Below, one piece after another: positions 1-64,000 of a stretch of DNA of 64,000 nucleotides (position 1 is the stretch's first letter; the number at the start of each line of letters is the position of its first letter). Source of the stretch: Candidatus Poribacteria bacterium. GTDB taxonomy: Bacteria > Poribacteria > WGA-4E > PCPOR2b. The position numbers and the translations under genes are program-made. The notes below the pieces were generated by a model, which saw only the letters and a list, made by a program, of their open reading frames with translations, made no database searches and had not been told where the DNA came from. The stretch spans positions 1,312,001 to 1,376,000 of the forward strand of contig OZ244042.1 of assembly GCA_965215015.1 (NCBI GenBank), written 5' to 3'.

Positions 1-45
1 TGCCATTTTGGAATCGCTATGGTGGTTTCGTGGAGTAGATTTTTA

Positions 46-262
46 TCAAGCAGCGCGCACATCAACGATCTCCTGCGTCATCTTCAGATACGCTACTGCT
101 TGCTCACGAGATACGATTGGAAAGTCATCAAGGAACTTGTTAAGCGAGTCTCATGCTGGTTAGATGCTGAATCAAACTCTCAACCGAAACGCGGGTGCCA
201 GTGAAAACGAGGGCACCATCCATCACTTTTGAATTTCGCGAAACAATCTGTTCTTTCTTTAT
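46..262 (-). pseudogene. DUF433-family antitoxin pseudogene, followed by a PIN (DUF5615-like) toxin remnant running off the left end
   Basis: Manual translation gives IKKEQIVSRNSKVMDGALVFTGTRVSVESLIQHLTS, then a frameshift to DSLNKFLDDFPIVSREQAVAYLKMTQEIVDVRAA*. Start is ATA; an LLDKNL fragment follows. Confidence 0.75.
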
Positions 263-301
263 TGTGGAGAATCCTTATTAATTCAATATGAGCCTTCCCC
301 T

Positions 302-3300
302 TTAACCGGTCTGAAACCGAAACAAGTTGATGTCCTTCCATGCCACAGGGTATTTTTTTAAATTTTGCATCAACCACCTACGTTCGTGCATTTTCACCTG
401 ATTTGCACGACTGAGCTGGCGTGCTTCTTTGGTAAACTCTCGATTTGTAATGACCATCGGTTGAAAGGTCGTATCGTATTTTTCTTGATAAAACGGCTTT
501 GCCGCAACAATTTCGTTCACCGCCTCACTTCCCGGTTTGCCACCTTCTTTACGCTGTTTGACCTGTATCAGAAGGGCTGACGTTTCGCCTCGATGCGAAT
601 GAGCGATGACATCCGCACCTTTGTCGCCCGAATAGGGTGTTAAGCCAACGCGATATCCATGCTTTTCAAAAAGAGCGGCAACAAAAACCTCGAATGATTG
701 GGGTTCCAATCCGTCAACATCTTCTATCGTTAACGGTGAATCAATTTCTTGCTCAGGTCGAATTGCCTGCAGACGAGTTAGAAGGTCTAGAGGAGTTACT
801 TCGGCTCGTTCCGTTGGGAAGAGCGCACCTTGTGAAAGCTGGCGTTTTCGTTCCAGGAGCTCGTGCAAGATGATGTCAAATGTCTGAAACTCAGAGTGGA
901 TTGCCATTGGCAGGTAGATGTGTACGGGTCGCGTTTGCCCGATGCGGTAGACTCGGTCACTCGCCTGATCTTCTTTGGCAGGATTCCACCAGCGGCTATA
1001 GTGGATGACATGGTTCGCTTCAGTGATATTGAGACCAACGCCAGCAGAGAGGGGAGACATGATGATAGCGTTGAAACCCGAGGTGCCTTGGAAATGATTA
1101 ACCGCTTGCTGACGGCTCATCTTCATTGAACTTTCCCTTTGTGTACTCCCTGGCGTATCACCATTGACGATAGAAACGTTCTTCAAGCCGAACTGTTCTC
1201 GAATAACATTGGCTAAAAGATGTTGGGTCTTTCGACGTTCCGCAAACAGAATCACCTTTTCATCAGCACGAGCGATCTTTTTAAGAAGTTTTACCGTCAC
1301 TATAAGTTTTGCTGATTGTTCGATTAGCGTGTTAATAGGAACTTGATCCCATTGAGAGTCGGTTAACAATGGATGGTCAGAAATGTCGCGCAGCTGATGC
1401 AGCATTTGCAAGATACGGTTACGTGATTGTACCTCTGATGATTCGCTCTCTTGTGTGGCTTGAAGCGCAGCCTGATAGCGTGTTACCTGTTCAGATGGCA
1501 TACTTTCTTGGCACTCTTCGACGTGTATATGTTTTTCGGGAAGTTCATTGAGGATATCAGATTTTAACCGTCTTTTGAGGTGAATGCCGATGCGCTCTCG
1601 AACCTGCTTGCCAAGGGCGCGAATGTCAGTTTCAGGATTCTCAAGGGGAAGGCAAAAGTTACGATTAAAATTTTTCGCACTGTCAAGATAGCCCGGTGCA
1701 ACGAAATCAGTGATACACCACAAATCCATCAATGAGTTTTCGACAGGCGTGCCCGTCAGCGCGAGACGAAAATCGGTTTTGAGTGCTTTCAAGGCGTTTG
1801 TGACGAGCGTTCCCGGCGTCTTAATCCGTTGTGCCTCGTCAATCACAACGGTTGCCCACGGAATCAAGCCTAAATCTAGTTGAAAGTCGCGGACAGTTTC
1901 ATAGGTTGTTAGCACCAGATCGGCGTTTCGGAGGCGTTTGACATCAAGCCTACCGCGTTGTCTGCGTAATTGTGGGGGATGTTCTGCGCCTTCTATTTTT
2001 GGAACGTGGAGGAGAGGTATGTCATCGGGCTCGCACTTGAAGGTTTGTAGCGCCTTTCCGTACAGTGTGACGAAATCTAGCGTGCCTTTGTCGAAAAACT
2101 TTGGATATTCCGCTGCCCAATTTTCTAAAAGCGCGATTGGTGCAACGATCAGGTACGGTTTTCGTTGTGATCCTTGCAAGCGAGATTTCGCGTGATGCCA
2201 TTCCAGAAAACAGAGCACTTGTAAGGTTTTACCAAGCCCCATGTCATCGGCGAGTAATCCACCGGGATATTCTTTCTCCCAAAGTTGCTGTGCCCATGCC
2301 AGTCCTTCCTCCTGATGTGGTAGGAGTTTAAATTCCTGTTTCAGGTTTAGGGGAGGCTCAAGCAGATGTCGAAACGGTTCTTCGATTGAAGCATCAGATG
2401 TTTCAACGTAATCGGGATCATCTATGTTCTCCTCAATGATTAAGACCACGGTTTCCGATTTTTCATCCGGTTTCTTATCCGGTGGGCGTGATGGCTTCTT
2501 CCGGTGTTTGAGTTGCTTTTCGATAAAGGGGAGATGTTGTTCAATCGCGGAAACTAGAAGTTGTTTCCCTTCCCATGTCAGATGGGTTTGATCTGCCCGC
2601 TTTGCTTCCTCAATCGCTTGCTGAAGTTTTTTTAGTTCCGCACCACTTTTAATCTGAATCTTCGTTTGCGTCTCAGTTCCCTCATCAACCAAAATACCGG
2701 GGATCCACTGACTTTTGTAGGGCGAAACGAATGGATAAGCCCTCGGTTGATAGATGCCAATTTCGCGGACACGCTCGCTGAAAGAGGGGGTTTCATCCGT
2801 CGGATCCAGTTCAACAACGTCCGGGTCGAAATATGCCTGTGGTTCTTTTGCAATCTCCGCAAGTTGTTCACGCGATACACGACGATAACGCTTAACAGTT
2901 TGCAAAGCTTCTCGCTGTTCCTCTTGGAAGAGTATACGGGTTCGACTACCGTCAGGTTGGGGCAGATTGTACGTGATTTCAGGGTTCGGAAATTTGTCAA
3001 AAACCGCTTCAAATTTTTCGCTATCAACCCCAGCTACGTCGGGGATGATCTCAACAGTATCCCCCGCTTCGCGCAGGCGTAAGCGAACAGTTTTCGGTGC
3101 GACAGCTTCCTCTCGGTTCAGGTAACGTTCTAACTCAACCCCTGTTTGGTTCGCAAGTCCTTTGATTTTTGCAAATTCGAGCAGATTGGATTGAAAACTT
3201 TTGTCAACTACTTCCCGTCTGTTGAACGCATCCAATTCCTCCAAAAGGATGAACTGTTCGTATGTGAGGAGATATGCCCACTCCTGCGTCAAACGCAATA

Positions 3301-3703
3301 TACAACCGATCCGCTTTGGATGCAACGGCTTTCGATCCGGTTTCAGAAACTGATAATTATACCGAAACTCTGACTCATTGAGTGTGCCGAATGAGCGAAT
3401 CTCAAGGGCGAACGGATACGGTTCTGGTAAATCGAGCAGCTCCTGTTCAACGAAACTGAGGCGACACACCTCATCAGATGGAAGGTGAACCCCCATGCCT
3501 GACGATTCCGCTTGGCCGTTATCGAGCAACTCTTTAAGCAACAGCCATTGTGCCTGTGCTTGATAGTCATCGGTTGGCAGACTGGCTGCGTATTCTAACA
3601 GAGGGTGGTGCTCCGACGGAGCAGTAAACTGAATGCCTGTCGGTGTCTCCTGCCAGTTAAACTGTAGTGATCCAGATTGACTTTTTCGGAATAGATTTAG
3701 CAT
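302..3703 (-). CDS. zorD: Zorya type I ZorD: SNF2 helicase with C-terminal Mrr-like nuclease
   Basis: LADDMGLGKT, DEAQ, LTGTPVEN and QASDRVYRIGQ motifs; C-terminal GDKGADVI...IQVK Mrr motif; downstream of zorABC. Confidence 0.9.
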   Translation of the reverse strand: MLNLFRKSQSGSLQFNWQETPTGIQFTAPSEHHPLLEYAASLPTDDYQAQAQWLLLKELLDNGQAESSGMGVHLPSDEVCRLSFVEQELLDLPEPYPFALEIRSFGTLNESEFRYNYQFLKPDRKPLHPKRIGCILRLTQEWAYLLTYEQFILLEELDAFNRREVVDKSFQSNLLEFAKIKGLANQTGVELERYLNREEAVAPKTVRLRLREAGDTVEIIPDVAGVDSEKFEAVFDKFPNPEITYNLPQPDGSRTRILFQEEQREALQTVKRYRRVSREQLAEIAKEPQAYFDPDVVELDPTDETPSFSERVREIGIYQPRAYPFVSPYKSQWIPGILVDEGTETQTKIQIKSGAELKKLQQAIEEAKRADQTHLTWEGKQLLVSAIEQHLPFIEKQLKHRKKPSRPPDKKPDEKSETVVLIIEENIDDPDYVETSDASIEEPFRHLLEPPLNLKQEFKLLPHQEEGLAWAQQLWEKEYPGGLLADDMGLGKTLQVLCFLEWHHAKSRLQGSQRKPYLIVAPIALLENWAAEYPKFFDKGTLDFVTLYGKALQTFKCEPDDIPLLHVPKIEGAEHPPQLRRQRGRLDVKRLRNADLVLTTYETVRDFQLDLGLIPWATVVIDEAQRIKTPGTLVTNALKALKTDFRLALTGTPVENSLMDLWCITDFVAPGYLDSAKNFNRNFCLPLENPETDIRALGKQVRERIGIHLKRRLKSDILNELPEKHIHVEECQESMPSEQVTRYQAALQATQESESSEVQSRNRILQMLHQLRDISDHPLLTDSQWDQVPINTLIEQSAKLIVTVKLLKKIARADEKVILFAERRKTQHLLANVIREQFGLKNVSIVNGDTPGSTQRESSMKMSRQQAVNHFQGTSGFNAIIMSPLSAGVGLNITEANHVIHYSRWWNPAKEDQASDRVYRIGQTRPVHIYLPMAIHSEFQTFDIILHELLERKRQLSQGALFPTERAEVTPLDLLTRLQAIRPEQEIDSPLTIEDVDGLEPQSFEVFVAALFEKHGYRVGLTPYSGDKGADVIAHSHRGETSALLIQVKQRKEGGKPGSEAVNEIVAAKPFYQEKYDTTFQPMVITNREFTKEARQLSRANQVKMHERRWLMQNLKKYPVAWKDINLFRFQTG

Positions 3704-3827
3704 CCGAACTACCTTACTTCCCGTTCAAAAGTGTGATGACATCGAGAGCAAGTAATTCTTAACCGGTGTCCCACTGTAGGGGTTCGCAACCCCTGTCCAC
3801 AATTGGGGCAATAAAATACCTCATCGT

Positions 3828-5216
3828 TTAATAACTTCGGACCGGCTCAATTCCGAGATTACTTCTTAACCACGAGGCAAGATCCCTTTGCCAAGAATAA
3901 TTCTCTGAATTGCGGTGAATCACACGATGGTCAGCCCGTGGTTGATCTCGCAACTCAGTTATATGATACTCTGAGTCACTTAATCGAAAGGGAAGATTAG
4001 CGTTGTTATAGACATAGCAAGCCGCCGCTGTACTAAACTCAACAAAGGTATAATTGTCTATCTGAATGATAAAAGCGTGCTGGCTGCTGTTACCCCCCGT
4101 CAATATGGCAGGCCGTCGTTCGCGGTAGTATTGAAGGGCTTGTGGGTCGTTCCTAAAAAGGTATTCAGCATCTCTACGCAACATAGGACGGCAGAGAGAA
4201 ATGTGCTCGAGATATGCCAACCAAAACGCTCTTCGATAGGCAAATTTCTGGTCGTCACAGGCTCGGGCAACGACATCGAAGAAGAAGCGGAGATCTTCTT
4301 TTGTAATCCATCTTGTAAAGATTTGTTTTGCTTCATCGGAGACAGCACGCCAGCGCACATCCCCGCCAGTAAGGCGTGGGTCGCCCCATTCTCGAAGGGC
4401 GTAGGATTGAAGGGGTTGCCGCAAGTGTTCAGATGCCTCAAACCCAAGTCTCTCAATGAGTTTTGACAAGATGGAACGAGCCGTTTTGTCATTATTGTGT
4501 TTCTCAACAAATTCAATGACATCTGCAACAGTCTCCGGGGCAGCGCGGTGATTGAGCGCAATATATGCGGTCGCGACTGCACCAAAGTAGGAATAGCTAT
4601 GCATATAGTCAGGTAATTCGAGATATGACCAGGCATCCGACAACTTCACTCGTGAACGCAGCAGCTTCATCGCAAGCTGGGTCGCACTGTTCTCCTCGCA
4701 ATACCACCTCATATTTGCTCTCAGTCTCTGAACAAATGTCCGACGGCCCTCATAATCGGTCAGATGCCGTTTGACAAACTTACGTAGCCTCCATGCATTC
4801 TGTGCGTCCCAGGCTTGCAGCAGAGCATCAAAAACGCCGAGCAGGGCACTGATGCAAAAACGGTTTTCGATTAACTGAAGGGCATTCCCCAATTGCAGTC
4901 TATTATCCACAATTCGTCGATCAAAAGGCTGTTGATTTTCGGAGTAGATCAATGCCCATGCGAGTTTTCGTGCCCGTGATAATGTATCAAACTCCGTGCG
5001 GAGTCTCCTGGTTCCATGGGCGGTGATGAAGAGACGATAAACCTGACGCAGATCTTCTCTGTTGGGTAGTTCGTTCCTCCTGTCACCATGGTGTCTGATA
5101 ATTTCTTCCAAACTCCGCCGGTTCTGTTGGGAGATTCCAATCGGTTGCGGCGCACGACGAGCGGATGCCTCAGCATTAAAACGATTGAAATCGAGTAATT
5201 CTTTAGCGGTTCTCAC
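3828..5216 (-). CDS. zorC: Zorya ZorC (EH_signature domain)
   Basis: WGDPR...W, RRAFWLAY, FVEFS..AACYVY, H....WQ motifs. Likely GTG start at 5216 after GGAGGG (ORF track starts at 5255). Confidence 0.85.
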   Translation of the reverse strand: MRTAKELLDFNRFNAEASARRAPQPIGISQQNRRSLEEIIRHHGDRRNELPNREDLRQVYRLFITAHGTRRLRTEFDTLSRARKLAWALIYSENQQPFDRRIVDNRLQLGNALQLIENRFCISALLGVFDALLQAWDAQNAWRLRKFVKRHLTDYEGRRTFVQRLRANMRWYCEENSATQLAMKLLRSRVKLSDAWSYLELPDYMHSYSYFGAVATAYIALNHRAAPETVADVIEFVEKHNNDKTARSILSKLIERLGFEASEHLRQPLQSYALREWGDPRLTGGDVRWRAVSDEAKQIFTRWITKEDLRFFFDVVARACDDQKFAYRRAFWLAYLEHISLCRPMLRRDAEYLFRNDPQALQYYRERRPAILTGGNSSQHAFIIQIDNYTFVEFSTAAACYVYNNANLPFRLSDSEYHITELRDQPRADHRVIHRNSENYSWQRDLASWLRSNLGIEPVRSY

Positions 5217-5949
5217 GGTTTCCCTCCAATAATTTGTCAAGTTGCTTTTCTGCATTTGTCCGCACTCTAAACTCTACTCTTCTCGATTCAACTCTATCTT
5301 CTGTACCATCCAGACGGAAAATCAACTTGCTTGAAGATAAGCCGTTGGCAGTCAAGTACCGCTTTAGCCAATCTCTATTTCCGCTAATTTCAGGTATCTG
5401 AAGCACATATTCAAGAACACTTCTTGTTCTGTCCTGTGATAACTCCATGTTGTGAATATAAGCTTCCTCTTCGCTGACCTCCTCAGACCATTCGCTTGAT
5501 GTGTGCCCCTCAATCCGAATTTCTGCGATGTCGTTACTATATTTGAGCTTTCCATCACTGTCTTTGGACTCTCTTAAAATCCTGATATAGCGTGGAAAAA
5601 AGTCATCCAATATCGTATTGAAATATGGGCGTACTTCCGCTGCCCCTGGTTCAAATAGCACTCTGGGCTCTCTGAAACGAACAGAAATCTTTTCTCTATC
5701 CAGGACCGCCTTCCATGTTTCAAGGTCTCTTTCAAATTCGCTTTTGAGGTCAAGATATAAATCTTCCCGTAGCTTCATGTAAGTTTGAACAATTTCCAGC
5801 AGACGCTTCTCTTTCTCAGTTAAATTCAACATGAGGAAGGAAAGCAGAAGTACGAAGATCAGCAGCAGCCCTGCCATCAAATCTCCCAGTGAAAGGTTGA
5901 ATGGGTTTTCATCTGTGAGTGTTTTGGATTTAGGGGGTGTTCTTCGCAT
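5203..5949 (-). CDS. zorB: Zorya ZorB (MotB/OmpA-like)
   Basis: N-terminal TM helix with DLMAGL; IEGHTS, LSQDR and SRRVEFRV OmpA peptidoglycan-binding motifs. Confidence 0.9.
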   Translation of the reverse strand: MRRTPPKSKTLTDENPFNLSLGDLMAGLLLIFVLLLSFLMLNLTEKEKRLLEIVQTYMKLREDLYLDLKSEFERDLETWKAVLDREKISVRFREPRVLFEPGAAEVRPYFNTILDDFFPRYIRILRESKDSDGKLKYSNDIAEIRIEGHTSSEWSEEVSEEEAYIHNMELSQDRTRSVLEYVLQIPEISGNRDWLKRYLTANGLSSSKLIFRLDGTEDRVESRRVEFRVRTNAEKQLDKLLEGNRENR

Positions 5950-5960
5950 TAGCTACTACC

Positions 5961-7913
5961 TCACCGACGGGGTGGCCTTTCAATCATATCGGTCAAAATC
6001 TCAACATTTTCGCCGAGAGCTTCAACGCTGCCCGCAAGTGCTGTTGAGGCCAGTGTTAACTGATTGGAGAAGTCAATAAGATACGTATTGATAGATTCGC
6101 GTGCGGTTGTGGCGTACCCATTCATGCCCCTCTCAATTTCCGCAAAAATGCCCTGCAACCCGTTGTCAATCGTTCGGAAGCGTTGCACGGAGTCGTTGAG
6201 AAGCTGTTGGGACTGGCCAAGTACGTTTTGAATCTGGGTCGTTGTTTCACGATTTGCTATGAGATAGCTTTTATTCTCTCGGTTAAAGGCATTGCTTGCC
6301 TGTGTCAGGTTTGTCCCCGCGCTTTCAAGTCGCGTTGCTCCTTCCCTCAACCGCTCTGATAAAGTTTTAGTTGTATCGATTAGTTGACGGACGCTAATAA
6401 CACTTGCGTTCATCTGTTCCAATATTTCCCGACTTCTTGTCAGCGTCGCCTGTGAGTTTGTTATCTGTGCGTTGAAGGCTTTGATCTGAGTGCCTTGTTG
6501 TTGTAAAAGTTTGTTAATACTCTCTTCAGCACCTCGAACGCTTTTTTCGAGTTGGGTAGTAGCCCGATCAACGAGTTCTTTCATGTGACCTGTTGCCTTA
6601 GTAGAGGCCTGTCTCGTTTCTACAGTGATCTCGCTAATCGTGCGTTGCTGTTCACTGACTGTTGAAGCGATTGCTTTTCCTAATTTGTCAATTGCTGTTT
6701 CAAGTGTTTGAATACTCTGGTTAGAAATCGCCTTCAAACCCGCCTGCTGTGCATTAATCGTTCCTTGGAATGTGTTGAGCATTCTGTCCACCATCTGTTC
6801 CATCTGACCGGGTAAGTTCATCAAACTTTGACTCACACTGCCAACCGTTCTTGCAAGTTCTTCCATTTGTGCTGTTACCGATCCTGAAATTGACCCTTGG
6901 AATTCCTCAACCAATTGTCGAATAGCATCTGTGGAAGATTCCTCTTTTTGCTCGCGCAATTCTTTGACGGCTGTGTTCAGGTTATTGAGACTCGGTGTCA
7001 ACTGTTCTGCCATCGCACTGCTGAAAGCCTCAGGGGCACTGTGTAGTTCCTGAATAATCTCTCGTCTTCCCTCCGCGTTCTGCTCGCGCAATTGCGTCAG
7101 ACTCTGATGCAAATTCTTCAGTCTTTCGGACATAATATTATCCATTGCAATTTTAATTCTGTCTGCCAAATCCGTCGAAAATGATTTGAGTGCCGCTGTT
7201 TGTTGCTCAAGTTCGTCTTGTTGACGTATTGCGATCTCCTCTCCCCTTGTCAGCGTAAATATCTGATCGAGGGCGCGTTGCAGATTCACAATTGCCCGAC
7301 TCACGCTACTAATGCCCCACTTCTCCAACCCGTTAAACCAGAATGAAGCGAACATTCCCCAAACGGAGGTCACAAACGCAGTTGATACCCCCGATAGGAG
7401 CTCTTTAATCGCTTCCCGAATCTCATTCGTATCTGTGAAATCAACATCGGAAAAAGGTATCAACCCCCAGACCATGCCGACAAAGGTGCCGAGAATACCT
7501 AAACCAACCAATAGGGCGGGCACACTATTCCAAAATCGAAGGTTCAAATGTTGCTCTAACAGGCGTTCTTCGCTGAAGAAAAGCGATGCCTCATCCGTTT
7601 TATACACAATCTGATTTTCATTGTGGCTTCGTGTAATGAGTGAATCCTCAAATTCCTGCCACGCGTCAGCGAGTTCCGTGTTGCGATTAAATTTCCCCGT
7701 TAATTCCTGTTTAATTGAGGGGGGATCAGATCTGCTGTATTGACCTATTTCTTTCGTTAAACTGTCAATTAACCTGCGTCGGCGGGAAGTTTTCACCCCA
7801 AACCAAATTCCCGATACGATAGCGCATAAAACAATGACGGAGATAAAACTGTCCGTAATCCAGTTGATAGGACCCCACCACCAAGGGAGGAGTAAGTTAA
7901 GAAATTCAGTCAT
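5961..7913 (-). CDS. zorA: Zorya ZorA (MotA-like TM domain plus long coiled-coil tail)
   Basis: GILGTFVG and TAFVTSVWG MotA/ExbB-type TM motifs, then about 430 aa of helical tail. Confidence 0.9.
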   Translation of the reverse strand: MTEFLNLLLPWWWGPINWITDSFISVIVLCAIVSGIWFGVKTSRRRRLIDSLTKEIGQYSRSDPPSIKQELTGKFNRNTELADAWQEFEDSLITRSHNENQIVYKTDEASLFFSEERLLEQHLNLRFWNSVPALLVGLGILGTFVGMVWGLIPFSDVDFTDTNEIREAIKELLSGVSTAFVTSVWGMFASFWFNGLEKWGISSVSRAIVNLQRALDQIFTLTRGEEIAIRQQDELEQQTAALKSFSTDLADRIKIAMDNIMSERLKNLHQSLTQLREQNAEGRREIIQELHSAPEAFSSAMAEQLTPSLNNLNTAVKELREQKEESSTDAIRQLVEEFQGSISGSVTAQMEELARTVGSVSQSLMNLPGQMEQMVDRMLNTFQGTINAQQAGLKAISNQSIQTLETAIDKLGKAIASTVSEQQRTISEITVETRQASTKATGHMKELVDRATTQLEKSVRGAEESINKLLQQQGTQIKAFNAQITNSQATLTRSREILEQMNASVISVRQLIDTTKTLSERLREGATRLESAGTNLTQASNAFNRENKSYLIANRETTTQIQNVLGQSQQLLNDSVQRFRTIDNGLQGIFAEIERGMNGYATTARESINTYLIDFSNQLTLASTALAGSVEALGENVEILTDMIERPPRR

Positions 7914-8264
7914 ATAAGTTACCTAATTAAATGTTTTCGGGTCTTTCTCGGTTATCTCAGATTTCAGGTCTGCACAGTGATTATGGTTGTGTCAGAGTGG
8001 AGAAGGGGCTCGCCTTCGTATCAGTGGCCCGGCAAACCCCAGCAGATAGGTTTGGGTTGTTGATAAGAGACCTCCCTAGCTTACGCTTGGAAATCTATCA
8101 ATAGTCCACTCATGTTCAGAAATCGTGCAAAGAATTTGAATTTTTCCGAAAAAAACTCGGAGTCAAATACCAATCGTGTTGGACTTCCGGTGTTTGGTAA
8201 ATTGAGCCAAAACTGTCGGGCGATATTCCGTGTATCTTTGCTCTGTACTTTCTTTTGACATGAA

Positions 8265-8416
8265 TAGGACCTACGCAGTTGAAGGCTCGAAGCCAACCCT
8301 CTGCAAGCGGGAGAGAACCATCCCCCTCTAAGCCCCCCCGCAAGCGGGGGGATGGGTCGCAAGAGAGGGGGAACTCAATGAATTGCGCGGCTGCCAGCTG
8401 GAGTGCGTAACTCCTG
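8265..8416. mobile_element. MITE-like element with 13-bp TIR and 5-bp target duplication
   Basis: TAGGACCTACGCA...TGCGTAACTCCTG flanked by ATGAA on both sides. Confidence 0.8.
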
Positions 8417-8423
8417 ATGAACC

Positions 8424-9305
8424 TCAATTTCTTATGATTCCAACTTCGATAGCGGTGTCAAGGATCGGTTTATACATAGAATTATCGGCGGGGATGAACT
8501 TAGCCCTCGGAAAAGCGTTAAGTATGGCTGGGTCCGTGATGTCAATAAGGGCTTGCTGAACCTTCTTGATGAATCCTTCGCCATAAGTTTGTTCCACATC
8601 GCCGCGAATTGTCCAGTTATAGTCTGGGTACGGGGGGGTGCGCCAGATGACCTGCACCTTTTTTGGATCTACTTTGCCCGCCTCAACCTCCTTGAGCCAA
8701 ACTTTGAAATTCATTGCCCCGACCTCATAGCTACCGGCTTGAACCAGAGCCAGGGTTTTGGAATGGTCGCCACTGAAGCCGACACGCTTGAAAGCCTCAC
8801 GCGGTGCCTTCCCTCCAAATGCCTGTCGGATGAAATATTCGGGCATGAGGCGGCCTGAGGTGGATCCCTTAGAACCGAAAGTGAATGTCTTGTCTGCGAT
8901 GGCTTTCGGGAATTCCTCAGAGAATGACAATCCTGTACTCGTATTGGCGATGAAATAGGAAATGAAGTCCGGATCTTCTGTGCCTTGCGCGATAGCGACC
9001 GAGTTCGGAACAGCGATCCGGGCTTGGACGCCTGACAACCCACCGAACCAAGCCAATTGAACTTCGTTGTTCTTGAACGCCTGAACCGATGCACTGTAGG
9101 ATTTCACAGGTATGTACTTCACCGTGATGCCCAATTCCTTTGAAAGGTAACCGGCTATCTTGCCGAAACGCTCTTGCAGCCGAGTGGTATCCTGATCGGG
9201 AATAGCGGTGAATGTAAAATCGGCACCCCATGCCGATACAGTTGACAAAGTCGCAACTAACAATAATGTAACGAATTGATGATATACTTTCAAAATTGGT
9301 TTCAT
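8424..9305 (-). CDS. PhnD/PtxB-family (putative selenate/phosphonate) ABC substrate-binding protein
   Basis: Signal peptide; FTAIPDQD, FGSKGSTSGRLMP, SGDHSKT and TPPYPDYNW motifs. Confidence 0.8.
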   Translation of the reverse strand: MKPILKVYHQFVTLLLVATLSTVSAWGADFTFTAIPDQDTTRLQERFGKIAGYLSKELGITVKYIPVKSYSASVQAFKNNEVQLAWFGGLSGVQARIAVPNSVAIAQGTEDPDFISYFIANTSTGLSFSEEFPKAIADKTFTFGSKGSTSGRLMPEYFIRQAFGGKAPREAFKRVGFSGDHSKTLALVQAGSYEVGAMNFKVWLKEVEAGKVDPKKVQVIWRTPPYPDYNWTIRGDVEQTYGEGFIKKVQQALIDITDPAILNAFPRAKFIPADNSMYKPILDTAIEVGIIRN

Positions 9306-9428
9306 TTGAATATTTTCTTTCCTCCGATAACTTTAACCTTGGTTGATAGCTATTAACAATCGCGATGAGTAGATAGGGGCTTTTCCCTAAATTTAACGCA
9401 AAGACGCGCCCCCTAAGAACCCAAGAAC

Positions 9429-9457
9429 CCCCCTCTATCCCCCCGCAAGCAGGGGGA
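9429..9457. repeat. REP-like palindrome CCCCCTCT(A)..CCCCCCGCAAGC(A/G)GGGGGA
   Basis: Near-identical copies at about 8322-8351 and, reversed, about 32810-32840. Confidence 0.7.
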
Positions 9458-10018
9458 GGAGGGGCGATGCCGTTGCCCTCCCAAGGGAATGCTTACGACA
9501 TCATGGATTCACAGGTGCATCGGGATTGGAACAAGAAACCAAACCGGAACCTTCCCTTATGAAGAGGAAGACGGTTCCCTCATTTTCTTTTTTTTTGCGT
9601 CTTAGCCCCCTTGCGTCCAAGTGTTTTATTATAAGCCAGTAATGACTTATCCCCTTAAAAATATAAACGGTATAAAGATTGATGCGATTGTTTATACCGT
9701 TACCAAAACCGATTATGTGCGTCGAGCAGAGAGAATCGATACACATGTTCCTGATGAAATTGCACTATCAAGTCATCTTATCACATCTGAGCAAAAAAAA
9801 TCAAAGCGAATTATGCTGTCAATGTTCATAAATTATGTCCTTGTGTGATGGACATCATGATAGAATGTTTCATTCGTGCTTGTGACGTGAATCGCAGCGA
9901 TAAGTGGCGGAGTTCCACGCATTATTGTCGTTGCCGGCAGCGACAAAAATCCCTTGACTTTAACCTGCCACTCATGTATTATGTCCGAATCTCAGATGAG
10001 GGGCAAAGGATTTGAGCT

Positions 10019-11200
10019 ATGAAAATTATCGCTGCCGATCCCTTTTACCTCAAAATGCCGCAGATTACCGACGCGGCAGATGGCACACAGGACACACTTG
10101 TCGTACGTATCCAGACAGACGAGGGGATAACCGGGTGGGGCGAATGCGATGCATCGCCGCTTGTATCGTTAGCTGCGTATTGCTGCCCAATGTCACATGG
10201 GAACATCATCAATATCCGTGAATCTTTGGTTGGAGAGACGCTAGATAGTCCTAACGATGTGGTCCGCCTGCATCAAAAGGTGTTGCGTAATGGGCTCGAC
10301 ATTCAGCAGATCCATCACGCCTATAGCGGCGCAGACATCGCCTTATGGGACATCGTTGGGCGGAAGATAGGTGAGCCTGTCTACCGTCTGATTAATCCCC
10401 AGAGTCGAAGTTATTCTAAACTACCATATGCCTCTGTCCTCTTTGGCGAGACTCCCGAAGAAACCTATCAAATTGCAGCGCAATTGCGCGAACAGGGGTA
10501 TCGTGCTGCGAAGTTTGGGTGGGGACCGATAGGAAAATTCGGTGAAGAGAACGACATCGCGCTGGTTCGTGCGGCACGCGAGGGCATGGGAAAAGACGCC
10601 CAGATCATGATCGATGCCGGTGTTGTCTGGGGCAATGACTATGAAACGGCTTATGCCCGCGCGAAACGGTTCGCACAGTTTTCGCCCACATGGTTGGAAG
10701 AACCCCTCGCTCCCGACGCGATCGAAGCATACATGGGGTTATCAAAGCGGAATCCACCGGTGCCAATTGCCGCAGGTGAGGGGGCTGGGACGTATCGTAT
10801 GGCCGAGGATCTTATCTTGCATGGCGGGATTCAGTTTGTGCAGATCGATGTCGGACGCATCGGCGGCATCACAGCAGCTTTCCGCGTGCGACAACTGGCC
10901 GAACAGCATGGGATTCAATATGTGAATCACACCTTTAAAAGCCATTTAAGCCTTGCCGCTTCGCTGCATGTGTTTGCGACCAATGAATCGTTCAATCTGT
11001 TAGAGTATCCGGCTGTGGGCTCTGAGCTTTCTCAACGCTTGACGGTTGAGCGACTGGAGGTTGGATCTGATGGAAGGGTGGCGTTGACGGGTAAACCGGG
11101 ACTAGGCGTGCACGTTGATACAGAGGCGATAGGTGCATATTTAGCCCCTGTGCGGATTCAGGTTGGCAACGAGGTTATTTTTGAGTCAGTTGAACTCTAA
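10019..11200 (+). CDS. Mandelate racemase/muconate lactonizing enzyme family (enolase superfamily)
   Basis: GITGWGE, DIALWDI, KFG, IMIDAG, WLEEP, AAGE and GGIT motifs. Confidence 0.9.
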   Translation: MKIIAADPFYLKMPQITDAADGTQDTLVVRIQTDEGITGWGECDASPLVSLAAYCCPMSHGNIINIRESLVGETLDSPNDVVRLHQKVLRNGLDIQQIHHAYSGADIALWDIVGRKIGEPVYRLINPQSRSYSKLPYASVLFGETPEETYQIAAQLREQGYRAAKFGWGPIGKFGEENDIALVRAAREGMGKDAQIMIDAGVVWGNDYETAYARAKRFAQFSPTWLEEPLAPDAIEAYMGLSKRNPPVPIAAGEGAGTYRMAEDLILHGGIQFVQIDVGRIGGITAAFRVRQLAEQHGIQYVNHTFKSHLSLAASLHVFATNESFNLLEYPAVGSELSQRLTVERLEVGSDGRVALTGKPGLGVHVDTEAIGAYLAPVRIQVGNEVIFESVEL

Positions 11201-11392
11201 TGCTACCCTTGTTGATAAATGTTGAGGTTCATGTCAAAAGGAAAGTGCAGAGCAAAGATACACGGTACATCGCGCAACAGCCCCCCCGAACACTGCTGCA
11301 CAATGTTCATGATCGGTTGAAAACACCATTTCTTAACATGAGCGAATTTTGAAATGATTCTGTCAAGCGATTGACTGGAATCTAATAATAGA

Positions 11393-11604
11393 TAGGATTT
11401 ACGCAGTTGAAGGCTCAAAGCCAACGGCAAAAAAAGGTCGCGCCATGTTTATGGTTGGTTGAGCCAGGATTATGGCGCAATAGTCATGGTATCCTCGGAG
11501 ACTTATCACCGGACAATATAACTCACGCCGCCCAATAAATCGGGCAACTACAGTTCATCCGACAGTAGTAGGGACGCTCCGCAAACTCAAGGGCGTAACT
11601 CCTA
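11393..11604. mobile_element. MITE-like element (same TIR family as 8265)
   Basis: TAGGATTTACGCAGTTGAAGGCTC...GGCGTAACTCCTA; no clear TSD. Confidence 0.7.
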
Positions 11605-11606
11605 AA

Positions 11607-12368
11607 ATGGAGAAAAATATGATTCAAAAATATCTAGGTTTCTTGATCTTGGGTCTTGTTGTTATGACCTGTATCGTTTCTTGTGGAGATGAGGGGGAAA
11701 GGGGGACACCCGAGCCGCCTACCTCTCAGCAGCCTTCCCCGGGGGAGCCAACCCCTGAACCTTCGACCCTACAGCCATCGCAGCCGGATGAACAGATACC
11801 ACAACCCCCTGATCAACAACAGCCGCAGCCGGATGAACAGATGCCACAACCCCCTGATCAACAACAGCCGCAGCCAGTAGAACAGGTGCCGCAACCCCAA
11901 CCCGAACCACCGCTAGTTGAACAGATGCCACAACTCCAACCGGAACCAAAGCCACCGGCTGCCCTTCCGGGGCTCCCTGATGACACGGCAGGATATGATC
12001 AGTGGTTGAAGTTAAACGCTCAACCGATCCCTCCAGTGCCGGGTGGGGACCCGCATAATGGCACCAAAAATGTCTATGTCAACCAAACGCGTGAGAAGAT
12101 TGCCCCGAATGGTCAGCAAAAGTTCCCCTATCCGGATGGCACGATTGTCGTGAAGGAAGCAACTCGCCCGGGTAAAGACTTTATTGGACTGGTCGCAGTG
12201 ATGTGGAAGGAGGCAGGAAGCGATCCCGCCGCCGGTGATTGGAGATTTGAGGAATTTCTGCGAAACGCTCCGGACGCGGAATTCCGCTTGGCTTTTGAAG
12301 GAGGGATCTGCATCGGCTGCCACTCAGGAGCTGCTGCTACAGACTTTGTGTTCGTACGACTTGAATAG
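11607..12368 (+). CDS. Lipoprotein with Pro/Gln-rich linker and C-terminal cytochrome P460-family domain
   Basis: Lipobox IVSC; NVYVN, PDGTIVVKE, GDWRF and C-terminal CIGCH...DFVF. Confidence 0.75.
   Translation: MEKNMIQKYLGFLILGLVVMTCIVSCGDEGERGTPEPPTSQQPSPGEPTPEPSTLQPSQPDEQIPQPPDQQQPQPDEQMPQPPDQQQPQPVEQVPQPQPEPPLVEQMPQLQPEPKPPAALPGLPDDTAGYDQWLKLNAQPIPPVPGGDPHNGTKNVYVNQTREKIAPNGQQKFPYPDGTIVVKEATRPGKDFIGLVAVMWKEAGSDPAAGDWRFEEFLRNAPDAEFRLAFEGGICIGCHSGAAATDFVFVRLE
11781..11898 (+). repeat. 45-bp coding tandem repeat (QPDEQxPQPPDQQQP), two copies plus a partial
   Basis: Units 11781-11825 and 11826-11870 differ at one base. Confidence 0.9.
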
Positions 12369-12408
12369 CAGGCGATGGACAAATTGGCGTCTCTATTTTT
12401 TATGCTTT

Positions 12409-12426
12409 TAGGATTTACGCAGTTGA
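12409..12426. mobile_element. Solo MITE left end
   Basis: TAGGATTTACGCAGTTGA with no matching right end found. Confidence 0.55.
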
Positions 12427-12621
12427 CCCCTCGAATCCTTGTCGTTCGAGATTCATAGCTCGACACCCAAATGTCCATAGTGTTGATTTTAGAAAATTGA
12501 CCGACAGAGGGCCTATGTGGGTACATTTGGCAGTTTAACAGTTAGCGATTTATGTCTATCGGGACACGGGTTGAATGGCGTTCCGTGCTTTACTACGTTT
12601 AACACATAAGGAGGTTAGCAA

Positions 12622-13797
12622 TTGATATACAGGTTTCAGTTTGGATTTTTGGTCTTTTTACTCAGTGCATTATTAACTGTTTCTCTCGTTGATGATAGCA
12701 CGGCGCGTCCAGAATTTGCGGCGATGGAAGAAAAGGAGTGTAGTTTCTGCCACCTCGACCCGGCGGGTGGCGGTCCCCGTAACGCCGTTGGGCAGATTTA
12801 TGAAGATAACTACTTTGAATTTCCCGAAGATTTCGATCCGGAAGCAATTATAGAAGAGGCGGAAAAGGTCCGCCAGAGACTCACAACAGCGGTCAACATT
12901 CGTACCGCTTATATCAAAACAGTCCATGTCGATCTTGATGGACGTGCAAGGGCCAACTGTACCTCCTGTCATTCAGCTGTTGATAGCTTTCTGCTGATGC
13001 AGGGCGAGTTGACCGTTAATGCACAAGCATCGGACAAACTTAGGTTGACCGTATCCAATAACATGGGCGCACCCCTCAACATGTTTGCAACAGTTAATGC
13101 TATCCCAAAACACCTCTACGTCAAAGTGGGGCAATTCCGCATTCCCTTTGGCCTTAAACAGAGAGACCACAATATCTTGGTCCGTCAAGGCTATAACCTC
13201 GGATCGCATAAGCGGGATGTCGGCGTCGAAATCGGTGGTACATACGGCAAGGTATTCTACAATGCCGCCGTGGTCAACGGGAATCGGAGTGCTGGACAGG
13301 CTCCAGACACCAACCACGATAAGGGGTGGGTTGCGACTGCTGGCGGCACACTCGGACCCTTGCGGGGAGGCGTCTCCTTTCTCCTTGATAGACCGGTAGA
13401 TCGTGAAATGAGGGCTGGGGCGTTTTTAACAGCTGCCCACAACAATCTCACCCTTGAAGGTGAGTTCAATTTCGGGGGCAGTTTCAATGACGATGAGAGC
13501 ATCGGTTTCAGCGATGATGACATCACATCCAAAGGCTACTATTTCGGTGCGAAATATCGCGTCATGCCGGAACTGATGCTCTCCGGACGTTACGAGTTAT
13601 TCGATCCGGATCGCACGCTTAAAGGGGATGGGAGCCGGCGTGTAACGCTTGCTGCACAATATATCTTTATGCAGAATGGTTCCCTTGAGCTATTCTATTG
13701 GCTCAATATCGCGAACGATGACCGAAATAAAACAATCTCTGACCGTCAGCTTGAGGGGATAGATCAGCTCATCTTGATGTCGCATTTCTGGTTCTAG
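12622..13797 (+). CDS. Cyc2-like cytochrome c-porin fusion with two CxxCH motifs
   Basis: Signal peptide; ARPEFA..C(SF)CH N-terminus; second CTSCH; porin O/P-like KVGQFRIPFG and beta-strand pattern; terminal aromatic HFWF. Confidence 0.65.
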   Translation: MIYRFQFGFLVFLLSALLTVSLVDDSTARPEFAAMEEKECSFCHLDPAGGGPRNAVGQIYEDNYFEFPEDFDPEAIIEEAEKVRQRLTTAVNIRTAYIKTVHVDLDGRARANCTSCHSAVDSFLLMQGELTVNAQASDKLRLTVSNNMGAPLNMFATVNAIPKHLYVKVGQFRIPFGLKQRDHNILVRQGYNLGSHKRDVGVEIGGTYGKVFYNAAVVNGNRSAGQAPDTNHDKGWVATAGGTLGPLRGGVSFLLDRPVDREMRAGAFLTAAHNNLTLEGEFNFGGSFNDDESIGFSDDDITSKGYYFGAKYRVMPELMLSGRYELFDPDRTLKGDGSRRVTLAAQYIFMQNGSLELFYWLNIANDDRNKTISDRQLEGIDQLILMSHFWF

Positions 13798-13889
13798 CGC
13801 AAATTTTCAAAAGTGGCTCATGTTCAGAAACCATGCACTTTCTTTTTATATGAGTCTTAAAAGTTTGATCTATAAGGGGAAGAGATAGG

Positions 13890-14987
13890 ATGTCTACTGC
13901 AACAAGTACGATACTTGGGCTTGTTTTCCTCGGTTTGGGGAATGCTTCCGTGTTTTTGATGTATAAACTGTGGGGTTATCCCTTCGACCATGAAACCCAT
14001 ACCAGCTCGGCACCGAAATCGCTGATGTTTGTCCATCGTGCTATCGGCTATGCGTATCTGATCCTTTACATCTTCATGATGTGGCACATGGTGCCCCGCC
14101 TGTGGAATTATCAGGTCGAACTCCCACCGCGTACCGTCGCTCACCTGATGCTCGGTATTGCGATTGGCGTTTTACTTCTGATCAAAATTTCGATTCTCCG
14201 CTTCTTCCGACACTTTGAGGAAGCGATGCCTTATATCGGGACAGTGCTCTTGATATGTACTTATCTGCTGATTGGTCTCTCCATACCCTTTACATTGCGG
14301 GAAAGTGCCCTGCGCGTCAGGGGCAATGTTTTCAGCGATGCTAGCCTCCAACGGACGCATACGCGACTACAAATGGCGGGATTGCCGCCCGATGTGCCGC
14401 TTGATAAGCTGGCTACAAGGCGGAAATTGCGCGAAGGGCAGGACGTTCTATTGAAGAAATGTGTTCAGTGCCACGATTTGCGAACTATCTTAGCGCGTCC
14501 ACGCACCCCGCCGGATTGGGTGCGGACGGTCGATCGGATGGCAATTAAGCCGATGATAGGGGAGCCAATTACCCTAGAAGATCAGTGGACGGTGTCCGCA
14601 TATCTGATTGCTATTACGCCTGAACTGCAAATTTCAGCGAAAGCGCAGCGGAAGCAGCGAATGCAGGTCAGTCAAGCGCAAAACGTTTTAGCTGTTTTGA
14701 CCAATCCTGATGCGGTGGCCGATGAAGTGATTGTGAACCCGGATGAGGTTGAGAAGATGGAGGAAACAACAGCTGAAGATACCTATGATCCAGAAGCTGC
14801 GAAGGAGTTGTTTGAAATTACCTGCTCCCTCTGCCATGACCTTTCAGACGTTGATAATGTCCCACCGACATCAGAGGGGGAGACCACGGAGCTTATCGCT
14901 CGCATGATCGATAACGGGCTTTTCCTCGAAGAGGAAGATATCAAAATCATCGCTCGGTATCTAAATGAAACCTATGTGAATCCGTGA
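13890..14987 (+). CDS. Membrane protein with four N-terminal TM helices (His-bearing) and two c-type haem domains
   Basis: HRAIG and HLMLG in TM segments; CVQCH...W..TVDRM and CSLCH...IARM. Confidence 0.75.
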   Translation: MSTATSTILGLVFLGLGNASVFLMYKLWGYPFDHETHTSSAPKSLMFVHRAIGYAYLILYIFMMWHMVPRLWNYQVELPPRTVAHLMLGIAIGVLLLIKISILRFFRHFEEAMPYIGTVLLICTYLLIGLSIPFTLRESALRVRGNVFSDASLQRTHTRLQMAGLPPDVPLDKLATRRKLREGQDVLLKKCVQCHDLRTILARPRTPPDWVRTVDRMAIKPMIGEPITLEDQWTVSAYLIAITPELQISAKAQRKQRMQVSQAQNVLAVLTNPDAVADEVIVNPDEVEKMEETTAEDTYDPEAAKELFEITCSLCHDLSDVDNVPPTSEGETTELIARMIDNGLFLEEEDIKIIARYLNETYVNP

Positions 14988-15021
14988 AGTGGTTGAGCAA
15001 AAATGCCATATTTTAACCTAA

Positions 15022-15209
15022 TAGGATTTACGCAGTTGAAGGCTCAAAACCAGTCTCCTTTGAGAGAGCCTTGGACCTGTAGTTCAGCGATTTATCGCCG
15101 CACCTAACAACTTTCACTGCCCGATTCATCGGACAACTACAGTAGGTGTACTATTAAGTATCCGTAGGGAACGCCGATCGATGTTCCCTACGGAAGTGCG
15201 TAACTCCTA
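15022..15209. mobile_element. MITE-like element with 13-bp TIR and 5-bp target duplication
   Basis: TAGGATTTACGCA...TGCGTAACTCCTA flanked by CCTAA on both sides; interior made of GTAG-type REP palindromes. Confidence 0.85.
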
Positions 15210-15269
15210 CCTAAGTTGCTAGTTGATAAACCGATTGCGTTATTTTAATATTTCCGCTGAAAAGTTGTG

Positions 15270-16121
15270 TTATCCTTGCGATCGGTTGCTCTCCAACTCG
15301 GTCATCATCCGCAAATTCAACAGATGGGTCATGGTTCCTCCCGCCGCTGGAATCAATCGCCCTGTGTCGTATATCTTCATCGCGGCGATGGCGGCATAGG
15401 CGATATCTTCCGGTTTGCCCGGGCGAAACATGAAAACATACCCCTTTTCCGATGCCTCCTCATAATCTGGGATACGAAGCCGCGACAAATCTGTGTTGAT
15501 AACACCCGCCTCAATGCCGTTGACTTTAATCCCCTCCTCTGCCAACCGGCCCGCGTAGACCTTCATATCCATCTCCAAGCCCGCCTTAGAAATGCAATAG
15601 GCAGCGCGGTTGTCAGACGCGAGCGAGTCTGAAATAGATAGGGTATAAACAATACATCCACGGACTCCCTCGGCGATCATGTAATTCGCAACCCGTTGCG
15701 TCAAAAAGTGCGGTGCTTTGAGATTGGTTTTAATGAGAATGTCGAAATCTTCTTCAGATTCTTCGAGAATGTCGGCGATACGCGTAATGCCCGCATTGTT
15801 GACCAGAATATCGACTCTGCTGAAGGCGTCAACCGCTGTATCAAGCAATCTCTGATGCTGTGCAAGATCGCTGACATCCGCTTGCAAGATGACTGCCTTT
15901 CGACCGAGTTTTTCAATTTCAGCCTTGACTTCTTCTGCCGCTTCACGGTTGTAGTTATAATTAACAAGGACATCCGTCCCTTGCCGTGCGAGCTCAACCG
16001 CAATCGCTCTCCCAATCCCTCGACTTGAGCCGGTGACAATTGCGCTTTTGCCCTGCAGCGAAACGTCTGTTGCGAAAAATCCCAGATCTTGCTCTAAAGA
16101 CATATTGTTCTCCTGTTTCAT
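15270..16121 (-). CDS. Short-chain dehydrogenase/reductase
   Basis: TGSSRGIG, NNAG and YCISK motifs; alternative start at 16103. Confidence 0.9.
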   Translation of the reverse strand: MKQENNMSLEQDLGFFATDVSLQGKSAIVTGSSRGIGRAIAVELARQGTDVLVNYNYNREAAEEVKAEIEKLGRKAVILQADVSDLAQHQRLLDTAVDAFSRVDILVNNAGITRIADILEESEEDFDILIKTNLKAPHFLTQRVANYMIAEGVRGCIVYTLSISDSLASDNRAAYCISKAGLEMDMKVYAGRLAEEGIKVNGIEAGVINTDLSRLRIPDYEEASEKGYVFMFRPGKPEDIAYAAIAAMKIYDTGRLIPAAGGTMTHLLNLRMMTELESNRSQG

Positions 16122-17515
16122 GCCCTACGTTTTCTCGCAGCGGCAAATTTTCCGTCTCGTTCTTTCTGTTTGTCGTGAGAATTTGGCTCTGGTTTTGCAT
16201 CTGTAGACCGATAGTAAATTCGTAGTGGCGTTCCGCTGAATCCGAACGCCTCACGAATACCGTTCATCAGATAGGCTTCATAATGGGGCTGGATTTTATT
16301 GGCATGGCGAGCAAAGAGCAAAAAGGTTGGCGGTTGGGTCTTGATCTGCGTCATATATTTCAGAGACGGGCGGACACCTCCAGAGCGCGGGGGTTGATGG
16401 GCATTTTTGAGGTGTGCGAGCAGATTGTTTAACTCGTGGGTGGTGATACTCGTTGAATACTCACGATAAATGGTGAGTGTGAGATCCAGAAGCTTCATCA
16501 CACGCAGATCTGTAACCGCCGAAACAAAGAGCAGCGGAACATAGAATAGCTGCGGCATTTGGCGTCGGATCGATTCTACAAACTGATTAAAGGTGGAATT
16601 GTCTTTAGCAATTAGATCCCATTTGTTGACCGCTAGAATGCACGGTTTCCCCTGTCTTGCGATGTAGCTGCCAATAGTTTTATCTTGATGCGCGATTTCG
16701 CGGGTGGCATCGACAACGAGCCATGAAATATCGCTTTTACGAATACTACGGATGGCACGTTGGACGGTTGATTGTTCAAGCTGGCTATTAATGGCAGATT
16801 TCCGGCGCATCCCTGCTGTATCGATTAGCTCAAACGACACGGCGTCATGGGTAAAGCTGATATTTACCGCATCCCGCGTTGTGCCGGGACGATCATCGAC
16901 AATCATCCGATCTTCGCCGAGAATTGCGTTGATAAGGGACGATTTGCCTGCATTCGGGCGACCAACAATAGCAATTTTAATCGGGCCGGTAACGGCATCG
17001 GGGCTTGCTGTCTCTGCTTCCGGCATGGCAAACACAACTTCGTCAAGAAGAATGTTAATCCCCATGTTCTGTGCACACGAAGTGAAAAAAGGTTCACCGA
17101 GTGCAAGTTGGTAAAATTCAGTTCCCTCGGTTTCCAACCGGGCGTTATCTGCTTTATTGACAACGACAAAAATCTGTTTGTCTGTTTTTCTCAGCATGTC
17201 TGCAATAAGCAGATCTTGGGGCATAATTCCCGTCTGTGCGTCAACGACAAACAAGATAACCGTTGCCTCGTTCAAAGCTACTTCGACCTGCCACTGTACG
17301 CTATTGATGAGGTGGTCTTCCGGGTCAAGATCTAAACCACCGGTATCCACAATGGTAAAGTGACCATCCCCCCACTCGACATCGGCGTAAATCCTGTCTC
17401 GCGTTACACCGGGCTGATCGTGGATGACAGCGATCCGCTTTTTCGCAATCAAATTGAAGAGGGACGATTTCCCTACATTGGGTCTCCCAACGATTGCGAC
17501 AATTGGTTGTGCCAT
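16118..17515 (-). CDS. der: Ribosome biogenesis GTPase Der
   Basis: Two GTPase domains (GRPNVGKS, GRPNAGKS, DTGG/DTAG, NKAD/NKWD) and KH-like C-terminus. Confidence 0.97.
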   Translation of the reverse strand: MAQPIVAIVGRPNVGKSSLFNLIAKKRIAVIHDQPGVTRDRIYADVEWGDGHFTIVDTGGLDLDPEDHLINSVQWQVEVALNEATVILFVVDAQTGIMPQDLLIADMLRKTDKQIFVVVNKADNARLETEGTEFYQLALGEPFFTSCAQNMGINILLDEVVFAMPEAETASPDAVTGPIKIAIVGRPNAGKSSLINAILGEDRMIVDDRPGTTRDAVNISFTHDAVSFELIDTAGMRRKSAINSQLEQSTVQRAIRSIRKSDISWLVVDATREIAHQDKTIGSYIARQGKPCILAVNKWDLIAKDNSTFNQFVESIRRQMPQLFYVPLLFVSAVTDLRVMKLLDLTLTIYREYSTSITTHELNNLLAHLKNAHQPPRSGGVRPSLKYMTQIKTQPPTFLLFARHANKIQPHYEAYLMNGIREAFGFSGTPLRIYYRSTDAKPEPNSHDKQKERDGKFAAARKRRA

Positions 17516-17531
17516 GAGTTACCCCCTTTTC

Positions 17532-18407
17532 TTAGTGAATAAAGCCGCTCCGTCGTAGATCTCGCAGAATGAACTGTTCAATTGGTGTTTGATGATTCAT
17601 ACGAATATAAGTCACGCCGCGATTCAGGCAATAGCGTTTCAAATTTTCACAAAAAGTGTTCAATCGCTCGGTGTAACTCATGAGAGCCTGTTCATTGACG
17701 GTAATTTCTTTAGACTGTCCCGTTTCCGCATCCGCTAACTGTAACTCGCCCGAAAGTCGCGGGTGCATTTCTTCATCACTGAGGAGGTGAATGAGCGTCA
17801 GGTCGAAACTTCGAGATAGAAGTTGCTTAACCCCTGTCTCATAACCGTCCATATCCCAAAAATCCGAGATAATAATTCCAACCCCCCCTCCCTTTATTTC
17901 GGTGGCAAAACGTTGCAGGCACGTTGTTAGATGCGTTTCTCCGCCCCCGGCAATTTCCTCAATGGCTTGTGACAGCTTTGGAAACTGCGCTTTTCCGTAC
18001 GTGAGGGATACGATAGGGGTCAGCTGATCTGAGAACGTATAAACTGAGACACGATCAAAACTGATTAGGCCAATATAACTCAGTGCTGCAGCAATCCGTT
18101 TAGCACATTCTAGTTTCGTGGGCTGTCCGAAATCCATTGACATGCTGTTATCGATCAAGATAAAGATCGGGAGATCTTCCTCTGCATTGAATAGCTTAAG
18201 AAAGAGTCGATCCAATCGGGCATAGACGTTCCAGTCAATATGACGCAGATCGTCACCAAGTTCATAGGTCCGGTAATCCGCAAATTCAACGCTTGCACCC
18301 CGGTTGAGGCTGCGTCTTTCGCCTTTGAACTTCCCCCGAAATACATTTTCAGAACGAATTTGGAGGCGATCCATCTGTTTGAGAAATTTGGGGTCTAAAA
18401 GGGACAT
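17532..18407 (-). CDS. DUF58 domain protein (vWA-like)
   Basis: GASVEFADYR.Y..GDDLRHIDWN, DNSMSM and ISDF motifs. Confidence 0.9.
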   Translation of the reverse strand: MSLLDPKFLKQMDRLQIRSENVFRGKFKGERRSLNRGASVEFADYRTYELGDDLRHIDWNVYARLDRLFLKLFNAEEDLPIFILIDNSMSMDFGQPTKLECAKRIAAALSYIGLISFDRVSVYTFSDQLTPIVSLTYGKAQFPKLSQAIEEIAGGGETHLTTCLQRFATEIKGGGVGIIISDFWDMDGYETGVKQLLSRSFDLTLIHLLSDEEMHPRLSGELQLADAETGQSKEITVNEQALMSYTERLNTFCENLKRYCLNRGVTYIRMNHQTPIEQFILRDLRRSGFIH

Positions 18408-18621
18408 TGGTTTTCCACCTAATAAACGGATCAAGAACGACTGAGGTTGTCATTGGTTGGTGCGACAACGTACTATTTTACCAGACCCTTGCTTAAACTG
18501 CCAGACAAATGTCTTGAGTATAAAAGATTTCTCTTGTCCTATCGGGCTTTCCGTCACACCAAAGTCGTTTGAGGAGTCCTACGATAATAGATCTTCCCTT
18601 TCTATTAACCTAAATTTTGAC

Positions 18622-18650
18622 TTGCAACTACCTATAAAATGTGTTATATT
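18622..18650 (+). promoter_or_regulatory. Sigma70-like promoter of the tRNA cluster
   Basis: TTGCAA-17-TATATT with extended TG. Confidence 0.55.
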
Positions 18651-18772
18651 TTTCGGGCTTTTTGCAGCAAGTCTGAAAAAAGACGGGCGTAACATGGCCC
18701 GATTAATGTATTCCGATCGAAGAGATCGGAAAGGCGGAGGTTTGAATTCTTTTCGTCTTGTCTTTTTTGTAT

Positions 18773-18849
18773 GCGCCCGTAGCTCAGCCGGATAGAGCAC
18801 CTGACTTCTAATCAGGTGGTCGCAGGTTCGAACCCTGCCGGGCGTGCCA
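18773..18849 (+). tRNA. tRNA-Arg(TCT)
   Basis: Cloverleaf; anticodon arm CCTGA-CTTCTAA-TCAGG; GGTTCGAA T-loop; CCA end. Confidence 0.95.
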
Positions 18850-18858
18850 AACCTTTAT

Positions 18859-18932
18859 GGTGGATGTAGCTCAGTCGGTAGAGCGCTTGACTGTGGATCA
18901 AGTGGCCGTGGGTTCAAATCCCATCATCCACC
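18859..18932 (+). tRNA. tRNA-His(GTG)
   Basis: G-1 plus GTGGATG/CATCCAC acceptor stem; CTTGA-CTGTGGA-TCAAG. Confidence 0.95.
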
Positions 18933-18940
18933 CTTTTTTT

Positions 18941-19015
18941 CGGGGCGTAGCGCAGCCCGGTTAGCGCGTCTGCTTTGGGAGCAGAAGGTCGGAGGTTCAA
19001 ATCCTCTCGCCCCGA
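18941..19015 (+). tRNA. tRNA-Pro(TGG)
   Basis: CGGGGCG/CGCCCCG acceptor stem; TCTGC-TTTGGGA-GCAGA. Confidence 0.95.
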
Positions 19016-19096
19016 TTCGCGGGTTGACAACCCTACTAGATATGGGTTATGATCTCCTCTTATCTTTTAATTCTGTTTCGATGAAGTTAGCAACAT

Positions 19097-19170
19097 GCGT
19101 CCGTAGTTCAATTGGATAGAGCAATAGACTTCGGATCTATAAGTTGGGGGTTCGAGTCCCTCCGGGCGCG
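19097..19170 (+). tRNA. tRNA-Arg(TCG)
   Basis: ATAGA-CTTCGGA-TCTAT anticodon arm; GGTTCGAG T-loop. Confidence 0.92.
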
Positions 19171-19180
19171 TTTTTCTTCT

Positions 19181-19257
19181 GCGCCGTTAGCTCAACCAGG
19201 CAGAGCATCTGACTCTTAATCAGGCGGTTGAAGGTTCGATTCCTTCACGGCGCACCA
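19181..19257 (+). tRNA. tRNA-Lys(CTT)
   Basis: CTGA-CTCTTAA-TCAG; CCA end. Confidence 0.95.
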
Positions 19258-19266
19258 TTTTGACGT

Positions 19267-19353
19267 GGGCGGGTGTTGGAACCGGTAGACAAGATAGATT
19301 TAGGATCTATTGGGGTTTTCCCCGTGAGGGTTCAAGTCCCTCCTCGCCCACCA
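19267..19353 (+). tRNA. tRNA-Leu(TAG)
   Basis: ATAGA-TTTAGGA-TCTAT, long variable arm, CCA end; usual position before tig. Confidence 0.93.
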
Positions 19354-19384
19354 AACGCTTTTCTGATGTAATCTGGAGGTCTAC

Positions 19385-20686
19385 TTGAAGGTCGAAGTTG
19401 AAAGGTTGGGAAACAGTCAGGTACGTTTACGCGTTGAAATTTCCGCTGAAGAAGTCAACCAAGAGCTTGAACGTAACTGCCAAGCTTTGCGAACCAAGGT
19501 GTCAGCTCCCGGTTTTCGCAAAGGAAGAGTTCCCCTGAGTATCCTTAAATCACGATTTGCAGAGCACCTCAAAGCTGAAGCCATCCAAAATCTCGTTCCA
19601 CCTGCCTATGAACAGGCTTTGATTTCTGAACGGCTGATTCCCCTTGGCAACCTTGAGCTTTCGCCGCCCATGCACCAGATGAAACTTAAGGAGGGCGAGC
19701 CACTTGTTTTTGAAGCAACGCTTGATGTCAAGCCTGATTTTGTCATCCCAGAATACGAAGATTTAGTCATTGATAAATCACCTCCGAATGTTCCTCGTGA
19801 GGAAGTGGAGGAGTATATTCAGCGGTTGCAGGAACAGTTTGCTACCTACATTCCGCTTGAAGTGGACCGTCCAGTCGAAGAAAGCGACTCCGTGCGGATT
19901 GACTGGGAATGCCTTGTTGACGGGACACCAATCACTGATGGAAGTAAACAGGATGCGGATATCGATATTGGCACGGGGATGCTCCTGCCAGCAGTTGAGT
20001 CCGAGATAATTGGTATGCGTGCGGCTGAGAACCGGCAGGTTGAAATGGACTTCGATGGTGATCATGACAACCCTGAGCTTGCCGGCAAACATGCTGTATT
20101 TAACGTAACACTCCGAGCAATCACGGAGAAGCAGCTGCCACGCCTTGATGACGAATTTGCAAAAGATTTGGAATACGAAAATTATAATCAACTCCGGGGG
20201 GCGATTTGGAATAATCTTGTCGAGGAGCAGAAGGTGCTCCACAATCAGCGTCAGCGAGAAGAAATCCTTCAACAGCTAATCGAAAAAACGGCGATTGAAA
20301 TTCCTGAATCCATTGTTGATCAGCATGTGCAGCAAACGGTTCGAAACATTCTCCAACGATTAAGGCAAGAAGGACAAACCCCTGAACAGGCGGGAATAGA
20401 TATGGCAAGATTGCCGACGGAATTGCGCGAAGATGCAATCAAGCAAACGAAGCAGGCGTGGATGTTTGATGTCATCGCTGAACGTGAAAATATTAGGGTT
20501 ACGGACGATGAGTTGGATATAGAAATTCAGCGCATCGCCGAACAGCAAAATCGGGACCCTCAAAAGTATGCGAGCTTACTGAAGGAGAGCAATCGTTTGG
20601 AGGAGTTTCGAGACACGTTGCGGAACGATAAGGTCTACCGTCTTCTGATTCAGCGTGCTTCTGCCAAAAAATCTTTGATTATTTAA
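19385..20686 (+). CDS. tig: Trigger factor
   Basis: PGFRKGRVP ribosome-binding motif, LAGK, LDDEFAK; precedes clpP. Confidence 0.95.
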   Translation: MKVEVERLGNSQVRLRVEISAEEVNQELERNCQALRTKVSAPGFRKGRVPLSILKSRFAEHLKAEAIQNLVPPAYEQALISERLIPLGNLELSPPMHQMKLKEGEPLVFEATLDVKPDFVIPEYEDLVIDKSPPNVPREEVEEYIQRLQEQFATYIPLEVDRPVEESDSVRIDWECLVDGTPITDGSKQDADIDIGTGMLLPAVESEIIGMRAAENRQVEMDFDGDHDNPELAGKHAVFNVTLRAITEKQLPRLDDEFAKDLEYENYNQLRGAIWNNLVEEQKVLHNQRQREEILQQLIEKTAIEIPESIVDQHVQQTVRNILQRLRQEGQTPEQAGIDMARLPTELREDAIKQTKQAWMFDVIAERENIRVTDDELDIEIQRIAEQQNRDPQKYASLLKESNRLEEFRDTLRNDKVYRLLIQRASAKKSLII

Positions 20687-20735
20687 TTATAAGAGAAAAA
20701 CGCCTCCCATCAGGGGGTGAGGAGAATTTTTTAGG

Positions 20736-21347
20736 ATGAATCTTGTTCCAATTGTTGTGGAACAAACAAGTCGCGGCGAGCGCTCTTACGATATTTACTC
20801 GCGGCTGCTGAGGGATCGGATTATCATGGTTGGTTCGGTGATTGATGATAGTGTCGCGAACAGTGTCATGGCTCAGATGCTTTTTTTAGAGAGCGATAAT
20901 CCTGACGCGGATATCATGCTTTACTTAAACACGCTGGGCGGATCTGTACCAGCTGGGTTAGCAATCTATGACACGATGCAATATATCAGACCTGATGTGC
21001 AAACGTGGTGTGTCGGGCAAGCCTATAGTATGGGCGCGGTCTTGCTTGCTGGGGGCACAAGTGGCAAACGGTATGCCTTACCCCACTCTACCACCCTGAT
21101 TCATCAACCCATCACTAGGGGCATTAGCGGTCAGGCGTCTGATATTGATATCCATGCGAAAGAGATTCTTCGGACTCGCGAAGAGCTATATACCATCTTA
21201 GCTCGGCACACGGGACAATCGCCGAATAAAATTGAGGCAGATGCAGACCGCGATTTTTATATGACCGCCCAAGAGGCACTCGAATACGGTATTATTGATT
21301 CAGTCCCTTCCCGTCGGTCCGTCGAATCAGTTGAACGTGATGCCTAA
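20736..21347 (+). CDS. clpP: ATP-dependent Clp protease proteolytic subunit
   Basis: DIYSRLL, AYSMG, IHQP and DRDFYM motifs. Confidence 0.97.
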
Positions 21348-21500
21348 TGTGCATACCGTCAAACATTTTATAAATACAAAGGTTCTATCTTGGTTTTTAC
21401 GAATAGCTTCCGTTTCAAGAAACTGAACAAGTTGGGTGACAGGTGCCTTCTCAACGGGGTGTGATATTGTTGTCGTCATTGAACAAATTTGGAGACTTCC

Positions 21501-22772
21501 ATGCAGGATATTATTAATCAACAGCGGTGTTCCTTTTGCAATAAGGGCCAAGAAGAGGTACGCAAGCTCATTGCAAGCCCTATCGGAACTGGTGTTTACG
21601 TTTGTAATGAGTGTGTTGAATTATGTAATGACATTTTAACAGATCTGTATGAGACGGAAGAAGAGGAAGAATTTACCGCAGTTCCAGGTTCCCTATCCCC
21701 CCCGCTGCCTTCTGAAATTAAGGCACAGCTTGATAAATATGTAATTGGTCAGGATGAAGCAAAGAAAATTCTTTCCGTTGCTGTATACAATCACTACAAA
21801 AAACTACAATTCCATACAGACTCAAATGTTGAGTTAGAAAAAAGTAATATCCTGTTGATTGGTCCTACGGGAACGGGTAAAACCCTTCTGGCACAAACCT
21901 TAGCACGTATTTTAAATGTGCCTTTCGCTATCACCGACGCAACGACACTGACAGAAGCCGGATATGTGGGCGAAGATGTTGAAAATATCATCCTGAAGCT
22001 AGTACAAGCGGCAGAAGGCGATATCGCACGCGCAGAGCAAGGAATTATTTATATTGACGAAATCGACAAGATTAGCCGCAAATCCGAAAATCCATCGATT
22101 ACGAGAGATGTTTCAGGGGAAGGTGTTCAGCAAGCACTATTGAAAATCTTGGAAGGAAAGACAGCGAATGTTCCCCCTCAAGGAGGACGAAAACACCCCC
22201 ATCAAGAATTAATTGAAGTGAATACTTCAAAGGTCTTGTTTATATGTGGTGGTACCTTTGTTGGTCTGGATAAGATTATTGAACAACGTATTGGACACCA
22301 AGGGTTGGGATTCGGATCCTCAGTTCAAGCAAAGAGCGAAAGAAAGGTTCACGAAACCCTCTCACAGGCTGCTCCGAAGGATTTAATCCAGTACGGCTTC
22401 ATCCCGGAGTTTGTCGGACGCCTGCCTGTCACTGCGGTGCTGCATGACCTTGACGAATCCGCCTTGATCCAAATTTTAACCGAACCCCAAAATGCTCTGA
22501 TAAAACAGTATACCGAGCTGCTTCGTTACGATAAAGTAGCGTTGCATGTCGCGGACGACGCAATCAGAGCTATCGCTCAGGAAGCCATAAGGCGTGAAAC
22601 GGGCGCCAGGGGGCTAAGGGCAATCTTGGAAAGCCTGATGTTAGATATTATGTATGAAATTCCATCTTCCCCCAAACTAGTCAAAGAATGTATCATTACT
22701 GCAGAAGCTATTTTGAAAAATGAACCGCCTTTATTGGTTTATGAAGATGAACAAGAGGCTTTAACTGCCTAG
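21501..22772 (+). CDS. clpX: ATP-dependent Clp protease ATP-binding subunit
   Basis: C4 zinc finger, [28 protein letters not shown]. Confidence 0.97.
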
Positions 22773-22833
22773 CAAATTAACGAATGGGTGAATTACGTAT
22801 CACGTACTACGTTTTACATTCAAGGAGTTCATT

Positions 22834-25293
22834 ATGAGCCAAGATTCGAGCACAGACCTTCAAGCTGATGAGGTTGTTATACTTCCAGTGATTCCGACCC
22901 CTGGGAAGGTCTTCTTTCCCCGCACAAGCACCCCTTTAAATGTCATTCGCAAAATGGGAGTCCGGGCGACAAAATATGCTGTACAGACAAATCAAGACGT
23001 ACTGTTGCTCAATCAAAAAGACAAAGATGAGGAAAACCCGGGGCCCGAGGGCTTTTATCGTGTCGGTACAGCTACAAGCATTGCAGATTCTTATGATCCG
23101 CGCGATGGAAGCATTCGGATTGCAATTGAAGGATATAGCCGTGCAATCGTGCTACGCTGCTTTGAAACGGACGGTTTCCTGAAAGCAGAGGTTAAAATTG
23201 TCCACGAGGAGTTAGATCAATCAAAGCAAGCAACGTCATTGAGGAAAACAGCGGTTGAGGCCTTTGAAGAATATGTCAAGGGGAATCGTCAAACACCTGA
23301 AGAGGCTCTAATGGTTGTCCAAAAAGAGGTTGAGCCGGGGCATCTTGCGGACTCAATTGCCGGCTTCACCAACATGGACGCGGAGAGATTACAAGGCGTA
23401 TTAGACGAGATTAACCCGATTAAACGGCTTCAGATTGTTATTGACCTGCTTCGGGAAGACTTGGAGCTTTTCAAGCTGGACGATAAAATCAATACGCAGG
23501 TGCGTAAGTCTGTTGAGCGGACTCATAGGGAATTTTATCTTCAGGAAAAGATGAAAGCCATCCAGAAGGAGCTGGGTCGAGGAGATGAACAGGGGGACAT
23601 TGATGAGCTGCGGGAGCAGATTGAGACGGCAGGTATGACCGAGGAAGCGCAAGAAAAAGCTTTGAAAGAGCTTGACCGACTGCAACAGATGCCGCCGATG
23701 TCTGCAGAATCGGGTGTCATCCGCACCTATATCGACTGGCTCCTCGCCTTACCTTGGGATAAACAGACGGAGAGCGAAATTGACTTAGAAGGAGCGGAGA
23801 AAATACTAGACGATGACCACTATGGCCTTGAGAAACCGAAAGAACGAATCCTTGAGTATCTTGCCGTGCTGCAATTGGTCAAGAAACTCAAGGGGCCCAT
23901 TCTCTGTTTCGTCGGTCCCCCCGGCGTCGGAAAAACCTCATTGGGTCAGTCAATTGCCAGAGCAACCGGGCGGAACTTCGTCCGCATGTCTTTGGGAGGT
24001 GTTCGGGACGAAGCCGAAATCCGTGGGCATCGCCGGACCTACATCGGATCTTTGCCGGGCAGAATTATTCAAGGGCTTCGGGATGCAAAATCGAGGAACC
24101 CGCTTTTCCTCCTGGACGAAATTGACAAGATGAGTATGGACTTTCGGGGCGATCCGGCATCGGCACTGCTTGAAGTGCTTGACCCGGAGCAGAATGGAAC
24201 TTTTCGGGACCATTACTTGGATGTAGCGTTCGATCTCTCGGAGATTATGTTTATAACCACTGCAAATACACGGGAGCCAATTCCGCCCGCTCTGGAAGAC
24301 CGCATGGAGATTATCGAACTCCCCGGTTACACGGAATATGAGAAGCACAAAATCGCCAACCTATTCTTGATTCCCAAGCAAATTGAAGCCCACGGACTCA
24401 AGGAGGAGGGCCTCAAATTATCGGACGATGTAATTTTTGACATCATTCACAGGTATACCCGTGAAGCGGGGGTCCGAAACCTAGAACGCGAAATTACGAG
24501 TATCTGTCGCAAAGTTGCTAGAGAAGTTGTAAAAGGCGGCAAGACAGAGGTGGAAATTGAGGTTGGTGTTGAAAATTTAACAGAATATCTCGGTCCTCCG
24601 AAATTTGCACAGGGAAAAGGGGAAAAACAGGATGAGGTCGGTGTCGCGACGGGGTTGGTTGTTTCACAGGCCGGTGGAGATGTTGTTCCAATTGAAGTCG
24701 CTACAATGGTTGGGGAGGGCAAGCTAAATATGACAGGCAGACTTCAGGAAATTATGCGCGAATCTGTTCAGACGGCACTCGGTTACATTCGTTCTCAAGC
24801 GGAATCTCTTGAGGTGCCGCCTGATTTTGAGTTCAATAAACACGATATCCACATCCATGTGCCTGAGGGTGCGATTCCCGTGGAGGGTCCATCGGCAGGC
24901 ATTACGCTTGCCACTGCGATGATTTCTGCGATGACAGGACATCGGGTCCGTAAGGATTTCGCGATGACCGGTGAGATCACCTTGCGTGGGCATGTCCTTC
25001 CGATTGGCGGGTTGAAAGAGAAGGTGCTCGCAGCACACCGCAATAGCATCAAGAACGTTATTATCCCCGAAGAGAACGATAAGGATATTCCCGATATTCC
25101 TGAAGAGATTCGAGATGCCCTGCATTTTCACAAGGTCACTGATATGAGTGAAGTGCTCGCTCTCACTCTGAAGAAATCCGATTCGTCTAATGATGTTACT
25201 CAAGAGGGTGATGATATAACTGAAGTATTGGATTTACCTCTGGGGACCCCCGATGCGCCTCGACAAATTCCTACAGGTGAGCCGCCTCATTAA
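22834..25293 (+). CDS. lon: Lon protease
   Basis: GPPGVGKT, RGHRRTYIG, GPSAG and GGLKEK motifs. Confidence 0.97.
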   Translation: MSQDSSTDLQADEVVILPVIPTPGKVFFPRTSTPLNVIRKMGVRATKYAVQTNQDVLLLNQKDKDEENPGPEGFYRVGTATSIADSYDPRDGSIRIAIEGYSRAIVLRCFETDGFLKAEVKIVHEELDQSKQATSLRKTAVEAFEEYVKGNRQTPEEALMVVQKEVEPGHLADSIAGFTNMDAERLQGVLDEINPIKRLQIVIDLLREDLELFKLDDKINTQVRKSVERTHREFYLQEKMKAIQKELGRGDEQGDIDELREQIETAGMTEEAQEKALKELDRLQQMPPMSAESGVIRTYIDWLLALPWDKQTESEIDLEGAEKILDDDHYGLEKPKERILEYLAVLQLVKKLKGPILCFVGPPGVGKTSLGQSIARATGRNFVRMSLGGVRDEAEIRGHRRTYIGSLPGRIIQGLRDAKSRNPLFLLDEIDKMSMDFRGDPASALLEVLDPEQNGTFRDHYLDVAFDLSEIMFITTANTREPIPPALEDRMEIIELPGYTEYEKHKIANLFLIPKQIEAHGLKEEGLKLSDDVIFDIIHRYTREAGVRNLEREITSICRKVAREVVKGGKTEVEIEVGVENLTEYLGPPKFAQGKGEKQDEVGVATGLVVSQAGGDVVPIEVATMVGEGKLNMTGRLQEIMRESVQTALGYIRSQAESLEVPPDFEFNKHDIHIHVPEGAIPVEGPSAGITLATAMISAMTGHRVRKDFAMTGEITLRGHVLPIGGLKEKVLAAHRNSIKNVIIPEENDKDIPDIPEEIRDALHFHKVTDMSEVLALTLKKSDSSNDVTQEGDDITEVLDLPLGTPDAPRQIPTGEPPH

Positions 25294-25519
25294 GCGGCGC
25301 ACTGTTGCCAACTCGATTTGTAGCCGTGGGCGGGTGCTGGTCAATGGACACTCAGCGAAGGCTGGCAAAGAACTGTCTGTTGGTGATATATTATCTATTG
25401 ACTTTGGGGAAGAAGAGCCTGCCGTGTATGAAGTGCTGGAGGTTCCTTCTGGCAATGTTCCGAGAGGGAGAGCCTCAACCCTCTACCGGCGAATCAATGA
25501 ATCGGAAGATAGTGAGTAA
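25253..25519 (+). CDS. S4-domain RNA-binding protein (YabO/Hsp15-like)
   Basis: MRLDKFL.VSRLIKRRTVA. Confidence 0.9.
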   Translation: MRLDKFLQVSRLIKRRTVANSICSRGRVLVNGHSAKAGKELSVGDILSIDFGEEEPAVYEVLEVPSGNVPRGRASTLYRRINESEDSE

Positions 25520-25525
25520 ATTCTC

Positions 25526-25559
25526 AGACCTCGGTCGAAGATCGAGGTCTATTTTTTTT
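25526..25559 (+). terminator. Intrinsic terminator
   Basis: AGACCTCGGTC-GAA-GATCGAGGTCT followed by a T tract. Confidence 0.8.
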
Positions 25560-25602
25560 CCGTACATAGGAATAGACCGGAACCCTAGGAAAGGATATTG
25601 AT

Positions 25603-27006
25603 ATGGGCGATACCGATATACATGATTACGACCTTATTTGTATTGGCAGCGGCAGCGGCGGGTTTTCAGCAGCGACGGCCGCGAAAACCGAAGGGTTGAA
25701 GAACATTCTTTTGATTGAGAAACGTCGCATCGGATACAGCTTATGTACAAACGAGGGCTGCATGCCCTCCAAAACCTTGCTCGCCTCCGCAAGCGTGAAG
25801 CGTACCTTTGAAGAGAGTCCCAATTTCGGTATCATAGCCAGCAACCTACAGGTCAATTGGTCAACCGTGCAGAAACGCGTCCGAACTTTGGTGGAAAATG
25901 ATTTTTTTGCTGCACGCAGGGAGGCGATCCTCAACGCATCGGTCAATATCGTAGAGGGTAGCGCAAGTTTCACTGATCCGCATACCATTCAGGTTGGAGA
26001 TAACCGTTACGCAGGAGAGAAAATCGTTATTGCCACCGGATCTATGGTTGACGTACCCCCCTTGCATGGGTTAAGAGAGACGGGATACATCACCAGCGAT
26101 GAGGCACTCTATTTGGAGCATCTACCCAGCTCTTTGATTGTCATCGGAAGCGGGTATATCGCTCTGGAGCTGGGATACCTGTTCCACATGGTAGGAGTCG
26201 AAGTTACGATGTTGGTCCGCAGTCCGCGGGTTCTAAGACGCCTTGACCCGGATATCGGCTTTGAATTACAAGACCTACTCAGGAGAGATGGGATGAATAT
26301 CCTGACCGAGACTCAGCTGAAATCACTCACACGCACAGATAAGGGGAAAGAGGTACGCTTCGTGCAGAACGGTGAAGAGAGGGCGGTCAGTGCAGAAGAG
26401 ATTATGGTAAATACGGGCCGCCGCCCCGCGATAGATGGTTTGAATTTGGAAAAAACTGGCTTGCTTCTCGATAAAAAAGGTGGGATTCAGGTCAATGACT
26501 ACATGCAGACCAATGTGCCACACATCTATGCGGTTGGGGATGTCACCGGCAAAGCAGGGTTGGTTTATGCCGCTACCATGGAAGGAAAGATTGCTGGCTT
26601 ACATGCGGCCGGCAAACGCGGCGTCAAAATGAACTACAACTTGGTCTCAAACATCATTTTCTCTCACCCAGAGATTGGCACTGTGGGGATGACCGAAGCG
26701 GAGGCAAAGACGCAGGGATTGGACGTCGTCACTGTGAAAACGCCGATGGAGGATATTGGCAAAGCGGTGGCGATTGGCGAAATAGATGGCTTCGTAAAGA
26801 TGATTGCCGAGCGACCTTCAGGGCGCATCGTGGGGTTACATATTCTCGGCCCCCATGCAACCGATATTATGCAGATTGCGCTGCCACACCTCTATCACAA
26901 CGACACAGTTTTTGATGTTCTAAATATCCCTTATCCGCATCCAACCCTTGGGGAAGCACTCAGTTACCCTGCGGAGGACATAGCGGATGAGCTGAACGCC
27001 GCCTAA
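25603..27006 (+). CDS. Class I pyridine nucleotide-disulfide oxidoreductase (dihydrolipoamide dehydrogenase-like)
   Basis: GSGSGG, CTNEGCMPSK, GSGYIALE, YAVGD and HPTLGE motifs. Confidence 0.9.
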   Translation: MGDTDIHDYDLICIGSGSGGFSAATAAKTEGLKNILLIEKRRIGYSLCTNEGCMPSKTLLASASVKRTFEESPNFGIIASNLQVNWSTVQKRVRTLVENDFFAARREAILNASVNIVEGSASFTDPHTIQVGDNRYAGEKIVIATGSMVDVPPLHGLRETGYITSDEALYLEHLPSSLIVIGSGYIALELGYLFHMVGVEVTMLVRSPRVLRRLDPDIGFELQDLLRRDGMNILTETQLKSLTRTDKGKEVRFVQNGEERAVSAEEIMVNTGRRPAIDGLNLEKTGLLLDKKGGIQVNDYMQTNVPHIYAVGDVTGKAGLVYAATMEGKIAGLHAAGKRGVKMNYNLVSNIIFSHPEIGTVGMTEAEAKTQGLDVVTVKTPMEDIGKAVAIGEIDGFVKMIAERPSGRIVGLHILGPHATDIMQIALPHLYHNDTVFDVLNIPYPHPTLGEALSYPAEDIADELNAA

Positions 27007-27020
27007 GATACTGAAGATCA

Positions 27021-28040
27021 CTAGCCAGATAGCTGTACAAAAAGCACCCACATCGGGTTATTCCCAACCGTGTACGTTTCCAAAGGTTGGAGTTGACCGC
27101 TCTGTGCATTAATCCGGTAGGTAGCGAGTCTCCCCGATCCCTGACCGCCGGCAAACAGAAAATTCCCCGTCAAATCAACGTTGAACGCTCTTGGGGTTGG
27201 CTCTGTTGACCGTTGCCCGATTGTGGTGAGTGCTCCTGTCACATCATCGGTTGAGAATCCGGCAATACTATCATGTCCCCGGTTTGAAACGTACAGGAAT
27301 TTTCCGTTGGGCGTGATGTGAATCTGTGCACAGGAATTTTCTCCGTCAAAATCATCCGGGAGCGTCGAAACCGTCTGAAAAGCGGACAGAGTTCCCGCTG
27401 ACGCATCAAAATTGTAGGCGGTCACGCTGCATCCTTGTTCGTTTGAAAAATAGAGAACATTTTTGTTTGGATGAAAAACGAAGTGACGGGGGCCCTCCCC
27501 TTCCCCAGCAGCAAGCACAGGGACGGAGGCATTGGGGGTCAGGGCGCCGGTATTTTCATCAAATTGGAATTGAAAAATAACATTGGATTCACCAACGTGT
27601 GGGAGAAAAGCGAACTTATTGGATGCATCGGTCATGATGCAATGTGCTTTGTTCGCTGTCGGGCACCATTCGATGGCAGGGCCGCCCACAACTCCGTCCT
27701 CGCCGATAGGATGTACCGACGTCGCTCCGGCACCGTAGTAGGCGGAGAGTAGGAAGTTACCTTTTCCATCTGTGGAGATATAGCAGGGATCTGCCTCAAG
27801 CGATGCTGATCCTATGGGCGACAGGTCGCCTGTGCTTGAATCGATGCTGAAACTTGCGATTTCCCGCGTAGAACGGAGACCTGCGTAAAGGAATTTGCTC
27901 TCAGGATCGATTGCCAATGGTCCAGGAGCACCGCCAACCGCTACATCACGCTGAAACGTGAGCTTCCCTGTTTCCTGATTCAAGGTAAAGGTCGAAATTT
28001 TATTCTCGCCTGCAATCGGAATGTAAACATAGTATGCCAT
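27021..28040 (-). CDS. pgl: Lactonase family beta-propeller (6-phosphogluconolactonase-like)
   Basis: AHC, GPRHFVFHP, SNRGHDSI and PRAF motifs. Confidence 0.85.
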   Translation of the reverse strand: MAYYVYIPIAGENKISTFTLNQETGKLTFQRDVAVGGAPGPLAIDPESKFLYAGLRSTREIASFSIDSSTGDLSPIGSASLEADPCYISTDGKGNFLLSAYYGAGATSVHPIGEDGVVGGPAIEWCPTANKAHCIMTDASNKFAFLPHVGESNVIFQFQFDENTGALTPNASVPVLAAGEGEGPRHFVFHPNKNVLYFSNEQGCSVTAYNFDASAGTLSAFQTVSTLPDDFDGENSCAQIHITPNGKFLYVSNRGHDSIAGFSTDDVTGALTTIGQRSTEPTPRAFNVDLTGNFLFAGGQGSGRLATYRINAQSGQLQPLETYTVGNNPMWVLFVQLSG

Positions 28041-28152
28041 TTCTATTTCCTTATCTAAAATATTTGTAATTCAAAACTCAGGTAAAATCATGGGTTAAAC
28101 TACTGTAAGCCCACGGTCTCCACTTCTTTCGCGAAAATTGCTACTCACTCAA

Positions 28153-28719
28153 TTAGTGACCATGGTGCTCCTTTAAGCTATATGCTTTTCGGACGAGCTC
28201 CGGATCCTTGGCAAACCGCTTTGTTGCATCAATCAGATGATCAATGTGGGTGTGCATTTCCTTCTCAATTCGGGAGATCCGGTCAAGCAAGTAGGGCTCT
28301 TTACTTTGATAGACCGCCTTTCTGATAATTGAAAGGAGATACATGTAGACCGTGTCCGCTTCGCTTCCCTCAATCTCAATGGCAATTTCAAATCCCTCTT
28401 GAAGCGTAACCTGTTCTGAAGCAACTTGTCCTTCATATTTGTCTAGGGCTTGCATAATCTGCTGGATAGATACAGGCGGCATTTCTGTAGCTGGTGTGTC
28501 CAGTCCAAAACTTCGGGCACACAGCGACCTTCCAAAATCAACGAGGATATAGTGTTGCCATTCCTCTGTGCTCATCTGCTCCCAAAATCGAGCGACCCGC
28601 TCATCAACATTCCCCAGCAGAAGGGACAGCATTGCGTATAATTTTGCATGTCTTAGTTCAATATTTTGACATGAATTGAATACCTCTGCTAAAGTCACGG
28701 GAGGTTTATCCTTTCTCAT
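28153..28719 (-). CDS. Ferritin/rubrerythrin-like protein
   Basis: IE....LY, EEWQH, EIE.SE and EMHTH carboxylate/His pattern. Confidence 0.6.
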   Translation of the reverse strand: MRKDKPPVTLAEVFNSCQNIELRHAKLYAMLSLLLGNVDERVARFWEQMSTEEWQHYILVDFGRSLCARSFGLDTPATEMPPVSIQQIMQALDKYEGQVASEQVTLQEGFEIAIEIEGSEADTVYMYLLSIIRKAVYQSKEPYLLDRISRIEKEMHTHIDHLIDATKRFAKDPELVRKAYSLKEHHGH

Positions 28720-28915
28720 AAATTTGATGGAATCTACTAAACAAAAGTATAGCAGAATGTTGACGATGAATCAAATAAAAAGTACAATGAGGCCCCCATA
28801 CTCGGTCGAGGTTGCTAAATTCCGAGCACCGTTGGATTTGACAATCCAACGAAAGGGTTGGGAGTTTCTATACAATCAGTACAGACCTGACCTTCAAGGC
28901 AGATAGGCAATACAG

Positions 28916-29670
28916 ATGTGTTCTAGTAATCAGGTGTAGTTAATTTTTTATCTTGCCTGTGTTTGGGGGCAGGTGTGTGGTTGTGGGCAGGTGTGTGGTT
29001 GTGCCGATAGCCCGACACGATCACCGCACTCACGGACTGCTCAGACAAATGCCGAAGCAGAACCGCAGATAACCCCTTTGGAATTAGGAATGGTGCTCAG
29101 CCCTGCCGGCGAGTTCTTAATGGGAAGCGAGAATGGTGAAAAAGATGAACAGCCGGTTCACAGAGTCTTTCTCGATGCCTATGAGATAGATCTGCATATA
29201 GTGACAAATGAGCAGTATGCAAGATTTATGAAGGCAACTGACCATCCGCCTCCACCCCATTGGAACGACCGGAGATTCAAAAAACCTCGACAACTGTCGT
29301 TGATGTCAGTTGGTTCGATCCTGTTGCTTATTGTGAATGGGATAGTAAACGGTTGCCCACAGAAGCGGAGTGGGAAAAAGCCGCAAGGGGCGGTCTCATC
29401 CAAAAAGAGTATCCTTGGGGCGATGAATCTCCGAAAGGGCGCGCGGACTTTGGTCAAAAGCACAGCGTACCATTGCCGGTAGGCAGCTTTCCACCGAATA
29501 GATTCGGCGTGTACGATTGTGCAGGCAGCGTGTGGGAGTGGTGCCACGATTGGTACGAACCCGATTATTACGCGGTTAACCCGATACGAAATCCGACTGG
29601 CGTTGAAACAGGTGGGGCGCGTGTGCTGCGTGGTGGTGCCTGGAACAACAAGCGCAGCCAAATTCGTTGA
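28916..29670 (+). pseudogene. Formylglycine-generating enzyme (FGE-sulfatase) family pseudogene
   Basis: GEFLMGS..EQPVH, a frameshift near 29294, then RLPTEAEWEKAARGG, GSVWEWC, RGGAW. In-frame TAG at 28937, 18-bp duplication 28967-29002, C-terminus missing. Confidence 0.85.
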
Positions 29671-29698
29671 GTCCGAAATCAATCTGAGCTGTAGGTTC

Positions 29699-30649
29699 TT
29701 ACCTCAACGCTGGCAAATTATCCCAATTGCACTCAAGGCAGAAATAGCTCTCTCCACCGATTCGCTGAACCTCCCCATCACATTCTGGACAGTTTGTTAT
29801 TGTAAACGGCGACTCCTCTTGGAAGTGTTGCTGATGATGGGGGGGACCGTCGATTTCTACGCCGACGCTATTCCGGACAGTGTCAATAACGTCTTGAGGT
29901 TGAAGTGCTAACGGCGGAGGTGTACTGCCGGCAAGATCAATAAAATCACTATGATAGACGTTGATTTCATTGGCTGCATTAACCTGACGGAGAAAAATTG
30001 TATACTTGTTTGGCGCGATTAGGTAAGCCTCCGTGTCTAAGAGTTGAGTCCCTACCCCCACAATGAGATCGTATCCGCTAAAGTTGATGAGGCGTCGACT
30101 GTATCGGCTGCCCCTATTATGAACCTCAAACAGTTCGCGCACCCGTCTGGAAGATAAAAGGAGACAATATTGACGATGTAGATAGCGGTTTAAGCGGGCT
30201 GTCGGCAAAAAGACGTCAGGTTCAGCGGCACCTCTCAAAAACCTGATAAACATCTTGTAAGCATCGTTGGGGACTTCATTGAGAATTTGCCGCGTTAGGT
30301 TACGACGGGTACTGTCTCTGAGCGCATACAGGTGGTGAATCTCCCACGAACGGAGCAGAAACCCAACCTCAACATCGAGTTCTTCAGGCTGCTCGGGTGG
30401 CGTAATTCGACAGAGGTGCATCATCGCTTGATCTGTTGTTTTGATAGTAAATGGGAGCATGTTCATCGGATCAATCACTTCCGCATTGAAACAATGTCTG
30501 ATAGCAACCTCAATTAGTTTACCACAGGTGCTAAGGCGTGTCCAGCAAAAAGGTTTACGCTCGGAAGTTACCCCTTTGTTTATGTCAATTCTACTAACTG
30601 ATATTGAATAATTCGCTCTCCCAAGGAAAGTAGGTTTTTGAGTTGTCAA
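29699..30649 (-). CDS. Hypothetical protein with C-terminal zinc ribbon
   Basis: Long ORF; CPECDG...CLECNW; true start may be near 30466. Confidence 0.6.
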   Translation of the reverse strand: MTTQKPTFLGRANYSISVSRIDINKGVTSERKPFCWTRLSTCGKLIEVAIRHCFNAEVIDPMNMLPFTIKTTDQAMMHLCRITPPEQPEELDVEVGFLLRSWEIHHLYALRDSTRRNLTRQILNEVPNDAYKMFIRFLRGAAEPDVFLPTARLNRYLHRQYCLLLSSRRVRELFEVHNRGSRYSRRLINFSGYDLIVGVGTQLLDTEAYLIAPNKYTIFLRQVNAANEINVYHSDFIDLAGSTPPPLALQPQDVIDTVRNSVGVEIDGPPHHQQHFQEESPFTITNCPECDGEVQRIGGESYFCLECNWDNLPALR

Positions 30650-30741
30650 TAAAGTGGAGATCGGTTATACTTACCTTCTAACGATGCAACTTTGATTGCG
30701 ACCTACAGTGAGTAACGCGATTCCACTCGACAAAAACCTTT

Positions 30742-32679
30742 ATGACGATGCCTGCTTTGCCTTCCAAACAACCGCCCGAAAAAATTACTTGGCGAACGGT
30801 AATACTTTCGCTACTTCTCCTGCCCTTCATCTATGTTTGGCACATCGAGTGTGAAGCCCTCCGATATACCTTCCCGACGCTGATGGCACCCTTTTACAGC
30901 GTTGTCTTTACCCTCCTGATTTTAGTTATAATCAACGTTCCTCTGAAAAAGTTCGCCGCCAAATACGCTTTAACAGGTGGGGAATTGATCTCGCTCTACG
31001 TCCTGATGTCAATGACCCTCTTGTTCATGTCGTACGACATGTTTCTACCGCTGGTTTCGATTATCGTTCACGCCTTCTATTTTGCCACACCAGAGAATGA
31101 GTGGCGCGACCTGTTCTGGAAGTATTTGCCAGAATGGTTGACCATTAACGACCCAGACATCCTGATTGCCTTTTATCGCGGTGACGAGGATTTCTTGCAG
31201 TGGCGGTATCTTCGTCGCTGGATAGAGCCGACCCTCTGGTGGTGTGCCTTCACGTTTATCCTGCTTTTTGTCATGCAGTGCATTAATACAATCATCCGTA
31301 AGCAGTGGGCGGAGCAGGAACGGCTCGTCTACCCGATTGTCGAACTCCCCTACCAAATTTCTTATAACAGTAGGAACTTCTTTCATAGCGTACCAATGTG
31401 GTGGGGATTTACAATTGCGACGTTTATCAGTCTCCTCAATGGGCTGCACCTCTTTTTTCCCGTTCTCCCTGAAATTCCGGTGAAGCATTTCTCCTTAAAT
31501 CTGTTCTTTACAGAAAAACCGTGGACTGCCTTTTTAACGGGCGGAAGTGCAATCTTGGTCTATCCGTTTGCAGTTGGACTTAGCTTTCTAATGCCGCTTG
31601 ACCTGCTTATGTCATGTATCCTCTTTTTCTTCTTATACAAGATGCAAGCCTTCCTTGGAATTATATCTGGATTAGATAGTCTGCCCGGCTTTCCTTTTCC
31701 TTATGAACAGAACATTGGGGCTTATACAGGGGTCTCGGTGATTGTGCTGTGGGGAACGCGGCGACAGATATGGCGGGCGTTTCTGCAAGCTGCTGGACGG
31801 AGTTCGCGCGAAGACGAGAACGAACCGATGCGGTATCGGACAGCGTTTTTAGGGCTGTTATTCGGTGGGGTATTCCTCATCTGGTTCGCGATGCGGGGCG
31901 GGATGGCACTCTGGATTGCTGTCCTGTTTTTCGTGGCACATTTCCTGACCATTGCCATTGCCGTCACGCGCATCCGTGCACAGATAGGGCTTTCTATCCA
32001 TAATACAACTTTCATTGGACCCCACCATAGCCTAGTCAGCCTTTTTGGCACACGAAGAATTGGAGGACAAAATCTCACCTGGTTTTCCCTATTTTTCTGG
32101 TTCAATCGAGACAATCGCAGCCACCCGATGCCACACCAGCTCGAGGCGTTCAAACTGGCAGAACGGGGTAACCTTGATGTCAAAGGGTTGTCCCGTCTGA
32201 TGCTGACGCTTATCATCATTGCGATGCCGTTATGTATTTTAATGTTGGTGAATGTCTTCTTCCAGTTGGGTGTGGATACCGGCAAGGTGGGGGGACAGAT
32301 CAACAGTTTTGGGGGACGCTCGTATCGATTTCTACACGGTTGGCTCACGGCACCGCGAGATGCGGATACCGCGCACATCATCGCCATAACCATTGGGTTC
32401 CTGTTTACCATTTTGCTGGCGGTGGTACGCAGTCACCTGTTTTGGTGGCCCATCCACCCGCTCGGTTACGGTGTTTCCTTCCACATGTACACCTTTTGGG
32501 CGGCGTTTATCGTCGCTGCTGTTGCCAAGTGGGTGGTACTGAAGTATGGAGGCATCCGGCTCTATCGGAGGGCTGTCCCGTTTTTCTTAGGACTGGTGCT
32601 GGGCGATTTCGTGATTGGAAGTTTTTGGAATATCTTGAGCATTATGATTAACCGACCAACCTATACCTTCTATTACTAG
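30742..32679 (+). CDS. Polytopic membrane protein (DUF6785/DUF6784-like, putative transporter)
   Basis: Many TM helices; QW...ERL.YPI..LP, WWPIHPLGY and KYGG...PFFLGL..G motifs. Confidence 0.75.
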   Translation: MTMPALPSKQPPEKITWRTVILSLLLLPFIYVWHIECEALRYTFPTLMAPFYSVVFTLLILVIINVPLKKFAAKYALTGGELISLYVLMSMTLLFMSYDMFLPLVSIIVHAFYFATPENEWRDLFWKYLPEWLTINDPDILIAFYRGDEDFLQWRYLRRWIEPTLWWCAFTFILLFVMQCINTIIRKQWAEQERLVYPIVELPYQISYNSRNFFHSVPMWWGFTIATFISLLNGLHLFFPVLPEIPVKHFSLNLFFTEKPWTAFLTGGSAILVYPFAVGLSFLMPLDLLMSCILFFFLYKMQAFLGIISGLDSLPGFPFPYEQNIGAYTGVSVIVLWGTRRQIWRAFLQAAGRSSREDENEPMRYRTAFLGLLFGGVFLIWFAMRGGMALWIAVLFFVAHFLTIAIAVTRIRAQIGLSIHNTTFIGPHHSLVSLFGTRRIGGQNLTWFSLFFWFNRDNRSHPMPHQLEAFKLAERGNLDVKGLSRLMLTLIIIAMPLCILMLVNVFFQLGVDTGKVGGQINSFGGRSYRFLHGWLTAPRDADTAHIIAITIGFLFTILLAVVRSHLFWWPIHPLGYGVSFHMYTFWAAFIVAAVAKWVVLKYGGIRLYRRAVPFFLGLVLGDFVIGSFWNILSIMINRPTYTFYY

Positions 32680-33097
32680 GGTGTGTTGGCATTTGACAGC
32701 TCGTAGGTCAAAGACTCTCGGAACGGAGTTGGGTTTCACGGTTTCCGTTCAACCCAACACCCAATCCAAAGGAAGTGGGAAACAGCAGTAGACCCGCTTC
32801 GTCGTGCCATCCCCCTGCTTGCGGGGGGATAGAGGGGGGGTAGGGGGGACAACCCACCGGGTATTTAGCAGGGGGAGGAGGGGTTATGGCATACAGAGTA
32901 TGCCTACTACTGGCAACTTACCTTATCATCAGCCAGGTTGCTAGATAGCCTGTAGGTCGACTTTCCATACTTGACATCTACTAAAAACAACTTATAGACG
33001 GAACACCAACCCGCCGGGCGAGGGAACCAAGCCGTTACGATTAGGTATTTATCGACGAATGACGGACACGACTCACATAAATGTCAACAGAATCTAG
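32676..33097. mobile_element. MITE-like element of a second TIR family, filled with REP-like palindromes
   Basis: CTAGGGTGTGTTGGCATTT...AAATGTCAACAGAATCTAG (15/19 inverted match); related end at 54182-54204. Confidence 0.65.
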
Positions 33098-33123
33098 TTT
33101 GAATAACGTGAAAGGAGGCTGCA

Positions 33124-34449
33124 ATGCCTAAAAGCTGTGACACGATGGTTGCCCTACCAAGTGCAACCAAAGGGAACCAAACAATCTTTGCTAAAAATAG
33201 TGACCGCCCGGCGGTCGAATGTCAGCCACTCGTGCAACGCGCAAGAGAGGCCCATCCCACTGGCGAGGGCACAAAATGCCAATTTGTTGAACTCCCCGGA
33301 GTGGCCACAACCTATCGTCATATCGGTTCGCGTCCATATTGGTGTTGGGGATACGAACACGGATTTAACGAACATCAGGTCGTGATTGGAAATGAGGGAT
33401 TAGCATCCAAATATGAGTTTGATTCCCCGAAATTAATTGGCATGGAGCTGATACGGCTCGGTTTGGAACGCGCGGAAACTGCCGCCGAAGCGGTTACCGT
33501 CGTGACAGAGTTGATTACAAAATATGGTCAAGGGAAATTCAGCAACGATCAAGGGGTTCGCACCTACGACAACGGCTATATCATCGCTGATCCGAAGGAG
33601 GCGTATATCCTCCAGACTGCAGGGCACGAATGGGCGGTTAAACAGGTTCAGGGTGCAGTGGGAATCAGCAACGTCTATTCTATTGAGGAGGACTGGGATT
33701 GCCTATCGTCCAACAGTGTGGACGGAGCAATTGCACAAGGTTGGTGGGCGGATACTTCGGTACGATTTAATTTTTCCGAAGCCTACAGCCGCGAGGCGGA
33801 TCGCTCGGTAGGGAGTGGGGCCATGCGTCTAGGGCGTTCGTGCGCGGTGCTTAGCAGATACACCGGCAGCATTGACGTGCAAACCATGATGGCATTGTTG
33901 AGCGACCACTCCGATGGGAGTAAGCCTAATGAACCTTTTCAAACGGAGATTTCGGGTGGGACCTCCATCTGTGTTCATCACGATGATAAGGGTGAGGGTG
34001 GAAACACTGCTGCGAGTCTAGTCGCACACCTCTGCGACGACGGTTCACGCTTGCCTGTCTACTGGTGCAGCCTCTATTCACCCTGTTTAAGCGTTTTTCT
34101 GCCGATGTTTATTGAAGGGGAGCTGCCGCCGGTCTTGGCAATTGGCGATGACGTGCCTTCCGATGACAGCCCGTGGTGGTTATTCCGCCAACTGAGTCTA
34201 AAGCTGCGTCTGGAGGAACCGACCCAAATCCCAACTGTTCAGGAGAAATGGAAGGAAATCCAGACCAAGCTGTTCACGACAGCTTATGAGATAGCCAAAG
34301 AGGGGAAATTCCTCATTGAGCAGGGACATGAAAGTACCGCCAATCAACTCCTGACGCGATATATGGCGGAGAATGTGGAGATGATGTTAGGAACAGTCCG
34401 GGGGAGGTTATCAGGTGTTGAGCAATCCATCGAAATGGCTGCAGGTTGA
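33124..34449 (+). CDS. Peptidase C69/secernin-like Ntn hydrolase
   Basis: SCDTMVA, FAKNSDRP, WGYEHGFNE and ELIRLGLER motifs. Confidence 0.9.
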   Translation: MPKSCDTMVALPSATKGNQTIFAKNSDRPAVECQPLVQRAREAHPTGEGTKCQFVELPGVATTYRHIGSRPYWCWGYEHGFNEHQVVIGNEGLASKYEFDSPKLIGMELIRLGLERAETAAEAVTVVTELITKYGQGKFSNDQGVRTYDNGYIIADPKEAYILQTAGHEWAVKQVQGAVGISNVYSIEEDWDCLSSNSVDGAIAQGWWADTSVRFNFSEAYSREADRSVGSGAMRLGRSCAVLSRYTGSIDVQTMMALLSDHSDGSKPNEPFQTEISGGTSICVHHDDKGEGGNTAASLVAHLCDDGSRLPVYWCSLYSPCLSVFLPMFIEGELPPVLAIGDDVPSDDSPWWLFRQLSLKLRLEEPTQIPTVQEKWKEIQTKLFTTAYEIAKEGKFLIEQGHESTANQLLTRYMAENVEMMLGTVRGRLSGVEQSIEMAAG

Positions 34450-34479
34450 AATATGTCGCCGCTGAAAGGAAGATAATCT

Positions 34480-35223
34480 ATGGCAGATCTTTCGATTATT
34501 CCACAACATTTGAATCCTGAGCTTAGCCCTGAATTGGTGCAGGAGGTCGCTTTTTTTTTGAAATGGGGGTATCTTGTTGTAGAGGAAGCTATCAGTCAAG
34601 AACAGGTGGAAGTGCTGCGCGAGGCGTTGGATGAGGTCTCTGATAGGAAGGGTGAGCAGTTCACCCACCAACTCTTGGAGGAAGATGATCGCTTTACATT
34701 TCTCCTGGATAACCCGCCGGTGCTCACGCGCATGAAGGCTATCCTCGGTAACTGCGTCCAACTCCATAGCGCGACCGCTCGCGTGACGCAGCCGGGTGAG
34801 CCGGATCAGAACTGGCACCGTGATGGTCCCTGGCCAATGGCACCGGAAAATACGCCTTACGGCAGTATCCCCGGTCAAATAAACTGTGGGTATTTCCTCG
34901 ACGAATTGACGACAGAGAATGGGCCTATTGCGATTGTTCCCGGCAGCCAACGGGTCCCCTTCCGTCCACCAGAGGGGCATCCACATTTTCCCGACGAAAA
35001 ATTTGTTCTTGCCACACCGGGGCAGGCTGTTATGTTTGATGGATGGATTTATCATCGTGGTGTTGCCAACAGCTCTGACCAGCGGCGACGGGTTTGCTTG
35101 ATGTGTTACCAGAATGCGTGGATGAAGTCCCGCGAACCCTTCGATGGACCGCGTGTCACAAAGCTGCGCGAAAATGGCACGCCGGACCAGCAGCTCCTCC
35201 TTGGCGGGATACCACATTGGTAG
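34480..35223 (+). CDS. Phytanoyl-CoA dioxygenase (PhyH) family protein
   Basis: WHRD, NGP...VPGS and H.G.AN.S...RR motifs. Confidence 0.9.
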   Translation: MADLSIIPQHLNPELSPELVQEVAFFLKWGYLVVEEAISQEQVEVLREALDEVSDRKGEQFTHQLLEEDDRFTFLLDNPPVLTRMKAILGNCVQLHSATARVTQPGEPDQNWHRDGPWPMAPENTPYGSIPGQINCGYFLDELTTENGPIAIVPGSQRVPFRPPEGHPHFPDEKFVLATPGQAVMFDGWIYHRGVANSSDQRRRVCLMCYQNAWMKSREPFDGPRVTKLRENGTPDQQLLLGGIPHW

Positions 35224-35355
35224 GGTTTTACGCACTCTGCAACATAAGAAGAAGAGCTAAAGCAGATTAGAAAATTGAAAAAGGTAACATTTTCCACGCG
35301 AAAAATGCCAAAGTTGTTTCCATTTCAGAATTGAGCGTCTTATCGTGATTAGGTC

Positions 35356-35380
35356 GTAGGGGCAAGCCTTGTGCTTGCCC
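35356..35380. repeat. GTAG-type REP palindrome
   Basis: GTAGGGGCAAGCCTTGTGCTTGCCC; related copy GTAGGGGCAACCCTGGCGGTTGCCC at 55336-55360. Confidence 0.65.
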
Positions 35381-35516
35381 TTTTTTTATGGTTTCTATCT
35401 CATTGATTGGAAAAGTAATATTTTACCCATTTTCCACGCGAAAATATCAAATTGTTGCCATATCGGGGTCGAGAGTGTTGTTGACCGTTCATTGTATTAC
35501 AAATAATTACATTCTT

Positions 35517-38500
35517 GTTTCAATCTCATACTTGAGATTCTTATCGTTGGTTGTCGGCTGTTACCGTTGGTGGCAATATCAGCATCAAACATGTTTCAAT
35601 CTCATACTTGAGGTTCTTATCGTTGGTTGACGAAAGCCAGCCTCCAATGAAGCCTAAAATCGTGTGGTTTCAATCTCATACTTGAGATTCTTATCATTGG
35701 TTGATATACGAATCTTTCGCCTCGTTGTCGCCTTCAACGTTTCAATCTCATACTTGAGATTCTTATCATTGGTTGCAACGATAGCTGGCATCGGCATGAA
35801 CATGAAAATGTGTTTCAATCTCATACTTGAGATTCTTATCATTGGTTGTCGCATGACGGTAAACGCCACGACGGGGGCGCTGGATGTTTCAATCTCATAC
35901 TTGAGATTCTTATCATTGGTTGTGGACGGAGGCAAATCAAAGGAGATTTGATGAATGTAACATTAGTTTCAATCTCATACTTGAGATTCTTATCATTGGT
36001 TGGTTATGTATGCGCTAGATAGTCTCTACGACGTAGATGGTTTCAATCTCATACTTGAGATTCTTATCATTGGTTGTCATTATGAATTGTAACACGAATC
36101 AACCCCATCCGTCGTTTCAATCTCATACTTGAGATTCTTATCATTGGTTGCCGAGCGTCGGGGCAATCGCATCCGCCCCCCGGTAGGTTTCAATCTCATA
36201 CTTGAGATTCTTATCATTGGTTGATCGCATGAACACCGCCACCGCAGGCGCGGTCGTGCATGTTTCAATCTCATACTTGAGATTCTTATCATTGGTTGCC
36301 AGATCGAACCCGTGTCCCGTACTTTTATCGAAGAGTTTCAATCTCATACTTGAGATTCTTATCATTGGTTGACTGCCAACTGGGGCGACGGCGACATGTG
36401 GAAATTAGTTTCAATCTCATACTTGAGATTCTTATCATTGGTTGCACAGGAACGGGGGCTAACCATCACCCCTTGACAAATGTTTCAATCTCATACTTGA
36501 GATTCTTATCATTGGTTGGACGCTCCCGCGTTGACTGCGATGACCACCCTCGGTATGTTTCAATCTCATACTTGAGATTCTTATCATTGGTTGTGATGGA
36601 CGGCGTTGATTTAATGCACCATGCGCTTGAAGTTTCAATCTCATACTTGAGATTCTTATCATTGGTTGAGCGCCGTTGCATTCACGAATATGCCCTCATC
36701 CTGTAGTGTTTCAATCTCATACTTGAGATTCTTATCATTGGTTGATTCAGGCGTCATAACGGTAATTGCAATGCACGATAGTTTCAATCTCATACTTGAG
36801 ATTCTTATCATTGGTTGTCCTTAAACTCTGCGTTCAAAATCGAAAACAAATGACTAAAGTTTCAATCTCATACTTGAGATTCTTATCATTGGTTGAGTCA
36901 AGTCTCTCATTCAAACATATGCTCTCAGACCAGTTTCAATCTCATACTTGAGATTCTTATCATTGGTTGAGCCTTGGCTTCAGCTTTGACCTCGTCGCTG
37001 AAGTATAGTTTCAATCTCATACTTGAGATTCTTATCATTGGTTGGTAACTCTTGCGTAATACACGAAACGCATGACCGTTGTTTCAATCTCATACTTGAG
37101 ATTCTTATCATTGGTTGTAAGAATGAAGACTAGTAGGGACGAGATATACGTAAGTTTCAATCTCATACTTGAGATTCTTATCATTGGTTGCGTAGACATT
37201 TATGTCTACGTTTCGTCTACACTTGTCGTTTCAATCTCATACTTGAGATTCTTATCATTGGTTGATGAAGCGACGGCGGATGTGGAGTCAAAATCAATCT
37301 TGTTTCAATCTCATACTTGAGATTCTTATCATTGGTTGCCTTAGCAAATGTATCAGAAAAAGGTGATATTCTCCAGTTTCAATCTCATACTTGAGATTCT
37401 TATCATTGGTTGTAGATACGCTTTTTCGGTTTGATGCTTGACGTTGTTGTTTCAATCTCATACTTGAGATTCTTATCATTGGTTGGCCCTCTGGTGATTG
37501 ACTCACACGAGGTAGCACTGAAGTTTCAATCTCATACTTGAGATTCTTATCATTGGTTGGCATTTTTACTTGACTTGTGTAACGTCATATGTTATAAGTT
37601 TCAATCTCATACTTGAGATTCTTATCATTGGTTGTCCGCCGACGAGGTCTTAAATGCACAGTTACAAGAGAGTTTCAATCTCATACTTGAGATTCTTATC
37701 ATTGGTTGATGGTCTACGAAGATATGCGAGCGAGGCTTCTGAAAGTTTCAATCTCATACTTGAGATTCTTATCATTGGTTGTGAACCGCAGCAAATGGAA
37801 AGAACAGTACCGGTTCAAGTTTCAATCTCATACTTGAGATTCTTATCATTGGTTGTGTCGCTTCACGACCGTCGGGGGCAGGCGTGGGTCGGTTTCAATC
37901 TCATACTTGAGATTCTTATCATTGGTTGATATGCCATCGGCATCGTGTCGTCTATCCATCTGCTGTTTCAATCTCATACTTGAGATTCTTATCATTGGTT
38001 GGCATTTTTACTTGACTTGTGTAACGTCATATGTTATAAGTTTCAATCTCATACTTGAGATTCTTATCATTGGTTGCCAATTCGGGGACGTCCCCGACCT
38101 TGGGGGCGACGGCTATTTATGTTTCAATCTCATACTTGAGATTCTTATCATTGGTTGCTTGCCTCCGTCGGCGCAGCCGACACACGGATTAGCGTTTCAA
38201 TCTCATACTTGAGATTCTTATCATTGGTTGCTGATCAGAGTGCATCCCGTATGCCATCTCGTAAAAGAGTTTCAATCTCATACTTGAGATTCTTATCATT
38301 GGTTGTGAGAGAGAATGCACGAGGTATCCAAAACTCAATCAAAGGTTTCAATCTCATACTTGAGATTCTTATCATTGGTTGCAAACTCGGCGACGGCGGC
38401 AGTAAAAGCCGTTTTCCGTTTCAATCTCATACTTGAGATTCTTATCATTGGTTGAGGGACGGTTTCGACCGTCCCTTTTCGTAGAGATTTGTTTCAATCT

Positions 38501-39040
38501 CATACTTGAGATTCTTATCATTGGTTGTTCAATTCGTTCAGTGGGACGCCAAAGGCGTTTATAGTTTCAATCTCATACTTGAGATTCTTATCATTGGTTG
38601 CGATAGGCACGCCTTCACTCGTCGACTTGCACCGCGTTTCAATCTCATACTTGAGATTCTTATCATTGGTTGCCGCGAGTATACTTTCGTAGCATACCAG
38701 TAACACCAATGTTTCAATCTCATACTTGAGATTCTTATCATTGGTTGCAGGTATAGACGCACTCAAAAATTACCTCACGGGTGTTTCAATCTCATACTTG
38801 AGATTCTTATCATTGGTTGAGATTGTGGTTCCTGACGCGGATGGACGTAAGAAAATGTTTCAATCTCATACTTGAGATTCTTATCATTGGTTGAGTCCGT
38901 AAGCGTATCAGTCAACGCAAGACCCTCGAAGTTTCAATCTCATACTTGAGATTCTTATCATTGGTTGTGCAGAAGTAAACGACCCCAAGAAAACGGCTAT
39001 CATGTTTCAATCTCATACTTGAGATTCTTATCATTGGTTG
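35517..39040 (-). CRISPR. Type I-D CRISPR array: 48 repeats of 37 bp, 47 spacers
   Basis: Repeat GTTTCAATCTCATACTTGAGATTCTTATCATTGGTTG (transcribed form ends ATTGAAAC); variant repeats at the 35517 trailer end; leader side faces cas2. Confidence 0.98.
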
Positions 39041-39260
39041 AGCCTACCATTTCAGATCCGTATTGGTAAGGGGTTGCCCCCGTTGTTTCTGTCAGGTCCG
39101 TTTTCGTTACTGTATTGGCGTTCTATTACACGCCACTTCCTGAATCTGTCCATTGTCAATCCGTGGCTGTAACTGGCTTTGCGAAATTACTGTCAGGGTA
39201 GCGGGTTTTTGCTAGCTCTGCACCTCACAGGTTTCAATCTCATGATTGTGTACCTGATTA
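39041..39260 (-). promoter_or_regulatory. CRISPR leader
   Basis: Non-coding segment between cas2 and the non-degenerate end of the array. Confidence 0.75.
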
Positions 39261-39533
39261 TTACACAATGTACGATTTTCTGTCAACCTCTTTTTCTACG
39301 CCAATCCGTTCAATTCCTTTCTCGCAAGACCGGCATAAGTGGTAGAAGGTCACAGAATCCTCCTGTAGGTTGATGGCTTCCATAAGCCGATACTGCAAAC
39401 GAAGGTAGGCACGTCGATCGGTATTGCACTCAAATAGGCTATATTGGATGCGTTTGCCGAAATCCAGCAAAATTTTGGCAACCGCGTTTCGCCTCCGGTC
39501 ATTGGTAATATCATAGGCAACTGCGTAAAACAT
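39261..39533 (-). CDS. cas2: CRISPR-associated endonuclease Cas2
   Basis: AYDI..DRRR, RIQYSLFEC. Confidence 0.97.
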   Translation of the reverse strand: MFYAVAYDITNDRRRNAVAKILLDFGKRIQYSLFECNTDRRAYLRLQYRLMEAINLQEDSVTFYHLCRSCEKGIERIGVEKEVDRKSYIV

Positions 39534-39638
39534 TGATTACAGATCTCCTCTAGGACATGCCTTTATTGTTTGAAAAGTAACCCCAAAAAAAACCTTCTCT
39601 CCCTTTCCTCCTCATTCCCATCTTCCCCCTCTGTGGTC

Positions 39639-41276
39639 TCATCGCACTGTCAGGGGCGTATAGGTTTCAATCTCTCCTATTAGACACTTGGCAAGCAATC
39701 GTACCTGTAATTCCAAAGCGCGGCGAAAGATAATTTTGTACTTGAAAACAGGGTGTGTAATCGTCTCATTTTTACGCTTCTCGTAGGCGGCGTAAAACTT
39801 CTTACGAGCAGGGTCTTTGAGGAACCAACCGCCGTGGGATTGGGTAAAATCGTCTGGCGTGATTTGCCGATTGTTGATGAGTGTTATCACAACCGAATCG
39901 GCGATAATCGGGCGAAATTCTTCCATCAGGTCCAGTGCGAGGCAGGGACGCCCATAAGTCTGTTGGTGGAAAAAGCCAACATAGGGATCAAGGCCGACGA
40001 TCTGGATTGCGGAGATAACATCTGCGGTCAGCAGGGAGTAGGCAAAACTGAGCAGGGCGTTGGTTGGATCTTTGGGAGGCCGCCGCGTCCGATGTTCAAA
40101 ACCGAACCCCATCTCCGCATTCAGCATTGATGAGAAAGATCGAAAATAGGCCGCCGATGCGTTTCCCTCAAACCCAAGCAATTCAGACAGATTCTCTGCT
40201 TTAGGGAGGTGCCCTCGCATTTTCTGCATCCCCGCGATACTTGATTCGATAGTGGCTTCTTCAGCGTCTGTTTCGGTCTTACCTCGCCATTTCCGACGTT
40301 GGAGCATCAACCGCATGTTACTAATTTTACCATGCACGAACGCCTTCGCAAGCGCGAGGCACTTGTCTGGGGCGTCTGCGACCCGATGTTGGGCGACACG
40401 CAGGAGTGAGTTCCGGGATATTTGGGGCATCAGTGTCCCCTGATAACGTCCGTATGCGGACAGGTAAACAACGGGAATCCCTTCGTTGAGTAAGGTCTGC
40501 ATCACTGGGGTTGTCACGCTGATGTTTCCGCAAAGCACAACTTGCCCAAGGTGAATGAGCGGGATGTCACGGATGGTTGCTCCCTCTTTGACCACGAGTA
40601 GACGTTCCCCAGTCTTTTTGAGGAGGCAGCCCGACTCATCAACATACAACACGTTGTCAATGCCGAGAGTGGGCTTAATTCGTTTGGGCCGGTCGTCCAG
40701 TTTATTAAGATAGGCAACCTCGTCTGGCAAGCAGATACCCCGGACGCTACACCCGTTGCAGCGGTTGTCGTGGACAGGTTCAGGGATCTTTCTGGTCTGC
40801 AACAACGATTCAGCGTCCGAGACAAAGGCGCGACTGATCTGCCGCAATTCGGCGTTAAAGACAACCTTGCGGCGGCGTTTGGAACCGATGTAGTAGATAT
40901 AACCATGTGGGACCATAGCACCAGTACTCTCTTCGATCAGCATTCCTTGCAGACAGAGTTGGACTTGATCGTTGAGCCAGTTGCCGGTGCCGGCTTTCTT
41001 GTATTCGACCGGATACGGCACACCGTCCTTCTCTTCAATCAGATCGAGATAACCGGCGACACCAAGAGCGTCAGAAGCGAGATATTGCCGACGAGAGACC
41101 TTCGTTCCGCGTTCGTTGCGGTCTTTCATCGCTATATCGACACGGGCATGTTTTATCTTCCCTTCTTCAACATGCTCGTTAATTATCTGATGCCCCTCAA
41201 CGGATTCGTAGTAAAATCGGCGTGGACAGAAAACGTAGGTGTTTATCTGCGAAAGTGGTATGTAGGTTTCGGACAT
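39639..41276 (-). CDS. cas1: Fused Cas4-Cas1
   Basis: N-terminal Cas4 (FCPRR, D...PVEYK, Q...Q, CNGCS..IC) joined to Cas1 (GFEG, RRPP.DP.NALLSF.Y, GFFH, LDLMEEFR). Confidence 0.95.
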   Translation of the reverse strand: MSETYIPLSQINTYVFCPRRFYYESVEGHQIINEHVEEGKIKHARVDIAMKDRNERGTKVSRRQYLASDALGVAGYLDLIEEKDGVPYPVEYKKAGTGNWLNDQVQLCLQGMLIEESTGAMVPHGYIYYIGSKRRRKVVFNAELRQISRAFVSDAESLLQTRKIPEPVHDNRCNGCSVRGICLPDEVAYLNKLDDRPKRIKPTLGIDNVLYVDESGCLLKKTGERLLVVKEGATIRDIPLIHLGQVVLCGNISVTTPVMQTLLNEGIPVVYLSAYGRYQGTLMPQISRNSLLRVAQHRVADAPDKCLALAKAFVHGKISNMRLMLQRRKWRGKTETDAEEATIESSIAGMQKMRGHLPKAENLSELLGFEGNASAAYFRSFSSMLNAEMGFGFEHRTRRPPKDPTNALLSFAYSLLTADVISAIQIVGLDPYVGFFHQQTYGRPCLALDLMEEFRPIIADSVVITLINNRQITPDDFTQSHGGWFLKDPARKKFYAAYEKRKNETITHPVFKYKIIFRRALELQVRLLAKCLIGEIETYTPLTVR

Positions 41277-41322
41277 GGTTTAATACTCCAGATTCATCGA
41301 ACCGGTGCGTAATGGAAATGCC

Positions 41323-41351
41323 TTGATTTTTAAGTTGTTGTCAGCTATAAT
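41323..41351 (+). promoter_or_regulatory. Sigma70-like promoter of the TA pair
   Basis: TTGATT-17-TATAAT ending 10 nt before the ATG at 41362. Confidence 0.7.
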
Positions 41352-41361
41352 AAGAAGAGTC

Positions 41362-41619
41362 ATGTATCAGATTCGATATCGATCAAGCGCGGTTAAGGTA
41401 CTCCAGCGGCTGCCCAGTAATGTAGCGAAAACTATTGTTCGCAAGATTAACCAACTTGCTGAGAATCCCCATGCGCCCAACAATAATATAACACAACTTA
41501 CAGGTCAGCCGGGATACCGGCTCAGAGTAGGTGACTGGCGAGTGCTGTATGAAATCCATGATGACACTCTCGCCATTGAAATCATAAAAATTGGACCGAG
41601 AGGCAGTGTGTATAGATGA
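41362..41619 (+). CDS. RelE/ParE-family toxin
   Basis: YRLRVGDWRVLY...IGPRGSVYR. Confidence 0.9.
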   Translation: MYQIRYRSSAVKVLQRLPSNVAKTIVRKINQLAENPHAPNNNITQLTGQPGYRLRVGDWRVLYEIHDDTLAIEIIKIGPRGSVYR

Positions 41620-41975
41620 ACTTTGAAACAGTTGAAAGAAACAGCCAAAAATTTGTTCTTGTCCCGATGGAACAGTATAATCAACTCCTCGCCGATCTGG
41701 AGATGTTAAGAGACGCCCATGATTTTCGTGGATCGAAATCCGTTGACGAGGAAACCTTCCCCGACGAGGTAATTAATCGGTTGATTCTCAATGAGGAGAA
41801 TCCAATCAAGGTCTACCGAGAGTACCGGGGAATCACACAGAAACAACTTGCAGATAAAATCAGCATTCAACGTGGATATCTAGCAGAGATTGAGACAGGA
41901 CGAAAGTCCGGTTCCATCAAAACGTTGAAAGCAATTGCTGAGGCACTTAATATCGATTTGATGTCAATCCTGTAA
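41616..41975 (+). CDS. XRE/HTH antitoxin (HigA-like)
   Basis: ATGA coupling to the toxin; NPIKVYRE.RG.TQ.QLA...YLAEIETG HTH. Confidence 0.88.
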   Translation: MNFETVERNSQKFVLVPMEQYNQLLADLEMLRDAHDFRGSKSVDEETFPDEVINRLILNEENPIKVYREYRGITQKQLADKISIQRGYLAEIETGRKSGSIKTLKAIAEALNIDLMSIL

Positions 41976-42821
41976 GCGAGATTCTTGTCGTCGTGTCTGT
42001 CCCATCCCCATCGTCGTTTTGTAGCCGGTGCCGCAATAGAACGCGAAGTCGGCGAGCAAATTTGCCAAACGTAACATCTCAGTATCCCCCTTACCATTGG
42101 GTTGACGCTCCATGAAAAATTGGTATGCACAACGTCCAACAAATCCGATCGCCTTATGTTTGCCGAAATCGAGCATCCGGCTTTTGCTCTCTACTGCGGT
42201 CAGCCCGGCGTAACGTGCCACGAAATCGAGAAGGGGCTGCTTATCAATCTGCATCGGGGCGAAGATATTCCATTTGTTGACCCAACTTTGATAGCAGCGC
42301 ACGAGGCTTATATGCGATTGATTGCGCGTTTTTTGCCCACGCGGCGACAGTTCCCTAAAGGCAGTCGGCGAATGGAATCGTACCTGCAGCCGAGGGGCTG
42401 TCCTCGTAGATTCAATCAGATCCTCGTAGGTAGTATTTCCGCTCCAAGCGTTCGTTTCTGTCCTAGATGCAACCAAGCGACTGAGTTGGAAGGTTGCCCT
42501 CCCGAGGCGAATGGATGGCAGTTGCTGCGTAAAGAAGGCGTTGCCGAAGTGGGCGAAAAGTGCATCGTCAAGGAATGTGAAGCGAAGCCAGCATTCTGTC
42601 CCAGCGCGGATTCGCAGGAAATTACCACGTCGCTCCCCTTTGCTAATCAGTGGCGAAACGGTGAACGGTTTCTGCCCTGAGGTCGCGTGGACTTCCTCCG
42701 CTTTTTCTGGGTTGCCAATTCGCAACAGTGACAGGAGCGCGGCGTGGGCGTGGTGGCCCATCGTCGGACGTAGGATGGCATCTTCGGGGGGAATGAGGTA
42801 AATGACGGTGCTGATGGGCAT
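41964..42821 (-). CDS. cas6: CRISPR-associated endoribonuclease Cas6
   Basis: KPFTVSPL, F.SPTAF and Gly-rich GTGYKTTMGMG. Confidence 0.95.
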   Translation of the reverse strand: MPISTVIYLIPPEDAILRPTMGHHAHAALLSLLRIGNPEKAEEVHATSGQKPFTVSPLISKGERRGNFLRIRAGTECWLRFTFLDDALFAHFGNAFFTQQLPSIRLGRATFQLSRLVASRTETNAWSGNTTYEDLIESTRTAPRLQVRFHSPTAFRELSPRGQKTRNQSHISLVRCYQSWVNKWNIFAPMQIDKQPLLDFVARYAGLTAVESKSRMLDFGKHKAIGFVGRCAYQFFMERQPNGKGDTEMLRLANLLADFAFYCGTGYKTTMGMGQTRRQESRLQD

Positions 42822-42832
42822 GGTAAGCCTTT

Positions 42833-43531
42833 CTAATCAGTTGAGTTCGCAAAGTATCTCATTGTGGCTGGCAAACAAACGGTCTCTTGCTCGCTCTGAA
42901 ACGCGACATACTCACCTGTCAAAGTCACATTTTGAAGTAGACTAACCGGCGGCATTGAAATGAGATCATAGAGTTGTGGTCGAATCGAAAGATCTAGCGG
43001 ATTCAATAAGTGAGAACATGTAAATTTACCTCGTTGAATGGTTAATTCTTGACAATCTTTGATTTCGATTTTTGCCTTGCTCATCCATAATCCTAATCGA
43101 ATCCACCCCGGCACCCGTTCGGGCAATTCACCGACGATGAAAAACTCAAACTCGCTCTCCGGCGCAAGTTCCTTCGCCTTGCCGAAAGATGGTTTGTTCG
43201 TCACCGTGATCCCTAACTCCCTTTTTCGCTTATTTCCGACGGTTGAAAATGGACGATGTCGATTGTCTGCGAATTTGAAAGTGCTGATTACATAATCGTA
43301 ATGAATTGGTTTGGCGGGTGTTATATAAACACCTGCCGCATTGATTGGTGTAAGATCCTCCTGATAAGTTGGAATGCTGTCAAGTGACCTATACGGCTTT
43401 TGGCTCAAGCCGAGCGCATACGTCAACGCCCAATTGTGGATGACCTTTTCCGTCTCGTACAGGCGCCCCATCTCACGAGTCGCGTAGTAGAGCGAATCGT
43501 GCAGGATAAGACGACATCTCGTAACTTGCAC
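42833..43531 (-). CDS. cas5d: Type I-D Cas5 (Csc1)
   Basis: LHDSLYYATREMGRLYET, HNWALTYALG, WIRLG.WMSKA. Confidence 0.93.
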   Translation of the reverse strand: MQVTRCRLILHDSLYYATREMGRLYETEKVIHNWALTYALGLSQKPYRSLDSIPTYQEDLTPINAAGVYITPAKPIHYDYVISTFKFADNRHRPFSTVGNKRKRELGITVTNKPSFGKAKELAPESEFEFFIVGELPERVPGWIRLGLWMSKAKIEIKDCQELTIQRGKFTCSHLLNPLDLSIRPQLYDLISMPPVSLLQNVTLTGEYVAFQSEQETVCLPATMRYFANSTD

Positions 43532-43552
43532 CGGTCCCTCCTACTTTTTCTT

Positions 43553-44548
43553 TTAGTTTGATGCCTTTTGAATCACTCGTTTGGAGTATTCCTGCGTCTC
43601 GGCGTTTGCCTCCTGCAAGAATTGATGAAGTTTTTCTTCATCCGTCATTGCCGCCTTAACGATACCAAGTAACTTTCGCAGGTTGTCTCCCTCAAGTAAA
43701 TGGTAGTTCACACTGTCATCCTTCAAGAGCTCGGATATAGTTGATTGAGCCCTTTGAAAAACTTTCGCAGGATTCAGCAGCGCATCGTCCTTGGCGTTGC
43801 CCAACGCATCGTGGATTGCTTGCGTGAGTTTAAGATTTGAAAAGATCTCACCATCAGCAAATACCGCTCCGACGATATGATTGGCAAGTCGGCCGGTTCG
43901 CGTCGTCTGCGCGCCGTAACGTTTCGTTCGCAGCACATTGTTCAAAACGTAGGCGAAACTGTTGACCGTTACATCCTTAATGGTAATGACAGAGGGAAAG
44001 AAAACTTGTGGTACGATATGGTCTTGCTCTCCGAAACCAGATTGTTGTGTGCCCTCCTGAGTCATTGTCCCTTTTTCATAGAGCGCATTAAACGTAAACT
44101 GCTGATGCGATTTATCATAACCCGTAATTGAATAGGCGGTATCAACATACACCTTTGATTTTTCGGAACCGGATTCGCCAATCGCAAAACCGTAGTAAAT
44201 GCAGTCGGGGCAGGTTGTGCAGAACTTCTCATTATAATCACAGTAATTATCTTTCTCAGTATCTTCATTCTGTGTAATACCTATGCTTCTCAGCAATTCA
44301 CGTCCGGTAAGTCGTTCTGGCGAACTCTGTTTTCGCTTGAACATTGCAAGGCGGATGAGCGGCTTACCATTTTGCAAACCTCCATTGACCTTAGCAAGGT
44401 TGAGCGTACCATCTGTTTGAAAGACGGAAAATGACTCCGTTTCACGAATCATAATCAGATGGGCATAATGCCCTGTCGGAGCTTTCGGAATTTGATTCAA
44501 AAAACTATTTTCGGGAACGAGATCTTTCGGGATTTCAATTATCGGCAT
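43553..44548 (-). CDS. cas7d: Type I-D Cas7 (Csc2)
   Basis: FKRKQ..PERL.GRELLR, C..CPDCI.YGFAIG, YGAQ.TRTG. Confidence 0.95.
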   Translation of the reverse strand: MPIIEIPKDLVPENSFLNQIPKAPTGHYAHLIMIRETESFSVFQTDGTLNLAKVNGGLQNGKPLIRLAMFKRKQSSPERLTGRELLRSIGITQNEDTEKDNYCDYNEKFCTTCPDCIYYGFAIGESGSEKSKVYVDTAYSITGYDKSHQQFTFNALYEKGTMTQEGTQQSGFGEQDHIVPQVFFPSVITIKDVTVNSFAYVLNNVLRTKRYGAQTTRTGRLANHIVGAVFADGEIFSNLKLTQAIHDALGNAKDDALLNPAKVFQRAQSTISELLKDDSVNYHLLEGDNLRKLLGIVKAAMTDEEKLHQFLQEANAETQEYSKRVIQKASN

Positions 44549-44981
44549 TGTTGTCCTCCTTTGCCTTTTTCATTTGGAATTGACGCCAATTCACCTGATA
44601 CCATGCGTTGACACCCGCATTAAAGCGGTTGCGTGCCTGACGAAGCAAAGCACGCTCGCCCTCGTAAGACACCATGAAAATCTCATCGTAGAAATACTCG
44701 ACGAAATCGTGAATTGCGGATGCTTCCTCAGCCCGGTCAAGTCGATAGCCTCCTTGGGCACTACCTGACCGAATCAGTCGCATCAAGTTATTCACTTCTC
44801 CAATCATTTGGTACTTCAGATCAGTTGGACAGATTTTCGGCTCACTGTTGATAATTACATCTTCAACCCTCGTAATCACCTTCAAGACACTGTTAGGTGT
44901 GAAATTATGCCTGCTAGTCCTGTGATTATACGTACTGTAGAACTTGAAGCATCGCTTACTAACCCCCTCAATGAAACTCAT
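44535..44981 (-). CDS. cas11d: Cas11d small subunit from an internal in-frame start in cas10d (148 aa)
   Basis: GGAGG 7 nt upstream of the in-frame ATG (MSFIEG...); known arrangement in type I-D. Confidence 0.7.
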   Translation of the reverse strand: MSFIEGVSKRCFKFYSTYNHRTSRHNFTPNSVLKVITRVEDVIINSEPKICPTDLKYQMIGEVNNLMRLIRSGSAQGGYRLDRAEEASAIHDFVEYFYDEIFMVSYEGERALLRQARNRFNAGVNAWYQVNWRQFQMKKAKEDNNADN

Positions 44982-47522
44982 TTTGTCACCTCCAACGTGT
45001 TGGTAGTTTTGAATATATCGCTCTGGAATTGATGGTTCTCCGTCACGTGGTTTCGGGAAATTGTCCCACTTGTTTTTGCGCCTAAACGCCTCCATGTAGT
45101 GAAATACATACAGCGGATCGGTATCAATATTACGGACGATTTCATTCAAGTGTTGCCACTGCGGCTTCCCGTCTTTTTGGAAAACGTCAATATTAATGTC
45201 ATAACTCGCCGCAACCTTTCGCAATGCGGGCTCAATTTCATCAATGCGAAGTTTATCCTCCCCAAGAATATGGCGTACAAAGGAATGTGGCGCGTTGAGA
45301 ACCACTGTTTCCTTCCACTCCTCGCTACTATGATAAAGCGGAATCTGCGACTCCGTCACAACGACCTTCGTATTGAACACTAACGGCATAAGCAGACCGA
45401 GAAAAGTCGGCACCGCCCATGATTCGGTATCAGTGGGGTTTTTGCCAGGCGTCGGGATTCCACAGAAGTAGAAGGTTGCAAGGTCATTAGCGTCGAACTC
45501 CATCTTGAGCAGATAATCATCATCAGGGCTCGGGATTGCGGTGTCAATAGCCATTTTATCTAAGTTGATGAAATCGTTCACTGTCATTCCTTTATGTAGG
45601 GCTTTGCGGACATCAAAGAAATTGAGATTTTTCAAGCGATGATACATAGCACCGGCAAACTCCGCTGTTTCCGTTGTAAAGAAGTAACTTGGATAAAGAT
45701 AAAGCCACTTAATTTTCACGTCGTCGTATCCTTTGCCAACCAGATTCAGTTTAGACCGTATCATAATTTGACGTAGCATCATTTCGATCTCGCACAATTC
45801 ACAGATGCCGCGAACGAGCAGTGAGGAATTGAGCAAGTTCTTGTTGCTGTAGACTTGGTTGGTAAAGATGACCGACGTTTTTTTTTGCCGGCTAGTCTCG
45901 AACGTTGACGAACAGAGCGAACAACCTGCGTTTGATCCACGTCCTTTCTTTTTTGTGTTGGTGTATTTGTCCAATTCCGCTTCAAAGTTGCGTTCAATCT
46001 CACCGTGTCCGTTGATATCAACGATTTGTTGAACATATTCGCGGAGTACCCTAAACCCTTCTTTCTCTATCTCGTGACGTTCAATTTCTTCCTCAAATGT
46101 CACCACAACCTGATTTGCAATGTCTGCAAACAAATCCTCCATCTGATTTGGGTCAAGCCCACGATTTTTCACCAGATATTTGCCTGCGAGGAAATACCAA
46201 TGTAGCGGTACTCCGCCTGCCCGATTATCGCGTGGAATTGCTTCAAAGTCGGTCTGATATTCTTGCATATCCAAGATTTTAACTATCTCAGAAGACACCA
46301 CCTCACGACTCGTTATTATACCAACATGTTTCTCAATTTCATTGAGATACTCCGCAAGTTGGTCAACCCGCATATCCTCTTCAAAATGGAGATTGACATC
46401 GGGGGAAATATCAGTCCTTTCCTGAAGTTGAAGCATCTTCTGTAGGCGCTTTCCAGCAGAGGGGGACTTGTTCTCATGGAGTATCCTGAAGCAGCCGACC
46501 CTGATGAGTTTTAACAATTGTGGAATTTGGAAGAAATCGTAATAGTAATCGGGAAACTTGAATCCCTTTCCATCTCGAGTAAATCCGTTGAGATTTTCTT
46601 CTAACCGACCGGCACAGGATGCGATGAGCTGCTTTTCAATATTCTCGGCAATTTCATCCTGCGTCGGCAAGGCAACCTCTGTGCTCGATTGTTCTCGCAA
46701 ATATGTGACGCCTGTTGGAAAAAATAGGAATGGCTCCCATCCCAGTTGGTCACGCAAGATTCTGAGTAGAGTGTTGTTAATGACGTTTGTAATCATACCG
46801 CGATTCTCGGCGAGTTTGTGATAGGCAAATTCAAGTTTTCCACCGCTGAGTATAACAAGAGATTCACGGACATTCGCCTGCTCTCGAAATCCACTCGGAT
46901 TTTTCAGGAAATAAGCGATGAGATCTGATGCCGTACACATCTTGCACAAATACTGACGTCGCCGCTTTGGCAAACGCAAATCGTAACTTCGTAAATTGAG
47001 ATTTGCACCGTATCTTTTGTGCGTGTTGAGAATGAGATATCCAATATCCCCGCGATAATCTGCGTAATCTGGACAGAATCTATCAAAATGGAGTTTCGAG
47101 ATCCATTCGTCAACGTAGGAATAAAACCGTTCGGACTTCTCTGCGTCGGAGACACTCAAATCACGGATGCCCTCAAGCTTATCGATGTCATGAAGCGAAT
47201 AAGCGATCAGATAGATCTGTTTTTCTAATTCATTTAACGGTTGCCCGGCCCTTTGTACAATCCTAAGCGTTGGGAAGATGCCGTTCAGAATATGTGTGAG
47301 CATACTTTGATCATGCTTATATGCCCAACCTGTGCTTCCTTTTGCCGGCCGGAGCGTATACTCTTCCAGCATTTGCGGCACGACCATTTCAACGTAATCT
47401 CTCAAGACGAAATTGTTTGGGCCAACGGCGTTTTTCAGCAATGCGATTTGTGCGTGGATTTCTTGTGTTTCTTGGAAACTCTCTGAAATCCCCATGAAAT
47501 CAAGTTCAAGTTGTTCAACCAT
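44535..47522 (-). CDS. cas10d: Type I-D Cas10d (Csc3) with N-terminal HD nuclease
   Basis: DQSM.THILNG...LHD HD domain; CSLCS...C.LC zinc motif. Start at 47522 after AGGAGG (ORF track 47618). Confidence 0.93.
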   Translation of the reverse strand: MVEQLELDFMGISESFQETQEIHAQIALLKNAVGPNNFVLRDYVEMVVPQMLEEYTLRPAKGSTGWAYKHDQSMLTHILNGIFPTLRIVQRAGQPLNELEKQIYLIAYSLHDIDKLEGIRDLSVSDAEKSERFYSYVDEWISKLHFDRFCPDYADYRGDIGYLILNTHKRYGANLNLRSYDLRLPKRRRQYLCKMCTASDLIAYFLKNPSGFREQANVRESLVILSGGKLEFAYHKLAENRGMITNVINNTLLRILRDQLGWEPFLFFPTGVTYLREQSSTEVALPTQDEIAENIEKQLIASCAGRLEENLNGFTRDGKGFKFPDYYYDFFQIPQLLKLIRVGCFRILHENKSPSAGKRLQKMLQLQERTDISPDVNLHFEEDMRVDQLAEYLNEIEKHVGIITSREVVSSEIVKILDMQEYQTDFEAIPRDNRAGGVPLHWYFLAGKYLVKNRGLDPNQMEDLFADIANQVVVTFEEEIERHEIEKEGFRVLREYVQQIVDINGHGEIERNFEAELDKYTNTKKKGRGSNAGCSLCSSTFETSRQKKTSVIFTNQVYSNKNLLNSSLLVRGICELCEIEMMLRQIMIRSKLNLVGKGYDDVKIKWLYLYPSYFFTTETAEFAGAMYHRLKNLNFFDVRKALHKGMTVNDFINLDKMAIDTAIPSPDDDYLLKMEFDANDLATFYFCGIPTPGKNPTDTESWAVPTFLGLLMPLVFNTKVVVTESQIPLYHSSEEWKETVVLNAPHSFVRHILGEDKLRIDEIEPALRKVAASYDINIDVFQKDGKPQWQHLNEIVRNIDTDPLYVFHYMEAFRRKNKWDNFPKPRDGEPSIPERYIQNYQHVGGDKMSFIEGVSKRCFKFYSTYNHRTSRHNFTPNSVLKVITRVEDVIINSEPKICPTDLKYQMIGEVNNLMRLIRSGSAQGGYRLDRAEEASAIHDFVEYFYDEIFMVSYEGERALLRQARNRFNAGVNAWYQVNWRQFQMKKAKEDNNADN

Positions 47523-49611
47523 TAGAATTCTCCTCCTTTGCCCAAATGTAGGGTTGAGAGTATAACAAGAGCGCGTCCTTTGAAAATACAACGCTGAATT
47601 CATTTCCATCCGGATCAAGCAGTGAAAATATGGAAAACATCATCGGTAGGCGTAATATCCGCCGTAAATCACCCACCGGCGCTTTATGAATAAGGCACAG
47701 AAGCGGTTTTACGCGCAACCGACGATTGACTCTGTTAACTGCTGGAAAATCGCCATCAATTTGAAACCCCTTGAGTGTATGCAATTGACGATAATTATCA
47801 TCAGTAAACTGCTCTCCAATCTTACGGCTTTGAGTCAGGCGAAAACGCTCTTGTTCTGAGCGATATTCGCGTAACCGCAAATAGACATCAACGTACCGAA
47901 ACTTACGGGACGGGATGTCTCGCGATTGGCATTCGCGCATAAAATTTGCCTTTTCCATGTATTCAACTTCTGCATTCTGTAACACCCACAACAGATTGTA
48001 ATCTTTGATTTCACCGTCGGTTTCGTCGATGATACCGCAGGTAAAAGGGGGTTCTCCACGAAATTGAATGACACCAGAATCAATGATTTCCGGCTGTCGC
48101 TTTTTGACAGCGAAATACCATTTCGTCGATCGCGTTTCAATATCGGTCTCGAAAATGTCGGAATAGACCTTTGTAAGTATTTCTCGCTGTGGTGCATAGT
48201 TTTCACGCAATCGTGGATGTCCCAAAGTGTTGATAATATGTGATGCGTGTAGCCAACCCCAGCACTTTCGATAGCTGCGAAAATCGTTGATGGGCGAGAA
48301 AATTCGTTTATCTTCATCCTCACTTCGCATGAGGTCAGTTAGAGTCGCCTTGTCCATTTCCGAATCCGGGGTGACGATTTGTTCAACCCGTTCGTAAACG
48401 TATTTGGGCAGAAGCGAGTGAGCAACGAAACGATTAAACTTCATAACTGTTCCATCAGGTTTTTCATATTCTGAATGCCGCCCAAGTCGTCCAAGCCTCT
48501 GAATCCACGAACCTGCATCTATTGCCTCAAAGACAAGGAAGTTGATTTTGAAGTCAACGCCGACATCCACCGTTGAGGTCCCGATGAGTAGGTCACTTTC
48601 GTAAAGAGCAAAGCGTCGTTCTTCCTGCCCGCTGAGTCCAGTACTTTCGCCAACATTCAGAGGGAAATCTCCTGCCACGTTTCGCTCTTTGAGAAACGAG
48701 GAAATCCTTTTCGCCGCTGCAACCGAGTTAACGATAATAGCCCCGCGTGAGCTCGGATTCTCAGCAAACCATTCGGCGATTTGTTGATAATGGCTTTCAA
48801 CCCATTCCTCGGTACGGCGACCTGTCGCGTGGAAATTCAAATCGAATGGCGCGCAGATTCTGTCCCAATTTACTGAATCCTGTTCGCCGGATTGATAACA
48901 CCCTTCGATGGTTTTACACCGGAGGTTCGCCTTTTCCAAACAATCCAGTAGGAGTGGGTTGGGTGTAGCAGAGAGAAAGACGAACTTTTTCTGATCAGAT
49001 TTACCACGCCTTTGCTCGATGAAATACAGCATTGTTGTCAGAACAGAGATGACTTGTGACACATCGTAAATATGAAATTCGTCAAAGACGAAAAGATCAT
49101 AAGAATCGATAATATACTGTACCAACTGATCTGGGTTTTCATATTCAGGGTTCAGGTAGTGAAAATTGGCGATCAGATTAAAAATATCAGGATTTGTAAG
49201 TAGAATTGGATTCTCTTGAGCCAAAAGTTCAATCGAGGCTTTTTGCCCGCGTAAATCCTTCAATTCTTCACGAAGTTCATACAACCGCTCCCCAAACATC
49301 TTATCACGGGCAATATCTTGCTCAAACTGCTGGCAGTATCCCTGCACTTGCCGTTCTTGATCTTTAATCAATTCGTTAGTTGGATACATGGCTAGAATTG
49401 GCCTGTCCTCGGTCAACGCGGGGAGATATGCGGCTAAACTTTTTCCGTCGCCGGTCATTGCGACGTTAAAAACAACATCAACACCAGGATCATTGATAGC
49501 CTCGTAAGTCTCAATCTGGTGTTGTCGAAGTTCAAGACCTTCAGGGCTATTTTCAATAGGCGTAGCTTCTGCCTTTCGAGAGTAAACGGGTTTGACGCTA
49601 ACTTTGATCAT
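47515..49611 (-). CDS. cas3: Type I-D Cas3' helicase (no HD domain)
   Basis: AMTGDGKSLA, FDEFH, LSATP, TVDVGVDF and QRLGRLGRH motifs; start after GGAGG. Confidence 0.95.
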   Translation of the reverse strand: MIKVSVKPVYSRKAEATPIENSPEGLELRQHQIETYEAINDPGVDVVFNVAMTGDGKSLAAYLPALTEDRPILAMYPTNELIKDQERQVQGYCQQFEQDIARDKMFGERLYELREELKDLRGQKASIELLAQENPILLTNPDIFNLIANFHYLNPEYENPDQLVQYIIDSYDLFVFDEFHIYDVSQVISVLTTMLYFIEQRRGKSDQKKFVFLSATPNPLLLDCLEKANLRCKTIEGCYQSGEQDSVNWDRICAPFDLNFHATGRRTEEWVESHYQQIAEWFAENPSSRGAIIVNSVAAAKRISSFLKERNVAGDFPLNVGESTGLSGQEERRFALYESDLLIGTSTVDVGVDFKINFLVFEAIDAGSWIQRLGRLGRHSEYEKPDGTVMKFNRFVAHSLLPKYVYERVEQIVTPDSEMDKATLTDLMRSEDEDKRIFSPINDFRSYRKCWGWLHASHIINTLGHPRLRENYAPQREILTKVYSDIFETDIETRSTKWYFAVKKRQPEIIDSGVIQFRGEPPFTCGIIDETDGEIKDYNLLWVLQNAEVEYMEKANFMRECQSRDIPSRKFRYVDVYLRLREYRSEQERFRLTQSRKIGEQFTDDNYRQLHTLKGFQIDGDFPAVNRVNRRLRVKPLLCLIHKAPVGDLRRILRLPMMFSIFSLLDPDGNEFSVVFSKDALLLYSQPYIWAKEENSNG

Positions 49612-49742
49612 CCCAAGCCTCCATTTCATCAGATTTTCCAGTAACCGAGAACATGATAACATACAACCAATCACACAAACCTGCGCCTGATCGAAAAAAA
49701 ATTCCGTCGAATCTCATTTTTGTTAAAATTTTTTGGAAAGAT

Positions 49743-49827
49743 CTGACCTATCTTGAGTTGAATGCTATAATAACGGCGTGCAGGACCGAACCTGCCCTTG
49801 GCGGTAGATGTAAGCCCCGCTTTTTTT
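49743..49827 (+). ncRNA. Candidate small antisense RNA (promoter, hairpin, terminator) in the cas leader
   Basis: CTGACC-17-TATAAT with extended TG; GCAGG/CCTGC hairpin; GCGG/CCGC stem plus T7. Confidence 0.45.
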
Positions 49828-49919
49828 ATGAGATTCGTCTTTTCAAGAATTGGGACGAAATACTGATGGTTTTTCATGTGCAGTTATGTGCAAATTCATC
49901 AATATAAATTGTATACAGA

Positions 49920-49948
49920 ATACTAACATAACATTGGATAAAATGCAA
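49920..49948 (-). promoter_or_regulatory. Predicted promoter of the cas3'-cascade operon
   Basis: TTGCAT-17-TAGTAT with extended TG on the minus strand. Confidence 0.65.
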
Positions 49949-49950
49949 CG

Positions 49951-50121
49951 AAAAAATAAAGGCTCCTGCATTAACTGAGCCGGTGAGCCTCTATTGCCAA
50001 CTAACTCAAAATTGAGATTCTTTTAGAAACATTGCATAAAACATAATACCAACATCTTTCAATCTCGCTCTTCATCGAGAGTCTTTTCATCATGATAACA
50101 CAATCTGTCCTTCTTGGTCAA
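49951..50121 (-). ncRNA. CRISPR-like regulatory RNA (degenerate mini-array, CreR/CreA-like)
   Basis: Promoter TTGACC-18-TATCAT; degenerate repeat 50056-50096 ending ATTGAAAG; short spacer matching the cas promoter; second degenerate repeat about 49997-50033; AGGCTC/GAGCCT hairpin plus T tract. Confidence 0.8.
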
Positions 50122-50328
50122 GAGAAGAATCAGGCATTTTGCCCTGGTGCTGGAATGCACTTTTTCACTCCAGCTTACCATCAGTATCCCTCGGAGCTGT
50201 AGAAAAAAAAACCGCATCCGTCCCGCCTTTCTTTCTTTCCAATTCCCAACCGCCAGCGAATTATGCGATCAAGCGTACTTTATGAATCCCATCTTCCAAT
50301 CTTTGATCTTCTCTCCCTCCTTTCATTC

Positions 50329-51300
50329 TTAATTCTTTCGATACACCTCTACCATCTTCTCCGCTGTCTCCACGACCCATTCCCGTAATTCCTTGGGTTC
50401 GATCACCTCTGCCTCATCTCCCCAACCCAAAACCCACCAGCCGACTTCCAGCCAGCCCGCGACTGTGGCTTCAAAACGAAGACCTCCATCAGCGTTTTCG
50501 TGTATCTGCTGTGTCGAATGCCAGCTCACCTCTCGGATGAGAGGCGCGATACGTGGCGCGAACTCAATGGCGACGTGCGTTTCCAGCCCAAGCCTAAAAT
50601 CCCAACTCTTCTCCATGTACTTTTGTACAGAGAAATCTACGGGGATTGTGTAGGGAAGATGGCTGATAAAGAGAGAGTGGATGCGGCTGATACGGAAGGT
50701 CAGAATCTGATTCAACTGTTCAGCATGTCCAATCACATACCAAGCATGTTTGCGAAACAGGATTGCATACGGTGAGAGTCGATGCTGCTCGCGCTTCCCA
50801 CTGCTGAAAGAATTATACGCCATGTTGACCTTGCGCCGTTCCCGAATCGCTTCGTATAGCTTCTCTTTATGCAGTTGTGTTTCATCGATTTGGCTGACCT
50901 GTTGATGTGGGACTTCAATTTGGGGGGCAATCTGATCTAGGGTTTGGTTTGTTTGCTTCGGTAAATCGGAGGTAATCTTATGGATGGCACTATTGAGGCC
51001 CTCTATCGCCTGCTCCCCTTCCGCTGCCTGATAAAAACGGGCTGCTGTAATGAGCGCGAGTGCCTCGTCAAAGTTAAGGTTGAGGGCAGGGAGGAAAAAG
51101 TCGGAGACCATTTCATATCCCTGTTTTCCGCGTGGAATAATCTCGATGCCCATTTCACACAGCAGGTTAATATCGCGCTGGATGGTTGCTCTGTTGACCC
51201 CAAGACGTACTGCCAACCGAGGCCGTGTCCACCGACGGGGTTGGTTGTGGATTAGGGAGGCAACTTCAAGGATCCGTGCCATCTGATATTTTCGGTACAT
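50329..51300 (-). CDS. WYL-domain transcriptional regulator (HTH-WYL-WCX)
   Basis: LA..LGV..ATIQRDI HTH; L.PY......WYVIG...FRISRI; GDEAEVIEP. Confidence 0.92.
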   Translation of the reverse strand: MYRKYQMARILEVASLIHNQPRRWTRPRLAVRLGVNRATIQRDINLLCEMGIEIIPRGKQGYEMVSDFFLPALNLNFDEALALITAARFYQAAEGEQAIEGLNSAIHKITSDLPKQTNQTLDQIAPQIEVPHQQVSQIDETQLHKEKLYEAIRERRKVNMAYNSFSSGKREQHRLSPYAILFRKHAWYVIGHAEQLNQILTFRISRIHSLFISHLPYTIPVDFSVQKYMEKSWDFRLGLETHVAIEFAPRIAPLIREVSWHSTQQIHENADGGLRFEATVAGWLEVGWWVLGWGDEAEVIEPKELREWVVETAEKMVEVYRKN

Positions 51301-51429
51301 GATTTCTTTTCGGTGCTCTTTTGGGTGTAGAAGCCTTGCTTCTAACAATAACCACTAAATTTATTGTCAACCCACTATTGCTCTGATATGTTAAAAGCAT
51401 TCACGGTGCTGCACAAGAACTGTTCACTG

Positions 51430-51792
51430 ACAAGAACCGGTAAAGAATTGGTGGATCTTCTGGATATGCCGGACATGGAGAGTCAAGGTTTCCGAATTGT
51501 CGAGCTTTTTGACAATCTATCGCGAGGCGGTTCGACACAAGCTGAGTTTAGGCGGCGTCCTCTTTGACATTCAGTTCAATACCATCATCTGTGGGATGGG
51601 GTGTCCCATCTTCAAGCCTATTAAAATCCATTCTTCTAGGGCTTCTCGTAATTCCTTTCTACAAGCCTCCAGCGTATCTGCATTTGCCCAAACTCCCTGA
51701 AGGTCAGTAATACTGCCAAAGTAGCCTTCCCCATCCGGTAATATTTCATCGTGCGCCTTACGCATAGCTGCTTGGATGTAATTCGTCAGCAT
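51430..51792 (-). pseudogene. HicB-family antitoxin with frameshifted C-terminus, plus HicA remnant
   Basis: GVWANA.TLE.C..EL.E.LEEW; the natural tail DDGIELNVKEDAA* is in another frame; downstream PKLS...IVKKL...LHV fragment has a stop. Confidence 0.7.
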
Positions 51793-51823
51793 AACTCACC
51801 CTTCCTTTTTATACTCGTTGGTG

Positions 51824-52687
51824 TTATTTATTGTTTTCTTTGGTGGTCTTCTTCGCTTGACTTGCAAGCCGCCCTGCTTGTTTTGCCAATCGGTTGGCTG
51901 CCTCGATCCGTTTCATCAATGCGTGGTTCGTCCACGCAACGCCAGCCAAATACCGAATCTCCTTACCGTCGGTCGCCGGTGCATTCAACGCCTCCACAGC
52001 CGCATAAACCTGCAAGCCACTATCTGCGGTATGGCGGAGTCCCGTATTAACCCCCCTGCCATCAGTTTCAACGCTGAAAGCCAGACTGCCCCTTGCAAAG
52101 GAGGGGTGGAAATCCTTACTGATACCGAAGAATACGCCGCGCAGTACCGTGCTCATACCGATATCTTCCACAAAACGGTGATTCCCGATACCTATGTGTC
52201 CGGTGATATGATGGATACGTGGTAGAGTGAACTGCTTGCTAACCACAAGAAACGCCGATTTGCGTTCATATCGCTTGTTATCGTTCAGTCCGCTCCCAAT
52301 ATTGTCGCCAATATTTTCTAGCCCAACCGCGATGTTGGGAACAGCTCCAGCTTCGCGGAGAAGGAGTGCTTTGAGATTTCCCAATAAAAAACTCTGTTGA
52401 TTGTGCCGCACACTTGTCAGACCGATCTCGATGCGATCAAAAAGCCCAAAATCAAGTTGGAGGGCAGCTTCATCGCGTGGCAACTCGCCTGCGTTGCGGA
52501 AGCTGAAATAGGTTCCAAGGTTAAATATCCCATGTTCAATGACCTTTCCCGTCGGTATGTCTACCAAGCTGCTATCCCGGCAATAGGGGGCAGCCCAAAG
52601 GCAGGGGGAACAAAGCATGGTGATGCAAAACAGGGAAATGAATAGCCGTTTCAACGCAATCGGAGAAGCATTATAAATGGAATTCAT
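51824..52687 (-). CDS. Exported YjbH-like outer-membrane protein
   Basis: Signal peptide; LVDIPT, FGLFDRIEIG, P.IAVG.ENIG and GIG..RF motifs. Confidence 0.6.
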   Translation of the reverse strand: MNSIYNASPIALKRLFISLFCITMLCSPCLWAAPYCRDSSLVDIPTGKVIEHGIFNLGTYFSFRNAGELPRDEAALQLDFGLFDRIEIGLTSVRHNQQSFLLGNLKALLLREAGAVPNIAVGLENIGDNIGSGLNDNKRYERKSAFLVVSKQFTLPRIHHITGHIGIGNHRFVEDIGMSTVLRGVFFGISKDFHPSFARGSLAFSVETDGRGVNTGLRHTADSGLQVYAAVEALNAPATDGKEIRYLAGVAWTNHALMKRIEAANRLAKQAGRLASQAKKTTKENNK

Positions 52688-52890
52688 CGGTTTATCCGAG
52701 GGTTTGAAACCTTTTCGGGGAGGGGACCCACAAGGACTCGGGTGGTACAATTTCTGAATGAAGATCTCTCATTCTGATGGAGGGCAGCTGATACGAAGTT
52801 GTGATTTCGCATTGGTGCGTTAGCAATCAAGGATCGTAAGAAGGGACCGCACACGAAGGTGACAGCCCCTTCCATGGTGAATTTTGTGGT

Positions 52891-53316
52891 TTATTCGAGA
52901 CCAAGCTGATGCATAAATGCAAGCATCTTTGCTTCAGCCTGCTGGGCGACCTGTCCCAGTTTTTCGGGATCGACCGTTGTCTGTTGGATCCGTTCATCGG
53001 TGTTTGTCGCAAGACAGAAACCGAGGTTGTACTTGAGATCGTGCATCGCTTGCTCGACATGGGCACTGACGGGTCCGGCGGGGTACATCCACTGTCGGGC
53101 TCTGTTCTGTTTCAGATTGATGTGGCAGTGTCCCTTTCCGCCTTGTTTTTTTGCCTCGCCAAAGCAGTCAAGACGCAAGATTTCTTGGTCATAGGCGAAG
53201 ACAGATGCTGCAGGACCATACCCTGCGCGGTCATCCCGCCAGTAGACTTCCAGTCGAACATTGTCTTCTAGCGGATATTCGACCAGATCTCTTCTTCCTT
53301 GTTGTTCTGGCGCCAT
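52891..53316 (-). CDS. Hypothetical protein
   Basis: RBS AAGGAAG; protein-like composition; EILRLDCF...H.H motif. Confidence 0.65.
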   Translation of the reverse strand: MAPEQQGRRDLVEYPLEDNVRLEVYWRDDRAGYGPAASVFAYDQEILRLDCFGEAKKQGGKGHCHINLKQNRARQWMYPAGPVSAHVEQAMHDLKYNLGFCLATNTDERIQQTTVDPEKLGQVAQQAEAKMLAFMHQLGLE

Positions 53317-53530
53317 CGTTCTTCCTTTCGATTGTGGATGGTTTGATTTGTAAATGCCTTTGCAATTCTAAAACCGCACGAATCAGCGAGCTACGGACCT
53401 CATCGCCTTTTAGCCGAATCGGTGCTCCTGTCTCAGATTCGCGTTATCTGCATTCTACTACAAAGAATTTGTTTGGTCAAGTCCTATTTTTTGGTTTCTA
53501 TCGGATTTGATTAAACTCCCTCTTCACTTT

Positions 53531-53992
53531 TAGGGTCATTTAGTTTTCGTATTTTCGGTTGATTAAGTTACAGGCGTGTAGTGGAGGTGCGGCGACATAC
53601 CGCATGGCTTGGGATATACTGTGATAGCCAGCAAAGCGGAATACCCCCAGTGCCGTATTCCGTAAAGCACTCATCACCTGTGAAATTACACCGCATTTGG
53701 GATGTATCTTCCCCCAAAACCCTATCCCGCACCCAGTGTGACTGATTCTCAATGGTCCAATGTCCCCGTTGCAAGGAAAGCAAGGCCGCTGCCGATGCCT
53801 CGGTCGGTATTAGACTCGTCATGCCGTATTGGGTGTTTTGCTTCACTTGACCGGTCGCCCCTCGATACGCTCCTAACTATACTCAAACACTTGTTCAACC
53901 CCCGGGCACTGAATATAATGGTTCAATGTTGTGTTGGCAGTCAAGCATCGTGTTTCAATTCTGAAGACAAAAAAATGCTAAAATAACCCCTA
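53531..53992 (-). mobile_element. ISAs1-family transposase remnant
   Basis: YGMTSL...RGHWTIENQSHWVRD....ED, frameshifted, N-terminal part absent; imperfect ends TAGGGTCATTTAG / CTAAAATAACCCCTA. Confidence 0.8.
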
Positions 53993-54787
53993 GGGCAATC
54001 GCATGTAAATATTGTGTAGGACGGACGCACTTAGATTGCGAAAATCATCTCCGATCGTATGCAGAGGTTTGCCCCCCTGTGATCGCCCGCAGGTAGGAGG
54101 TAGAGGGGGTAAACCCAAGATACAGATCGTCAGAATACTGAAACTTAAAATCGTCTCAAGTAAATCCAGATGGATTCAGTTTGTCAAATGTCAACAGAAC
54201 CTAGTTGCCTGATAATACTACATACATGTCGAAAATACCTAGAACGTTGTATAAAGTGCTAGGCTCAATGAGCCAAGAATTGACGGACGACCCACTCACC
54301 GGGTATTTGGGGCTTTGGGGTGTGGTGATTTGATCTTGCTATACATATTGTGTGCCTCTCTGATAAGATCGGGATGCAAACAACTGGAGCGTAAGGATTA
54401 CCCCTATCACCGTTCTATAGACATATTGCTCCTCTGGAGCGAAAGATATTATAAAGTCGCGATTCGGAAATCGCTTGACAGGTTAGAAAACCAGGCTCCA
54501 CTAGAAACCGTGTGCGTTTTTTGTAGGAGAGAATTCCAATTCTCGACTCTTGCATTGGTTTCTGACGCTTGGTTTATCAACTAGCAACTTAGGTTATATT
54601 AGAGAAATCCGCGTTGGCTATAAAATATGTACTTTTTACGCTATTTAAATTTAACGAAACGGAACGAAGAAGCTCCTCGTTTGTTAGGTAGAATATACTA
54701 CAAGATATTGGGTTGTCGAACCCAATAGCATACAAGAAAATTGCAAAAAAAAACGCTGAAACCCGCATTGCCACTGTCTTTTTTCGC

Positions 54788-54816
54788 TTGACATGCTAAT
54801 GTATGTGTAGTATAAT
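54788..54816 (+). promoter_or_regulatory. Consensus sigma70 promoter of hup
   Basis: TTGACA-17-TATAAT, perfect match. Confidence 0.9.
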
Positions 54817-54871
54817 TGGCTCAGTTTTTTAGTACAATTTTTAAGTTTTATCATTAATTTAGGAGGATAAT

Positions 54872-55153
54872 ATGGCTGACGTTACTAAACAGGATGTTGT
54901 CGACGCCGTTGCTAAAGCGACCGGTTTAGGTAAAGCAGGTGCAAATAAAGCCGTTGACGCTGTTATTGACTGTATCAAAGGTTCTTTAGCCGAGGGCAAG
55001 TCTGTTAGGCTAATCGGATTTGGCACCTTTGAAGTCAGGACGAGAGCCCCCCGTGAAGGTCGAAATCCCCAATCGGGAGACACAATCCAAATCCCAGAAA
55101 AGAAGGTTCCTGCCTTTAAAGCTGGAAAAGGGCTCAGAGACTCCGTTGCTTAA
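54872..55153 (+). CDS. hup: DNA-binding protein HU
   Basis: GFGTFEV..R..R.GRNPQSG, PAFKAGK. Confidence 0.97.
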   Translation: MADVTKQDVVDAVAKATGLGKAGANKAVDAVIDCIKGSLAEGKSVRLIGFGTFEVRTRAPREGRNPQSGDTIQIPEKKVPAFKAGKGLRDSVA

Positions 55154-55440
55154 TCGCAATTACCTGTCCGTTTGAAGGAATTGCAAAAAAGGCAGCTATT
55201 GCCCTTCGTGGAGGTGCGCTGGTAGTAAACAGCCCCGAAAAAACCAAAAGGGAAAGAAGCGAGAAACCCGTAAAATCCCCTATAAGCCTTTTAGGGTTGG
55301 GTAGTTGGCAAAATAGGCCACGCTTATGGTAAAATGTAGGGGCAACCCTGGCGGTTGCCCTTTTCTATTGCTTATAGGTAAACTATAAGGGTAATTCCCC
55401 GACGCAGTCAGGATTCAAAGTAACTTGTGGTTGCCCTGTA

Positions 55441-56478
55441 ATGGAGAACAAACAGTTGAACAACACCAATTCCGTTGAAGTGCTAGACGCAGATATAGAA
55501 GCCGCAGAATTTCTGAAAAATGCGCGAGAATCAATTTTGAATGAATTGAAGAAACGAATCGTTGGCCAACAAGCAGTAATCAATGAATTGTTGATTGCGC
55601 TTTTTTCGCAAGGGCACTGTTTACTTGTGGGGGTGCCCGGACTAGCCAAGACGCTACTCATTAATAGTCTAGCTCAAATTTTAGACCTTCATTTTAGTCG
55701 CATCCAATTCACACCAGACCTAATGCCTTCCGACATCATAGGCACTGATATCATTCAGGACGATGTGGAAACCGGCAGACGATTTTTTCGCTTCATCAAG
55801 GGGCCCGTTTTTGCCAATATCGTGCTAGCGGACGAGATAAATCGTACGCCACCCAAAACCCAAGCGGCGTTGTTACAAGCGATGCAGGAGTACAAAGTTT
55901 CTGCGGGCGGCACAACTTATGAGCTAGATCGCCCTTTTTTTGTTTTAGCGACACAGAATCCGATTGAGCAGGAGGGCACATATCCTCTACCTGAGGCACA
56001 ACTGGACCGGTTTATGTTCAACATCTACCTTGATTATCCCGATCCCACCGATGAAAAACAGGTCGTCATGACAACGACTTCCGCGTACGAACCCCAGCTA
56101 AACGCCGTTATCACAAGCGAAGAAATTCTGCGTCTACAGCAGGTTGTGCGGAAGGTGCCGATTGCAGAATCAATCGTTGATTACGCAGTTGCATTAAGTC
56201 ACCGCTCACGTCCAAACGCCCCGAACGCACCAGATTTCATCAAGGATTGGGTCAATTGGGGGGCAGGTCCCAGGGCTTCACAATATCTGGTGTTAGGAGC
56301 GAAAGCGAGAGCGATTACGTATGGTCGTTATCACGTTTCTTACGATGATATACGCGCTGTTGCAAAACCGGTGCTGCGACATCGTATTCTCACGAACTTC
56401 AACGCTGAAGCCGATGGAATATCGAGCCTTGATATCATCGATCGATTGTTGGAAATAGTCGAACCTTCGGAAGCTTAG
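55441..56478 (+). CDS. moxR: MoxR-family AAA+ ATPase
   Basis: GVPGLAKT, RIQFTPDLMPSD, DEINR, NPIEQEGTYPLPEAQLDRF. Confidence 0.95.
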   Translation: MENKQLNNTNSVEVLDADIEAAEFLKNARESILNELKKRIVGQQAVINELLIALFSQGHCLLVGVPGLAKTLLINSLAQILDLHFSRIQFTPDLMPSDIIGTDIIQDDVETGRRFFRFIKGPVFANIVLADEINRTPPKTQAALLQAMQEYKVSAGGTTYELDRPFFVLATQNPIEQEGTYPLPEAQLDRFMFNIYLDYPDPTDEKQVVMTTTSAYEPQLNAVITSEEILRLQQVVRKVPIAESIVDYAVALSHRSRPNAPNAPDFIKDWVNWGAGPRASQYLVLGAKARAITYGRYHVSYDDIRAVAKPVLRHRILTNFNAEADGISSLDIIDRLLEIVEPSEA

Positions 56479-56652
56479 GCAGAAGTATACAAATGAACAG
56501 ATAGCTAGACGAATGAATGCAATTGGGCAGAGATAAAAATCCCGATTCATTGAGCACCTACGATACCTGTTTTTCCATGATTACGTCTACACTTCGCAAG
56601 GCTTCATGCTGTGGGGTGAAAATTCTAAACCCGAATATTGGAGGAAACTTAC

Positions 56653-57438
56653 ATGCGACCTAACAAATTACGCGAGTTGTTGAACGCAGGGAAACCGACG
56701 CTTGGCACTCATATCCATAGCACTTGGCCATCCGTTGTCGAAGCGATTGGACACACAGGGTTGTACGACTATGTTGAATTTGTGGCAGAATATGGTCCCT
56801 TTGATCTGCATGATCTCGATAACCTAGGCCGGGCGGCTGATTTATACGGCATGTCCAGCATGATCAAGGTTGACCAAGAACCGCGCGGCTTTATTGCACA
56901 ACGCGCAATCGGTTCCGGATTCCAGAGCGTGCTGTTCGCCGACTGCCATACAGTAGAAGATGTCAAGGAATGTGTGCGTATTTCACGCCCGGATACCCCC
57001 GAAGATGGTGGTTCTTACGGTGTTGCAACTCGCCGTTTTGCATACATGGGGTACGGAGGCTCCCAAAAATATGTTGAGGCAATTCGGGATGTCGTCGTCG
57101 TGATTATGATTGAGAAAGCGGGCACTGTTGATAATCTAGAGGAGGTCCTTTCTGTCGAAGGGGTTGACATGATCCAGTGGGGTGGATCCGACTACTCGAT
57201 GAATATCGGCAAAGCTGGTGAACGAGGTTCGCCGGAAATTCAAGCCGCCGAGCGCAAAGTATTTGAAACTGCCATAAAGATGGGTGTACCACCGCGTGCT
57301 GAGGTCAATACTGTGGATGCAGCGAAAGCCTATCTTGATATGGGGGTGCGCCATTTCTGCATCGGCACCGATATTTCAATCCTTTTTGATTGGTGGAAGA
57401 CACACGGGGACGATTTTCGGAAAGCACTCGAACCGTAA
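56653..57438 (+). CDS. HpcH/HpaI aldolase family protein
   Basis: IMIEK, EGVD...G.SD.S motifs; RBS GGAGGA. Confidence 0.85.
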   Translation: MRPNKLRELLNAGKPTLGTHIHSTWPSVVEAIGHTGLYDYVEFVAEYGPFDLHDLDNLGRAADLYGMSSMIKVDQEPRGFIAQRAIGSGFQSVLFADCHTVEDVKECVRISRPDTPEDGGSYGVATRRFAYMGYGGSQKYVEAIRDVVVVIMIEKAGTVDNLEEVLSVEGVDMIQWGGSDYSMNIGKAGERGSPEIQAAERKVFETAIKMGVPPRAEVNTVDAAKAYLDMGVRHFCIGTDISILFDWWKTHGDDFRKALEP

Positions 57439-57648
57439 GACCTGAGGCCTGAATCGTGATGCGTAAGTGAGGGAGCGTGGAAGTAGGTGAGCGAGGGAAC
57501 GAGCAGGCGAGAAAGTAAAAAAATACTCACTTCCACGCTCGATCACATACTCATTTCTCATATACTCACCCCCTCGTTTCCTATCTTCCCGTCACGTTTC
57601 ATGATTCATTCATTTAGAAGGAGGCGTGGCTAGAGCCACGAAGACGGC

Positions 57649-58236
57649 GTGACACGCAAAGCTGAAGTTGTCCGCGAAACGCGGGAGACGCAAATTACGC
57701 TCAAACTCAATATCGATGGTTCTGGAAAATCCAATATCAGTACCGGCGTTGGATTTCTCGACCACTTGCTTGAACTCTTTGCCAAACACGGTTTTTTTGA
57801 TCTCGAAGTGAATGCGACTGGCGACTTGCATGTCGATGCACACCATACCGTTGAAGATGTGGGCATCTGCTTAGGAGATGCTTTCAGGGACGCAGTCGGC
57901 GACAAAGCAGGAATGCATCGGTTTGGCAGTTTCACCGTTCCGATGTATGAGGCACTTGCACAGGTCGATTTGGATCTTTGCGGCCGCTCCTACCTTCACT
58001 ACCAAACCCCCCTCGATTATGGAAAGGTCGGCACCTTTGATGTGGAACTTGCTGAGGAGTTTTTCCACGGATTTGTCAACCATAGTGGGACGACGTTGCA
58101 CATCAATGTCCCCTACGGCACCAACCGCCACCATATCATTGAAGCAATCTTCAAGGCGGTTGCAAAAGCACTTGATAGCTCCACAAGTATTGATGATCGC
58201 ATCAGCGGCGTGCTCTCAACCAAAGGGACCTTATAG
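57649..58236 (+). CDS. hisB: Imidazoleglycerol-phosphate dehydratase
   Basis: R.T.ETQI, HHTVED, N.HHIIEA.FKA and STKG motifs. Confidence 0.97.
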   Translation: MTRKAEVVRETRETQITLKLNIDGSGKSNISTGVGFLDHLLELFAKHGFFDLEVNATGDLHVDAHHTVEDVGICLGDAFRDAVGDKAGMHRFGSFTVPMYEALAQVDLDLCGRSYLHYQTPLDYGKVGTFDVELAEEFFHGFVNHSGTTLHINVPYGTNRHHIIEAIFKAVAKALDSSTSIDDRISGVLSTKGTL

Positions 58237-58925
58237 CTGCTATCAGACTGAGATTATTTTTAGGATCGACTGGAATTGTGCCAATCAACTGTACAGGAGA
58301 ATTAACATATTCCTGAAGCTACATGTCCATCCCTAAATATACCGCATTGACCGCCCAAATCCACCAGATGCAGTCCGAGATAGACCAAATACCCGGCATG
58401 TTGCGCTAAAGTCTCTGGTGATCTGGTGAATTGAGGAACACCCTGACTATAGCGCAATGCGTCTGGCAGGTTGAGCCAATAGTATCGCGCGACAGTGTCT
58501 GGTGTTCTCCTGTGGCGCAACGTTGCTGGTATCTGAAACATTGCGTTACCGAGACACACAGATGGAGCAACTCAACCAGATGCAATAGTCTAGAGCCCTT
58601 CGCGCATCAGCCAGTCTTCTCTCGAAGCCATCTCGTTTTTTTACTGCCGCTTCTAATTCATCTATCAATTCTTCAAGGTGATCCTCATCTTTCTTAGAAT
58701 CCGTCGTGTTAGTCTGTGACGATCCCATATGTATCTGCTGGGCTCTCATTTTCAGCCACGCCGCCTGTACCTCAGCGTTAGCCATAATGTCCGCGTCTTC
58801 CGCATCATCCACAACCTGCCGTTCGCTTCCACACGGTAGATGCCCATACACGTCAAAAACCAAAAATAATAGCCCTAACTGTATCCGTTTTATAAGTAGC
58901 TCCTTTCCGATTGATAGATTTCCGA

Positions 58926-59270
58926 TTAGTGTCTGTGCGTGGAAACTAGAGCAACAGGGCGTTGTTGCCTCAATTCCCTAAACTCTATTATCAAAGATTC
59001 CATTTTTGGACCGAGCACCTCTAGTTTGGCCAACCTTTCTTCCTGCGTTAGATGAGATTGAAACTCAATGCCGGTGAGTGATTCTGGCACCGCATCAGCA
59101 TGAAAAGTACAAAAAAGCATAGAAAGAGAATGAGGACCAATTTTGATGGCAATCACCAAACACCTAGCGCAGCTAGGCTCCTCGTAGGAGAAGGGACCGT
59201 AAAAGCTACCACCATCAAAGCCCCCGCTGGCGAAACCTCCACCATCTGACTCCTCAAAACGTGTTTTCAT
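58926..59270 (-). CDS. Possible small hypothetical protein
   Basis: Open frame MKTRFEESDGGGF...CARC...; no recognisable family. Confidence 0.35.
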   Translation of the reverse strand: MKTRFEESDGGGFASGGFDGGSFYGPFSYEEPSCARCLVIAIKIGPHSLSMLFCTFHADAVPESLTGIEFQSHLTQEERLAKLEVLGPKMESLIIEFRELRQQRPVALVSTHRH

Positions 59271-59798
59271 ATTACAATTTGGTTGTAACCGTGATTTTAT
59301 CTCCTCGTTACCATCCTTTGACCCAAACAAAAAAGAGCATAATTTAACTTGAAGCAATTCAAGCCTCGATCCTATTATACCTTATTTTATTATGTCTACA
59401 AAAAAATATTAAAAAAAACAAAAATTTCTGGTGATACCTACACAAGCCTATGGCCAAAAAAAATAAGATAATATTGCGTCCTAGGCTTAAAATGCGTCCT
59501 AGCTTAAAATCTCTGATTTCTACCACTTCCCATCTTTGTACCTAGTAATCGCCCCTCGTTTGGCTAACTGCGCTTTTGCGTAATATGCTGGTATTTGCGA
59601 ATACTTCCACTGTTCCGCCAAAGAACTTTCCTGTAAACTAGCCCTTTCCCTTCTACGTTTATCTCCAAATCTGGGTAAGCCGTTATGAAAGATACCTGCT
59701 GTGCATTTAAATTTCCTTATGGAGTCGGCAGATATCTTTCGGAAATTCGCTAGACTAGTGAACGGTTTATCTGATTCCAGATCTGACGGAGATACGCA

Positions 59799-62700
59799 TT
59801 GAATTTCATCGTCAAACAAATTTTCCGCCCCCCTTCCCTCTTTATCCTCGCACTCATCCTTTCTACGTTACATCCCTCCGCTGCCCACACAGAACCTGTT
59901 CTCAAAAACGCCCCATTGACGGAATACTACATGAAACGCCGAGCACTAGTGCTCAATAGGGAAGAAACCGAGTCAGCAGCCGAATTTGCTAAACTATCGA
60001 AGACGCAGGATTTTTGGATGCCTCCAGCAGATTCGGACACGGATCCGTGGAAAGCCCAGCTACCTCCGACCGACGAGGAAACAGAAGAACAGGACATCCG
60101 CTTAAAGATGTTGACACCGTACTACGAGTCGTTGCGCCGGTGGAGGAATCCGCCCTTCCTCCTTGATCTCAGCGAACTTGGCGACTGGCGCGAAGGACAG
60201 CAGAAAGAGACGGAGAAAGGCATTGCGCTCCCCCTCCAGTCTAACCTCCAGATTACGGGGCATAAATCGGTGACAGTCGAGCTGCACAAAACGCACTATT
60301 TTGGCGAAGGCGATATCAACCGTTATGGAGGCAGCTATGGAGGGGGTGGTTTTGGCTCTGGGCTCGATTTAGGACTGACCTCTTCCTACACCTACGATAG
60401 CTTTGGTAGCGGTTTCGGGGGGGGGTACGGTGGCGGATATGGTAGCGGTCTCGGGGGCGGATATGGTACGGGGTATGGGAGTGGATACGGCAGCGGTTTT
60501 GGAAGCGGTCGTTCCGGTGTGCCCCGTGATACTGGGATAAACATTCGGCAAACCCTCGAAGTAGGCTTGCACGGACGGGTTGGAGAGCACACCCACGTTG
60601 AGGTTAACTATAGCGACTCGGGCGGTGGCTATGGCGGTGGGTACGGGGGCTATAGCAGTGGTTATGGCGGCGGGTACGGCGGGGCGAAAGAGCAGAAAAT
60701 CCGCGTTTGGTATGAAGGAACGGAAACAAGTATCCTCAAAACCCTCTCTTTTGGGGACCTGACGCTCAATCTGCCCAATACCCGCTTCCTGAACATCAAC
60801 CGTAATCTGTTTGGGTTAGAGGCAGTTGCACAACTTGGTGGGGCAAAGTTGACAGCGTTTGGCTCCCGCAGCAAAGGTATCTCTGATATACGGCGTTTCG
60901 GTGGGCAATCGCGACGAGCGGCCGGTGGTCGAGGGTTCACGATTCCCGATGCGAATTATGTTAAAGAGCGTTTTTATCTTATTCAGCTCGGTGAAGATGA
61001 ACTCCTTCACGATTCCTACCGTCCAATTAAGCACGGCAGCGAGGAGATTTATATCGACGATAACGTCGCAAGCAACAATCAGGGCGGAGTACGGACGGGG
61101 CGTGGATACTTCAATCTCCAGCAAGCGGGGCAGGATTATAATATCAATTACGAAACCGGTGAGATTGAGTTCTTAACGCCCATTTCTGCTAGCTATGAAA
61201 TTGTCGTCGCTTATGAATATCTCGGCGAGGGCGGTGGTGTGATTGGGGATCCGGGGAATGTCTTTGAGGACGAGAACGACGACGGTACCATCGACGAAGA
61301 AGGAGAGGAAGTCGGCTATGTCACCATCAAAGGAAAAAGTCTGCGAGGGACGGAATCGCGGCGCGTATATAGTCTCGGCAACCGGAATATTAGCCCACGT
61401 GATTATCGGATCACCATTGTTCGTCAGGGAAGCGGCGAATCATTTGATACGGGCACCGAAGAAATACCGTATATCCGAATCTTCAGACTGGACCAAAATG
61501 GAGATGGTATCGTCGATCCGGAGTTTATCGATTTCGACCGCGGTCTTCTGACGTTTTCTGATTTGCGCCCTTTTGTTATCGAGGATCCCGAAAATCCTTA
61601 CTTCCAATTTCGTGAACAGTTGAGCAACGAAGCTATCTATCTCGAAAACCCAAGGACGACTGATGCGGCCTATACCATCATCGCAGATTACTCCTTCCAA
61701 TCGGAGACATATAACGTTGGATTGTTTGTGATTCCGGGGAGTGAGAAGGTGAGACTTAACAGGCAATTGCTGAAACGCGATGTTGATTATACGATCATCT
61801 ATGAGGTAGGAACCCTTCGCTTTTTCACTGAGCTTGATGAGTTCGACGAAATCGTGGTTGAATTTGAGAGAACCCCATTCGGTGGAGCATTGCAACAAAC
61901 GGTTGCCGGGCTCTGGCTCGAATATTCCTACGTTCCCAAACTAAAAACGAAGAAGAAAGAGAGGAAGTTGGATCGGTTTGAAAGGCTTACCGGCACGACC
62001 AATCGCCCGGAAAGGGACGATTGGTCTGAAACTGAAGACAGTCGCTTCGGACGAAGTTCCTCGGGTGGTTTTAGCGGTAGATTCGGGGGCAGTCGCTATG
62101 GAGGCGGTAGATCTGACGGTTTCGGCGGTGGTTTTGGCGGATACTCAAGTTTAGGTGGTCGATCCAGGCGGGGGCTGCGTACCGGGGGCAGCAGTTATTT
62201 CAATCCTACATTTCAAAAAGGATTTAGCGTTGCAACAGGCTACATCCTGAACACCGGACAAAAACCGTCTCGCATCCCTGACGTCAATGGTGCACCGAGT
62301 CGATTGCAGGCAGTTAACATCAACACTACCTTTGGAAGGGACTTCAATTTGGCACGGCTGTTGAATCCATTGCCGTTTGTTGCAATGCGTAACTTTCCGT
62401 TGTCGATAAGTTTCAGCGGGGAAACAGCGTTCTCCCATAACAACCCGAACAGCGTTGGATTTGCTTTGATTGATAGCATGGAAGCGGCGCGGGAGGCGTC
62501 AAATACTCCCACGTTCAAACACCATTGGCGCGTAAGCAGCGTACCCATCGCAGAAGGGGTGACCCTAGATAATCGCGCACTTTTTCGCGTGCTAGCCCGA
62601 GATCGCAACGAGTCCCAAGCTGTCGGCAATTATATGCGTAATCGTGAGGTGCCTGCATCGGTAATCAATCCGCTAGCAAATTCGACAGAAGAACGGCTCG

Positions 62701-64000
62701 TTATGGAGGTCGGTTATGATCTGACAGATATTATCGAGGAGTGGGGCGGTTTTTCGTACGGTCTGTCTGCCTCCGGAGAGGATTTCTCGGAACGCCAATT
62801 CCTTGAAATTTGGTTTCGGGTGCGCGGTGACTCGGACGTGACGTTACATATTGACCTAGGCGTCGTGAGCGAGGATAGCGACTTAGATAACCGGCTTGAC
62901 ACTGAGGATTTACCACCAGACCTAGACGATATCAATGGGGATGGAAAGATCGATGCGTTGGACCTCGATTTGGAAAACCTGCCCACTTCCCAAAAATTCC
63001 GTGCAAATGGTTCGCTGGACACAGGCGAGGATGTAGGTTGGGAGTATAGTGCCGGGTTTCAACCGACGAAAGTTGGTCCCGACAACACAGTTTTGGACAC
63101 CGAAGATCTCAACGGGGACGGTGTTCTAGACACTATCGACGCCTACCTCGAAATCAAAATTCCGCTTAACAATATTCCTGAAGAGTGGCTAAAACGCCAA
63201 CATCCAAACGGCTGGACATTTCTGAGTATCCCTCTCAACGCAGCAACAGCCGAAGGCAACCGCCTGCCGAATCTTGGGTTTATCCAACATATGCGTTTTT
63301 GGCTACGGAAGAACAGATCCGGAGCTGTCACAGGCAAATTTGAATGGGCGTCAATTGAGGTAGTCGGGGTTCAGTGGGAACGCGGTGTGGTAACGCGAAA
63401 CGATGCGATTACCAACGATGCAGCCGAGCGATTTACCGTTGCTACCAAAGACAACTTCAATTTTAATGACTATCAAGCTGCCTATGAACAGATTAAGGAT
63501 GAAGATAGTTTCAGCAAGTTACATCCCTTTACGGAAGCGACATACGGCTTCCAACAACGGCAGCAGCGCGAACAGACGCTGACGTTGAATTATGCGCTTC
63601 TGCCGGAATCCTTCGGCGTGACATCACGAGTACTGCGGGGGCTTCAACACGGCGAAGGGCAAGATTTTTCAAAACATGACACACTCAGACTATGGATTTA
63701 CGGGGACAGAGGCGAAACGACATTTGTATTACGTCTTGCCCCCAGTATCCGCACTGGATTTCGATCTACCTATCGTTCTGCAGGCCCCTTTGAGGATCCG
63801 CAGGACCAAGAAGAAGATATCAATGTTTTTGAAAATCTGAAAGACTTTTACGAATACACGCGCGTGATCGATTTTGACGGCTGGAAACTAATCGAGATCG
63901 AGTTGCGAGATCTGAAGCGAAATGAATATCCCGACACCGACATACCAACCGATCTGGACGGTGTTATACTACCGACAGGTCAGATTGGTCAACCGGAGCC
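59799..64000 (+). CDS. sprA: SprA/Sov-like large outer-membrane protein, truncated by the window end (absent from the ORF track)
   Basis: TTG start after GGAG and signal peptide; QTLEVGLHGRVG..KIRVWYEG...FGDLTLNLP...NLFGL, IPGSEKV....RDVDYTI.YEVG, DLGVVSED, DTEDLNGDG resemble SprA segments. Confidence 0.75.
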   Translation, partial: MNFIVKQIFRPPSLFILALILSTLHPSAAHTEPVLKNAPLTEYYMKRRALVLNREETESAAEFAKLSKTQDFWMPPADSDTDPWKAQLPPTDEETEEQDIRLKMLTPYYESLRRWRNPPFLLDLSELGDWREGQQKETEKGIALPLQSNLQITGHKSVTVELHKTHYFGEGDINRYGGSYGGGGFGSGLDLGLTSSYTYDSFGSGFGGGYGGGYGSGLGGGYGTGYGSGYGSGFGSGRSGVPRDTGINIRQTLEVGLHGRVGEHTHVEVNYSDSGGGYGGGYGGYSSGYGGGYGGAKEQKIRVWYEGTETSILKTLSFGDLTLNLPNTRFLNINRNLFGLEAVAQLGGAKLTAFGSRSKGISDIRRFGGQSRRAAGGRGFTIPDANYVKERFYLIQLGEDELLHDSYRPIKHGSEEIYIDDNVASNNQGGVRTGRGYFNLQQAGQDYNINYETGEIEFLTPISASYEIVVAYEYLGEGGGVIGDPGNVFEDENDDGTIDEEGEEVGYVTIKGKSLRGTESRRVYSLGNRNISPRDYRITIVRQGSGESFDTGTEEIPYIRIFRLDQNGDGIVDPEFIDFDRGLLTFSDLRPFVIEDPENPYFQFREQLSNEAIYLENPRTTDAAYTIIADYSFQSETYNVGLFVIPGSEKVRLNRQLLKRDVDYTIIYEVGTLRFFTELDEFDEIVVEFERTPFGGALQQTVAGLWLEYSYVPKLKTKKKERKLDRFERLTGTTNRPERDDWSETEDSRFGRSSSGGFSGRFGGSRYGGGRSDGFGGGFGGYSSLGGRSRRGLRTGGSSYFNPTFQKGFSVATGYILNTGQKPSRIPDVNGAPSRLQAVNINTTFGRDFNLARLLNPLPFVAMRNFPLSISFSGETAFSHNNPNSVGFALIDSMEAAREASNTPTFKHHWRVSSVPIAEGVTLDNRALFRVLARDRNESQAVGNYMRNREVPASVINPLANSTEERLVMEVGYDLTDIIEEWGGFSYGLSASGEDFSERQFLEIWFRVRGDSDVTLHIDLGVVSEDSDLDNRLDTEDLPPDLDDINGDGKIDALDLDLENLPTSQKFRANGSLDTGEDVGWEYSAGFQPTKVGPDNTVLDTEDLNGDGVLDTIDAYLEIKIPLNNIPEEWLKRQHPNGWTFLSIPLNAATAEGNRLPNLGFIQHMRFWLRKNRSGAVTGKFEWASIEVVGVQWERGVVTRNDAITNDAAERFTVATKDNFNFNDYQAAYEQIKDEDSFSKLHPFTEATYGFQQRQQREQTLTLNYALLPESFGVTSRVLRGLQHGEGQDFSKHDTLRLWIYGDRGETTFVLRLAPSIRTGFRSTYRSAGPFEDPQDQEEDINVFENLKDFYEYTRVIDFDGWKLIEIELRDLKRNEYPDTDIPTDLDGVILPTGQIGQPE

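Follow-up and report, generated by a model that had tools for sequence, protein, structure and literature searches.

Upstream of a complete type I-D cas operon in a Candidatus Poribacteria genome, we found a degenerate mini-CRISPR whose short spacer matches a nearby promoter-like element flanked by a type I-D PAM, and spacer and target co-vary across related genomes. We suggest that the mini-array gives rise to a Cas6-processed, crRNA-like RNA that very probably brings the type I-D Cascade to a GTT-flanked, 15-nt site, where the promoter is blocked and the DNA left uncut. The complete reading, in which the element is a mini-array regulator of the CreR/CreA class and the targeted promoter feeds the cas genes, we place at a probability of about 0.5. 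Regulators of this kind are already known (CreR/CreA and regulatory mini-arrays, published 2021-2023), type I-D predictions included. In the literature that we found, crRNA-like regulators of type I-D are bioinformatic predictions only, and the present locus is a clean natural example. Its added value lies in a co-variation series and in an unexplained pair of a hairpin and an antisense promoter within a cargo slot.

The DNA analysed here (the window, 64,000 nt) comes from a genome that was assembled as one contig of 5.94 Mb. Close relatives of this genome are labelled Candidatus Poribacteria MAGs, and the host of the mini-array is a sponge-symbiont bacterium with a Candidatus Poribacteria genome. 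The window holds a complete type I-D gene set (cas3', cas10d, csc2, csc1, and cas6) on the minus strand together with a CRISPR array, and TIGR03158, TIGR03174, TIGR03157, and TIGR03159 each scored above cut-off in the operon. The features of the locus are as follows.

50329-51348, minus strand: HTH-WYL-WCX transcription regulator (Pfam PF08279, PF13280, PF25583)
47515-49611 (ORF 47515-49674), minus strand: cas3', type I-D helicase (TIGR03158, E = 1.3e-74)
44535-47618, minus strand: cas10d (csc3), NCBIfam/Pfam above cut-offs
43553-44548, minus strand: csc2 (cas7), NCBIfam/Pfam above cut-offs
42833-43531, minus strand: csc1 (cas5), NCBIfam/Pfam above cut-offs
41964-42821, minus strand: cas6 (Pfam PF19308 and PF10040)
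39639-41276, minus strand: cas4-cas1 fusion, NCBIfam/Pfam above cut-offs
39261-39533, minus strand: cas2, NCBIfam/Pfam above cut-offs
~35310-39040, minus strand: CRISPR array, ~48-50 repeats of 37 nt (repeat analysis)

We read the array on the minus strand because degenerate trailer repeats lie at its low-coordinate end; in the crRNA sense, its repeat has the 3' end ...GAGATTGAAAC, given also as ATTGAAAC. Homologues of Cas3' start at residues encoded from the ATG at 49611, and GGAGG stands just before that ATG. We therefore took 49611, where the homologue N-termini align, rather than 49674 as the true cas3' start. The HTH-WYL-WCX gene lies upstream of the mini-array, a position that is conserved in relatives.

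An earlier note, made from the letters of the window alone, had described a hidden mini-CRISPR on the minus strand upstream of the type I-D operon, with a promoter, a first degenerate repeat (psiR1), a spacer-like stretch, a second degenerate repeat (psiR2), and a terminator, in this order. All of these elements are present where the note had placed them:

50092-50121, minus strand: mini-array promoter, TTGACC-18-TATCAT with a TG before the -10 (promoter scan, 10/12 matches)
50056-50096, minus strand: psiR1, first degenerate repeat (10/11 identical to the array repeat over the last 11 nt)
50034-50055, minus strand: spacer-like segment of 22 nt, of which bases 1-15 (50055-50041) are the pairing part
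49997-50033, minus strand: psiR2, second degenerate repeat with a weak hairpin (20/37 ungapped identities to the array repeat)
49951-49996, minus strand: intrinsic terminator of the mini-array transcript (-16.1 kcal/mol, z = -3.78, then a U run)

The mini-array promoter is one of only two promoter-like sites returned by a promoter scan of 49400-50500. Its hexamers are kept in seven cargo-less relatives, with a mean identity of 73% versus 51% in the upstream flank. psiR1 ends at 50056 as ...GAGATTGAAAG, and its last 8 nt (50063-50056, ATTGAAAG) are the presumed crRNA 5' handle, matching the handle of the array repeat at 7/8; the last base of the handle varies among relatives (AAG, AAC, AAT, AAA). 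The psiR1 hairpin (50080-50063; 5 bp, -5.4 kcal/mol) has a stem-closing pair in which both sides are changed relative to the array repeat and pairing is retained, and across relatives psiR1 combines an invariant 3' end with a variable loop that takes up insertions. In psiR2, which shows 88% identity among relatives, positions 50022-50012 are an exact 11-mer of the array repeat, corresponding to its hairpin core. The terminator is likewise conserved in relatives; owing to its long loop, it escaped a simple terminator scan.

Two repeat-like units of the local array's repeat family thus flank one spacer-like stretch, the upstream unit retaining the 5'-handle nucleotides and the downstream unit the hairpin core. 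Together with the complete gene set, these shared cores bear out the claim that the local type I-D system has a degenerate mini-CRISPR here. Both cores are rare outside the array: on both strands of the 5.94-Mb genome, the 10-mer at the end of psiR1 has 61 copies there and the psiR2 11-mer has 10. The ungapped identity of a single degenerate repeat is not significant, with 30 windows at 20/37 outside the array in the analysed stretch. On sequence grounds, the presence of both cores ~45 nt apart, on one strand and beside cas3', is beyond chance expectation. It had been predicted that array finders would miss such an element, and indeed TRF and a repeat-family tool did not pick up psiR1 or psiR2. 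Rfam gave sub-threshold matches only (CRISPR-DR47 with 15.7 bits on psiR1, other DR families on the true array), which speak neither for nor against the mini-array. The fold of the whole mini-array transcript was no better than that of shuffles (z = -0.14) and is uninformative because A and U runs pair, so that the local folds alone are informative. A search of viral contigs with the 23-nt handle-plus-spacer stretch as one exact pattern, which relatives could escape, gave no match.

We then turned to the spacer and its proposed target.

49915-49932, minus strand: GTT PAM (49932-49930) and 15-nt protospacer (49929-49915), 13/15 identical to the spacer

The comparison of 50055-50041 with 49929-49915 confirmed the reported match, with mismatches at positions 6 and 12 only and GTT before the target. 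The match is unique: across the 5.94-Mb genome, the full 13-position pattern occurs, besides the spacer itself, at the target only, 126 nt downstream. Six further sites carry one mismatch to this pattern, and a GTN PAM precedes none of them (0/6). The spacer itself is preceded in the window genome by AAG, which is no PAM. The type I-D PAM is GTN (PMC9123187, PMC10212523), so the module combines a PAM-proximal match of at least 10 nt with the PAM of its own subtype, as the earlier note had proposed. Cascade flips out every sixth base, at which mismatches are tolerated; a review words the flips as starting "at position one" (PMC10212523), and the positions that are free here, 6 and 12 counted from the PAM, bear on that wording. 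The 6/12 mismatch pattern supports a fit to Cascade, as far as sequence can indicate.

The earlier note had named spacer/target co-variation across homologous type I-D loci as a check. The module recurs in 19 Candidatus Poribacteria genomes, and spacer and target do co-vary across them. In the loci L001-L050, a script that took the handle and the psiR2 core of the window as its anchors found 16 distinct mini-array spacers, 15 of which have a target no more than 200 nt downstream. These loci contain 18 distinct spacer-target pairs, whose PAMs are GTT (15), GTG (2), and GTC (1), while weaker matches at least 223 nt away show a GTN PAM in 0/8 cases. L051 and L053, which belong to another family, add two pairs, one with GTT and one with GTG. 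A GTN PAM therefore accompanies 20/20 distinct pairs, which comprise 12 distinct 15-nt spacers and 16 distinct targets and which, coming from related genomes, are not independent events.

The pairs were selected for at most 3 mismatches at 13 positions, which inflates the match rate there, and under this selection positions 1, 3, 5, 8, 9, 10, 13, and 14 are matched in 20/20 pairs. Mismatches fall at position 6 in 17 pairs and at position 12 in 10, followed by positions 7 and 15 (4 each), 11 (3), and 2 and 4 (1 each). Positions 6, 12, and 16-24 are free of the selection bias; the last of these match in 3-10 of the pairs in the 18-pair set, and the random expectation is ~0.30 per position. Bases change with pairing kept at positions 3, 4, 7, 8, 9, 13, 14, and 15 (three or four bases): three different bases occur at each of positions 3, 8, 9, 13, and 14, and position 11 shows two while staying matched. 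One observation counts against a guide RNA: position 7 is a seed position, and it is mismatched in 4/20 pairs. Taken as a natural mutagenesis series, the 20 co-varying pairs indicate pairing over 15 nt, freedom at positions 6 and 12, and a GTN PAM, rules that might help in designing type I-D repressors that do not cut.

The whole module also aligns in seven cargo-less species. Mean pairwise identity among them is 95% for spacer positions 1-15 and 91% for the protospacer, versus 44-51% for the flanks, and we conclude from this difference that spacer and protospacer are under selection even without cargo. That several spacers each have their own target and PAM is what RNA-guided contact would predict, unlike a relic or a coincidence.

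We next considered what lies between the target and cas3'.

49920-49948, minus strand: targeted promoter-like element, with -35 TTGCAT (49948-49943), a 17-nt spacer, and -10 TAGTAT (49925-49920), by sequence reading
49612-49914, minus strand: non-coding leader from the targeted promoter to cas3', without a conserved frame
49779-49827, minus strand: A-run and stable hairpin in the leader (-17.9 kcal/mol)
49743-49771, plus strand: opposite-strand promoter CTGACC-17-TATAAT with a TG (scan, 10/12 matches)
49653-49691, minus strand: proximal conserved block with a TGT-TATCAT extended -10 (84% identity among relatives)

The target covers the -10 box TAGTAT of the promoter-like element, and TTGC and TAnTAT of this element are kept in the seven relatives. 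The promoter scan omits it because its -35, TTGCAT, has only 3/6 consensus matches. The earlier note had taken the target for the cas operon's own promoter. This claim held in part: the spacer does match a promoter-like -10 on the same strand as the operon, but with the true cas3' start at ATG 49611 the element lies ~300 nt upstream of cas3', and the hairpin, the opposing promoter, and the proximal block stand in between.

The leader's 5' part is 64% conserved, and a terminator scan found no canonical sense-strand terminator between 49915 and 49611. The leader hairpin has 12 consensus pairs, varies mostly via G-U in the sense reading, and folds more stably in the sense direction in 14/15 copies; in relatives that lack a mini-array, it is found immediately behind the WYL gene. 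We do not predict termination at this hairpin because it has no U tract on the sense side. The plus-strand promoter at 49743-49771 is oriented towards the hairpin with its T run. Both hexamers of this promoter are kept among relatives, and a locus of another family (L055) has the full consensus TTGACA-17-TATAAT. A 68-codon frame at 49877-49671 was considered as a small protein or toxin and rejected, for two relatives interrupt it with a stop at codon 13 and others with indels that shift the reading frame; it has no Pfam or NCBIfam match.

The proximal block has no good -35 and is not listed by the promoter scan. It stands before effector genes in L052, L053, and L055 and precedes effector genes also in loci without a mini-array; L052, from another family, shows the order WYL gene, hairpin, proximal block, and effector gene with no mini-array at all. 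We regard the block as a candidate proximal cas promoter and/or regulator site, and a separate proximal cas promoter near 49660 is likely.

The slot between target and hairpin differs among relatives. For 12 of the 20 pairs, what comes next after this promoter position is a cargo gene or a short frame rather than cas, and many relatives have the order target, cargo gene, hairpin, proximal block. The genes behind the target encode a 79-aa protein or a longer form of it or a DUF3800 protein, or are short frames. The 79-aa protein has no Pfam or PADLOC match and weak Atlas neighbours only (0.77), and neither it nor the DUF3800 protein carries a known toxin signature. We also considered the leader of the window genome as a remnant of the relatives' cargo gene and rejected this: neither the leader nor the rest of the genome gave a tblastn match, and nucleotide alignment scores of the 5' part are within the shuffle range. 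By tblastn, neither the window nor the genome holds a cargo gene or remnant. A second hairpin copy stands upstream of the mini-array in L051 and G005 (L056). Judging by this arrangement, the mini-array and its promoter seem to have been inserted into a slot that has the WYL gene on one side and the proximal cas promoter on the other.

We propose the following course of events. The promoter at 50121-50092 would make a transcript of ~135 nt that ends at the terminator at 49996-49951, and Cas6 would cut both degenerate repeats to leave an RNA in which a short spacer stands between an 8-nt handle and a 3' hairpin. Loaded with this RNA, Cascade would recognise GTT at 49932-49930, and the guide would pair with 15 nt of the template strand that span the -10 box, leaving positions 6 and 12 unpaired. 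Because the pairing does not extend beyond 15 nt, we expect the bound complex to obstruct RNA polymerase but not to license cleavage. The promoter so blocked would be a distal one, in the variable slot between the WYL gene and the hairpin with the proximal block, and since this slot is empty in the window genome, the regulated transcript should be the non-coding leader. The leader transcript most likely reads into cas3'-cas10d and would add a Cascade-repressible share to cas expression; it is above all this read-through that we infer. By analogy with CreR/CreA work, the RNA might silence without cleavage and sense crRNA load or anti-CRISPRs.

Three points favour read-through into cas: the promoter-like element lies on the same strand, the leader has no conserved open frame, and no canonical terminator stands at 49915-49611. 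In addition, the strong conservation of spacer and target in the seven cargo-less species implies that a useful output is needed. Against a feed to cas stand the proximal block, the stable hairpin, the opposing promoter, and the cargo genes that follow the target in relatives. The notion of a CreR/CreA-type RNA is thus well supported by co-variation, PAM, and mismatch pattern, while the cas promoter as its target is doubtful.

We rank partial cas autoregulation first, a leader or cargo slot independent of cas second, a decaying relic third, and protein operators or chance last. For the second of these, guide and target would be real and their product would not be cas: the targeted promoter would make a ~135-nt RNA (49913 to ~49780) or serve an empty cargo slot, with cas transcribed from the proximal promoter near 49660. 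We see this as a possible account, on the unlikely side. It draws on the 79-aa gene, the DUF3800 gene, or the short frames that follow the targeted promoter in relatives, on a hairpin that always comes after an upstream gene (cargo or WYL) with the sense fold favoured, on the occurrence of the proximal block without any mini-array, and on the second upstream hairpin copies, which look as if the module had been inserted; the type I-D cases described in the relevant passages of PMC10120712 are, moreover, cases of cargo regulation. Yet tblastn and a nucleotide comparison with cargo genes revealed no cargo or remnant in the window, relatives disrupt the 68-codon frame, conservation of the leader's 5' part reaches just 64%, the hairpin lacks the sense-side U tract from which termination would be predicted, and the conservation in cargo-less species calls for an output. 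In an arrangement of this kind, the module would guard a cargo or toxin slot in the manner of CreA, and the product would be the leader RNA, possibly paired with the small RNA from the opposite strand. The leader under the targeted promoter may itself be a toxic non-coding RNA.

Decay offers a different account of the empty slot, in which mini-array and target once regulated a cargo gene that was lost and are now without effect. The lack of cargo in the window would suit it, and loci with a mini-array and no cargo are described in print (in the type I-D passages of PMC10120712). We nevertheless find a relic improbable, given that seven cargo-less species keep spacer positions 1-15, the protospacer, the PAM, psiR2, and both promoters at 73-95%, with flanks at 44-51%. 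Less credible still is a reading of the two 15-mers as direct-repeat operators of a protein, for example the WYL regulator, with the repeat-like flanks incidental. A WYL regulator gene does adjoin the module, and two operator copies would also change in parallel; however, in all genomes the first copy starts exactly one base past the CRISPR 5' handle, between repeat-like hairpins. GTN is found at the second copy only (20/20), the first being preceded by AAG, AAC, AAT, or AAA and never by GTN; the mismatches are located at positions 6 and 12; and a second target in G007, in inverted orientation, again has GTT.

Partial autoregulation of cas by a crRNA-like RNA, our preferred reading, has precedents in other subtypes. 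Partial-match mini-arrays repress promoters in I-B, I-E, V-A, and I-F1 (10.1101/2023.03.10.532045, PMC10120712), and CreR, that is, Cas-regulating RNAs, have been shown for I-B, I-E, and V-A (10.1101/2023.03.10.532045, here as in what follows for the parts of these sources that were compared). For type I-D, the latter work gives manually found creA-like elements, in a supplementary figure only. The module resembles CreR in being a degenerate mini-CRISPR in which psiR1 retains the handle and psiR2 the 3' part, in having ~15 nt of identity to a PAM-flanked promoter site, and in its proposed logic of cas autorepression. The two differ in that CreR targets were shown experimentally at the effector promoter, whereas here the target is linked to cas only tentatively and cas probably has a proximal promoter of its own: the target covers a -10 that is ~300 nt before cas3' with no sense terminator predicted, and the proximal block is present also in loci that lack the mini-array.

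A closer counterpart comes from Shmakov et al. 2023, who predicted that type I-D mini-arrays are directed at the promoters of cas10d or of cargo genes and who describe cargo-shuffling hot spots, including loci that keep a mini-array without cargo (PMC10120712, in its type I-D passages). As in those type I-D cases, we see a pair of repeat-like units, better preserved upstream than downstream, and a short spacer that matches in part, on the seed side, a promoter-region target just downstream with the cognate PAM; there is also a variable cargo slot near the cas genes. In contrast to the descriptions there, our module lies between the WYL gene and the operon, ahead of all the cas genes, and its conserved hairpin, opposing promoter, and proximal block have no counterpart in the type I-D descriptions of that source. 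Poribacteria are not mentioned in the main text of PMC10120712, the supplementary locus lists of which lie outside the comparison. The same source reports a reporter-tested I-F1 mini-array of Pseudomonas aeruginosa, as far as the passages concerned go, in which repression needs Cascade and the RNA but not Cas3. That mini-array shares with ours a shorter spacer and mismatches at positions 6 and 12; it belongs to another subtype, has the PAM CC, and has experimental support, whereas ours is a prediction from sequence.

The window genome has neither a conserved frame under the targeted promoter nor, in window or genome, a cargo homologue there. This sets it apart from CreTA, reportedly described by Li et al. 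in 2021, in which a crRNA-like antitoxin RNA is said to guide Cascade and to repress a neighbouring promoter by a partial match. The likeness is a Cascade that would be guided by a crRNA-like RNA to a neighbouring promoter via a partial match; the difference is that no toxin gene or conserved small frame stands behind the target in the window. The regulated promoter in such modules need not be a cas promoter.

A further idea, which we offer as speculation and think rather unlikely, is that the mini-array, a Cascade-repressed promoter, and variable cargo form an insertable cassette that lands at the conserved hairpin of ~50 nt, between the WYL gene and the proximal cas promoter. In the cargo-less lineage to which the window belongs, the promoter left over would then have become a Cascade-sensing distal cas promoter, with read-through gated by the hairpin and by the strong, conserved antisense promoter, which would make a tiny RNA. 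If this is true, the type I-D genes would be under control in three layers (WYL protein, crRNA-like RNA, and antisense RNA), and the cassette would be a route by which such regulators spread. In two relatives, copies of the hairpin flank the module on both sides.

The effector operon 3' of the conserved leader, i.e., the stretch between the Cascade target and cas3', is heterogeneous among relatives. In several of them, the leader is followed by a gene for a 730-777-aa protein, for which no Pfam family was found, and then by one for a ~323-aa protein, in place of cas3' or cas10d. A conserved block close to the cas3' start recurs in relatives upstream of operons that begin with cas3', of those that begin with a cas10d-like gene, and of other effector operons. 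We suggest that this block is likely a proximal cas promoter, a site for the WYL regulator, or both.

Features of the leader and of the genes behind it (L numbers are homologous loci from relatives)
Window 49653-49691: conserved block with TGT-TATCAT at its end, ~40 nt upstream of the cas3' start
Window 49743-49827, both strands: A run followed by a ~50-nt hairpin, with an opposite-strand promoter; also in L051, L052, L055, and L056
L033:6715-8904, L037:5675-7882, and L038:6551-8878: 730-777-aa protein after the leader

The opposite-strand promoter that faces the hairpin is strongly conserved, and its copy in L055 is a full consensus (TTGACA-17-TATAAT). Its transcript would be a very short antisense RNA with its 3' end at the T run of the hairpin. 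Loci without the mini-array have the hairpin directly 3' of the WYL gene, and L051 and genome G005 (which carries L056) have a copy at either flank of the mini-array/cargo module. The hairpin could serve as a terminator, an antisense RNA, or an insertion site.

In genome G007 (L012/L038), there are two targets for a single mini-array spacer, located 73 and 165 nt downstream and on opposite strands, each with a GTT PAM. An additional strong promoter, accompanied by a short terminator, lies between them. Two promoters may be under the control of one guide. A 79-aa protein is a recurrent cargo at the Cascade-targeted promoter. It is predicted to be of a coiled-coil type, and its C-terminal motif is conserved; it had no Pfam or PADLOC family, and its Atlas neighbors were weak and for the most part viral. 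DUF3800 is a second recurrent cargo.

Loci encoding the 79-aa cargo protein
L048:4865-5104, L050:5291-5530, and L043:8139-8378: 79-aa form
L051:2645-3118 and L053:2705-3184: longer forms

The origin of the adaptation module may be mixed: the bit score of its Cas4-Cas1 fusion exceeds the threshold of the model named Cas4g/Cas1g, yet the effector genes are type I-D.

Window 39639-41276: Cas4-Cas1 fusion, 628.6 bits (cut-off 560)

Within the mini-array, the loop of the first degenerate repeat, psiR1, tolerates large changes, with tandem handle copies in two species and a ~70-nt insertion in a third. The last 11 nt of psiR1 and the spacer are unchanged.

psiR1 loop variants
L005/L039 (G006), L008/L037 (G003), and L006/L045 (G011)

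Repeat-like hairpin-plus-handle units that resemble psiR1, putative Cas6-type sites, also precede the genes for one tRNA-Val and one tRNA-Asp in G104 (L029, ~1260-1560), a genome from another family.
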